Below, piece by piece: positions 1 through 64,000 of a stretch of 64,000 nucleotides of DNA. How positions within the stretch are numbered: the stretch's first letter is position 1; each line of letters begins with the position of its first letter. The notes beneath the pieces were generated by a model that worked only from the letters and a program-made list of their open reading frames with translations, was not told the DNA's origin and did no database searches. The stretch lies in the NCBI RefSeq assembly GCF_032444005.1, contig NC_091283.1:42842001-42906000 (forward strand), in the 5' to 3' direction. The translations under genes were made by a program, and so were the position numbers. This stretch comes from Ranitomeya imitator. Lineage: Eukaryota.

Positions 1-75
1 TTTCACTTGGCTCGTCCTGATCGGCCTGGGGGCTCTGGTGAGGGTTCGGTGACCCCTCCTCAAGGGGGGGGGTAC

Positions 76-869
76 TGTTGTGAATTCCGCTCTTGGGCTC
101 CCTCCGGTGGTTGTAAGTGGCACTTTTGTGAGTTCTGCTCTTGGGCTCCCTCCGGTGGTTTTAAGTGGTATGGCTGCTCCTTGGATTTAGCAGTCTGCAG
201 CTGCTTCCACTGATTGTCTTTCTGCTTGGCTATTTATGCCTGGCTCTCTCTTCAGCCAGTGCCACTTGTAAATGGTTCCTGGTTGGATTCACATCTCTTT
301 GGATTTCCCTGTTATCCTGACCAGTTCAGCAAAGCTAAGTCCTTGCTTGCTCTTTTCTGTCCACAGGTTGTGGACTTATCCGTTCTGTGCTTTCTATGTT
401 TGTCCAGCTTGTCAGTATGAATTAATTCTGTGTAGCTGGAAGCTCTGGGAAGCAGATTTACCCTCCACACCTTTAGTCAGGTGTGGAGATTTTTGTAAAC
501 TCTGTGTGGATTTTTTGTAGTGTTTTATACTGACCACACAGTATTCCATCCTGTCCTATCTATCTAGCTAGACTGGCCTCCTGTGCTCATACTGGTTTCA
601 TTCTGTGTATGTCTTTTCCCTCTTCACTCACAGTCATTACTTGTGGGGGGCTATCTATCCTTTGGGGATTTTCTCTGAGGCAAGATAGTTTTCCTGTTTC
701 TATCTTTAGGGGTAGTTAGTTCTCAGGCTGTGACGAGGTGCCTAGGGAGTGTCAGGAGCATCCCACGGCTACTTCTAGTGTTGTGTTGAGCTTAGGGACT
801 GCGGTCAGTACAGGCACCACTTCCTTCAGAGCTCGTCCCATTTTGCTCCTAAACCACCAGATCATAACA
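76..869 (+). mobile_element. 3' LTR of a gypsy-type LTR retrotransposon whose body lies upstream of the window
   Basis: Starts TGTTGTGA at 76 and ends TCATAACA at 869 (TG...CA with short inverted termini). It is preceded by a polypurine tract (AAGGGGGGGGG, about 62-72). No TSD can be checked because the 5' end is outside the window. Confidence 0.65.
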
Positions 870-1034
870 GGGAGCGCCCCTCTCTGCCCTGACACCTCAC
901 ACAGGGGGCCCCTCTCTGCCCCAACACCTCACACAAGGGGCCCCTGTCTCTTCCCCGTCACCTCACACATGGGGCCCCTCTATGCACACGTCTCCAGGAT
1001 CTATATCACGACACCGGGGGGGGAATGATGAGCC

Positions 1035-1335
1035 AGCACTCACACACACAGGCACACAGCACAGCTCACCTCCCTGCAGCAGCACACACACACACAGGCA
1101 CACAGCACAGCTCACCTCCCTGCAGCAGCACACACACACACACACAGCTCACCTCCCTGCAGCAGCACACACACACACCACACCTCCCTGCAGCAGCACA
1201 CATGCACAAACACACACACACAGCACAGCTCACCTCACTGCAGCAGCACACACACACACACCACACCTCCCTGCAGCAGCACACATGCACAAACAAACAC
1301 ACACACACACAGCACAGCTCACCTCCCTGCAGCAG
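1035..1335. repeat. CA-rich micro/minisatellite (CACAGCTCACCTCCCTGCAGCAGCACACACA-like units)
   Basis: Repeated units are directly visible. A partial reverse-complement copy lies at about 1460-1510, suggesting it is internal to a non-autonomous DNA element. Confidence 0.75.
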
Positions 1336-1779
1336 CCGCTCACCCCAGCAGCCTCTTCCTTGCTGGATTCCTGGAAGCTTTCTGACTGAGACAGCAGCAC
1401 GCTGGATGATGACATCATCCAGCTGGGCTGCCTCAGACAGGAAGCAGGACGCTGGGAGCCGGTGAGCTGCTCTGTGTGAGTCTGTGTGCCTGCGTGTGTG
1501 TATGTGTGCTGTGAATGGTATTCACTCCTCTCCACGCCCATAGGGGCGTGGGGAAGGGTGAATATTCATTCTGCTTTAGCAGCGGGGACAGGATCCTGTC
1601 TCCGGCTGCTGCTACTGGCACAGGGCGGGCCCCCTTGACTCAGGGGCGCTATAGCCACTGGCAAGGGGCCCCTGGAGCAGTGGGGGCCCTAGGCAGCTGC
1701 TGGTCAGTATGCCAGCAGGTGTCAGTGCCAGGGCCCACCGGAGAATCCTCCGGTTCTCCGGTGGGCCAGTCCGAGCCTG

Positions 1780-2262
1780 TAAAGGACTGTTGCTCTGTCG
1801 GTGTTCCAGCTACCGGGATCCTGCGCCTCAGAAGGAGGCAGCCTGTGCAGGGCAGAACTCCTTCTGGTTTTCACTCCTTTGCTATGACTTCTTCACCCTC
1901 TCTACAATACAGTTCTCTGTTCATGTCCTTTTTTAGGAACTGCCACACGTGGGGCAGGCGCAGCTCCGTGACCTTCTGTCTGGGCCTCTGACAGGATCCC
2001 ACCGCTGTCAGGGACCAACTACCTGAGCGGAGCTCAGCTAGCAACTGCCTCACTTCCTATCCAGGCCACCAGTTTTACCTAATTGTGAAGAGTGCCCTAA
2101 TAAATTGGAGCATAGCTCTCCCTGGTGGACTGGAGTGTGAAGTGTGTTGTATGGTTTGTGATACCTGGTAAAGAGACCTCCTTTATTGCCTTCAAACGTA
2201 ACATCACTCCCCCTGGTGGAAGAATGACATTACTGCAACGACCAGGACCCTGGGGAGCTGCA
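1780..2262 (-). mobile_element. Partial LTR related to the gypsy LTR at 25338
   Basis: The reverse complement from 2262 reads TGCAGCTCCCCAGGGTCCTGGTCGTTGCAGTA...GGGGAGTGATG...ACCAGGTATCAC. This aligns by eye to 25338 (TGCAGCGCCCCAGAGATCTGGTCGTTGCAGTA...GGGGAGTGATG...ACCAGGTATCAC). The left boundary is approximate. Confidence 0.55.
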
Positions 2263-4610
2263 CATATATCACATGTACAATGTAGTTACTGAATAACGGG
2301 GGATCCTGGTTATATAGAGATAGTTACTGAAAGATGGGGGGTCGTGGTTATATACAGATATCACATGTACAATATGGAGATAGTTACTGAACGACAGGGG
2401 ATCCTGTTTATATACAGATATCACATGTACATTATGGAGGTAGCTACTGAATGATGGGGGATCCTGTTTATATACAGATATCACATGTACATTATGGAGG
2501 TAGCTACTGAATGATGGGGGATCCTGGTTATATGCAGATATAACATGTACAATATGGAGGTAGTTACTGAATGACGGGGGATCCTGGTTATATACAGATA
2601 TAACATGTACAATATGGAGGTATTTATTGAATGACGGGGATCCTGGTTATATACAGATATAACATGTACAATATGGAGGTAGTTATTGAATGACGGGGGA
2701 TCCTGGCTATATAGAGATATCACAGTTACAATATGGAGGTAGTTACTGAATGACGGGGCATCCTGGTTATATACAGATATAACATGTACAATATGGAGGT
2801 AGTTACTGAATGACGGGGGATCCTGGTTATATACAGATATCACATGTACAATATGGAGGTAGTTATTGAGTGACGGGGGATCCTGGTTATATACAGATAT
2901 CACATGTACAATATGGAGGTAGTTATTGAATGACGGGGGATCCTGGTTATATACAGATATCACATGTACAATATGGAGGTAGTTACTGAATGGTGGGGGA
3001 TCCTGGTTATATACAGATATCACATGTACAATATGGAGGTAGTTATTGAATGACGGAGGATCCTGGTTATATACAGATATCACATGTACAATATGGAGGT
3101 AGTTACTGAATGGTGGGGGATCCTGGTTATATACAGATATCACATGTACAATATGGAGGTAGTTATTGAATGACGGGGGATCCTGGTTATATACAGATAT
3201 CACATGTACAATATGGAGGTAGTTACTGAATGGTGGGGGATCCTGGTTATATACAGATATCACATGTACAATATGGAGGTAGTTATTGAATGACGGGGGA
3301 TCCTGGTTATATACAGATATCACATGTACAATATGGAGGTAGTTATTGAATGACGGGGGATCCTGGTTATATACAGATATCACATGTACAATATGGAGGT
3401 AGTTACTGAATGACGGGGGATCCTGGTTATATACAGATATCACATGTACAATATGGAGGTAGTTACTGAGTGACGGGGATCCTGGTTATATACAGATATC
3501 ACATGTACAATATGGAGGTAGTTACTGAGTGACGGGGATCCTGGTTATATACAGATATCACATGTACAATATGGAGGTAGTTATTGAATGACGGGGGATC
3601 CTGGTTATATACAGATATCACATGTACAATATGGAGGTAGTTATTGAATGACGGGGGATCCTGGTTATATACAGATATCACATGTACAATATGGAGGTAG
3701 TTACTGAATGACGGGGGATCCTGGTTATATACAGATATCACATGTACAATATGGAGGTAGTTACTGAGTGACGGGGATCCTGGTTATATACAGATATAAC
3801 ATGTACAATATGGAGGTAGTTATTGAATGACGGGGGATCCTGGTTATATACAGATATCACATGTACAATATGGAGGTAGTTACTGAATGATGGGGGATCC
3901 TGGTTATATACAGATATCACATGTACAATATGGAGGTAGTTACTGAATGACGGGGGATCCTGGTTATATACAGATATCACATGTACAATATGGAGGTAGT
4001 TATTGAATGACGGGGGATCCTGGTTATATACAGATATCACATGTACAATATGGAGGTAGTTACTGAGTGACGGGGATCCTGGTTATATACAGATATAACA
4101 TGTACAATATGGAGGTAGTTACTGAATGACGGGGGATCCTGGTTATATACAGATATCACATGTACAATATGGAGGTAGTTACTGAATGACGGGGGATCCT
4201 GGTTATATACAGATATCACATGTACAATATGGAGGTAGTTACTGAATGATGGGGGATCCTGGTTATATACAGATATCACATGTACAATATGGAGGTAGTT
4301 ATTGAATGACGGGGGATCCTGGTTATATACAGATATCACATGTACAATATGGAGGTAGTTACTGAATGATGGGGGATCCTGGTTATATACAGATATCACA
4401 TGTACAATATGGAGGTAGTTACTGAATGATGGGGGATCCTGGTTATATACAGATATCACATGTACAATATGGAGGTAGTTACTGAATGACGGGGGATCCT
4501 GGTTATATACAGATATCACATGTACAATATGGAGGTAGTTATTGAATGACGGGGGATCCTGGTTATATACAGATATCACATTCACATTATGGAAGTAGTT
4601 ACTGAGTGAT
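2263..4610. repeat. 60-bp minisatellite, about 39 copies
   Basis: Unit ATATCACATGTACAATATGGAGGTAGTTACTGAATGACGGGGGATCCTGGTTATATACAG. It stays in register with the 60-column layout, with occasional 59-bp units. Confidence 0.97.
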
Positions 4611-5329
4611 GGGAGGACACTATAAAATTATAGCAGTGGGATCCTGAGCTCCTATTTTTCCTAGGTATACAGTATGTGTTCACTGTGATCTACGAGGCTC
4701 CATCCGTTGGTGGAGACAATACTTTCTAAAGATAAGCCATCTTTGTTACCCATAGCGACCAATCACAGCGCAGCTTTCGCTTTGTAACAGCTGTTTAGTA
4801 AGTGAAAGCAGAGCTCTGATTGGTTGCCATGGGTAACACAGATAGGATTTCTTAGTTTTTATAAATGAGGCCCGATGTGTTTCCACTCTGTAAATTATTC
4901 TTTAGTTTTATGCTATATCATAAAGGACGACTTTCTGGATATGCGGAATGAGCGTCGCACCAGGAAGGAACATCCTGCTCAGATTTGGATGAAATGGCGG
5001 TTATTGTTGACAGTAATATCTATTCATGTGAAACTAAACAAGAAATAAATCTGATAACATGAGAAGAAGCCATCTGGATGCATAATAGGAGTGAAAAGAG
5101 CTCCGGACTGTTAATAGATTGTTCTGAATACCTAATAGGGAGGTCATTACATTTAATGGACACGTAAATCAGTCCAGTAACCAGTAAATGTAACGATGAT
5201 GGACAGAAGCACTAAATGGATAAAAGTATGTGCCCCCTCCACATTACACCCCCTCTCTACATCCATAGACATTAATATGGAGGTGACTGCCCCTCTGCAG
5301 ATATAATGGCTTCCACATTTCAGGATGGT

Positions 5330-6290
5330 CTCCAAGATGTTATACACCAGGGATAATGGGGCTGGATGTTATAAACCAGAAACAAGGGGCTGGATGTTAT
5401 AAACCGGAAGCAAGAGGCACAATGTTATACACCAGGGGGTTGAGGGTCCGGATGTTATATACCGGGGACGAGAGGCCAGATGTTATACACTGGGAGGCGA
5501 GGAGTCGGATATTATGCATCTAGGGTAATGTGGCTGGATTTTATACACTGGAGGTGAGGGGCCAGATGTTATACATGGGGGTGAGGGGCACGATGTAATA
5601 CAATAGGGGGCAAGAGGTCGGATATTATGCATTGGGGGTAATGGGGACAGATGTTATACACTGGGAGGCAAGGGGTCGGATATTATGCATCTAGGGTAAT
5701 GTGGCTGGATTTTATACACTGGAGGTGAGGGGCCAGATGTTATACATGTGGGGTGAGGGGCTCGATGTAATACAATAGGGGGCAAGACAGGGCCGGACTG
5801 GCCATTGGGCAATTCTGCCAAATGCAAGAAGGGCCTGTCTGGTCATGGGCTGCCTTGTCTGCTACGTTGTTAGCAGAATCGGTGTTCTCAAGACACCCAT
5901 ACTGTTAACAGTTCTGATGGAGCACAAAGTCACTGACTCCGTCACTTACCCCAGCAGGCCACAGGTATCATTAGAAATATTGGTCTTGTAGTAAATCTTG
6001 CTTTCCTCCATCCACAATAATGTTAGTAATATATCCCTATCTGTTGCTTGGAAATGGGGACAATATGGGCCTGTGTGATTGCAAATGCCAGGGCTGAATT
6101 TTAGTCCCAGTCCGTACCTGGGGCAAGAGGTCGGATATTATGCACAGGGGGTAATGGGGCTGGATGTTATACACTGGAGGTGAGGGGCTGAATGTTATAC
6201 ACCATGGGGCGAGGGGTGGGATGTTATACACCAGGGGTAATTGAGCTGGATATTATACATCGGGGGCGAGAGGCCAGATGTTATGTACTG
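5330..6290. repeat. Degenerate minisatellite of about 33 bp (GGGGCCAGATGTTATACACTGGAGG-like), interrupted by a MITE
   Basis: GATGTTATACAC cores recur on both sides of the 5788-6120 insertion. Confidence 0.7.
5788..6120. mobile_element. hAT-type MITE (333 bp)
   Basis: TIRs CAGGGCCGGACTGG / CCAGTCCGTACCTG, with an 8-bp TSD GGGCAAGA at 5780-5787 and 6121-6128. Confidence 0.85.
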
Positions 6291-7554
6291 AGGGCAATTG
6301 GATTGGCGAAAACACTTGAATTGTCCATATAGTGTGGATATATGGCTGGATGTGCCCATGGCTGTCTATACGGACAGCTGCACTGTTTGTGGGGTTATTG
6401 AGGCTCTGTGTCTTACTTTCTGTTTAGTAATAACATTATTTGGGCACAGCCCTTTGGTCATATTTAGGCTGTATATGACTTTTTTGACACTTTTAATTGT
6501 TTCATTTTACATATTGTCTAATTTATGTCTATAATCAGGGCCGAAGATAAAAATAAAACACAAAAAAACGAAATCAGAAACAAAACTAAAAGTGTCTACT
6601 GAAATCAATCATCTCGAAGTGGCTATGTGAGGGGCTGAAGGGATTTGTCTTTAGGTTGTTTTGTTCTCCCAGTCCAGGATTTCCCGTTAAATAGAATTGT
6701 TTTGTCTCATAAATATTCAAAAGCGTTAAATCTGCCTTCTATAATTATACGTAGACTTCCATAGGACTGCACTGTACCCCTGGACAAGATCTTTCTCATA
6801 ATGAGGCGCCATATGGAAGCAGGTGAATTTCCTATGGTTCCATAGTGCTGAGCCTCAGGGACTCGCGTGCTACTTATGGATTATATAGGTAGACATGATT
6901 ACACCGCGCCGCAGTCATGTACTAACAGGATGGAATTATTCCTTCGTCATTATTTTTCTTCTTTTTATAGGCTCCAATGAATTAAAATCTCCAAATCAGT
7001 TACCACGAATTATTGCAAACAATCTATAAAAAGACTCCGATAGTGAAAACGCCAAATAAAACTTGCAGTTATTTACCATCGGGGCAGAAGTGCTCCGGAT
7101 ATTTAATAAACTAATAAACTTGGTAACGCTGCAATTATTCAATTATGTATGCCGCTGAGAGCGGGAAGCCGCTGTTTGCGCTCTGCATTTCCAGTTGCTT
7201 TATCAAACAAGCCCGAAAGCGTTCCACCTGGTCCTGCTCAGAGCGGCCTCGTAACGAAGCAAGGAGCCAGTACTACAATTACAGCAGATATAAACCTGAC
7301 CTGGGGGGTACACAGGGGAAGACGGGGAGAAGGAGCATGTGTCGTGAGGTCCTGGTGCCTCCTTCGTGGACTTTTATCACCACAACCTGATACAATCTTT
7401 TATTGTCCCCAAGACATCTCAAATTGTAAAAATATGCAACTCTGCAGAAAAGACTTGCTTTAAAGTGAACCTCAAAGCCAAGTAAAAGCAGGAACTCGGT
7501 GCCCTCAACTGCTCCCGGTGCGCATATCTGTCTAATATACTGATAAAAGATATA

Positions 7555-8791
7555 TGTAATCTTCCATCCTCCCAAGACCTCCTACTCTCCTCCACACTTA
7601 TTCGTTCCTCACACAACCGCCTCCAAGATTTCTTCTGAATATCCCCCATCCTCTGGAATTCCATGCCTCAACACGTTCGACTATCCACCACCCTTGGATC
7701 CTTCAGACGGAACTTGAAAACCCATCTCTTCAGGAAAGCCTACAGCCTGCAATAACCATTCTGTCGCCTCACCACCACCCGAGCTGCCGCCTCACCACCA
7801 CCAGAGCTGCCACCTCACCACCACCAGAGATGCTGCCCCACCACCACCAGAGCTGCCTCCTCACCAACCACCCGAGCTGCAGCCTCACCAACCACCCGAT
7901 CTGCAGCCTCACCAACCACCCGAGCTGCTGCTTCACCACCACCAGAGCTGCTGCCTCACCACCACCAGAGCTGCCTCCTCACCAACCACCCGAGCTGCAG
8001 CCTCACCAACCACCCGATCTGCAGCCTCACCAACCACCCAAGCTGCCACCTCACCAACCACCCGAGCTGCTGCCTCACCAACTACCCGATCTGCCGCCTC
8101 ACCAACCACCCGAGCTGCCTCCTCACCAACCACCCAAGCTGCCACCTCACCAACCACCAGAGCTGCAGCCTCACCAACCACCCGATCTGCAGCCTCACCA
8201 ACCACCCGAGCTGCCACCTCACCAACCACCCGAGCTGCTGCCTCACCAACCACCAGAGCTGCCGCCACACCAACCACCAGAGCTGCCTCCACACCAACCA
8301 CCAGAGCTGCCTCCACACCAACCACCAGAGCTGCCGCCTCACCAACCACCCAAGCTGCCGCCTCACCACCACCAGAGCTGCCGCCTCACCAACCACCCGA
8401 GCTGCAGGCTCACCAACCACCTCAGCTGCCACCTCACCAACCACCCGAGCTGCAGCCTCACCAACCACCTCAGCTGCCGCCTCACCAACCACCCGAGCTG
8501 CTGCCACGTCACCAACCACCCGAGCTGCCGCGTCGCCACCGCCAGATCTGCCGCCTCACCACCACCCGAGCTGCGGCCTCACCACCACCAGTGCTGCAGC
8601 ACCCCGACCTCCTGTCTCTTCCCCATTATCCTGAAGAATGTAAGTCGCAACGACAGGGTCCTCTCCCCTCTGTACCAGATTGTCATTGTAAATTTGTTTA
8701 CTGTTAGCGATATCTATAACCCAGTATGTAACCCCTTTTCACATGTACAGCACCATGGAATTATTGGGGCTATATAAATAATAATAATAAT
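7555..8791 (+). mobile_element. 5'-truncated L2-clade LINE 3' end with internal minisatellite expansion and (AAT)n tail
   Basis: Matches the ORF2 end and 3' UTR of the L2 copies at 43000-43515 (-) and 44250-44570 (+). It ends CACCATGGAATTATTGGGGCTATATAAATAATAATAATAAT. Confidence 0.85.
7765..8600. repeat. 24-bp minisatellite (GAGCTGCCGCCTCACCAACCACCC), about 35 copies, inside the L2 3' UTR
   Basis: Units are directly visible. They produce the PPHQPPEL artefact ORF. Confidence 0.95.
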
Positions 8792-8916
8792 ATGTCTAGG
8801 ATCTGTGCCAATTCTCATACTCTGCAACTTGCCATCCTCTCTTTCTTCAGTGGATGGTTCCTTTTCATCTGCATTCTGCCAGCACTATAGTTCCTGGAAC
8901 TTCCTTTTTCCTTCTT

Positions 8917-9177
8917 ATAATAATAATAATCTTTATTTTTATATAGCGCTAACATATTACGCAGCGCTTTACAGTTTGCACACATTTTCATCGCTGTCCC
9001 CGTTGGGGCTCACAGTCTAAATTCCCTATCAGTATGTCTTTGGAATGTGGGAGGAAACCCACGCAAACACGGAGAGAACATACAAACTCTTTGCAGATGT
9101 TGTCCTTAGTGGGGCTTGAACCCAGGACTCCAGCGCTGCAAGGCTGCTGTGCTAACCACTGCGCCACCGTGCTGCCC
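8917..9177 (-). mobile_element. tRNA-derived SINE (V-SINE-like core) with an L2-like tail
   Basis: The minus strand reads GGGCAGCACGGTGGCGCAGTGGTTAGCAC (A box), then GGTTCAAGCC (B box), a V-domain-like core (GAGTTTGTATGTTCTCTCCGTGTTTGCGTGGGTTTCCTCC) and a short microsatellite tail (AAT repeats on the + strand). (C)CTTCTT flanks both ends as a probable TSD. Confidence 0.85.
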
Positions 9178-10394
9178 TTCTTCTCAGCAAGCATTGCTCC
9201 TGCTGTTATCCAATGGGATGATAGCCCATGACAAGCTGGAGAGCAGGAGAAGAGAGCCAAAGACCTGCCGCACGGCTTTTTAGAGAGAACAGTAAGTATC
9301 GGATAACATTCGCTCTGCTAATAATTCCAATGATGTGAATGGTCACCCCAAGAAATATATTAATTCCTTATATTTTTTTAAGCATTTTCAGCATCCTTTA
9401 ATCCTATGAAGATCTTCCAGCTTATCTACTTCTAAACATGTTCCCAAGGCTTCTCAATAATGTACCGTTTCCACATAAGTCGCATATGGGCATGTGGGTC
9501 AAAGGAAGCTGAATAAAATTATACCTTGATGTCTGCGATCCGTTGCCTTATTCCAGAGAAATCCATGTTTTTTTTAATATGTAAATGAGCTGTTAAGATC
9601 TATGGACCGTAAATAGATCTCACCAAGAACCTGCCTCCAGAGACGGCGCTACCAGTATGAGACATGTAGAGGAGTAGAGAGAGAGCAAACTGTCAGTCAT
9701 TACATGTCTCACACTGGTAATGTCCACCCGAGGCAGATTCTTGGGGAGATCTATGCTGCACTAATGCTGCATTCTGTCAAGGTGGCTAGGAGGCGTTTGT
9801 GTCAGGGGGGAAAAGACATGCCCCCCTGACAAACTTCAGGTATGAGGGGCACATTATAGAAGCGATTATTGCAGCGTTGGCAGGGACCCGAACTAAAAGA
9901 GCCACCTTGACAGAATGCAGCATTAGTGCTGCACAAGGTGGCTCTTTTAGTTAAAAACGCCTGGGGGGGTGACAGGTTCCCTTTAACAAAGCTTGTAAAG
10001 ATAACAGAGATTCCCTTAAAATGTCCCTTACAATGTGACTTATTGGAGCCACCACTAGAGGGAGCTGAGTGCACACTCCTTAGACATTAAATTCCATAAT
10101 AGTCTAGTATACAGGGAGCGTCTCCACGCCCCCTTGTGGTGGCCACAGATAGAACTAAATTATAAAATGTTGCTATGTCCATACAGGGGAGTGGAAGCTG
10201 TGAATCAGAAAATCTGAGCTCCATCCGCTATAAAGATATAATAAATTATTTAGCACAGAATAGTGGGCCTAAAGACACGGTGGCCTTCATCTACGACATG
10301 TCCTGTGAAGTATGGGTTCTCCAAATTCAGTAATGTTGTGTGCTCCATTCATAATACCTAATCACTATCAGGCAACTAGATTATTATAGGGGGT

Positions 10395-13360
10395 GAAAAG
10401 TCTCTCCTATATTACATGGGATGGAAGGCCTCTCCTATATTACATGGGATGGAAGGTCTCTCCTATATTACATAGGATGGAAGGTCTCTTCTATATTACA
10501 TGGGATGGAAGGTCTCTTCTATATTACATAGGATGGAAGGTCTCTCCTATATTACATGGGATGGAAGGTCTCTTCTATATTACATGGGATGGAAGGTCTC
10601 TTCTATATTACATAGGATGGAAGGCCTTTCCTATATTACATAGGATGGAAGGTCTCTTCTACATTACATGGGGTGGAAGGTGTCTCCTATATTACATAGG
10701 ATGGAAGGTCTCTTCTATATTACATAGGATGGAAGACCTCTCCTATATTACATGGGATGGAAGGTCTCTCCTATATTACATGGGATGGAAGGCATCTCCT
10801 ATATTACATGGGATGGAAGATCTCTCCTATATTACATGGGATGGAAGGCATCTCATATATTACACATGATGGAAGACATCTCCTATATTACATGGGAAGG
10901 ATGGCCTCTCCTATGTTACATGGGACGGAAGGTCTCTCCTATATTACATGGGATGGAAGGCATCTCCTATATTACATGGGAAGGAAGGCATCTCCTATAT
11001 TACATGGGGTGGAAAGTCTCTTCTATATTACATGGGATGGAAGGTCTCTCCTATATTACATGGGATGGAAGGCATCTCCTATATTACATGGGATGGAAGG
11101 TCTCTCTTATATTACATGGAGTGGAAGGTCTGTTCTATATTGCATGGGATGGAAGGTCTCTCCTATATTACATGGGATATAAGGTCTCTGCTATATTACA
11201 TGGGACGGAAGGCCTTTCCTATATTACATGGGATGGAAGGTCTCTCCTATATTACATGAGATGGAAGGTCTCTCCTATATTACATGGGATGGAAGGTCTC
11301 TCCTATATTACATGGGGTGGAAGGTCTTCTATATTACATGGGATAGAAGGTCTCTCCTATATTACATGGGATGGAAGGTCTCTCCTATATTACATGGGAT
11401 GGAAGGTATCTTCTATATTACGTGGGATGGAAGATCTCTAGTATATTACATGGGAAGGAAGGCCTCTCCTATATTACATGAGATGGAAGGTCTCTCCTAT
11501 ATTACATGGGATGGAAGGTCTCTGCTATATTACATGGGACGGAAGGCCTTTCCTATATTACATGGGATGGAAGTCTCTCCTATATTACATGAGATGGAAG
11601 ATCTCTCCTATATTACATGGGATGGAAGGCATGTCCTATATTACATGGGAAGGAAGGCATCTCCTATATTACATGGGATGGATGGTCTCTCCTATATTAC
11701 GCGTGATGGAATACATCTCCTATATTACATGGGAAGGATGGCCTCTCCTATATTACATGGGATGGAAGGTCTCTCCTATATTACATGGGATGGAAGGCAT
11801 CTCCTATATTACATGGGAAGGAAGGCATCTCCTATATTACATGGGATGGAAGGTCTCTCCTATATTACATGGGATGGATGGTCTCTCCTATATTACATGG
11901 GATGGAAGGCATCTCCTATATTACATGGGATGGAAGGTCTCTCTTATATTACATGGAGTGGAAGGTCTGTTCTATATTGCATGGGATGGAAGGTCTCTCC
12001 TATATTACATGGGATATAAGGTCTCTGCTATATTACATGAGATGGAAGATCTCTCCTATATTACATGAGATGGAAGGTCTCTCCTATATTATATGGGATG
12101 GAAGGTATCTCCTATATTACATGTGATGGAAGGTCTCCTGTATTACATGGGGTGGAAGGTCTTCTATATTACATGGGATGGAAGGTCTCTCCTGTATTAC
12201 ATGGGATGGAAGGTATCACCTATATTACATGGGGTGGAAGTTATCTTCTATATTGTGTGGGATGGAAGATCTCTCCTATATTACATGGGAAGGAAGGCCT
12301 CTCCTATATTACATGGGATGGAAGATCTCTCCTATATTACTTTGGATGGAAGGTCTCTACTATATTACATGGGATGGAAGGCCTTTCCTATATTACATGG
12401 GATGGAAGGTCTCTCCTATATTACATGAGATGGAAGATCTCTCCTATATTACATGTGATGGAAGGTCTCTCCTATATTACATGGGAAGGAAGGCCTCTCC
12501 TATATTACATGGGATTGAAGATCTCTCCTATATTACATGGGGTGGAAGGTCTCTCCTATATTACATGGGAAGGAAGGCCTCTCCTATATTACATGGGATG
12601 GAAGACCTCTCCTATATTACATGGGGTGGAAGGTCTCTTTTATATTGCATGAGATGGAAGGTCTCTCCTATATTATATGGGATGGAAGGTCTCTTCTATA
12701 TTACATGGGACGGAAGGCCTCTCCTATATTACATGAGATGGAAGGCCTCTCCTATATTACATGGGATGGAAGGTCTCTTCTATATTACATGGGATGGAAG
12801 GCCTCTCCTATATTACATGGGATGGAAGAGATCTCTCCTATATTACATGGGGTGGAAAGCCTCTACTATATTATATGGGATGGAAAGTCTCTCCTATATT
12901 ACATGAGATGGAAGGCCTCTCCTATATTACATGGGATGGAAGGTCTCTTCTATATTACATGGGACGGAAGGCCTCTCCTATATTACATGGGATGGAAGAG
13001 ATCTCTCCTATATTACATGGGACGGAAGGCCTTTCCTATATTACATGGGATGGAAGGTCTCTCCTATATTACATGAGATGGAAGATCTCTCCTATATTAC
13101 ATGGGATGGAAGGTCTCTCCTATATTACATGGGAAGGAAGGCCTCTCCTATATTACATGGGATGGAAGATCTCTCCTATATTACATGGGGTGGAAGGTCT
13201 CTCCTATATTACATGGGATGGAAGATCTCTCCTATATTATATGGGATGGAAGGTCTCTTCTATATTACATGGGACGGAAGGCCTCTCCTGTATTACATGA
13301 GATGGAAGAGATCTCTCCTATATTACATGGGGTGGAAAGCCTCTAATATATTACATGGGA
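10395..13360. repeat. 28-bp satellite (TCTCCTATATTACATGGGATGGAAGGTC), about 105 copies
   Basis: Units are directly visible. The 28-aa periodicity in all three + frames equals 3 x 28 bp. Confidence 0.97.
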
Positions 13361-13790
13361 TGAAAGGTTTAGAGAGCTTAGAAAAGTTGAGCTTGTTTAG
13401 ATTAGAAAAAGAGACCTTAGAGATCTCATTTATATGTATGGTCAATATGTATAGAAATTAAATGTATGTTAATAAAAAAAAGGATTGGTATATGACTTAT
13501 TTCTTCCAAAGACCTTACAAAAGACCAGGGGTATTCATTCTGAGTGAAAGAAAGGTGATTCCGGCATATTTATAGGAAAGGATTTTTTACAGTTAGAGCA
13601 GTCAGACCGGACCACAAGAAGTAGTCATTGCGGCTATATAACAGCATTTATAGAAGGACTGGAAGCTTTTCTTACTACCAATGTCATTGTGGGTTATAAA
13701 TAATCTAGTAATAGAGAATGTAGGACTGGAGGAGAATGGGGGAACTTGAAGGACCTTTGTCTTTTTTTACTAACTATGTAACAATGTCTA
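13345..13790 (+). mobile_element. Degraded 3' end of a CR1 LINE
   Basis: Translates as ILHGMKGLESLEKLSLFRLEK...ISFICMVNMY, resembling the CR1 ORF2 C-terminus (GMEGLSYEERL..LGLFSLEKRRLRGDLI.MYK). GGATTTTTTACAGTTAGAGCAGT and a CTATGTAAC-type tail follow. Confidence 0.75.
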
Positions 13791-15139
13791 TAGTTGTGAT
13801 CTAAACAGATATGAACCAACAAGATACATTGTGCCTGAGATCCTCTATATTGCGCAGCTGGATAGTAAGGAAAGAGAAAATTGAGTGTCTGACATAAAGT
13901 CAGAGGATGGTAGGCTTCTGCTTCGGCAATCTCCTCTGACATCATCCTTCTGAACCTGTTCAGACACTTCGAAGTTAACTCATAAGTGAATGTGTCACAA
14001 CATTTATATCCACAGCTCCAAAAAATTGAAGGGGTTCTTCCCTTTAAGAAAATACCAGTCCCCAGGTGAAATTGATATTTAAAAAAAAAAAACGCACTCT
14101 ACTCACCCTCCCCAGGTCCAACGCTGACTCTCTGTAGCTGCTCACTCTATGTGAACACGGTCTAACTGTTCAAGCAAAGTGAATGTGATTTCACGAAAAC
14201 TCTGCCCCCTGTGGGTCTAAAAACGCTAATGAGCTGTGCAGTTTTTAGGTGTTTTTTTTTTCTCTATAGGCTTCTATGTGGAGCCTTAAAAAACCTAAGT
14301 AAAAAAAAAAATTGCATTTTAAAGTTCAGAATAAAAGCTTTTCTGGACTATTAAAAAAGCTGCTTCACATCTGCACCAAAAACGTATCAATTAAGGGGAG
14401 AAAAGGCAAAAAAAAAAACCCTAAGCCAAAGCGCATCAAAGAAGATTGTCATTGCTCGGTGTGGTGTGGATACCGCCAAAAACAGGCAGTTAAAAAGCGG
14501 AAAAAAAAAAAATGCTATTACACTATTAAACCTTTTTTATGGATTTAATGGAGGAAAAACATTTATCACATCATTTTGTATCCCATTTACCGATCACCGT
14601 AAATATCCGTTCACTGTATTGGACGAGTTGTTTCTGTTATTTCCTGATCTGGGAAGTTTGTTTTTAAAGAGCAGTTTTATGGTAAAAAAAATCTTAGTTT
14701 TTTCCCCCTCTAGAATACAGGTACACAGAAGTACACTGGTATATAGAGATGTATCTTTGTGTACCTGTACTATCTGCTTGCACGTTCCAGTACAGAACAT
14801 TCTCCTACACTGAGAAGTGCAGTTTTTGTTAGTGCCTACAATGATGCAGGCTGTGAGTTGGAACCCTGGGGAGACCAAATCTGAAGAAAAGAGGAGAATT
14901 GTTTATTTAATAGAATATAAGCATGTGCAGAGCAGAGATGCCGGCCCTAGTAACCAGGGAGAAGCTACAGAGCAAGAAAGAAATTGAAGTCGGGACGCGG
15001 CCTCGACCTTCTGGGACAGCGGGACAGCGGGACAGCTCCCTCAAATCTAGCCCGTCCCGGAACATTTGGGAGTTCTGGATACGGATCATGTGACTGGGTT
15101 GATACCTTTCTACGGTCCTCTCCAGGTCTCCTCTCCTTA

Positions 15140-15245
15140 TGAGACTGTGTTAAGAGACACAGCAAACCTTCTAGCAATGGCACTTATAGATGTGCCATAC
15201 TGGTGAAACTGGACTACCTGCGCAAACATAATGGGCTACCTCATG
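15140..15245 (-). mobile_element. Short Tc1 transposase 5' fragment
   Basis: The reverse complement (GCGCAGGTAGTCCAGTTTCACCAGTATGGCACATCTATAAGTGCCATTGCTAGAAGGTTTGCTGTGTCT) matches the start of the transposase at 34338-34230. Confidence 0.65.
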
Positions 15246-15540
15246 AGACTAACAAAACTTTGGGGGGGTTCCTGCACCTGTTGTCCCTTTTTGTCACCAA
15301 AGCACCCCATTCTTCCAGGGGCTCCATAAATGTCTTTATTAATAACACTCCTTTACCATTTCCACCAATATGGAGAAGCGTCAGGGGTTGCGGTCGTCCA
15401 TTTTGCTGCGCACTCCCTGTACAGAGCGGACCATGAAGAAGTTGCATTTCTGGCGGGAACAGCAAAATATTTCACTTAGGAGTTAAATGCCTGAACAGGT
15501 AGAACAGGATGATGTAACAGGAGGCTGGAAGAGCAAAAGT

Positions 15541-15577
15541 CCGAAATCCCTCTGCGGATATGAGACTTTCACTTTCC
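15541..15577 (-). promoter_or_regulatory. Candidate distal IRF-E plus kB-like site upstream of IFN-lambda
   Basis: On the minus strand, GGAAAGTGAAAGT (15577-15565) fits the IRF-E consensus and GGGATTTCGG (15550-15541) is kB-like. This is a motif match only. Confidence 0.4.
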
Positions 15578-17545
15578 TCTTTCCGTACATTCCAGGTGCA
15601 TAGTATACGTCATCTATTACTACGCCGGTGATGTGTTTTGCATGGAGCTTTGGATCTTGCTCTTTGGCCGCCATTACTTGCACATGTGATCTGGCTGGAC
15701 ACAGCATAGTACGCAGTTTCTGGTCCATTCGAGCAGATTTGGCAGCATATTTCACGATACAAACCACATATGTTATTAAACAGATCTCTTAGAACTGATA
15801 AGGCTGGGGTACTTCCTTTGAAAATCCATAAGAGGATCCTTTTTGAAAAGCTTTTTCCCTCCTGGGATTAAAATGAGCTCTAGTTTAATTAAGCTAATTT
15901 TAATATCAAAATTATAAAGATTGTGTAGCCATGAGATGTCAAAGTAAGTACATCAGCCTCATCTGGTCTAAAGATCTATGTAATAATCTATATACTTTGG
16001 TGATAGATCCTTTTATAAGGTGATGTTCCACCTTCTGACACAATGTTGTCCTTAGGTCTAACATCCTGTTACAACTGATTATGAGATCGGTGGCGTCCGG
16101 CACCCCCAAACGATCAGCATGAAATCGACTCCAGTGATGGCCGGATATAAGCGATGTATGGGGCAGAACACAGTAGCCATGTACGTTGCTTAGTGGTCAA
16201 TGCACCTTATTTCCTATTCCATTGATTAAGTGCAGCGGCCCCTAAACAGCGTACGGGGCTACTGTGATATGCCCCATAGAGTTCAGTGATACAATTCTGC
16301 TTTCCTCCAGCCGCCACTAGGGGGAGCTTGCTGCATATTGTGCTATTATTGAGTTCAATGTATACACAGTATGTCAGAAAGCTCCCCCTAGTGGTGACTG
16401 GTGACAGTGAGAATTCCATCATTTAGCTATATGGCTGTGCGCAGGAGATGGAAAAAAAGAACTGCAACCTCAGAATTTTTGACTCATTTAAATATTAAAA
16501 AAATAATTTAAGTTTGGACCTTCACTTTAAGAAACACAAACCAGTGTGTGCTAGTGAATCCGCTGAGAACTAGAGCCAAGTGCAGCAGGGTCAGCCTTAG
16601 GGGTGTGTGACATGTTACTAACAAGTGATGCCACCACCATATAACAGTAATATTTAGACTATTGCTGATATTTGGTCACTGTGCGGTGGTATGCTTTGAG
16701 CACTGTATGGCGGTACTTACTTAGGATTTGGCACAAGTGTGTGATGTTGGATGTTATTTAGTATTGCTATCAAGGAAACTATATGACGCCGTACTATATG
16801 ACCCTTATATAATTAGGCTCTGTATAGGGGGAGCCACCTGACGATATTATACAGGACACCGTGCACCATAAGGCCTGCCCAGAGTGCTACCTGTAAAGGA
16901 AGCAGTCCTCACATCCCGTATGCATGACATTTCAGCCGATATCGCTGCTCCATGGAGTTACAGGATGTCCAACCCGAAGCTCAAGGAGCTCATTGACCTG
17001 TTATTGCCCCCCAAAAAATAAGTCATAACTTGCTCATTGCTCGAGGTTGGACTACTAGGACCCCTCCGAGACCGGGGCTCTGGAACCCTGAGAACAAAGT
17101 CCCGTCCTGAATGGAGTGGATGTGTGAATGCTTAGCCTCTCTTCCATTCATTGACTATGGGACTGAGGAAACAATCCTATAGCCAATGAAAGAAGTGGCG
17201 GCCAAGCATACGCGCCTCCTCTCCATGCAGGGTGGGCTGCAGAGCTCCGTTCCCAGGGTTTCTGAGCTCTGATCTTGGGATTGCTGGAGATCCCAGCGAT
17301 TGGACTTTTCAGGAATAACCCTTCACATACAGTCGCCGTTGCAGGCAGCGTTGTTCTTCGTCGATAAAACCTCAGTGTTTCTCCAGATTCCCATTTCACC
17401 TGCTCTCTTCGTCAATCGCTGGTGTTTTTGTTTCCTGCAGCGAAGAGCAAATATGTGCGAGCCACGAGGCTGACATGAAGACCTTTGGTATGTAGCCGGA
17501 GGAGGAGATCGGGCTTTGACAGGCGCAGGCTGCGACCGACACACC

Positions 17546-17701
17546 TGACGTCACCTGCTCACCTGGAAAGAAAGTGAAACCTGTCGAGAAGTTCCCTAAC
17601 AACAATGCGGTTCCCATTCTCCTTTAAGTTACATCACCAAAGAAATCTGGAAGATATCCTGAAAGTGAATTCAATTTTCCCCGGGAGCATGGAGTATAAA
17701 A
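17546..17701 (+). promoter_or_regulatory. IFN-lambda proximal promoter: CRE/ATF, IRF-E/ISRE, kB-like site, TATA
   Basis: TGACGTCA 17546-17553; GAAAGAAAGTGAAAC 17566-17580; AGAAGTTCCC 17587-17596 (reverse GGGAACTTCT); GAAAGTGAA 17661-17669; TATAAAA 17695-17701, 38 nt before the first ATG. Confidence 0.75.
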
Positions 17702-17738
17702 GAAGCAACATGGAGCATCCTACACCAAACCCACCACA

Positions 17739-17757
17739 ATGCGCCCTACAAGAGCAG
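17739..17757 (+). CDS. IFNL: IFN-lambda exon 1 (mini-exon, MRPTRA plus the first base of D)
   Basis: First ATG downstream of the expected TSS. Donor GTGAGG at 17758 joins the acceptor TTTGCAG|AT ATG at 17839/17840 in frame. Confidence 0.6.
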
Positions 17758-20700
17758 GTGAGGGGTCCGCACCGTCATACTGGACAATGCATTATAACCT
17801 TTGGGTATTTGGGCTTATTTTTGCCCTTCTTATTTGCAGATATGGCTGCCATCGTCAGAACTGTGGTTCCTCTTGCCCTGTATTTTGCGAGCCTGCAGGA
17901 CGTGGCCGAGGGTCATCCGATCCAGAATCACTGTCATATGTCTAAATATAAAAAGATGCAACCGAGCGCCATGTCACCGGCCCGAAAACTCCAGAACTTA
18001 CAGGTGAGTGGAGATCAGGGGTTGGAATGAGGGTGCGAAACGGACGGTCAACGAGGTGCAAGTCCCACATAACTGTGATGTCCATAGACGGCAATGGCGG
18101 ATACTTTTTTTAGGAATTCACCCGGGACCCCCCTCTATATGGGGGGCTGCTAACAAGCTGGAGAGATCCTGTATAACCCTTTTTTGCAATGGCCCCAAGT
18201 AATTCTATATTTCCCCTGTCTAGACGGTTGCAGTGGACAATGATTCCCAGGATAAAAATTGGGGTCTCGAGGTGAATCCCTGGGATTGCTAGTGATAAGA
18301 AAATCCCTATAAATGTGCGATCAGCCCCCAAAAGTAGATTATAAAAAAAATCCCATTGTGTAGATGACCCTCTGAGAACCCGAGTACTTGTGTATAATGC
18401 ATGGAAGGACATCGGACGTGTTTATCGGATCTGATCCTCGCTCTTTTCCCGCAGCACAAGAAGTCGTCGTGCCACCACGGCCTCCGCCTGAAACACTTCG
18501 AGGACTGCGATATAAAGGTAAGGAGCTTAATCTTCGTCCATTATACCAAATGTGTAGCAGGACCCCCGACCACTATAATGGCGACTTGTACGGGTGCGAC
18601 GGCGATCCCTACACCCTCTATAGCTATGCTCCAATGTCCAGGGAAGCTGAGGACCTAAGAAATGGCTCCCGGGGCAGGGATCCGGGTCTAGACAGAGTTA
18701 TTATATAGTCAGGATTCAAATAACAACATTCCCACCGTGAGCTTTTGGGGAGTTTTTGACGCTGCAAAATTTCTGCACCTATTGTGTAAATTCAGTTACT
18801 CGCGGTTTTTTGCTGCATTTTTCACTGCTGTTTTCTATCTTCTTTTTGATGCTGCGATTTTTTTAATCTTTTTTCGGTGTGTCATGCTTTAAGGAAAGTG
18901 GCTTTGTTTTTGATACTTCCTGGTATGCAAATGAATATTTACCATATTTTTCAGACTATAAGACGCACTTTTTTCTCCAAACAATTTGGGTGCAAATGGG
19001 GGTGCGTCTTATAGTCTGAATATACTTACAAATAGTGTGGCGGCAGCAGGAGTCGGGTGATTCTGCGGCGGTCCCGGACCGTGCAGGGCGACAATCACAC
19101 TCCCTTACCAGGCTGGTGTGTTGGGTCTCTTCGGCGCGCTGTGGTGCGGGGTGGCTCCTCCGGCATTTTGTGAAAGGCCCTCACATATCCATTGCTGCGA
19201 TGCGGTGGCCTCCGGGAAAATGGCCGCTGGAGGCCGGCGCATGCTCACATTTAGATCTCTTGGGATGAGATCTCATTGCCGAGATCTCAATCTGAGCATG
19301 CACCGCCCCCCGGCGGCCATTTTCCCGGAGGCCACCGCATTGCAGCAATGGATATGCCGCGGCCTTCAAGCTTTCACAAAATGCCGGCGAAGCCCCCCGA
19401 ACCATAGAGCGCCGAAGAGACCTTCCGCACCAGCCTGGGATGGAATTTCCTGGAGGCCACCGCATTACAGCAATGTGCGAGGGCCTCAGGGCTTTCACAA
19501 AATGCCGAGTACCGCCGAACCGGTATGGGATGATGGGAGTCATATTGCCGGACCACCGAACACTTCCTGTGACCACGCTCCACCAGCGCTGCCGATCCCC
19601 CCCGGTAAGCTGAATTTGGAGTGTAAGACGGACCCCCATTTGACACATTCATTTTTTTCCCCTGTTTTCCTTCTGAAAATTTGTGGTGCGTCTTATAGTC
19701 CGAAAAATACGGCACCTGCAGATTTTCCGCATCTAATATAAGTCTATGGGGAAAATCTGCACGGAAAACTCAGCGTACCGCAACAGAAGTTGACACGCCA
19801 CAGATTTGAAACATGCACCGCGGGACAGTTTACGCTGAGTAAAGAAGAAGCGCAACGGGCGGGAGATTTCTATAAATCCCATCCACTTTGCTGGAGCCGC
19901 AGCAAAAACACGCACCAAAAATAGTTGATCAGATTTCTGATACAGAGCTCCAAACCCTCTGCATTAGTAGAACATGCATTAGCAGAAGAAGAAAAAAAGT
20001 TGAATACCAGCACCAGCCACTAGAGGGAGCTTCAATGTTTCACATTGACTTCAATATTAAGGCAGTAAATAAGCTCCCTCTAGTGGCGGCCACGGGTATC
20101 TAATATGTCATCTTTAATTCTATTGCTAGTTGCAAAATGAGTTAACTGAGAATCCATCAGTGAGCTCAGTTTGTAACTCATTTCGACTTATGACCAAAGA
20201 CCACATCAAAGTTAAATGTGTGGGGAAAAAAAGAGCTTTGTAAATGCTAAAGGGTGCAAAATATTTACTGAATCCCAGTTAAAAAATGATCTTTAGCTGA
20301 AAGTAACGGCATTTAAGTAAAATAAAATGTAATGTCCCTAGAGGTGGACAAACCCTTTAAGATGATAAGTAAGTGGTAAATGTTCCATAGTGTGTCCTAA
20401 TTATTGCATATGTCTCCGCAGGGCAGAGACAGACTGATGCTCACCTTATACCGGGTGTCACTGGTCGTCAACGTGCTGGAAAATATGAACAAGACCGAAC
20501 TCGTAAAGCAAAATCTGAAAGCTTTCTCCATTCTCGAGTCGGACCTGATGAATTGTGTAAGTGCAGAAACATTGCAGATATCTCTCGTACAGGTGACCTA
20601 GACAAGGTGTATGGAATAAGCTTGCTCTTGGAGTGAATTTTTTTGTGTGCTCAGTGGCTAAGAGCCCCATTCTGTGATGTTAGTCAATCAGTCCCTGGTG

Positions 20701-23700
20701 CCTCGTGTTCTTGTGACCGATATTAGTGCTTCGGTCCATAGTGTCCAGTGATTTCACACCATAGTCACTGGCCTCTAAGTTATGGTGACCCAGTGCGTGG
20801 TGTTCAGTGGGTAAGTGCTCCAGTCCATATTGTCCAGTGTTTTAACACCCCTAGTCCAAAGTAATATGGTGTCTCAGTCTCTGGTGTTTAGTAGTTAAGT
20901 GCACCTGCCCATAGTGTCCTGTGTTTTACTACCCTTTTCCTCAGTTTCTGGTGCCATGGTGACCCAGTGCATGATGTTCAGTGGATAAGTGATCTGGTCC
21001 ATAGTATCCATAGTTTCAACACCCTGGATCCTAGTGTCTAGTGTCATGGTGACCCACTCTGTAACATTCAATGGATTAGTGTTCCACTTAATAGTATCTG
21101 GTCTTTCATTGCCCTTGTCCCTGGTGTCTAGTGTTGTGGCGAGCAAGTCTAGTCTTTAATACTCAGTGGCTAAGTGCTCCAGTCCATATTATTCTGAGCT
21201 TTAGTACCATGGTGTCTAGTGTTATAGTGAGCCATTCTTCATTGTTCAGTAGATAAATGTTCCATAGTAATCAGCCCTGATGTTTAGTGTCATAGTGATC
21301 CAGTGTCTGGTGTTCAGTGAATAAGTGCTCTGGTCCAGTACGCCCCAGTACTAGATCCTAGTGTCTAGTGTTATGGTGACCCACTCTGTAACATTCAATG
21401 GATTAGTGTTCCACTTAATAATATCAGGTCTTTCATTGCCCTTGTCCCTGGTGTCTAGTGTTGTGGTGAGAAAGTCTAGTCTTTAATACTCAGTGGGTAA
21501 GTGCTCCAGTCCATATTATTCTGAGCTTTAGTACCCTGGTGTCTAGTCTTATTATAGTGAGTCATTCTTCATTGTTCAGTAGATAAATGTTCCATAGTAA
21601 TCAGCCCTGATGTTTAGTGTCATAGTGATCCAGTTTCTGGGGTTCAGTGAATAAGTGCTCTGGTCCATAGTACCCCCCAGTACTAGATCCTAGTGTCTAG
21701 TGTTATGGTGACCCACTCTGTAACATTCAATGGATTAGTGTTCCACTTAATAGTATCTGGTCTTTCATTGCCCTTGTCCCTGGTGTCTAGTGTTGTGGTG
21801 AGAAAGTCTAGTCTTTAATACTCAGTGGGTAAGTGCTCCAGTCCATATTATTCTGAGCTTTAGTACCATGGTGTCTAGTGTTATTATAGTGAGCCATTGT
21901 TCAGTAGATAAATGTTCCATAGTAATCAGCCCTGATGTTTAGTGTCATAGTGATCCAGTCTGGTGTTCAGTGAATAAGTGCTCTGGTCCATAGTACCCCC
22001 CAGTACTAGATCCTAGTGTTTAGTGTTATGGTGACCCAGACTCGAAGATTCGGTGGATAAATGCTCCAGTTCATAGTATTTAGTGTGTCACTATCCTTGC
22101 CCCTGGTGTCTAGTGCTGTAGTGAGCCAGTCTTCAGTGGATAAGTGCTCCAGTTCTTAGTGTCCTATTTTTAATTACATAGTCCCTGGTGTCTGTTAATC
22201 AGTGGATTTGTGCTTTGGTCTAAAGTATCCATAGTTTCAACTCCACAGACCTTCTTGTCTAATACTATGCTGACCTGATACCCTGGTGGCCCAGTGGGTA
22301 CGTGCTCCAGGTCATAGTGTTCAGAGTTTTAACATTCTAGTCCCTCGTGTATAGTGTAATGGTGACAGTCTCTGTTATTTTGGTGAATAAGTGTTCCGGT
22401 CACTAGAACCCATGGTTTTAACACCCTAGTCCTACTCTGGTACCTGCTGTGTGTCGTTGGCTTTCCTGCCCCCCTCTGGCATTGAGCATGTCCTTTCCTG
22501 TCTGACATCCCCATACACATCAGATTGGTGAGGTTGGCCATCAGTAATCCCATCTGCAGTTTTTCGTTAATCCTCTATGTTTTTACCGATACCTCAGAAA
22601 GCTTTTATTGATATGAGTAATGCACGGGTTTGAGTGACGTTGGTTCCTTGTCATTTTGGAGAAAGTATCATTTTACCATCTTTATTCTTTTCCAGGAAAT
22701 GGAGAAATCCCCAGAGTTGAAGAACTGTCGGCATCATCTCAAGCAATACAGAGAGACGGTAAATATTTACTGCCGGAAACGGAGGGAACTCCGCACATCG
22801 GTTTAGTCATTACCTAGCATTCCCCACGTTGTACGATTCCTCTGTTATTCCTCTTAGAAAAATGTATGAAAAAATTGACAATTGGGTGTTACCGTTCCCC
22901 TCTTTCCAAAGGGGCGTGTCCCTACACAGTCTGATGTCAGCACTCACTGAACAGCTATAGGAACATGCTACCAAGTGGTAATACCCTTATATCAATTTAT
23001 TCATATTTAGGGGGAGGGATAACAGAGAAGAACTGGTCTATCTTGGAGAAGATTTACTAAAATAGTCCTTTTTAAGCTTAGTCATAGATATAAGTTTGGG
23101 TTTTTTGAAGCCTTTTTAAGAGTTTTTGAGACAAGTGTCACCCAAGATGACTGGTGGAGACAGATAACCATATAATATGTATGAGAACTGTCATTTCGAC
23201 AGTCAGAAGTTTACATTAGTGGGTGTCTGAATGCCAAGACCTCCACCGATCTGTGAAATGAAAGGGCAGAAGTGTTCAGCCAAGCTATGCTCTCCTTCAA
23301 GGGGACATGTCACTTGCCATAAATATGTAATTTTTTTTATCTCGTGTAAGTGCTGCTGTTCTCCTGAATCCGGCGATGTTTTTCTCTTGTTCCTGCTCCT
23401 CTCCGTTCCTGAGATATGGCCTCTTCTTCTCTGTATATACTCTTGCTAGCCAACTGGGCGCGTTCCTTAAGAATATGCCCAAAAAAGGAGTTGGTCACCA
23501 CGCCCACCTGGAAAAAAAAGAGCTTTATACACAGAAAAGAGGGGGCCATATCTCAGGAACGGAGAGGCGCAGGAAGAAAAGAAAAACATCGCCGGATTCA
23601 GGAAAACGGCGGCTTTCACACCAGGTAAAAAAATTACCTATTTCTGACAAATGACAGGTTCCCTTTAACACAGATATTCTATCGAGTCCATCTTCAGTTC

Positions 23701-24189
23701 AGAGGAGTGGAGGGCACAGTGATCGGTGAGGGTCCGAGATCTCCGCGGACACCCACCATTCAAAGCTTCTGACACGTCTCTGATATGCAAAAAGGTGTTT
23801 TTTGTCTTTTTCTTTAATTTTTACATGAGTGGAAATTGTGCAAAAATGTTGCCACTTTTCCGCCATTTCTGTGGTCAAAATCCGCACGACTTATTCACTT
23901 TAATATGGGCATGAACCTAATAAATGAAAAATTAATTGAAACTATCATTATTAACGCGCTTCTTGTTTTCTCCTAAATTTAGGTGACCCAAGAGTGTCTG
24001 AAAAATGACGTTCTCACCAGCCTGGTTTGGATTTTAACAGAAGATATGGGGCAACTGATTCATGGGGGCCAAAGCCCCGAAGAAATGATAAAGGCAGATC
24101 TCCATGTCACTGCCAAACCACCTCCTGCAAAGAAACAAAAAGGCAAAAGGAAGAAGAAAGGCAAGAAAACGAAAAAGAAGGCCGACTGA
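17739..24189 (+). CDS. IFNL: Interferon lambda (type III IFN), 6 coding exons, 216 aa, with a polybasic C-terminal extension
   Basis: Exons 17739-17757, 17840-18003, 18455-18517, 20422-20556, 22696-22758 and 23983-24189. All junctions are GT-AG and the four core introns are phase 0, as in class II helical cytokines. Motifs align with IFN-lambda: CHMSKYKKMQP (cf. CHIGRFKSLSP), RDRLMLTL...DLMNC, RHHLKQY (cf. LHHWLHRL), ECLKNDVLTSLVWILTEDM (cf. GCLEASVTFNLFRLLTRDL). It sits next to SYCN, NCCRP1 and PAK4. Confidence 0.88.
17840..18003 (+). CDS. IFNL: IFN-lambda exon 2 (signal peptide and helix A)
   Basis: (D)MAAIVRTVVPLALYFASLQDVAEGHPIQNHCHMSKYKKMQPSAMSPARKLQNLQ, followed by donor GTGAGT. Confidence 0.88.
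18455..18517 (+). CDS. IFNL: IFN-lambda exon 3
   Basis: Acceptor CTCTTTTCCCGCAG, HKKSSCHHGLRLKHFEDCDIK (63 nt, phase 0-0), donor GTAAGG. It carries the conserved AB-loop Cys. Confidence 0.8.
18942..19712. mobile_element. Non-autonomous pogo/Tc2-like DNA transposon with an internal foldback, in IFN-lambda intron 3
   Basis: TIRs CCATATTTTTCAGACTATAAGACGCAC / GTGCGTCTTATAGTCCGAAAAATACGG, with TA on the left flank. An internal inverted repeat spans 19160-19387. Confidence 0.75.
20422..20556 (+). CDS. IFNL: IFN-lambda exon 4
   Basis: Acceptor TGTCTCCGCAG, GRDRLMLTLYRVSLVVNVLENMNKTELVKQNLKAFSILESDLMNC, donor GTAAGT. It contains an N-K-T glycosylation sequon. Confidence 0.88.
20690..22330. repeat. 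Degenerate tandem repeat with three higher-order copies of about 330 bp, in IFN-lambda intron 4
   Basis: The block CTAGTGTCTAGTGT.ATGGTGACCCACTCTGTAACATTCAATGGATTAGTGTTCCACTTAAT recurs at about 21030, 21358 and 21690. Confidence 0.8.
22696..22758 (+). CDS. IFNL: IFN-lambda exon 5
   Basis: Acceptor TTTATTCTTTTCCAG, EMEKSPELKNCRHHLKQYRET, donor GTAAAT, phase 0-0. Confidence 0.8.
23299..23668. mobile_element. Palindromic T2/Kolobok-type MITE
   Basis: Long internal inverted arms (CTGAATCCGGCGATGTTTT...GAGATATGGCC / GGCCATATCTC...AAAACATCGCCGGATTCAG), ending CAGGTTCCCTTTAA. The same family occurs at about 37793 and 52760. Confidence 0.75.
23983..24189 (+). CDS. IFNL: IFN-lambda exon 6 (helix F plus basic tail)
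   Basis: Acceptor TTTTCTCCTAAATTTAG, then VTQECLKNDVLTSLVWILTEDMGQLIHGGQSPEEMIKADLHVTAKPPPAKKQKGKRKKKGKKTKKKAD*. Confidence 0.88.
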   Translation: MTQECLKNDVLTSLVWILTEDMGQLIHGGQSPEEMIKADLHVTAKPPPAKKQKGKRKKKGKKTKKKAD

Positions 24190-24559
24190 AAACATCCCCA
24201 CGGGAAGACAAAAAGAACAATTCCAGCTGTCCAAGCAGCCAGAATTATTTTATAAAGGAGGCCGAACTCTGTTGCTATGGGTGACATATAGTGTTGCTAA
24301 GGCTGACGATGTCCCACATTTTATAGGCCTAATTTTTTAAATTGTCTCCGTGTTGCCCCCTAGCAACCAATCACAGCTTATCTTTCATTTTGAAAACAAC
24401 TTTGGTTAAATGAAAGCTGCGTTGTGATTGGTTGCTATGTTTACCATCAAAATCAAAAGTTGGATGATATACAAAAATGAACAAAGGTCGTGAAGACGTT
24501 ATATTTCCGCTATCGAGCTGTGAAGGACACGATATTTCACTCAGTGACTTTTATATTAA

Positions 24560-24960
24560 TGATATGTATTTATTAATAATAATAATTTAATTGTTGAGTT
24601 AGGATGCCATTTCCTAACACAATGTATTTATATATAATATATTATAATGTATTAAATATATTTATATTTTTATGTATATCTATTATAAAAATTAAATTAT
24701 TAGAATTTTTCATCAGTTGTTTGAATCTTGTTACCAGAAGGGGAAATGGGGCCGGATATTTTGTAAAATGTTTTTGGTGTGAAAAGTTTTGTAGTTTCCT
24801 GATATTTGAAAGGATCGTCAAGTGTAGCAGCATTTATTATAGGGGAGCGTCTTTTTCTGAGAGTCAAAAACTTCCATTTTCTCCTAGCAGAAAACACTTT
24901 AGGAATCAATATTTTTCTCTGGATGTTTGTACACCGGAAGCTTTTATTTAGTTATTTATT
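24560..24960 (+). promoter_or_regulatory. AU-rich element cluster in the presumptive IFN-lambda 3' UTR
   Basis: ATTTA pentamers at 24568, 24585, 24626, 24660, 24832, 24946 and 24954, plus ATTAAA at 24651. The transcript end is unknown. Confidence 0.5.
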
Positions 24961-25218
24961 GTCATTTCCTGAGATTTTTTTCCTCCTGGTTTTTTTTTTT
25001 TTTTTTTTTCATTTTTTTGGGTAGCGTTTTTTTTTACTGGCATTTTTAGATTTATTTTTTTTAATCCATAAGACATGTTGCATAAATACTGCATTTTTCC
25101 GATGATTCCTTTTTGTGCTGAAGTGGATGTCAGTGGCATAACTAGAGTCCGATGGGCCCCCGGTGCAAGATACACACAAAATACATATAACGTCCCTCGT
25201 CCTGGTATATGTCCCTTA

Positions 25219-27401
25219 GGCCGGGAACACACATACGCGAGATACGGCCGAGTCTCGCAGGTGAAATCCCTCCTCTGGCGCCGGCACTCCGGAGCGGAGC
25301 GTGCAGCTCGATGTATTGCTGTGTGGATGCACGCTCCTGCAGCGCCCCAGAGATCTGGTCGTTGCAGTATGACACTCTGCCACTAAGGGGAGTGATGGTA
25401 CGTCTGATGGCACTGAAGGAGTTCTCCTGACCAGGTATCACCAGCACACATTACACTTCACACTCCGGCCACTAGGGGGAGCAAAAGGCTTTATTTATTG
25501 GGCCCCTCCTCACACTGGTAAAACTAGGGGTTGGATAGAAAGTTAGTCAGAAGCTGACTGGGTTGGATTCAGGCAACATCCCGTGGCAGGGGGTGTTGCA
25601 GGGAGAAGACACAGGGGGGGTCCCTGTCAGGCGTGGGAACCTGGCAGGTGCCTAGCGAACAGAACAGAACGTAACGGAATCGCGCCTGCACACCCCGCGG
25701 CGGTATCCTAAGAAAGAGACAAGAAGGGAAGGATATTGTGGAACAGTGTAAACGAGATCTAGCAAAAAGGAGTACCAGTAGGAGTCGTGCCGTGAGACCG
25801 AGGCAACATCCTACTGAGGCGCGTAGCCGGTGGCCGGAACACTGCGGAAGTAACTGACTCTAGGCCTTACTTCAAACTCCGCAGGACAGTTAATTATAGG
25901 TTGGCTGTCTACCTTAAATTTCCTAAGAAGACATAGGGGGCAACATTGGGAGAGGGGCGTCTCTAGGGTCCCGGAAGACCTCCAAGCCTTCCCGTCATAC
26001 GGGTGCGTCCTAGCCATAACATACTGGGGGATGAGAAACTAGCAACATCTGGAACCAAAGAGAGAGAGAGCTGTAGAGAACGAACGAGAACAGCAGTTGT
26101 GAAGGCTATTCCGAATGCTCAGCAGGGTAGGACTACAACACACAGGCGCTAGTGGTGGGCAACGATTTCCATCTGCGAGGGAAACTCGGGAAGTGCCCAT
26201 CAGACCGGCCGGTCTCTGATAGCCCTGTTAAACGTACTCTGGATTGAGGATCCTGAAGTCTACAGTAAAGAGGTAAAGAGACTGCAACCTTGTGTCCTCG
26301 TTATTGCCTGCACCTCACACCATCACCATCCACCTTACTGGGAAGCCCTGGGGACATACTTCACCTGTGGGAAGGTATACCATCCAGCTGCCATTCCATC
26401 ACCCCAGCGGACACCACAGCAGCGTCGGTCACCCTGACCGAACACCACAGGTGGCGTCACGAACCCCTGACAGACTGCACCACCTTTATTGGACGCCCCT
26501 TAGCAGGGTCGCGGACCGGGTCTAGCCACCGTGACAGCTTCAGAACCGAAGCAGAGAGGCCCGGTACCGAGAACTCGTGGCCCTGTGTCTGGGGGCGATC
26601 CAACTTGGCATCACGAACAGGATCGTACTTAAGCCTAAGAAGACATAGGGGGCAACATTGGGAGAGGGGCGTCTCTAGGGTCCCGGAAGACCTCCAAGCC
26701 TTCCCGTCATACGGTGCGTCCTAGCCAAAACATACTGGGGGACGAGAAACTAGCAACATCTGGAACTAAAGAGAGAGAGAGAGCTGTAAAGAACGAACGA
26801 AACAAGAACAGCAGTTGTGAGGACTATTCCGAATGCTCAGCAGGGAAGCACTACAACACACAGGTGCTAGTGGTGGGCAACGATTTCCATCAGCGAGGGA
26901 AACTCTGGATGTGCCCATCAGACCGGCCGGTCTCTGATAGCCCTGTTAAACATGCTCTGGATTGAGGATCCTGAAGTCTTCAGTAAAGAGGTAAATAGAC
27001 TGCAACCTTGTGTCCTCGTTATTGACTGCACCTCACGCCATCACCATCCACCTTATTGGGAAGCCCTGGGGACATACTTCACCTGTGGGAAGGTATACCA
27101 TCCAGCTGCCATTCCATCACCCCAGCGGACCCCACAGCAGCGTCGGTCACCCTGACCGAACACCACAGGTGGCGTCACAAACCCCTGACAGACTGTACCA
27201 CCTTTATTGGACGCCCCTTAGCAGGGTCGCGGACCGGGTCTAGCCACCGTGACAGCTTCAGAACCGAAGCAGAGAGGCCCGGTACCGAGAACTCGTGGCC
27301 CTGTGTCTGGGGGCGATCCACTCCGCTCCGGAATGCCGGCACCAGAGCAGGGTTTTCACCTGCGAGACTCGGCCATATCTCGCGTATGTGTGATCCCGGC
27401 C
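25219..27401. mobile_element. PIF/Harbinger-like MITE hosting a nested LTR element
   Basis: TIRs GGCCGGGAACACACATACGCGAGATA.GGCCGAGTCTCGCAGGTGAAA / TTTCACCTGCGAGACTCGGCCATATCTCGCGTATGTGTGATCCCGGCC. TTA TSD at 25216-25218 and 27402-27404. Confidence 0.75.
25338..27320 (+). mobile_element. Internally deleted gypsy-type LTR retrotransposon (5' LTR, PBS, partial 3' LTR)
   Basis: 5' LTR 25338-26602 (TG...CA). PBS TGGCATCACGAACAGGAT at 26606-26623. Segment 26634-27320 duplicates 25922-26602. 4-bp TSD CTCC at 25334-25337 and 27321-27324. Confidence 0.85.
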
Positions 27402-27616
27402 TTATCCTGGGACCCATCCTGGTATAGACATATCCCCCATCCTGGTATATATCCTGTAATATGTCCACTATCCTGGGGCCCATCCTGATATATATATATC
27501 CTTTATCCTGGCCCATCCTCATACATACGGTATATCCCCATCCCTGATATAGAGGAAAAAAAACAACCAGCACTCCTAATGTGAACACGTGCACGCTGCA
27601 AACTGCATCATATAGA

Positions 27617-27853
27617 TTAAAAAGAACATAGCAGCACATGTGCATGAATCTAGGCCATGTGAAAACACAGACAAATATTCAATATAGATTATACTTCTCA
27701 AAAATATTTTTTCACAAAATGCGCTGAGAACCTTCATTTCATCTATTACTGTAAGTTTTATGAAAAACATTTTTGGGGGAAGTCTATATTGAATATTTGT
27801 CTGTGATTTCACATGGCCTTGATTCATGCACATGTGCTGCTGTGTTCTTTTTT
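27617..27853. repeat. Inverted repeat with arms of about 90-100 bp (probable MITE)
   Basis: AAAAAGAACATAGCAGCACATGTGCATGAATC...ACAAATATTCAATATAGA pairs with TCTATATTGAATATTTGT...GATTCATGCACATGTGCTGCTGTGTTCTTTTT. Confidence 0.75.
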
Positions 27854-27864
27854 ATCCATCCCTG

Positions 27865-30091
27865 ATATATATATATATATATATAAAGCTGAATGTGTGT
27901 ATGTGTGTATGTATGTCCGGGATAGGCATCTGCACCGTCGCAGCTACAGCCACAAAATTTTGCACAGTCACACGTCTGGACCCCGAGAGCGTCATAGGCT
28001 ATATTGTGAGGCGAAATTTTAACCCCGCGCATTCCAATTCACCAAACAATTTTGCCCCTATCTACATAATGGGGAAAAAAGTGAAAGGAAAAGTGTTGGA
28101 GGCGTCGCAGCTACAGCCACAAAATTTTGCACAGTCACACGTCTGGACCCCGAGAGCGTCATAGGCTATATTGTGAGGCGAAATTTTAACCCCGCGCATT
28201 CCAATTCACCAAACAATTTTGCCCCCTATCTACATAATGGGGAAAAAAGTGAAAGGAAAAGTGTTGGAGGCGTCGCAGCTACAGCCACAAAATTTTGCAC
28301 AGTCACACGTCTGGACCCCGAGTGCGTCATAGGCTATGTTGTGAGGTGAAATTTTAACCCCGCGCTTTCCAATTCACCAAACAATTTTGCCCCTATCTAC
28401 ATAATGGGGAAAAAAGTGAAAGGAAAAGTGTTGGAGGCAAATTGACAGCTGCCAGATGTGAACAAGGGGGACTTAAAGAATGAGAGCGATGGCGCCAAAG
28501 AGTATATACTGTACAGTTGCTAAGGTGGGGCCCCGACATGGGATACTCACCACACACGGGGATATGAACACACACACAAAATGCGCCACACACTACCACG
28601 TGCTTGAACACATATTACCCTCAACACACATTTCACCACACATACACCAACCTCGCCACATAAAAGTCGAAACACAAAAGTCGCCGCTCAAAACTCGCCA
28701 CGCGCAAATCTCACCACATGCAAAAACTAGGCTCACGCAAAACTCGCCACAAGTGCAAAACTCACCTCATGGAAAACTCGCCACACGCAAAACTTGCACA
28801 CGCTGAAAAATTGCCACATGTACAAAAGTTGCAACACATGCAAAAGTTGCCTCACACAAAACTTGCACATACTCAAAAGGCACCACACATAAAACTCGCC
28901 ACACGCAACACTTGGCATGCGCAAAACTTGCTGCACACAACTTGCCACACTAACCTGTCACATGCAACCCGACACACAAAAAGTTGCTACACGCATGTCC
29001 CCACACAAAACTCATCTCACAAAAGTCGCTACATGCATGTCGCCACACGCAACTCAACACACACAACTTGACAAACGAAACTCGCCCTAAAACACACACA
29101 AGTCTGGTATTATCCTTCAAAAATAAAAATCTGATTAATAAGCAGACAAACTACAAGAGCAACAAATGTACCATATAGGAAATACGGCAGCTGTCAGTCA
29201 CATGACCTGTCTATTATGTGCATGTGTGAGCTAATATATACAGCCAGGGGGAGGGCTTACTGTTGGCTGGGGATTTATCAGGCTGCCAATTTAGCTTACA
29301 AATACTGAGGTAAAAATACTGAGCAAATAACGTGTGAACGAGGTCTAATACAGGAGGAGATGACACACAGGTATATACTATATACAGGGGAGATGACACA
29401 CAGATATATACTATATACAGGAGAAATGACACACAGGTATATACTATATACAGGCGGAGATGACATACAGGTATATGTTATATATAGAAGATGACATACA
29501 GGTATATACTATATACAGGAGAGATGACACACAGGTATATACTATATACAGGAGGAGATGACATACAGGTATATGTTATATATAGAAGATGACATACAGG
29601 TATATACTATATACAGGAGGAGATTACACACAGATATATACTATATACAGGGGAGATGACACACAGGTATATACTATATACAGGAGGAGATGACATATAG
29701 GTATATACTATATACAGGGGAGATGACACACAGCAGGTATATACTATATACAGGTGAGATGACATACAGGTATATACTATATACAGGAGATGACATACAG
29801 GTGTACACTATATATAAGGGAGATGACAAACATGTATATACTGAGGTGAAAATGAGAGGTGTGAGGTAAAAATGAAAAGGTGTGAGTGCAAAATGAGAGG
29901 AGTGAGGGAAAATAGTGCAGTGATCGGAAAATGACAGTGACAGATGTGAGGTCGAAATGACAAGTGTTAGGGGGGAATGAGAGGAGTGAGGGAGAAAATG
30001 AGAGGTGTGAGGGAGAAAATGAGAGAAGTGATTGGGAAAATGAGAGAAGTGAGGTGCTATAACTAACCACAGATATTTACTATGCCCAGGC
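27865..30091 (+). mobile_element. Non-autonomous Helitron-like element, copy 1 (3' end runs into the gap)
   Basis: Near-identical to 30221-32715. It contains 3 units of about 167 bp and arrays of about 33 bp (GGTATATACTATATACAGGAGGAGATGACA), and stops at TATGCCCAGGC at the gap. Confidence 0.7.
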
Positions 30092-30220
30092 NNNNNNNNN
30101 NNNNNNNNNNNNNNNNNNNNNNNNNNNNNNNNNNNNNNNNNNNNNNNNNNNNNNNNNNNNNNNNNNNNNNNNNNNNNNNNNNNNNNNNNNNNNNNNNNNN
30201 NNNNNNNNNNNNNNNNNNNN
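30092..30220. other. Assembly gap (129 N)
   Basis: Run of N characters. Confidence 1.
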
Positions 30221-32714
30221 TGCACCGTCGCAGCTACAGCCACAAAATTTTGCACAGTCACACGTCTGGACCCCGAGAGCGTCATAGGCTATATTGTGAG
30301 GCGAAATTTTAACCCCGCGCGTTTCAATTCACCAAACAATTTTGCCCCTATCTATATAATGGGGAAAAAAGTGAAAGGAAAAGTGTTGGAGGCGTCGCAG
30401 CTACAGCAACAAAATTTTGCACAGTCACACGTCTGGACCCTGAGAGCGTCATAGGCTACGTTGTGAGGTGAAATTTTAACCCCGCGCTTTCCAATTCAAC
30501 AAACAATTTTGCCCCTATCTACATAATGGGGAAAAAAGTGAAAGGAAAAGTGTTGGAGGCGTCGCAGCTACAGAAACAAAATTTTGCACAGTCACACGTC
30601 TGGACCCTGAGAGCGTCATAGGCTACGTTGTGAGGTGAAATTTTAACCCCGCGCTTTCCAATTCACCAAACAATTTTGCCCCTATCTACATAATGGGTAA
30701 AAAGTTACATGAAAAGTGTTGGAGGCGTCGCAGCTACAGCCACAAAATTTTGCACAGTCACACGTCTGGACCCTGAGAGCGTCATAGGCTATGTTGTGAG
30801 GTGAAATTTTAACTCCGCGCTTTCCAATTCACCAAACTAATTTTCCCCTATCTACATAATGGGGAAAAGTGAAAGGAAAAGTGTTGGAGGCAAATTGACA
30901 GCTGCCAGATGTGAACAAGGGGGACTTAAAGAATGAGAGCGATGGCGCCAAAGAGTATATACCGTACAGTTGCTAAGGTGGGGCCCCGACATGAGATACT
31001 CACCACACATGGGGATATGAACACACACACAAAATGCGCCACACACTACCACGTGCTTGAACACATATACCACCCTCAGCACACATTTCACCACACATAC
31101 ACCAACGTCGCCACATAAAAGTCGAAACACAAAAGTCGCCGCTCAAAACTCGCCACGCGCAAAACTCGCCACATGCAAAAACTAGGCTCACGCAAAACTC
31201 GCCACAAGTGCAAAACTCACCTCATGGAAAACTCGCCACACGCAAAACTTGCACATGCGGAAAAATTGCCACATGCACAAAATTTGCAACACATGCAAAA
31301 GTTGCCTCACACAAAACTTGCACATTCTCAAAAGGCACCAGACATAAAACTCACCACGCGCAAAACTCGCCATGCGCAAAACTTGCTGCACACAACTTGC
31401 TACACTAACCTGTTACATGCAACTCGACACACAAAAAGTTGCTACATGCATGTCGCCACATAAAACTCATCTCACAAAAGTCGCTACATGCATGTCGCCA
31501 CACACAACTCAACACACACAACTTGACAAACGAAACTCGCCCTAAAACACACACAAGTCTGGTATTAGCCTTCAAAAATAAAAATCTGATTAATAAGCAG
31601 ACAAACTACAAGAGCAACAAATGTACCATATAGGAAATATGGCAGCTGTCAGTCACATGACCTGTCTATTATGTGTATGTGTGAGCTAATATATACTGCC
31701 GGGGGAGGGCTTCCTGTTGGCTGGGGATTTATCAGGCTGCCAATTTATCTTACAAATACTGAGGTAAAAATACTGAGCAAATAACGTGTTAACGAGGTCT
31801 AATACAGGAGATCACACAGGTATATACTATATACAGGGGAGATGACACACAGATATATACTATATACAGGAGAGATAGCACACAGGTATATACTATATAG
31901 AGGAGGAGATGACATACAGGTACATACTATATACAGGAGGAGATGACATACAGGTTTATACTAAATACAGGAGGAGATGACACACAGGTATATACTATAT
32001 ACAGGAGCAGATTACCTACAGGTATATACTATATACAGGAGGAGATGACATACAGGTATATGCTATATATAGAAGATGACATATAGGTATATACTATATA
32101 CAGGAGGAGATGACACACAGATATATACTATATACAGGGGAGATGACACACAGGTATATACTATATACAGGAGGAGATGACATACAGGTATATACTATAT
32201 ATAGAAGGAGATGACATACAGGTATATACTATATATAGGAGGAGATGACATACAGGTATATACTATATATAGGAGGAGATGACACACAGGTATATACTAT
32301 ATACAGGGGAGATGACACACAGCAGGTATATACTATATACAGGGGAGATGACATACAGGTATATACTATATACAGGAGATGACATACAGGTGTATACTAT
32401 ATATAAGGGAGATGACAAACATGTATATACTGAGGTGAAAATGAGAGGTGTGAGGTGAAAATGAAAAGGTGTGAGTGCAAAATGAGAGGAGTGAGGGAAA
32501 ATAGTGTAGTGATTGGAAAATGACAGATGTGAGGTCGAAATGACAAGTGTCGGGGGGAATGAGAGGAGTGAGGGAGAAAATGATAGGTGTGAAGGAGAAA
32601 ATGAGAGATGTGAGGGGGGAAAATGAGAGGCGTGATGGGAAAATAAGAGAAGTGACGTGCTATAACTAACCACAGATATTTACTATGCCCAGGCAACGCC
32701 GGGCTCTTCAGCTA

Positions 32715-32715
<1 letters not shown>
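30221..32715 (+). mobile_element. Non-autonomous Helitron-like element, copy 2 (3' terminus intact)
   Basis: A subterminal hairpin GCCCAGGCAACGCCGGGC (32687-32704) is followed by CTAG (32712-32715) and then T, the canonical Helitron 3' end. No TSD or TIR is present. Confidence 0.78.
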
Positions 32716-32749
<34 letters not shown>

Positions 32750-33073
32750 CTCTATCCCGCATCTTGGCATATGCCCCTTATCCTGGGCACCATCCTGGTA
32801 ATATGTCCCTTATCCTGGGCACTATCCTGATATATATATATATCCCCCATTGTGGTATATGACCCTTATTATGGGCACCATCCCGATATCTATGCCCCAT
32901 CCACATATATGTCCCTTATCCTGGGCCCCATCCTGGTATATGCCCCTTATCCTGGGCACCATCCTGGTATATATATTCACCATCCTGGCATATTTCCCTT
33001 ATCCTGGGCCCCATTCTGGTATATATATCATCCTTCCTGATATATGTCCCTTATCCTGTGCCCCATCCTGATA
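32750..33073. repeat. Degenerate minisatellite (ATATGTCCCTTATCCTGGGCACCATCCTGG), also at about 25195, 27405-27545 and 34640-34690
   Basis: Repeated units are visible. It hosts the Harbinger-like MITE, the Helitron and the Tc1 insertions. Confidence 0.75.
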
Positions 33074-33075
33074 TA

Positions 33076-34634
33076 CACTGCTAAAAAAAAATAAAGGGAG
33101 CACTAAAATCCCACATCCTAGACATCACTGAAATATTTCAGTTGTAAATCTTTATTCATTACATAGTGGAATGTGTTGAGAACAATAAAACCTAAAAATA
33201 ATCAACGTAAATCACAACTAATGTCCCACGGAGGTCTGGAGTTGAAATGATGCTCAAAATCAAAGTGGAAAATGAAGTTACAGGCGGATCCAACTTAAGT
33301 GGAAATGCCTCAAGACAAGGAAATAATGCTCAGTAGTGTGTGTGTGGCCTCCACGTGCCTGTATGACCTCCCTAGAAAGCCTGGGCATGCTCCTGATGAG
33401 GCGGCGGATGGTCTCCTGAGGGATCTCCTCCCAGACCTGGACTAAAGCATCCGCCAACTCCTGGACAGTATGTGGTGCAAAGTGATGTTGGTGGATGTAG
33501 CGAGACATGATGTCCCAGATGTGTTCAATCAGATTTCTGGTCTGGGGAACGGGCAGCCAGTCCATAGCTTCAATGCCTTCATCTTGCAGGAACTGCTGAC
33601 ACACTCCAGCCACATGAGGTCTGGCATTGTCCTGAATTAGGAGGAACCTGCCAGCCGCACCAGCATATGGTCTCACAAGGGGTCTGAGGATCTCATCTTG
33701 GTACCTAATGGCAGTCAGGCTACCTCTGACGAGCACATGGAGGGCTGTGCGGCCCTCCAAAGAAATGCCACCCCACACCATTACCGGTCATGCTGAAGGA
33801 TGTTGCAGGCAGCAGATCGCTCTCCACGGCATCTCCAGACTCTGTCATGGCTGTCACATGTGCTCAGAGTGAACCTGCTTTCATCTGTGAAGAGCACAGG
33901 GCGCCAGTGGCAAATTTGCCAATCCTGGTGTTCTGTAGCAAATGCCAAGTGTCCTGCATGGTGCTGGACTGTGAGCACAAGCCCCATCTGTGGGCATCGG
34001 GCACTCAGACCATCCTCATGGAGTTGGTTTCTAACCGTTTGTGCAAACGCATGCACATTTGTGGCCTGCTGGAGGCCATTTTGCAGGGCTTTGGCAGTGC
34101 TCCACCTGTTCCTCCTTGCACAAAGGCGGAGGTAGCGGTCCTGCTGCTGGGTTGTTGCCCTCTTACATCCCCTTCCACTTCTCCTGGTGTACTGGCCTGT
34201 CTCCTGGTAACGCCTCCAGCCTCTGGACACTACGCTGACAGATACAGCAAACCTTCTTGCCACAGCTCGCATTGATGTGCCATCCTGGATGAGCTGCACT
34301 ACCTGAGCCACTTGTGTGGGTTGTAGAGTCCGTCTCATGCTACCACGAGTGTGAAAGCACAACCAACATTCAAAAGTGACAAAAACGTCAGCCAGAAAGC
34401 ATTGGTACTGAGATGTGGTCTGTGGTCCCCACCTGCAGAACCACTCCTTTATTGAGGGTGTCTTGATAATTGCCAATAATTTCCATCTGTTGTCTATTCC
34501 ATTTGCACAACAGCATGTGAAATTGATTGTCAATCAGTGTTGTTCCTAAGTGGACAGTCTGATTTCACAGAAGTTTCATTTACTTGGAGTTATATTCTGT
34601 TGTTTAAGTGTTCCCTTTATTTTTTTGAGCAGTG
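33076..34634 (-). mobile_element. Near full-length Tc1 DNA transposon (1559 bp)
   Basis: TIRs of about 30 bp, CACTGCT(A/C)AAAAAAATAAAGGGA(G/A)CACT. TA TSDs at 33074-33075 and 34635-34636. Confidence 0.93.
33278..34338 (-). pseudogene. Tc1 transposase (DD34E type), frameshifted
   Basis: HTH region [20 protein letters not shown] and catalytic motifs [17 protein letters not shown] and NLIEHIWD. The frame breaks at 33781 (HDR* / MVWGG). Confidence 0.88.
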
Positions 34635-34680
34635 TATATATCCCCCATCCTGTAATATGTCCCTTATCCTGGGCACTATC

Positions 34681-34736
<56 letters not shown>

Positions 34737-36032
34737 CCACCCTGCAGCTGTTCTTCAATGTATACAAAAAATAAACCATTATATTCACCTCCCATCCGCT
34801 CCCCCACAGCTCGCCGTCCTCTTTTGAAGCCGGCAGCTGACTTCAGCGTGCAAGCAATGGAAGCTCATGACGGCACTGCCACATGCCCCCAGGATGCACA
34901 TCCAGTGAAGTTTGCTCTGGTGTCAGAGGAACCTTCACCCTCATGGGCCCGGCTGCAACCTCTGCGACCGCAGTCGTTATGCCGCTGGTGGTTGTGATTC
35001 AGGAAAAAACATCCCTACTCTGTGCTGTTTTCCCCTCTATAAGCTTTTATAGGAGGCCTGAAAAAAAACGCATCTAATAAAATGCATCAAAATTAACAGC
35101 AAAAAAAAACCTCGCAAGTATCACAGAAGATTGCTATTTTGTATTTTGGTGCCAACACCTGCAGAAAACATTCTACATTACCATAATATATGACATAAGA
35201 CGCACATCACTATTACATATAAAACCGCATGACATTTTGCACACAGCTCAGTTGTTTTCTTCAAGGGCAGGAACAGCACAAGACAGTCCACATCCCTACA
35301 GGGGAAAAGAAATGTTCAAGTTCTGCATAGGAAGGCCTCAAACACTACATGTTTTCATAAACCTAGCCCTACTTTTAGTTCTGGGATTCGCAGGGACTCG
35401 ATCTGTAAATTTGGGACAACTGGCAAGTTTGCCTCCTACATCTCCTGAAATGTCCACTCTATACCCCATTCTTGCACCCATTTACCGTACTCACGTCACA
35501 GATTGTACGTGTGACTTTTCTTCTCCGCTAAGATTGTGACTCACGTCTTCCTCTGCAAAACAGTTCACCCACGTCCCCCTTATGTGACCTCTACCCAACT
35601 ACCTTATCCCAGTCATAACAGGTCATCGTTTTACAAGTTTTCTAGCCATGTAGATTTATGTAATGCCTTAGTAATTTCCCGATACAAATCTGTCGGCTCT
35701 CCCAACATGTCAGCTTTAGTAACTACTTGTATTCGCCATGTTTTCCTATAACTCCGAGTCTGAGTTTCCAGGAGTAGCAGAGGAGCAGCACAAGGCAAAG
35801 TGTTAAGAATACATTATTCTGGATTGTTAAAACCAAAGAGAATAAGATTGTGAGGCAATTTTTAACTTTCTCTTTTTTTTATACATACACCAACTGATGA
35901 GTTCTACACCACCTGTGCCCTCATATCTACAAAGTGGCACGATTGCTGACCTTCACTACAGCTGTGAGATTCTGTGGGTGGCCTACAGCAGGTAAGTCTT
36001 CTCTGTGCCAAAAGTACACCTACCTGAAATGA

Positions 36033-36040
36033 TATATAAA
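36033..36040 (+). promoter_or_regulatory. TATA box of syncollin
   Basis: TATATAAA ending 35 nt upstream of the ATG at 36075. Confidence 0.6.
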
Positions 36041-36074
36041 GTTGCCTCCAAAAATTTACTCTGCCCATTCAACC

Positions 36075-36470
36075 ATGAGAGCCTTGAGTTTTTGCATCGT
36101 GCCACTGCTGGCGTCTCTGGCCATGGGGCTTTGCCCCCAACCTGCTGATCTCAAAGATGGTGAAGGCAACAGACTGTGTGCCCGTCTCTATGCAGACAGC
36201 AGCCTGTATTACGATGAGTGCTGTTCTGGAGACGTCATAGACGTGAAGCCAGGAGAAGACATTCCCTACATCATACCGAGGTGGAACAATCGAATCTCTT
36301 CATTGGTGGTGGGCACCAAATGTGAACTAACCGTCTGGTCAAGGAAACCCAAAGATGGAGACACCAAGAAGTTTTCCAGTGGGGCTCAACCACGACTGGC
36401 GGAGATCAAGAGAGGGCTTTTGGGAACCTGGGATGACTCCATTTCTTCCTATTACTGCAAATGCACCTGA
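36075..36470 (+). CDS. SYCN: Syncollin, single exon, 131 aa
   Basis: Signal peptide MRALSFCIVPLLASLAMG, then CPQPADLKD...CARLY...YYDECC...SSLVVGTKCELTVWSR...PRL...RGLLGTWDDSISSYYCKC, the syncollin pattern with all seven mature Cys. AATAAA lies at 36578-36583. Confidence 0.96.
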   Translation: MRALSFCIVPLLASLAMGLCPQPADLKDGEGNRLCARLYADSSLYYDECCSGDVIDVKPGEDIPYIIPRWNNRISSLVVGTKCELTVWSRKPKDGDTKKFSSGAQPRLAEIKRGLLGTWDDSISSYYCKCT

Positions 36471-37690
36471 GGAGGAAGAGAAGACGGACAAACCTTGTGT
36501 TCTCGGAAATATGGAGAAGATGTGCTGACTGAAGACAAAGCGTCATCCTGTAGGAGGTCCAACCTTCCTATACTGCAAATAAAGCCTATAAACATGCATT
36601 GATCTGACGTACTTACTATTATAGAACAGGAGGGCCGATTGTGAGAGGGTGAGTGTGCCGCACAAGAGGATGAATGAGGGAAATTGAATTTTTGGAAGCT
36701 CTAAATTGTCCTCCTGAATTCTCTCTCTTTTCCATTTGCTGTGTAGTTGAATGCCATGTCGTTCCTTATTTCAAGCTACTATATATAGGGCAAGAGATAC
36801 ACATTGGGGTTAAGTCGCCAAGGTGATGATTTTTTTTTTGCCAACTATCTGATAAATATAGAGGGTAGCTCCTGACTTTCCCCAAACAATGGAGGAAAGA
36901 AGGATCGGGCATGTTGGATTTCAACACCTAAACCCTTTGTTCTCAGGAGATAAACAGATACCATATTGGTTTTGAAGCAGTTTATTTCCCTTTTCCCCCC
37001 AAAAAACCATACATGCTGGGCCAAGAGGAATTGGGTGGTAGGTATTAAAGATATACAAGTACCTTATCTGTAGGGTTTTAGGTAGGCACAAAAATATTTT
37101 GTGCAGGGTTAATGAAGGATAATAGTATTTCATCCTTTCACCAGTGCCTCAGCAGGTTAAACATGTGATGAAGACTCTTTTCCCCACTGATATTTAGGGG
37201 TCCCACTTATTAGGCAATTATGGCATAAGCATAGTGATGTCTCCTGAAGCTCCCAGTTACTGACCACCCCCTTCTACGTGCCTGGGGTTTCTGGCCATTA
37301 GGCCTGGGGGTGACTGCTACCTTTTTTTTACCTACTGAGCCTACCGTTAAGGTCCAAGATGACAAAAGTGGAAATCCAGTCTAAAACTTGTTACTGATTT
37401 GTAAGGAATCACTGATATTACCCCCAAAACGTGTAAAAAAAAATGCATGAATGGGTATGTATAATTTTGCAAATACACTTCATAATGTTTCTATGCATTG
37501 ATAATTTTTAAAAAGAAGCAAATATCCTTGATTTAAAAAAAACATCCTATTTGTTTTATGTACGCAGCTCCTATGCAAGCCAATGTGTCCATATAGCTAT
37601 AAACAATCCCTGTGTAGTGTAGTCTGATCCTCTGCTTCTTGCTGTATTATCTAGAAATAGGAGACAAGTTAAAGGAGGTCATTCATATAA

Positions 37691-37756
<66 letters not shown>

Positions 37757-37792
37757 TAGGAAGCTGTATGAAAATAAACAGCCTAATATTTG

Positions 37793-38173
37793 AAAGTAGA
37801 ACTATCATTTGTCATACATATTTTTTGTTGCTTTTTCTCACCTGGTGTAACTGACGCTGTTCTCCTGAATCCGGCGATGTTTTTCTTTTGTTTCTGCGCC
37901 TCTCCATTCCTGAGATATGACCACTTCTTCACTGTTCATCAATCTACTCTTTTTAGCTAACTAGGCGTGATGCTCAAGGAGACCTCCCTGGAGGAGCGTT
38001 GTGGACAACGCCCTTTTGGCTATGAAGACTAAATTTATATACAGAGAAGAAAAGGCCATATCTCAGGAATGGAAAGGATCAAGAATAAAAGAAAGACATC
38101 ACTGGATTCAGAAAAACAGCGGCTTTTACACCAGATAAATACATATTTATGGCAATTGACAGGTTCTCCTTAA
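37793..38173. mobile_element. Palindromic T2/Kolobok-type MITE (same family as 23299)
   Basis: GTTCTCCTGAATCCGGCGATGTTTT... arms, ending GACAGGTTCTCCTTAA. The left boundary is approximate. Confidence 0.7.
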
Positions 38174-38483
38174 AGGGATACTCCCATTTTAGAAAGTGAA
38201 GGAAAATCACTAATATTTTCTCTCTGTCCGTGATCATGGAGGTCAAATTTCTAGGATCCATACTTTTTTCTGACTAATGTCTATTCCCCACATGTCCAGG
38301 ATTGGTTATCCTATATAATCGTACATTTTACCCATAAAATGCCTTTGGAGATTCTGTCCGCGGCTCCTTACAGACAGGTAAATGATGTAACCTTGCTTGC
38401 TACTTTTACTGGGGAATATTAGATTAGACGGGAGAAGGTTTGTGTTAGGTTTTAGGAGTTACTTGATTATAGCGACACATCCA

Positions 38484-39412
38484 ATGCAGCAAGGGGCCGA
38501 TGTGCGGAGCAGCAGGGGGCCGAAGTGCGGAGCAGCAGGGGGCCGAAGTGCGGAGCAGCAGGGGGCCGATGTGTGGAGCAGCAGGGGGCCGATGTGTGGA
38601 GCAGCAGGGGGCCGATGTGCGGAGCAGCAGGGGGCCGATGTGCGGAGCAGCAGGGGGCCGAAGTGCGGAGCAGCAGGGGGCCGATGTGCGGAGCAGCAGG
38701 GGGCCGATGTGCGGAGCAGCAGGGGGCCGATGTGCGGAGCAGCAGGGGGCCGATGTGCGGAGCAGCAGGGGGCCGATGTGCGGAGCAGCAGGGGGCCGAT
38801 GTGCGGAGCAGCAGGGGGCCAATGTGCGGAGCAGCAGGGGGCCAATGTGCGGAGCAGCAGGGGGCCGATGTGCGGAGCAGCAGGGGGCCGATGTGCGGAG
38901 CAGCAGGGGGCCAATGTGCGGAGCAGCAGGGGGCCAATGTGCGGAGCAGCAGGGGGCCAATGTGCGGAGCAGCAGGGGGCCAATGTGCGGAGCAGCAGGG
39001 GGCCGATGTGCGGAGCAGCAGGGGGCCGATGTGCGGAGCAGCAGGGGGCCAATGTGTGGAGCAGCAGGGGGCCAATGTGTGGAGCAGCAGGGGGCCAATG
39101 TGTGGAGCAGCAGGGGGCCGATGTGTGGAGCAGCAGGGGGCCGATGTGTAGAGCAGCAGGGGGCCGATGTGTGGAGCAGCAGGGGGCCGATGTGTGGAGC
39201 AGCAGGGGGCCGTTGTGTGGAGCAGCAGGGGGCCGATGTGTGGAGCAGCAGGGGGCCCATGTGTGGAGCAGCAGGGGGCCCATGTGTGGAGCAGCAGGGG
39301 GCCGATGTGCGGAGCAGCAGGGGGCCAATGTGTGGAACAGCAGGGGGCCGACGTGTGGAGCAGCAGGGGGCCGATGTGCGGAGCAGCAGGGGGCCGATGT
39401 GTGGCGCAGAGG
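38484..39412. repeat. 23-bp GC-rich minisatellite (TGTGCGGAGCAGCAGGGGGCCGA), about 40 copies
   Basis: Units are directly visible and stop-free in all frames, which explains the six overlapping ORFs. Confidence 0.97.
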
Positions 39413-40471
39413 GGGGGCCTGATCCGTGCTCTCCTTAATGCGTTACCAACTACTGACTGGTAGGGAGTCCTGGGAGAAAGATTATTGTACAAGACATGAC
39501 TACAAGACGTGGAAAATAATCTGTTTTGTATTTAAAGGAAGGGCGCCACTCTGGTCAAAGTCTGGTACTGCGGAATTCAAGTCAATGGGGTAAATCTAAA
39601 AACCTTAGCAAAAAAAAAGCAGGTCGTGTGGGGTGTGAAACCAGCAGATGGTGCCATACCAAACACAGGGGCAGTAATTTTCTAAGACAAAATACACAAA
39701 ATAAGCTCAGACTTTACTTTTATTCCCAATATTGACAGTTGTTCTTTAATTTTACAAGGTGCAATTTTTATTTTTTTGTTTTGAAGGGGGGAGATGAACG
39801 TTTCTCTTTTTCTTTTTCACATAACTGAAAAACAGCGCCCCATCAGTCTACTGGTTGTGTCTGGTATTGCAACTGCACCCCATTGAAATTAATGGGACTG
39901 AGCTGCAATACCGCATGCAAACTGCAGACAAGGGTGGCGCTGTTTTTTTTTTTTTTTTCTTTTTTTTTTAGGCAGACTTTTTTTCATTCTGTAAAACCCT
40001 TATCATGGGAATCTGATTGGTCACTATGATCGATGCATGCTTTTAACTTAGTCTAAATTTGCCTCCCAAGCTTTAAGGATCTCTGTAGGAACAGGTCATC
40101 AGTTCTTTTTAATATTATCATCACTCTGATGGTCTCAAAGCAAAAAGGTGTTGCCACAAAAAATCATGGAGGTGTTATATTTTCTAAAAGGATCATAATC
40201 TGGGACCCTCTTGGGGGGCAGAAGGAGACAAGACTAAAACGTTTCCCTTTTCACGACCAGCTGGCAGCAAATGTTTAACCAACAGTGCCCCCACAGGCAA
40301 AACAAGGAATTACATGGTGCACATTTAAGTCATGTTTGCACCGATGAGCTTCCTATGACATCTTCTCTGGGTTCCAGGTCACAAACTTCCACCAAAGTGT
40401 AGAGTAGGTAGATGGTGGCGTTGTAGTCTGACAGTTAGGGACAACACCTCCATTTTCCATTATACCAATGT

Positions 40472-40477
40472 TTTATT
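40472..40477 (-). terminator. Candidate polyadenylation signal of NCCRP1
   Basis: AATAAA on the minus strand about 115 nt past the stop codon. Confidence 0.5.
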
Positions 40478-40591
40478 TCCTGGTTTTATATACCATCATC
40501 CAACCAATGGGTGCAGGGGACAACATATATTGAAGGTATTCAGCTGGAGACTGGTCCTAAGGTTTCACGTTGTCCTCTTCTATATTCGGAT

Positions 40592-40729
40592 TCAGTCTCG
40601 TAACTGAGCAAATAGTGTGCTGTCTGCCACTCGCGTTCGGTGGAATCCCAGGACTGACAGATCTTTACTCTTGTGCAAAAAGTGAACATACCGCAGACCT
40701 GGTCCATAAGACTTGAAGATATGGGAAAC
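40592..40729 (-). CDS. NCCRP1: NCCRP1 exon 6
   Basis: VSHIFKSYGPGLRYVHFLHKSKDLSVLGFHRTRVADSTLFAQLRD*, with acceptor TATGTCTCAG. Confidence 0.93.
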   Translation of the reverse strand, partial: VSHIFKSYGPGLRYVHFLHKSKDLSVLGFHRTRVADSTLFAQLRD

Positions 40730-43700
40730 CTGAGACATAGAAGTGTCATTAGATAGTTAGGGGACCCCATCTGTTGGATCTCCAATACGATATTTAAAAC
40801 ATATTCAGTCTAAATTAGAAACCGTCTTTAACGAGGAATCTGCCACCAGGTTAACATTTTTTCAATTTTTCTATCTTATTTTATTCTTGTTTTTTCCCGT
40901 GAGTGTTCTGGTTTTCGTTTTATTAAAATCCGCCATACGGTTCCAGAGATATGGGTTTTTTTATTTAGTGCAAATTTTTATGGTCTTTACGAGGAGGCGT
41001 GGCTCACAGGACAGAACAGTCTAAACACACGCCCCAGAGGATCCTGTGAGCCACGCCTCCTTAGTAACAACCCAGAAATAATGTACCAAATAAAACCTCC
41101 CATATCTCTGGAACCATACAGCGGAAGTTAAAAAAGAATAAAATGAAATACACAGGCAAGCATCAGGAATAAAATAAGAGCAAAAACTGGTTATTTCTGA
41201 ACTTGTGACGGGTCACCTTTAAGAATTTAAATTTGACGGTTTTGTAGGATTATCCCTTTTCATGGTTCCTTTCGGTATTTGGGCTACTCACCGCGTTCCA
41301 TCCTTTTGGTTCCCCGCTCATGTCATTTTCTGGGGTCAGGTCCAACTGAGCTAAAATAGTTTTCTTGTCCTCTGCCAGCAGCTTGACATGGAGCTCATAC
41401 ACTTGTTTGTGGAGTTTGCTGTCTTCATACCTGTATAATAAACATTTGACATGAGGCCAGGATGCCCGATGGGTCTACTTACAAAATTATCGTGGGTATT
41501 TTGTCATCCACATCTTCCGTCCACGACACAGACAGTGCCACTCTCGCATCAGATATTGACCCGGTCACCCCTGTCATACACGGCAGAGTGCAACAAAACA
41601 ATAGACAACCCTGGCACAATAACATCACTAAAAGGCTCCGGCAAGTGTCCAGGGTTGCAGATCGGTGTTGGAAGAAAACACATTTGCAAGATGATTTCAC
41701 TGCACTGAAACAAGCAACACTCACATTAAATTCTGCTCACACCTCTACTAAACAGGCCTACTTCACAACCCTTGTATCTTCCTTATCCCAAAATCCCAAA
41801 CAGTTATTCAACGCTTTTAACTCCCTCCTCCTCGCACCACTGCCCCCTACGACCTCCCTCATCTCTGCTGAGGACTTGAAAAATAAGATCGACCAAACAA
41901 GTCTTTATTGTTCAACTATCACATACCAGACCAATGCCCTTCCCCATAACCTACCCCTCAAACATCATTGAAGGAGAGCTTACTCGTCTCCTCTCCAAAT
42001 CACACCTCACCACTTGTGCACTTGACCCCATCCCATCCTACCTCCTCCCCAACCTCACCACCACACGTACCCCACCCCTAACCCATCTCTTCAACCTATC
42101 TCTAACTTCTGGCACCTTCCCTTCTGCTTTCAAACATGCCACAATCACACCTATCCTCAAAAAGCCAACCCTGGACCTGACCGTTATGTCCAGCTATCTC
42201 CCCATATCACTGCTACTATTTGCTTCAAAACTCCTTGAGCAACACATCCACGCTAAACTTTCTTCTTGCCTCTCATTTAACTCGCTTTTCAACAACCTAC
42301 AATCTGGCTTCCTTCTCATCACTCCACTAAAACTGCTCTGACCAAAATTACTAATGACTTACAGCCAAAGCTAACAGACAATTCTCTACAGTCCTCCTTC
42401 TAGACCTGTCCTCTGCTTCCATCACAGTTGACCACTGCCTCCTACTACAGATCCTTTTTTCCTCTGACGTCAAAGACTTCTCCCTATCCTGGATCTCCTC
42501 ATACCTTACTATCTGCACATTTTGCGCCTACCAGTCCCACACTACCTCCTCATCCCACCCTCTCTCTGTTGGCATCCCTCAAGGCTCTGTCCTAGGACCC
42601 GATTCTTCTCTATCTATACCTTTGGCCTAAGACAACTCAAAGTCCTATGGCCTCCAGTACCATCTGTACGCTGATGACACTCCGTCTACCTCTCTGGCTC
42701 AGATGTGTCTCTGATGTCTCTCTGCTGTCCAGAATCCCAGAGTGTCTATCAGCCATATCCTCATTCTTCTCCTCTCCTTTCTTCAAGCTCAATGTGGACA
42801 AATCTGAACTAATTATCCTTCCTCCATCTCACGTATCTTCCCTACCTGATCTATCGATCTCAATAAATGACATCACACTTTCCCCAGTACTGGACATCCA
42901 CAGCCTCAGAGTAGCCCTCAACTCTGCCCTGTCCTTCAAACCGCACATCCAAGCTCTCGCCACCTCCTGTCGCCTCCAGCTCAAAAATATTTCCAGAATT
43001 ATTATTATTATTTATTTATATAGCACCATTAATTCCATGGTGCTGTACATGAGAAGGGGTTACATACAGAGTTATAGATATTGTTTACATTAAAAAAATT
43101 TAATGACAGACTGATACAGAGGGGAGAGGACCCGGTCCTTGCAGACTTACATGCTATGGGATAATGGGAAGAGACAGAAGGTCTGGGGTGCGGCAGCTCT
43201 GGCGGTGGTGAGGCAGCAGAATGGTTATTGCAGGCTGTAGGCTTTCCTGAAAAGGGGGGTTTTCAGGTTCCGTCTGAAGGATCAGAGGGTGGTGGATAAT
43301 GGGATGTGATGAGGCAGAGAATTCCAGAGGATGGGGGATATTCGGGAGAAACCTTGGAGGCGGTTGTGTGAGGAATGATAAGTGTGGAGGAGAGTAGGAG
43401 GTCTTGGGAGGATCGGAGATTACGTGAGGGAAGATATTGGGAGATTAGTTCAGGGATATAGGGAGGGGACATGTTGTGGATGGCTTTGTAGATCAGTGTT
43501 AGTAGTTTGAACCTGAGAGAAGACAGATGTATCACTCATGCGCTGCTGATATCAGTGAAGTCAGAACAGACCCTCAAACCTGTATAAATAAATGTTTTAA
43601 ATTCATTGACATCAGCAGCGCATGAGCGACACATCCGTCCTCTCTCTGTATTCATGTTCATCCTCTGTGACCGGCGGTATCTGTGCAGAAGCTGTTATAT

Positions 43701-45572
43701 GCCCGTTATGTGTTCGCATACAGCAGCCTAGCAAGGTGACTGTAATCTCTCCTTTACCTAACACCCCTTTGTCATTGGATAAGACCCTATTGTGCTTTGC
43801 TTTCCAAGTTTCTTCTTTCCACAATTATTAATCTGGGCATACTGTTTAAGGAACACAATTCCCCCCGATCCTTACATTATTGTAACATAGTAACATAGTT
43901 AGCAAGGCCGAAAAAAGAAGACATTTGTCCATCCAGAATCCGTCCTTTCCTCAACCATCAATCTACTAAAATGCTTGTGCATGCCCTCATCATCTCCCGC
44001 CTCGACTACTGCAACATCCTCCTCTGTGGCCTACTTGCTAACACACTCGCCCTTCTCCAGTCCATCCTTAACTCTGCTGCCCGACTAGATCATCCATCTC
44101 CTCGCTTCTCCTCCGCTTCTCCCATCTGCAAATCCCTTCACTGGCTCCCAATTTCCCAATGTATCCAGTGTAAACTACGAATACTGACCTACAAAGCCAT
44201 CCATAACCTTTCTCCTCTGTACATCTACGAACTAATCTCCCAATATCTTCCCTCACGTAATCTCCGGTCCTCCCAAGACCTCCTTTTCTCCTCCACACTT
44301 ATTCGCTCTTCACCCAATCGCCTCCAAGACTTCTCCCGAATATCCCCCATCCTCTGGAATTCTTTGCCCCAACACGTCCGATTATCAACCACATTTGTAT
44401 CCTTCAGACGGAACCTAAAAACCCATCTCTCCAAGAAAACTTACAGCCTGCACTGACCATGCGGCCACCTCAACACCATCGGAGCTACTGCAACCCCCGA
44501 CCTACTGTCTCCATCCTCATCTCATGTACAGCATCATGGAATCAGTGATGCCATAGAAATAAATAATAACATTTCCACTGAAAATCTGATCAGTTATTAG
44601 GAGATTTGTCTCCAGCATCGTGGTATGTTCCCAGGAACTCACCAGTCCAGAACATAGATATCCGGCTGATAGGAATCCAGCAACTCGGGCCAAAGACCTT
44701 CAGAGCATAGATCCAACAGCTGCTCCTTCACACACCAACTGCAAATACCAAGAACACGTTATAACAGTGCATGTGTATTAAAGAAAAAAAAAATGGGTAG
44801 TAGAATCTAACATTGAGAATTGGTGATGTCCTCCTCCCCCTCCCTGCGCCACGACCTCTGCACAGGTCATGGAGCATGCCCACAACACTCTCCCATAGAA
44901 GTCAACACGTCATCTCCAGACCCAGACTACAGGTCCATGTGGCTGCTGTAAAACAAATTTCTAAATGATTTTAAAAGAAGCTCAGGGAAGACTGTGGTCC
45001 TCATTATCATGTACAACAAATAGCATAAAGCATTTAAAAGAATAAAACTAAAACAGATGAAAAATAAGAAAAACTTAAGTGTTACATATTGATCACGCCA
45101 ATGCCATTCAATAATATGCAGTACCTGTGATAACCACTAGGTAGTGATATACAGCACTGGGATTTCGTCTTGCAGTTTAGAATACATGTGGCTCCCACCT
45201 ACTGCACGAGTCGACTATATGGTAACATGGGTTTGGGGTACACATATTTTGTATTCATTTTTTTTCTAAAATGTATTTATCTTACCTATCCAGTCTGAAA
45301 GGCTTGTAATTAAAAGGGTCAGGTTCCGATAATTTCGGGGTTTAATAATTTGAGGATCTGCTGTGGGGTCTGACGAATTAGGGATCTGGGGTCGGGTCTG
45401 ATCATTAAGATTAAATTTAGAAAGTTTAAATCCTCTTGCACTTAGGACACATTGAGCCACCAATGAAGTTCTGGGAATAGCTCCTTAAATGGTTTGGTCT
45501 GTGGTCTTAGAATTAAAGAAGTTGTCCACTACTTATATCTTACAGTGCTCCATACAAAAGTACAACATACAA

Positions 45573-45616
<44 letters not shown>

Positions 45617-48600
45617 CACAATAAAGGCTGCAGCCCATTAGTGGCTGCTGATTGGCTGCAGTGCTTGCGTGACATCACAGTGCAAATATCACTGGAATGG
45701 CGCCAGACTGGGAGAAGAGTATATGCTGGTTTGTTTTTTGTATTTTTTATGCAGAATTTAAGAATGGGTTGTCAAATAGAGGACGACTTTAGAATCTGAT
45801 ATTTAAGGGGTCTGGGATCTGATTAGTAAAGGGTTCACTCTCGGGTCTGAACAATTAGAGGGTCTGATCTGTACTTTGACAGTTTAGTGGTCTCATCTTG
45901 GATCTGATCATTTAGGAGTGTGATCAATTACAGGTCTGGTCTTTGGTCTTATACTTAAGGGGTCCGGGATCTGCTAATTTAGCGGTCTGGTCTAGGGTCT
46001 GAGAAATTTGCCAATTACGCCCCTGGTTAGCGTGCCCGGGCCCTTGGCCCCAGATCTTAAAAAGTACAAACAATGTAGTGTATTGTCGGTGGGTATTGGA
46101 GCGGCAGAGCTGTGCGGTTTATAGTCCTTACTGATACATGAGAGCGGTCAGTCACCTGTACACGGGCAGATAACAGACCACCACACCTGGAGGAATATTA
46201 CTTCTGTCCACAGGGATTTCTTCACTACTTATTTGCCACCCACTGAAATTACCTGAAAAGATAAAAATACGTAGTGAGCGTCCATGTATAAGTACAAGAC
46301 TGGGACAATGAAAGGAGAATAGGCTGCAAGTTGTGCTCTGTCATTGCCATTGTGCCTGTGATTATAATGAGATCACTGTTGAGAAGTGATCTCCACAGAA
46401 CAGGAAGTGACTACTGAGAAGTGATCTCCACAGAACAGGAAGTGACTACTGAGAAGTGATCTCCACAGAACAGGAAGGGATTACTGAGAAGTGATCTCCA
46501 CAGAACAGGAAGTGACTACTGAGAAGTGATCTCCACAGAACAGAAAGTGACTACTGAGAAGTGATCTCCACAGAACAGGAAGTGACTACTGAGAAGTGAT
46601 CTCCACAGAACAGGAAGTGACTACTGAGAAGTGATCTCCACAGAACAGAAAGTGACTACTGAGAAGTGATCTCCACAGAACAGGAAGTGACTACTGAGAA
46701 GTGATCTCCACAGAACAGGAAGTGACTACTGAGAAGTGATCTCCACAGAACAGGAAGTGACTACTGAGAAGTGATCTCCACAGAACAGGAAGTGACTACT
46801 GAGAAGTGATCTCCACAGAACAGGAAGTGACTACTGAGAAGTGATCTCCACAGAACAGGAAGTGACTACTGAGAAGTGATCTCCACAGAACAGGAAGTGA
46901 CTACTGAGAAGTGATCTCCACAGAACAGGAAGTGACTACTGAGAAGTGATCTCCACAGAACAGGAAGTGACTACTGAGAAGTGATCTCCACAGAACAGGA
47001 AGTGACTACTGAGAAGTGATCTCTACAGAACAGGAAGGGATTACTGAGAAGTGATCTTTACAGAACAGAAAGGGATTACTGAGAAGTGATCTCTACAGAA
47101 CAGGAAGGGATCACTGAGAAGTGATCTCCACAGAACAGGAAGTGACTACTGAGAAGTGATCCCTCACGTGAAGTCATTATTGCCCTTTCTGTAGTGATCT
47201 CTACAGAAAAAAAGTAGTGATTACTGAGAAGTGATCTCCACAGAACAGGAAAGGACTACTGAGAAGCGATCTCTACAGAACAGGAAGGGATTACTGAGAA
47301 GTGATCTCACCAGAACAGAAAGTGACTATTGAGAAGTGATCTCTACAGGACAGGAAGGGATTACTGATGTGATCTCTACAGAACAGGAAGGGAATACTGA
47401 GAAGTGATCTCCACAGGACAAGAAGGGATTACTGAGAAGTGATCTCTACAGAAGAGGAACGGATTAATAAGAAGTGATCTCTACAAAACAGGAAAGGATT
47501 ACGAAGAAGTGATCTCCACAGAACAGGAAGTGACTACTGAGAAGTGATCCCTCACGTGAAGTCATTATTGCCCTTTCTGTAGTGATCTCTACAGAAAAAA
47601 AGTAGTGATTACTGAGAAGTGATCTCCACAGAACAGGAAAGGACTACTGAGAAGCGATCTCTACAGAACAGGAAGGGATTACTGAGAAGTGATCTCACCA
47701 GAACAGAAAGTGACTATTGAGAAGTGATCTCTACAGGACAGGAAGGGATTACTGATGTGATCTCTACAGAACAGGAAGGGAATACTGAGAAGTGATCTCC
47801 ACAGGACAAGAAGGGATTACTGAGAAGTGATCTCTACAGAAGAGGAACGGATTAATAAGAAGTGATCTCTACAAAACAGGAAAGGATTACAAAGAAGTGA
47901 TCTCTACAGAACAGGAAGGGATTATGGAGAAGTGATCTCTACAGAGCAGGAAGGGATTACTGAAGTGATCTACACAGAACAGGAAGTGATTACTAACAAG
48001 TATTCTCTACATAACAGGAAGTATTTACTGAGAAGTGATCTCTGTAGAACAGGAAGTGTCAGCCTATTATGAGTCTCTTTGAGAAAACTGTAAAATTTCA
48101 GGATTTTACTTATAGCAAATAACATGAAAAAAAAAAACCTTAGAAAGTCCAATACATGCAGCTGATACCTGATTACCAAAAAATTTTACCCTTCTGACCT
48201 CAGTCATTCTCAGGGAGAACACAAAGTAGAACAGATTTCACTGGAAGACATTAGATTGTAGTTTGAGCCAAGTGATTGTTACAAAAGAAAAACATGTAAA
48301 TTATGGGAGCGATACTTTGGGTGTGAGCTGGGAAATGGCAGGAACCATATTACTCAGAGCAAGTAGAAACATGATTAACAGCATGCCAAACAGCATGGCA
48401 GAAAAGAATAGTATGACTGACACAGACCTAATGTCTCCAGGGGCTTCTTCTCTGGGGGTGGGTCGAATACTTCTTGTGGAGGAGGCTGTGTGGTGGATAA
48501 ACCTAGTGAAATAACACATACATCAATATACAGGTTACAACTTGTGGGGAGGACAAGAAAAGGGAAGAGGAGGAAAGTAAGTAGGCCATGAAGACACATT

Positions 48601-51112
48601 ACATGATTGCTCTGAGCTATTATATGTTAAAAATGTGGGTAATATTCTGGACAACCATCCATGGTGGCCTATGCAACTTCTATATCGGCCAAGGAGAAGG
48701 TGCCCGACCCATGCATGGTGTGAGCCTGTGTAGGGCTCCCCTTCGGTAGGAACATTCTGGGGTAAAAGTGGATTGATGTATAGAACAGATCATACCTTCT
48801 GGATTTGGGCATTTCAGGAAGTTCCTTCCGAAGGGTTTTCTCTTATAGATGTCTTTCCAGTTGGCATGGTCTGGCAGGGCTATTGCCTTCTTCTGTAGAC
48901 CCCACTCCTTTTCACACAATTCTAACCAGCCCTGAGCCGTCTCCGGTTCCTTCTGCACTGGTGGTAGAAGATTTGCCAAGTTCGGAACTAGATTCGTCTG
49001 CGGCTCTTGTTTTTTAGGTTTCCATTTGGGTGGCTTTATTCCAAAAGTTGGTTCCTCTACAGCTAATGACACCTGGGACTGTTCCTGTTCCTGGACTGAT
49101 GTGATGGACTTTTCTACTTCTAGAGTTGTTTGCTTGGTGATCTCTTGGTCCTGAGATACCACATTGGACTTCTCCAGGTCAGGAGATGTGCTTTTAGGTT
49201 TCTCTTGCACCTGAGTTGTCCCTATAGACTTTTCCTGTTCCTGAGATGTCGATTTGGACTTCTCCAATTCCGGTACTCTTACATTAAGCTTCTCTTCTAC
49301 CTGAGCGGTCACTTTAGACTTGTCCTGAGATGGCATTTTGGACTCCTCCTGATCATGACTAGTCTCTTTAGGCCTCTCCTGTGAAGTCTCTTTAGTCTTT
49401 TCCTGTTCCTGAGCAGTCACTTTTGGCTCTTCTTTTACCTGAGCAGTCACTTTCGGCACCTCTTTTACCTGAGCAGTCACTTTCGGCACCTCTTTTACCT
49501 GAGCAGTCACTTTAGCCTTCTCTGGTTCCTGAGCAGTCACTTTTAGCTCCTCTTTTACCTGAGCAGTCACTTTTGGCTCCTCTTTTACCTGAGCAGTCAC
49601 TTTAGCCTTCTCTGGTTCCTGAGCAGTCACTTTTAGCTCCTCTTTTACCTGAGCAGTCACTTTTGGCTCCTCTTTTACCTGAGCAGTCAGTTTAGCCTTC
49701 TCTGGTTCCTGAGCAGTCACTTTAGGCTTCTCCTGTTCCTGCGCAGTCAGTTTTGGCTCCTCTTTTACCTGAGCAGTCACTTTTGTCTCCTCTTTTACCT
49801 GAGCAGTCACTTTTGTCTCCTCTTTTACCTGAACAGTCACTTTCGGCTCCTCTTTTACCTGAGCAGTCACTTTAGCCTTCTCTGGTTCCTGAACAGTCAC
49901 TTTCGGCACCTCTTTTACCTGAGCAGTCACTTTTGGCTCCTCTTTCACCTGAGCGGTCACTTTAGCCTTCTCTGGTTCCTGAGCAGTCACTTTTGGCTCT
50001 TCTTTTACCTGAGCAGTCACTTTCGGCACCTCTTTTACCTGAGCAGTCACTTTAGCCTTCTCCTGTTCCTGAGCAGTCACTTTTGGCTCCTCTTTTACCT
50101 GAACAGTCACTTTCGGCACCTCTTTTACCTGAGCAGTCACTTTCGGCACCTCTTTTACCTGAGCAGTCACTTTAGCCTTCTCCAGTTCCTGAGCAGTCAC
50201 TTTAGCCTCCTCTTTTACCTGAGCAGTCACTTTAGGCTTCTCCAGTTCCTGAGCAGTCACTTTTGTCTCCTCTTTTACCTGAACAGTCACTTTAGGCTCC
50301 TCTTTTACCTGAGCAGTCACTTTAGTCTTCTCCTGATCCTGAGCAGTCACTTTCGGCTCCTCTTTCACCTGAGCAGTCACTATAGCCTTCTCCAGATCCT
50401 GAGCAGTCACTTTCGGCTCCTCTTTTAGCTGAGCTGTCACTTTAGTCTTCTCCTGTTCCGGAGCTGTCAGTGTCCGCTCCTCTTTTACCTGAGCAGTCAC
50501 TTTAGGCTTCTCCAGTTCCTGAGCAGTCACTTTCGGCTCCTTTTTTACCTGAGCTGTCACTTTCGGCTCCTCTTTTACCTGAGCAGTCACTTTAGTCTTC
50601 TCCAGATCCTGAGCAGTCACTTTCGGCTCGTCTTTTACCTGAGCTGTCACTTTAGCCTTCTCCTGTTCCCGAGCTGTCAGTGTCCGCTCCTCTTTTACCT
50701 GAGCTGTCACTTTAGACTTGTGTTGTTCAGCAGTCTCATTATGATCTGGTTTCTCAGCTCCTTTCAGATCTTCTTGCGCTCGTTTAGCTGCTCCTGGCTT
50801 CTCGGATGTCTCTTCTTTATGTTTCTTGTGTTTGCCAGGGTTCGCTTTGTCATTATCTTTCCTTTTGTGTTCTTCTAGTTTTCCATCTGTCTGGATTGTG
50901 TCTTTGTTTGTTCCCGGGGTCTCATTTTTAGATGGTATTTCTTGCTCCTCTGTCTCTTTTGCCAGGGGAGGGTCACTGTCTCCCTGCTCTTTCTGCCTTG
51001 GAGTCTCCACCTTTTCATTATTGTCGGTGGCTTCATTTACAGGATTCTTCCCAGCCAGCTTGGCATCCACCCTTGGGCCAACTTGCCCTTCTGGTGGTGA
51101 GCAGGCACTCAT
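40592..51112 (-). CDS. NCCRP1: NCCRP1 (FBA-domain protein, FBXO50), 6 exons, 953 aa, with a long N-terminal 10-aa repeat region
   Basis: Exons 51112-48796, 48502-48428, 46252-46156, 44738-44643, 41430-41292 and 40729-40592, all GT-AG with compatible phases (2862 nt in total). Motifs FGRNFLKCPNPEG, PLETLGNFSGW, WCVKEQLLDL..EGLW.ELLD, YELHVKLLA and VSHIF..YGPGLRYVHFLHK..RTRV.DS match NCCRP1. It lies between PAK4 and SYCN. Confidence 0.93.
41292..41430 (-). CDS. NCCRP1: NCCRP1 exon 5
   Basis: (W)YEDSKLHKQVYELHVKLLAEDKKTILAQLDLTPENDMSGEPKGWNA, with donor GTGAGT. Confidence 0.93.
41450..44570 (+). mobile_element. Decayed L2-clade LINE (ORF2/RT and 3' end), split by insertions, filling NCCRP1 intron 4 in antisense
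   Basis: Broken ORF2 pieces include QPWHNN, CALDPIP, FPSAFKHATITPILKKP, PQGSVLGP, YADDT and ISRI / RPFL...LIISRLDYCN. The tail ends AAATAAATAATAAC at about 44570. Confidence 0.9.
43000..43515 (-). mobile_element. L2 3' fragment inserted in opposite orientation inside the larger L2
   Basis: The reverse complement encodes RFKLLTLIYKAIHNMSPPYIPELISQYLPSRNLRSSQDLLL and ends in an (AAT)n tail at 43000-43015. Confidence 0.85.
44643..44738 (-). CDS. NCCRP1: NCCRP1 exon 4
   Basis: (S)WCVKEQLLDLCSEGLWPELLDSYQPDIYVLD(W), with acceptor TTTGCAG and donor GTGAGT. Confidence 0.93.
46156..46252 (-). CDS. NCCRP1: NCCRP1 exon 3
   Basis: (G)NFSGWQISSEEIPVDRSNIPPGVVVCYLPVY(S), with acceptor CTTTTCAG. Confidence 0.9.
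46375..48060. repeat. 35-bp minisatellite (GAGAAGTGATCTCCACAGAACAGGAAGTGACTACT), about 47 units, in NCCRP1 intron 2
   Basis: The left half is homogeneous. The right half is diverged and includes a block duplication of about 388 bp (markers at 47161 and 47549). Confidence 0.96.
48428..48502 (-). CDS. NCCRP1: NCCRP1 exon 2
   Basis: (G)LSTTQPPPQEVFDPPPEKKPLETL(G), 75 nt, phase 1-1. Confidence 0.9.
   Translation of the reverse strand, partial: VYPPHSLLHKKYSTHPQRRSPWRH
48796..51112 (-). CDS. NCCRP1: NCCRP1 exon 1 (2317 nt)
   Basis: ATG at 51112 with an in-frame TGA two codons upstream. The frame stays open through the repeat into WLELCEKEWGL...WKDIYKRKPFGRNFLKCPNPE, followed by donor GTATGA. 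Confidence 0.88.
49410..50720 (-). repeat. Coding 30-bp tandem repeat (KVTAQVKEEP / KVTAQEPEKA variants), about 44 units
   Basis: Plus-strand unit TCTTTTACCTGAGCAGTCACTTTCGGCTCC and variants, all frame-preserving. Confidence 0.95.
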
Positions 51113-52759
51113 TCTTCAGTCTTCTCTCCCTCTCTCTGTCCTTCCAGGTGGTTTTAAGGTTCTGCTCCTCCTTCCCAGAGAGAAGACTCAGAGTGTAGGT
51201 GTGTGATGAGTAGTGTGGAGAGGAGGGAGTGCCGGCCAGAAGGCAGAACAAGCTGCTCATTGTGCTGCCAGGTATCCTGTGCAGATGACAGCAGGGACTC
51301 CCCTCCGATCATTCATTCTGGGTGCACCTTGTCATCAGAGACGCCATTGGCAGCTCCATCGCCATTCACGTGCATTCAGCCCCTGGGACAGGTTTGGTCA
51401 TCACCTTCAGAACGCAGCAATTTTACACAACTTCTTTCTCTTCACTTCTCCCCATATGGCCAAGTTGTATTCTTCATTGGCATCGTATTTTAAGAATTTT
51501 ATTTCAGTAGCACTCACCGAGCCATATAAGCGTATATTCAACTTTTTGATATTTTTCTTTACCTCCCCATCCCCCCAAAAAGTTGAGTAATTGTGTTTCT
51601 TTGTCGTTTTTCTTTTTTCTTTTTATGGTGTTCCTTATCTACGATAAAGTACATGATTATATTAAAGCTTGGGACTTTATTCGCAATTATTTGCACTTTT
51701 TTTGTTATTATTTCCAACACTGAAGGACCTGTGAATATGGGGAAAAAGGGTGATGTTTGGGGTATTTTTCACTTGAATTCTGCCCTTATTTTTCTTTTTT
51801 TAAAAATTAAAATAAATTATCCTACTTGGGGATATTATTGCGTAGATAACACAAAAGTTTTGCAGTGTTTAATGACAGCCACAGGACAAATAACAAACAG
51901 CCTGTTATGCCATTTGTACCTGGGAGGGTGGGGGCCATTATTAGACCACCATCCGCCACAACAACCCATCTGTGGCAAATGATCTAACAAGCTTGGATGC
52001 AATAGTCACTAATGATAGTGGCTCATTAGTTGGTTAAACACCAGGGATTGGAGTGATCTACAATCCCAGTCTTTACAGCAGATCAGAATTTGCAACTAGG
52101 GTCAAAGGGTTCATGGCCACCTGGGTCAGACTGACCCAGCCCTCCGGTTAACACCTGCTCTGGCAGTCATGGAGCCCAAATGGAATAGCCAACATTTTGA
52201 TATGGAGCTGACTTTGGAGGATTATAAAGAGAAATGTCCATTTGTTCCAAAGGTGGCACCACTGCTGCCCATCTGATAGAAACGAAGACAAGCTGCAGTA
52301 CCAGACACAGCCTGTGATGAACAGTGGCGCTGTCTCATTGGTAGGGTTGGGAAGCCTATTTTGTAGATGTTATAGGTCTTTCTAGTTTACACGATTCTCT
52401 TTAATATCAGGTTTCCAAGGGGATGATCGTAAATTGGGCAAAAATCTGTAAAAGGTATTTGCAATAGACACACCTGAGCAGCCATGTAGAGCCATATACT
52501 GCTAGGTGTGATTGTGTTCACAGCTCCAGAGCCTGTAACTCCTGTCCCCTCCCTGGTGACTCACTGACACTGTGCACTCAGGATCTGCTCTGCACATACA
52601 GAAGGGCCCATTGTACTTCTACTCTTCGGGCTTTTTCTTTTCCCCTTTCAGGCTACAAATATTGTACATTTATAGTACAAAAAGTTACCAACTTACCTGC
52701 TGGTGGTTATTGTACTTATCTTATCAGTAAACTAATTTATTTCATGCCGTGTCAAAAAG

Positions 52760-53102
52760 AAGACTTTGCCTTAATTATATATATTTTTTTGTAAATGCCG
52801 CCGTTCTCCTGAATCCGGCGATGTTTTTCTTTTGTTCCTGCGCCCCTCCGTTCCTGAGATACGGCCTCTTCTTTCCTGTATATAAATCTAGCATTTTTTT
52901 TTTAGCCAACTGGGCAGAGAAAATTATGACCACGCCCACTTACAAACAATCAAAAACTTACACACTGGGAAGAGGAGGCCATATCTCAGGAACGGAGAGG
53001 CGCAGGAACAAAAGAAAAACATCGCCGGATTCAGGAGAACAGAGGCATTTAGACCAGGTTAAAAAAAATACATATTAGTGACAAGTGAGAAGTCCCCTTT
53101 AA
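52760..53102. mobile_element. Palindromic T2/Kolobok-type MITE (same family as 23299)
   Basis: GTTCTCCTGAATCCGGCGATG / CATCGCCGGATTCAGGAGAAC arms, ending AGTCCCCTTTAA. The left boundary is approximate. Confidence 0.7.
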
Positions 53103-56100
53103 GGGGGAATACAATAGATTTGGTTATAGTATTGTGCCTTCGGGTTAATAATAAAAAGTTATTAGTCTCCTTTTTTTTTCTTCTCCGAGTTGAGTGCACC
53201 ATAGACGAATCACACAGGAGGGAAGTCACAACTTCTCCAAAGATATTTCCATATGTGAATGGATGCCTTTAACAATTCACCAGAAACAGGAAGGTCGGCT
53301 CTTGCAGGACGGAGATGCCGCCGACCTCTCATCACACCCTGCAACTCACAACATATTCTAAAATGCATTAACCCTTCGATTGTCTACACCCGTCTGAAAT
53401 AAGCGGGTCACAACCACATGATGCCTTTTGGACAATCAGGAAAGAGATACTTCGTTCTACACAGCCCACATGGGGTCTTATGTCCCCCTAATTGGGACCA
53501 CCCGGTATCGGGTCATCTGCACCAGATAATGCCTTTCCGTGAGAAGGAAATAAGAATGTGTCACCCCTGTGATCCATGGTTAAAAATTGGTGTTCATTTT
53601 CCCAGCAGCGCCCCTACAGGCGAAAGGAGGCATGACACAATGGCCATGAAAATCAGCTGCCTATGAAATGGATACACATGCTGAGTCATTTTAAGGGTTC
53701 ATGTTGTCAGCCTTTAAAAAGGGATTGAACCGAGGGGTAGTTTTGCTTACTTAAAGGAACGTTCCACTTTTATTTGGTAAAGCAGTTCTGAAGATACAGG
53801 GCTATTTAAAGGGGGGTGTATGATGAAGACCACCCCTGTCTATATGCCCTATTAGGCATGTGAACATGATAGAGGGGGACCCCAACGTAAGACCTCCCTG
53901 AGCCATAAACTATCCTGTAATTACAGGGACATGGATTCATCTGAATGGTTGACAGATATCCGCAGGATAGATGATGACTGCTAGATCCGTAAGGGTCCGA
54001 CCGCTGGGGTCCATCTCCAGGGCAGGGTCCTGCCTATTTGAGAATCTATGGGATTAATATAAACTGAATGGAGTGCATCAATCATTGGTGGTCCCAGCGG
54101 TCGGACCCCTCCATTCTAGCTATTATTACTAAACCATGTGGATAGATAATAACTTGTTATAGCCGGAATCCCCCTTTAAAGAGTTTGTATTACATTAGAA
54201 ATAGGAATAGTATTTTCTTCAGCAACAGCGCCACTCTGGTCCGTGGCCTTGTCTGGTATTGCAGCCAATCCCTATTCACTTGAATATTGCAAATAACAGA
54301 ACAGACGCGAGCGCCGCCGGTCAGAGAGGGAGCGTTTCTCTAAAACTGAAGAATGTATTGGCTGAATGACAAGTGAAAGGTCCTCGTGCGCCCCAAGCGA
54401 AGAGTCACAACGTAACAATGGCCTCTGGCATCCTCTGTCCTTAATGGGAGGAGGGGGGGGCTTTAAATTTCGCACATATCTGTGAACCCTGATTAGAGAG
54501 GATTCAGGAGCACAAGGCCGGCGACCTTCACTATAGACTGCGCCGATTGTTCTCTCCAGATACATCTGTCTATGATTTGCCCTTCCCCCATCTGTGAATC
54601 ACAGGGAAGATATCGTGTTATCGTCTATTATGGAATCCAGAACGGCTCCGTCATCGCCCCAGCACCTGTTCACACCGGGCGTTTGTCACCATCGACCCAT
54701 AATCATGTGATCGCCTGTATAGAGCTTCCATTTTTATCTTCTGCATCATTTTCTTCATTGTTGACCATTTTCTCCTTCTTGTATCACTCTCCGCATTCCG
54801 TTCTTACATTTAAAGGGCAAGGCCGCCATTTTTTTTCGGCATGTGAATGCCTACTTTTTCACAGCACCCATGATGTTTTGCAGCGACGAGGAAGCCTTGC
54901 CCAGGTGAAACTTTTCTCTACAGACCATTTACTTTGGTCCCTTTCTCCGACAATGATGCGGCAGCTAGATATCATCATTAGGTCCTCTTTGACCCCCGTG
55001 TCTGGAGGTATGAGATGTTGGTTGCTTCCCCACTTGTAAATACATAACATTACCGTATACTATGATCTCGATTTACGGTCTGGACTATAGACCGGAGCTG
55101 CATTATAATACTGCAACCTTCAGAGCAGCACCCTCTCAGGACTCCTTAGGGGCTCTGGCTCGAGAGGGAGCAGATCCGTTTTTTTCTAACTCTGGACAAT
55201 ATATTGGTTCAGTGCCGTCATGTGAAAGGTCCCGGAGCCAAGAGTCGGAGCGATGCCGTGACCGAACGCGCGCCGCCTGCAATCTGCTAATCCCGCTGGA
55301 TTATATTGTTTGGCTCTTGCACTGGAGCGGCAGGTTTGAGAATATGGATAAACCTGAAGATTCATCGCCTGTCGCAGTTTTCCATGGTGATAAATCAACA
55401 TATTTATTCAATGTTAAAGGGACAGTGCGCCTAAATTCTATGTCCTCACCAATGGTAGCATTATTAGCTGCATGTATTGTTCCCCGTTATCAGCCAGACA
55501 GACATTAAACTCTGTTATTCCCACTTGTAGCGTGTTTTCTAGCACTCTCTGTTATCTGAAGTCTGTTATCTCTACCTTATAGCGTTTTTTAGCTGCAGTC
55601 TATTGCTCTCTGTTGTCAGCCAGACTGGGAAATAGCAGAATATAACGCTCTTTAACCTCGATTTGATATTTTCTGTACCAATTCCTCAGTTGTCACAGTC
55701 CCATCTTGCGGTCCTCGGCCCTGGTGGAGCGGTGCGCGGCGTGGCATGGGACGGGTACTAGCGCCGGGTGCTTGTGAGGCGGTATTCTATACTGGCACGG
55801 TCCAGGAATGGCAGAGGCGCGCTCCAGCGAGGCTCATATACAGGGCCCAGGCGTGCCACGGGGCCCTGCCAGTTGCTTTATCACCATTCCATGGCAGGGG
55901 TGTAATTAACATGACGGTGCCATTACCGCACACATTCTACAGGCCGGATTCACGAGGACCCATTTCCTCGGCTTCCATTGCAGTGAGTGTGCGGCGCAGA
56001 CCTGCCTCGTCAGAGCGTCCTAAGATCGGATATTAAAGGGGGCATCCTTGGGACGTCATGGACGCGGATAAGGGAAACAAACTGTTGCAGATTGGTAGGG

Positions 56101-56404
56101 AGCAGGCTACTGGGACCCCAATTCATTCCTATTGCCCCCAGTGTAACATCAAGCCCCCAATGTATAAGCTCCGGCCCCCCGCCATGCCGTCTGCCTGTAC
56201 TAGCATGTGACAGAACGGCCACTGATACCAGAGGGGTCCTGTATTGGGGGAACAAGTCCGTGCATGACATTTCTTCCTCCTGAATCTTCCACCATCACCT
56301 CTGAGTGATATTATTGAGAAGTGGATGGAACCGCAGCCACGAAATGGAGACCCCACAACATTACGGAGCAGAGGGCACAAAAGTCACCAACGCCCTGCTG
56401 ACCT

Positions 56405-56951
56405 CATAACTGAAGAGTCCAGACCTCCTCTGGTATAACATCAGCACAGACACTGCGCCCTGCCGGGAGCTTAATGGTTGAGTAGATTCATACAGCCGTA
56501 CATCACCAAGCACAATGCCGAGCGTCGGCTGGAGTGGTGTAAAGCCGCCACCATTGGACTCTGGAGGAAACGTGTTCTGTGCAGTGACGGATCACACGTC
56601 TCTATCTGATGGAGGAGGCTGGCTTTGGTGACACCAGGGGGACGTTACCCATCAGTGAATGAAATACCCGCCCTGATCCCATAACTGCAGAGTCCAGACC
56701 TCTTCTAGTATATCAGCACAGACACTGTGCCCCGCCGGGAGCTTCATGGTTGAGTAGATTCATACAGCCGTACATCACCAAGCACAATGCCGAGCGTCGG
56801 CTGGAGTGGTGTAAAGCCGCCACCATTGGACTCTGGAGGAAACGTGTTCTGTGCAGTGACGGATCACACGTCTCTATCTGATGGAGGAGGCTGGCTTTGG
56901 TGACACCAGGGGGACGTTACCCATCAGTAAATTAAATACCCGCCCTGATCC
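56405..56951 (+). mobile_element. Two tandem copies (about 275 bp each) of a decayed Tc1 transposase fragment
   Basis: Each copy contains CATACAGCCGTACATCACCAAGCACAATGCCGAGCGTCGGCTGGAGTGGTGTAAAGC (QPYITKHNAERRLEWCK), resembling the Tc1 region just before the first catalytic Asp. Confidence 0.7.
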
Positions 56952-59784
56952 CACCGCTACAAGAATCCGTAGTCTTCACCCTCTCAATGTTTTCTTTCCC
57001 TCCTCTGACTACAAGCAAATTTCTTGAACAATGTGAGCCCGACACAGCGCATCCAATCCGCAGAAATGTCCGTGATACATTTACAAACCTCCTTCCCTTC
57101 GGTGACGAAATGAATGAACGCGGACGGACTTTTCATTTTATTTTTTTTTTATCCAAAACTGTATTTGTAAAACTAATCGTTAATCTATTTCGCTCTGTTC
57201 AAACCAAAACGATGCAAAATACAGTGGAATTTATTTGTACAAATTAATTGAAAAGCAGAGATCCTTTTTTTTTTTTTTTTTTCAAGTCTCTCAAGGTCAC
57301 AGCATATTTCTGTCTCCAGGTCAAAAATGCAGGAAATACTGCAAAACATACACTTTATAAATATATATTTAGATATAAAACTATAACCAGTAGTCGCTCA
57401 TGTCAGGATGGGGGAAGGGCGCGCTCTGCTCTCCCAGTGCTACAAGTATTGCTTTGCTCGGTCTGCGGCGGATTTCGGAGCGGATGGTCCTTGATTGTCA
57501 CATGGAGGGGGGCAGTAAAGTGACGGTGGGAATCTATGGAGTAAGGCACTATTGACTGTAAGGGACACGTCTAATGACCCCCAAAGAGATACAGTAATTA
57601 ATACAATGACAGGGAGGCAGGCATTTCTAGAGTTAATCTATATTAATCACTTTTTTTTTTACTATCCCATTGCCAGGACATATATTTGCAGAGAGCCTGC
57701 AGTACCACTTGTGGCCACTACAGCACCTATGGCGCTGTTGCATTTCTTCTGCACAACAATGCACTGATCGGTGGGAGTGTGAAGCGGTGAGCTGTAATAC
57801 CAGGCACGACCACTACTAAAAGCATGGCGCTGTAAACAATGAAAGGTACACACTGGATCGTCACAACCCCCTACAGCCAAGCTCATCAACGGGAAAGGGG
57901 GGGCCGCCAAGAATCACACCACCACCCTAAAGTCCCAGAAAATCCCTTTAAGCCTTTGTATACTTTGTAACACTAGTTTTTAAACCACTGATTTGCTCCA
58001 AAGTGTCAAAAAATAAAAATAACGCAACTTTGCATAGTGCATCATAAAAATGATCTGACCGGTATACGTCTGCAGCGGCTATACAGACCTCTGTCACCAT
58101 GGTTACAGACTACAAACAAACCCTTTGTAGTCAGAGAGCGACATTCCGTCCACTCCGGTCTGTTCTACTGTCTGTAGGATAGCCAGTGATGAACACAGGT
58201 CTGCATAGGAGCTGTATACACAAAACGGTATTGGAACTTCTTTTTTTTAAAGTCTCCTTATACTTTGGATGCATGATAAAATAAAAAAATAAAAACATAC
58301 AAAGCCTTAAAAGGTGGGACTATTGGACTGGGATCTATTGGGGCTGGCAGAGAAGGGAAATGGGCGGCCGGGGTGGATTCCTTCCAGTCTATACCCCGAT
58401 AGCGCTCATCCACCGTATCTCCGCAGTAATGGCGTATACGTCCTGCCGTGCAGAAAGGGCAAGTTATTAGGGAATTGTCCAACACTAGATGTCACCTAGG
58501 AAGAGGATATTCTCCTCCAGCACAGGGGGCCCCGTCTCCCCTAACCGTGAGGGTCTTTAGGGCGCAGTATCCATGTGCGGTCACATCCTATCCCTTCTAC
58601 GTAGTGGTATGTTATATGTAGTGTTCTTTGGCGTGGTCCCGTGTCCTTCGTTGTATGAAGAGTTAGGAGACGTAGGAGGAAAGGAAGGGAAGCGTCACGC
58701 CTGCGGTATATGGCGAGAGTTCTGTCTAGTAGGTCATGGATGGCTCGTGGTCATCACTACATCATGAACGGCAATGGATTCTGGGGTCTTACCATCCACA
58801 TTGCACTTCACGTAGTTGGGGGGGGGGGGGGTCTAAGATCTGGGATCCTCCCCCAAAAAATAAAAAAGGGGTTACTCTGCTACTACAGCTCTCTGCTGTG
58901 GTTCCCCTGCACTGTGGGGGGCCAGGGGGCCGCAGTGCGGTGAAAAACGTAAGGTCACCACTGCCCATAGACTATTTGATGCCACTGTAGAAGAAATCCA
59001 CCATGACAACAAGCACATAAATCTGCAGATGAGGAAGAGGGGCAGCTTTACATCACCTACGCATTCAGGATCGATGGGGGTTCCACCGATAATAAAGTGG
59101 TATAAGATAGGAATACCCTTTAGTGGGGTCTGGGCGCCGTTCATAGACACATCGCCACTGCTCTGCCTCCGCGGCTTCTGAACGTACCCTGAACTGTGCA
59201 AACTACAGAGAAATGCAATGAAGCAAGTGGGGCAGTCACGTTGTCGGACCCTCGCCTTCTCCGGCCCCTTGAGAAACGCCAAAATGCTTACAAATGGCCT
59301 GAATGAGATGGGGGCAGGCGATGGGTTTGATTCCGCGGTCTGCCGGTCACACATCACATGTCCCGGCCTCGGCCCACCCTACGTTATTCCAGTTTTCTCC
59401 GACCACAGTCTGTTTTCCAGTGTTACGTCCCAGGTAATGAGTGCGGGGCCATCTTGTGCCTGTCCAAGTGCTTACTGGTGGTCCCAGAAGAACACAGCAG
59501 GTTACCCGGTCCCCCCAGCTTCCTTCTGGACTGCTCCCCGCTTCTCAAGGTCCCGTTACATATAAACTACCTGAGCAGTCCGAGGCCGGCGAGATGATGG
59601 CAGAAGAGTGCAGAGACAGGAGCCTTCAGGGGATCCGGGAGAGGGTCAGTAGTTTCTATCCAGGGACCCTGGTCCAATACTGAACAGATGGCAGAGATGC
59701 CACCTTCATGTCCTCGCTCCTCCAGGTTAGGTCAGTCTTTGGTGGGCTTTGTGAAGGGATAAGCAAGACCCCCTTGTCCGTAGC

Positions 59785-63788
<4,004 letters not shown>

Positions 63789-64000
63789 TCACAGATCTCC
63801 TGATAAATGTGAGTAATAACGGGAAGACAAGAAAAACGACTGGAACTTAAAAAACAGCAGAGAACGTGATGGAGAACACGAATCTCTGACCGACAAATCG
63901 GCTAAAATGTGATGTGTACGGCGCAGCTTCACTCAGACCAATAATTTATTTCCCATCATTTATAAGAGTTGTAAGAAGAAAACAACGTGACAATTCACCA

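Follow-up and report, generated by a model that had tools for sequence, protein, structure and literature searches.

The 64,000-nucleotide window analysed here, from Ranitomeya imitator, contains an intact, transcribed, six-exon type III interferon gene at positions 17739-24189 (+), which encodes a secreted-type protein. Past helix F its reading frame continues for 40 residues and a stop codon (24067-24189), exactly the span given in the initial annotation. The exposed polybasic tail formed in this way probably retains the IFN-lambda on glycosaminoglycans, matrix or mucus near the source epithelium, with a core that would signal normally.

The six coding exons, all bounded by GT-AG introns, add up to 651 nt and 216 aa; a 19-nt mini-exon is followed by exons of 164, 63, 135, 63 and 207 nt, and every joint past the mini-exon is in phase 0. 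Coordinates are on the + strand unless marked otherwise. In the gene model, mini-exon 1 (17739-17757) has an ATG and 6 codons, ends in phase 1 at a GT donor and reads in frame into 17840. The N-terminal extension that it adds matches the NCBI model of the Ranitomeya variabilis orthologue. Exon 2 (17840-18003, AG/GT sites) has a second in-frame ATG at 17842 and encodes a signal-peptide-like hydrophobic stretch, the start of the mature protein and helix A, with 93% identity to the R. variabilis orthologue. From the hydrophobicity and the structural model, we infer that this stretch is a signal peptide. Exons 3 (18455-18517, AG/GT sites; 21 aa with two conserved Cys), 4 (20422-20556; 45 aa of central helices) and 5 (22696-22758, AG/GT sites; 21 aa) precede the sixth and last exon (23983-24189), which follows a tttag acceptor and is free of stops up to its TGA. 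The first part of this exon (23983-24066) encodes 28 aa of helix F, including a conserved Cys and Trp, and is 100% identical to the R. variabilis orthologue. The same boundary and structure of the last exon are found in 7 frog genomes. The predicted 3' UTR (24190-24700) has ATTAAA signals at 24651 and 24691.

Transcript contigs of public runs support this structure. The exon 3/4 joint (18517/20422) is present in contigs of runs X2, X3 and X4, and the exon 4/5 joint (20556/22696) and the exon 5/6 joint (22758/23983, GT..AG) are present in contigs of X1, X2 and X4. The contigs that span the last joint continue through the tail and its stop, so the 3' exon and stop are used as originally modelled. 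One X2 contig of 1177 nt covers exons 3 to 6, and the X2 contig of record 11 follows the genome without a break up to 24439, with 46 nt beyond. All contigs come from a single study whose record does not say that the material is RNA; they count as transcripts because they contain three spliced joints. No tail-less splice form was seen among the contigs of X1-X4. A separate, intron-free mRNA contig from another species codes for a tailed homologue.

The identification as an IFN-lambda, already made in the initial annotation, was borne out by sequence profiles and by the predicted fold. Among single exons, only exon 4 gave a Pfam match (IL28A, E 2e-5, 25 bits, slightly below the 27-bit cut-off) and the last exon alone gave none, so that family assignment required a full-length orthologue. 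The R. variabilis orthologue, which is 97% identical and has the same tail, matches IL28A (PF15177) over residues 36-170 with 53 bits against the 27-bit cut-off. Compared with the PDB, the frog family profile matches IFN-lambda3 (E 7e-42) and IFN-lambda1 (3e-38) and, far more weakly, IFN-lambda4 (2e-11). The AF2 model has a pLDDT of 79.9, with values of 80-97 across residues 40-175. It shows a helix at residues 6-27 followed by the mature part, and the helices at 151-175 (helix F) have high pLDDT. In Foldseek against the PDB, the best 8 matches are chains of IFN-lambda1, 3 and 4 (TM 0.67-0.74), followed by IL-22, with E-values that are modest (4e-3 and weaker).

The type III locus is recognised by linkage to SYCN/SUPT5H. 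In the window, the interferon gene adjoins two FBA-domain exons at 40595-40756 and 41253-41474 (-), with E-values of 2.5e-11 and 4e-5, which fit NCCRP1. In human, NCCRP1 is a neighbour of the type III interferon locus. An 811-aa open frame without a Pfam match lies at 48683-51115 (-), and the FBA exons are downstream of it on the same strand. Type III interferon genes are multi-exon with five main coding exons and phase 0 joints (PMC8863823), and the frog gene has this organisation. IFN-upsilon genes, which also occur in frogs, are multi-exon and phase-0 as well, but they sit between ADARB2 and PFKP and encode a type I-like C-terminus (PMC8863823). A type IV interferon (IFN-upsilon) was ruled out by the IL28A sequence and fold match together with the FBA-domain (NCCRP1-like) neighbour.

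Canonical IFN-lambda1-3 (IL-29/IL-28; PF15177; PDB 3HHC, 3OG4, 5T5W) resemble the frog protein in profile, predicted fold and exon structure, and in both, helix F has a conserved Cys and is aromatic at the receptor-binding position. The difference lies in what follows. As stated in the initial annotation for mammals, amniote IFN-lambdas finish early, in a disulfide loop with a C-x6-C pair, and have 4-7 residues past the aligned end of helix F, whereas the proteins of the tailed frog clade have no Cys pair past helix F and run on for 40-63 residues. A C-terminal disulfide bridge past helix F is characteristic of IFN-lambdas (PMC6640115); we take it as characteristic and not as defining. By alignment and model, the tailed clade has lost the C-terminal disulfide loop and gained a predicted-disordered extension of 40-63 residues.

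The tail lies outside the Pfam domain and consists of two parts. The linker (24067-24126) comprises 20 aa of mixed charge with a Pro run at its end. It is followed by the polybasic stretch with the TGA (24127-24189), in which 13 of the 20 residues (24127-24186) are K or R, the stop occupying 24187-24189. Its core motif is A-K-K-x-K-G-K-[RK]-...-K-K-x-K-K. The 24-residue stretch with 14 K/R that had been pointed out earlier is indeed there, beginning at 24115. This composition is matched nowhere else in the window: all six frames of the 64 kb together yield 45,308 24-aa windows without a stop, of which just 3 have at least 14 K/R, each of them inside the tail. AF2 gives a pLDDT of about 55 from residue 176 on, linker included, which predicts a disordered tail. 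For the mature protein, the calculated pI is 9.7 and the net charge about +17.7; the last 24 residues have +12.8. Within the tailed clade, the core has a net charge of -2 to +8, not above that of tail-less IFN-lambdas, so the extra charge resides in the tail; an excess core charge of the IFN-lambda4 kind was rejected for the same ordinary core.

The tail is shared by one branch of frog IFN-lambdas and is not a private read-through, since orthologues retain it. It is identical in the NCBI model of R. variabilis, and tails of 40-63 aa occur in 12 of the 13 clade members, from Discoglossus and Xenopus to hyloids. Their net charge is +9 to +16 in 11 of the 12 tails; the Pelodytes tail, rich in His and Arg, has +3. 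In a tree from which the tail columns were left out, the tailed proteins group as a single clade (100/99), so that one gain suffices. The clade is a frog-specific paralogue that goes back to a duplication on the frog stem lineage. The remaining IFN-lambdas have 0-24 aa beyond the aligned end of helix F, with a net charge of at most +3, and the tail is absent from the second frog IFN-lambda clade, the salamanders, one caecilian, the reptiles and one hamster that were compared. A tailed Xenopus laevis protein is already deposited as 'Type III interferon 2' (ANQ43345). In 'Type III interferon 1' of the same species (ANQ43344), also a member of the clade, the protein ends ahead of the basic stretch, so the tail is dispensable. 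The papers on amphibian interferons and interferon evolution that we consulted do not describe the tail; an earlier remark in Qi et al. 2010 or Grayfer et al. 2015 is possible.

Over three independent species pairs, pN/pS was 0.33 for the basic stretch (Fisher p 0.001, in a test on 18 codons with near-saturated synonymous sites), 0.34 for helix F, 0.39 for the core and 0.65 for the linker, the least constrained region of the tail. The pooled dN/dS was 0.29. Nine columns of the polybasic stretch do not vary among six hyloid frogs: 7 Lys, 1 Ala and 1 Gly. On these codon comparisons, the last 20 or so residues are a Lys/Arg cluster under purifying selection.

The reading that we favour starts from these properties. 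The helical core would signal via IFNLR1/IL10RB as usual, and the polybasic tail would bind extracellular polyanions such as heparan sulfate, other glycosaminoglycans, mucus or skin-secretion polymers. Tethering would then keep the cytokine close to the producing epithelium; this would shape how far and how long it acts and curb its systemic spread. As a side effect, the same charge would also bind microbial surfaces or nucleic acids, which may add a direct antimicrobial effect. In a retention motif, at least four basic residues are expected at the C-terminus beyond the fold, and their charge should persist from species to species; the tail shows both. Peptides with a charge of +13 bind heparin in vitro whatever their kind, so such binding alone is no proof of retention as the selected function. 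Against retention, the net charge of the Pelodytes tail is just +3.

The closest parallel is IFN-gamma, in which four basic C-terminal residues, conserved over 450 My, bind heparan sulfate and avert systemic toxicity (PMC9977683). Its KRKR domain resembles the frog tail in being a basic extreme C-terminus outside the fold, with charge conserved while the remainder diverges; an NLS function has been proposed for it as well (PMC9977683). The two differ in interferon type, receptor and origin, and in the number of basic residues, 4 in IFN-gamma (8 in the human protein) versus 13 of 20 in the frog tail. Heparan-sulfate binding is demonstrated for IFN-gamma and putative for the frog tail. The frog tail exceeds the IFN-gamma motif so far in length and basicity that something beyond simple retention may be involved.

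Secreted chemokines provide a second comparison. CXCL12-gamma has a basic C-terminal tail too, and the CXCL12 tail arises by alternative splicing. CCL21 is a small secreted signal protein held on glycosaminoglycans by its C-terminal tail, which is long, disordered and rich in Lys/Arg (PMC9866948). Both chemokines are unrelated to the frog IFN-lambda in fold and receptor class, and the frog tail is constitutive in the last exon.

A wider evolutionary scenario is conceivable, and we put it forward tentatively, as an account that could about as easily fail as hold. Early frogs may have duplicated IFN-lambda, and one copy may have become a matrix- or mucus-anchored short-range interferon in which the disulfide loop was swapped for a polybasic leash, an independent reinvention of the retention principle of IFN-gamma; the tail might also bind microbes or nucleic acids directly at permeable skin and gut. 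Type III interferons are the interferons of barrier surfaces, and their range of action is normally set by receptor expression. If retention is true, ligand tethering would be a second means of confining IFN-lambda, in a clade kept across living frogs. This would be relevant to how amphibians resist ranavirus and pathogens of the skin, and to the design of locally retained interferons. Loss of the corresponding IFN-gamma motif leads to fatal systemic toxicity in mice (PMC9977683).

It is unlikely that direct host defence is the main selected role of the tail. In this reading, microbes would be bound and then killed or agglutinated, or nucleic acids carried, by the cationic cytokine or a tail fragment, activities reported for IFN-lambda4 of mammals, IL-26 and certain type I interferons of teleosts. 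IFN-lambda4, IL-26 and teleost type I IFN are, like the frog protein, class II cytokines at mucosal barriers, and the mucosal skin of frogs is exposed and rich in microbes. The net charge of the mature frog protein is close to the +18.2 of bactericidal IFN-lambda4 (PMC11536128), and cationic C-terminal peptides give teleost type I IFNs bactericidal activity (PMC13411935, PMC9045357). However, IFN-lambda4 has its charge on helices B and E, on an amphipathic surface (PMC11536128), and both it and the teleost peptide are described as cationic and as amphipathic or membrane-targeting, whereas the frog charge is in a non-amphipathic tail on a core that is no more cationic than those of tail-less IFN-lambdas. 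With only 2 hydrophobic residues among the 22 at the C-terminal end of the tail (0.09), the cationic antimicrobial peptide raised in the initial annotation is unlikely to be of the classical membrane-active type. The proposed release of such a peptide at multibasic sites has also lost ground: the furin motif R-X-[KR]-R is missing from 11 of the 12 frog tails, among them the R. imitator tail, which has a single Arg, and a furin-released peptide was rejected since the motif is not conserved. In general, interferon amounts are normally far below antimicrobial concentrations.

A role in tuning the signal, either by a faster on-rate to the receptor or co-receptor or as a pro-segment trimmed by extracellular proteases or carboxypeptidases, seems quite improbable. 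The presence of a furin site in just 1 of 12 tails counts against processing, although trypsin-like proteases readily cut Lys/Arg runs. Helix F, the principal helix for IFNLR1 binding, passes straight into the tail and has Trp at the conserved aromatic position, and the basic region of IFN-gamma has been proposed as a receptor-binding aid (PMC9977683). On the other hand, the 20-aa linker is variable, as would suit a flexible leash better than a docking element.

Very improbable, in our view, is a tail that acts as the nuclear localisation signal of an intracrine or internalised interferon. The pattern K-[KR]-x-[KR] has 4 overlapping matches in the R. imitator tail and is present in 11 of the 12 frog tails, but every polybasic run fits it, so that a match carries little information. 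Some amphibian IFNs have weak signal peptides according to Sang et al. (PMC4928184), whereas the frog protein does have the N-terminal hydrophobic, signal-peptide-like segment. The same nuclear role has been suggested for the basic motif of IFN-gamma, but in vivo work on that cytokine pointed to matrix retention (PMC9977683).

A tail without function, read through into an A-rich 3' region or produced by faulty annotation, is scarcely credible: its codons are A-rich (AAA/AAG) and one X. laevis paralogue is missing the basic stretch, but the exon is transcribed and spliced as modelled, the tail is kept in a single clade from Discoglossus to hyloids, the basic stretch has a low pN/pS and invariant Lys positions, and AAA and AAG are mixed, with A-runs of at most 7. 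Poly(A)-track ribosome stalling was rejected on the same mixture of codons and on the longest A-run, which is 5 in R. imitator and at most 7 in relatives. In relation to retention by the tail, X. laevis provides a natural, near-identical pair of paralogues, one with and one without the basic stretch.

The last exon of the IFN-lambda gene (23983-24189, plus strand) has a stop-free translation and is preceded by a pyrimidine-rich tract and an AG acceptor. Its first part encodes helix F (28 residues), followed by a 20-residue linker of mixed charge with a proline run at its end (24067-24126), a basic stretch of 20 residues of which 13 are Lys or Arg (24127-24186) and, directly after 24186, a TGA stop. 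Translation confirmed the initial annotation, which described about 40 residues after helix F and a C-terminal 24-residue stretch with 14 Lys/Arg. This density was reached by only 3 of 45,308 stop-free 24-residue windows in the six frames of the 64-kb window, all three in the tail. Lysine is encoded by a mixture of AAA and AAG, which leaves no long A-run.

The gene model was built by mapping P0001 onto the window. This 216-residue NCBI model of the Ranitomeya variabilis orthologue (Pfam PF15177) was the single protein retrieved with the start-codon exon as query. Six coding exons on the plus strand, i.e., a mini-exon (17739-17757), 17840-18003, 18455-18517, 20422-20556, 22696-22758 and the last exon 23983-24189, have GT-AG sites throughout and sum to a 651-nt open frame of 216 codons for amino acids. 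At the protein level the last exon is 100% identical to P0001, with few residue differences in the remaining exons, which places the window in a close relative or a different individual. The mature protein has a calculated net charge of about +17.7, with +10.8 of it in the last 39 residues. There are two candidate start codons: the mini-exon ATG, which is the start in the R. variabilis model and adds 7 residues, and an ATG at 17842, which would yield a more conventional signal peptide.

The assignment to IFN-lambda was borne out in several ways. Pfam IL28A matched residues 36-170 of P0001 with 53 bits (cut-off 27), which leaves the tail outside the domain. A 35-sequence family profile searched against the PDB matched IFN-lambda3 (7e-42), IFN-lambda1 (3e-38) and IFN-lambda4 (2e-11). 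In the AlphaFold2 model (mean pLDDT 79.9), residues 40-175 form a confident helical bundle, and the top eight Foldseek matches of the model in the PDB were all IFN-lambda chains (TM 0.67-0.74), with IL-22 next; from residue 176 through the C-terminus, pLDDT falls to about 55. Type IV interferon was ruled out, since the gene for that family lies between ADARB2 and PFKP and its product has a type I-like C-terminus (PMC8863823); here sequence and fold point to IFN-lambda, and the neighbouring gene carries an FBA domain.

The tail is not a private read-through. A word-index search found five further hyloid frog proteins with the same motif, and nine columns of the basic stretch are invariant in the six hyloid frogs compared (one Ala, one Gly, seven Lys). 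When 1.84 billion representatives were searched exhaustively with a profile, 23 relatives were returned. Counting from the aligned end of helix F, the proteins fall into two groups. Tailed proteins extend 40-63 residues with a net charge of +9 to +16, except for the His/Arg/Lys-rich tail of Pelodytes (+3); they comprise those of Ranitomeya, Anomaloglossus, Engystomops, Eleutherodactylus, Hyla, Dendropsophus, Rhinoderma, Discoglossus and Leptobrachium, Xenopus laevis Type III interferon 2 (P0032, ANQ43345) and P0008, encoded on the intron-free mRNA contig L001. Tail-less proteins have 0-24 residues after helix F with a net charge of +3 or less, and include a second set of frog IFN-lambdas (Xenopus, Discoglossus, Bufo, Aquarana, Lithobates, Pristimantis) as well as those of salamanders, a caecilian, turtles, alligators and hamster, the last in agreement with the earlier statement that mammalian IFN-lambdas lack such a tail. 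In the salamander and the caecilian the extension is intermediate (24 and 16 aa, respectively) and not basic.

In a maximum-likelihood tree of core columns, with the tail omitted, the tailed proteins formed a single clade (support 100/99), and so did all frog IFN-lambdas jointly (100/99), with the caecilian and salamander sequences placed outside it. Judging by these sequences, a single gain on the frog stem would account for the distribution. Both Discoglossus and Xenopus carry a tailed and a tail-less form, and therefore the duplication is older than the living frog lineages sampled. Whereas Redmond et al. call a C-terminal Cys pair characteristic of type III interferons (PMC6640115), the tailed clade has lost it; the short frog clade has one Cys and amniotes have two. 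X. laevis Type III interferon 1 (P0011, ANQ43344) belongs to the tailed clade and stops 14 residues past the aligned helix F end, before the basic stretch, while its near-identical paralogue P0032 extends into a 40-residue tail with a terminal basic stretch. The two provide a natural comparison of tail-less and tailed forms for experiments.

For the selection analysis, coding DNA was recovered from eight genes. Seven are genomic loci, one in the window and six in the genomes of other frogs, and in all of these the last exon starts at the same residue; the eighth is an intron-free mRNA contig. We obtained pN/pS from three independent species pairs (Fisher test) and pooled pairwise dN/dS. These were 0.39 (p 3e-17) and 0.27 for the core, 0.34 (p 6e-5) and 0.33 for helix F, 0.65 (p 0.06) and 0.46 for the linker, and 0.33 (p 0.001) and 0.29 for the basic stretch, the last over only 18 codons with synonymous differences near saturation. 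The pN/pS values therefore indicate equal constraint on the basic stretch and on the receptor-binding helix F, and a looser linker, the pattern that would be expected of a flexible leash with a functional end.

Four public runs of one study (X1-X4) contained 6-10% of the gene-region words, and their contigs were compared with window positions 18440-24439. GT..AG joints matched the modelled exon borders at 18517/20422 (X2, X3, X4), 20556/22696 and 22758/23983 (both X1, X2, X4). Splicing is what identifies the contigs as transcripts, as RNA is not stated in the run records. A 1177-nt contig from X2 covers upstream exons and exons 4 and 5 and then follows the genome collinearly across the entire last exon and its stop codon into the 3' UTR, of which it includes at least 250 nt; no joint inside the last exon occurred among the X1-X4 contigs. 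The different 3' exon or stop that the initial annotation had considered was thus not found. The contigs differ from the window by A>C at 20520 (giving Asn, as in P0001), at two UTR positions and, in one run, by a conservative Asp-to-Glu substitution in the linker, and because of these mismatches they are assigned to another individual or a sister species. They nevertheless encode the same basic stretch.

The tail is predicted to be disordered and sits on an otherwise ordinary IFN-lambda core, the charge of which (-2 to +8 across the tailed clade) is not above that of tail-less relatives. Extremely basic and with just 2 hydrophobic residues among its last 22, it would be expected to associate with polyanions, sulfated glycosaminoglycans among them. 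IFN-gamma offers the best precedent: four of its basic C-terminal residues, conserved over 450 My, bind heparan sulfate and in mice restrict the cytokine to local action and avert lethal systemic toxicity (PMC9977683). Because of this precedent, retention of a barrier interferon in matrix or mucus is the role that we put first, with a modest leaning in its favour. The main rival holds that the tail acts on microbes directly or binds nucleic acids: in overall charge the protein matches bactericidal IFN-lambda4 (+18.2; PMC11536128), and teleost interferons have cationic bactericidal C-terminal peptides (PMC13411935, PMC9045357), but these and IFN-lambda4 are amphipathic and the frog tail is not. 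The proposed resemblance to a monopartite NLS is a weaker reading; the pattern is there, but it is little informative within a polybasic run, and the N-terminus is signal-peptide-like. Furin-type peptide release at the multibasic sites is unlikely, as R-X-[KR]-R is missing in 11 of 12 tails.

Tail sequences are already public, one tailed Xenopus protein having been deposited with Sang et al. 2016 (PMC4928184). We found no mention of a C-terminal tail, charge or heparin in the amphibian-interferon papers and reviews that were read, and full-text searches directed at such a description returned none. The tail is thus a C-terminal module of a type III interferon that is clade-wide and kept by selection, with a putative function.

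Within the introns at 18840-20240 and 23240-23640, contigs pile up to a summed depth of hundreds, versus about 4-7 on exons; they are just 90-95% alike with many odd joints, and look like expressed high-copy repeats rather than gene parts. Between exons 4 and 5 (about 20700-22100, plus strand), one short open frame appears three times, at 20989, 21361 and 21693, a spacing of about 330-370 nt that points to a tandem repeat array. A run of N at 30092-30220 is an assembly gap or masked stretch, and an open frame at 33781-34533 (minus strand) with Tc3-type transposase HTH domains (PF01498, E 9e-14) is a Tc1/mariner-like transposon remnant. The neighbouring gene, on the minus strand, has FBA (F-box associated) Pfam matches in exons 40595-40756 (E 2.5e-11) and 41253-41474 (E 4e-5), which fits an NCCRP1-like gene; a Lys/Glu-rich frame of 811 aa without stops (48683-51115), located upstream on that strand, has no Pfam match, and together with the FBA exons it fits such a gene with a long repeat exon.
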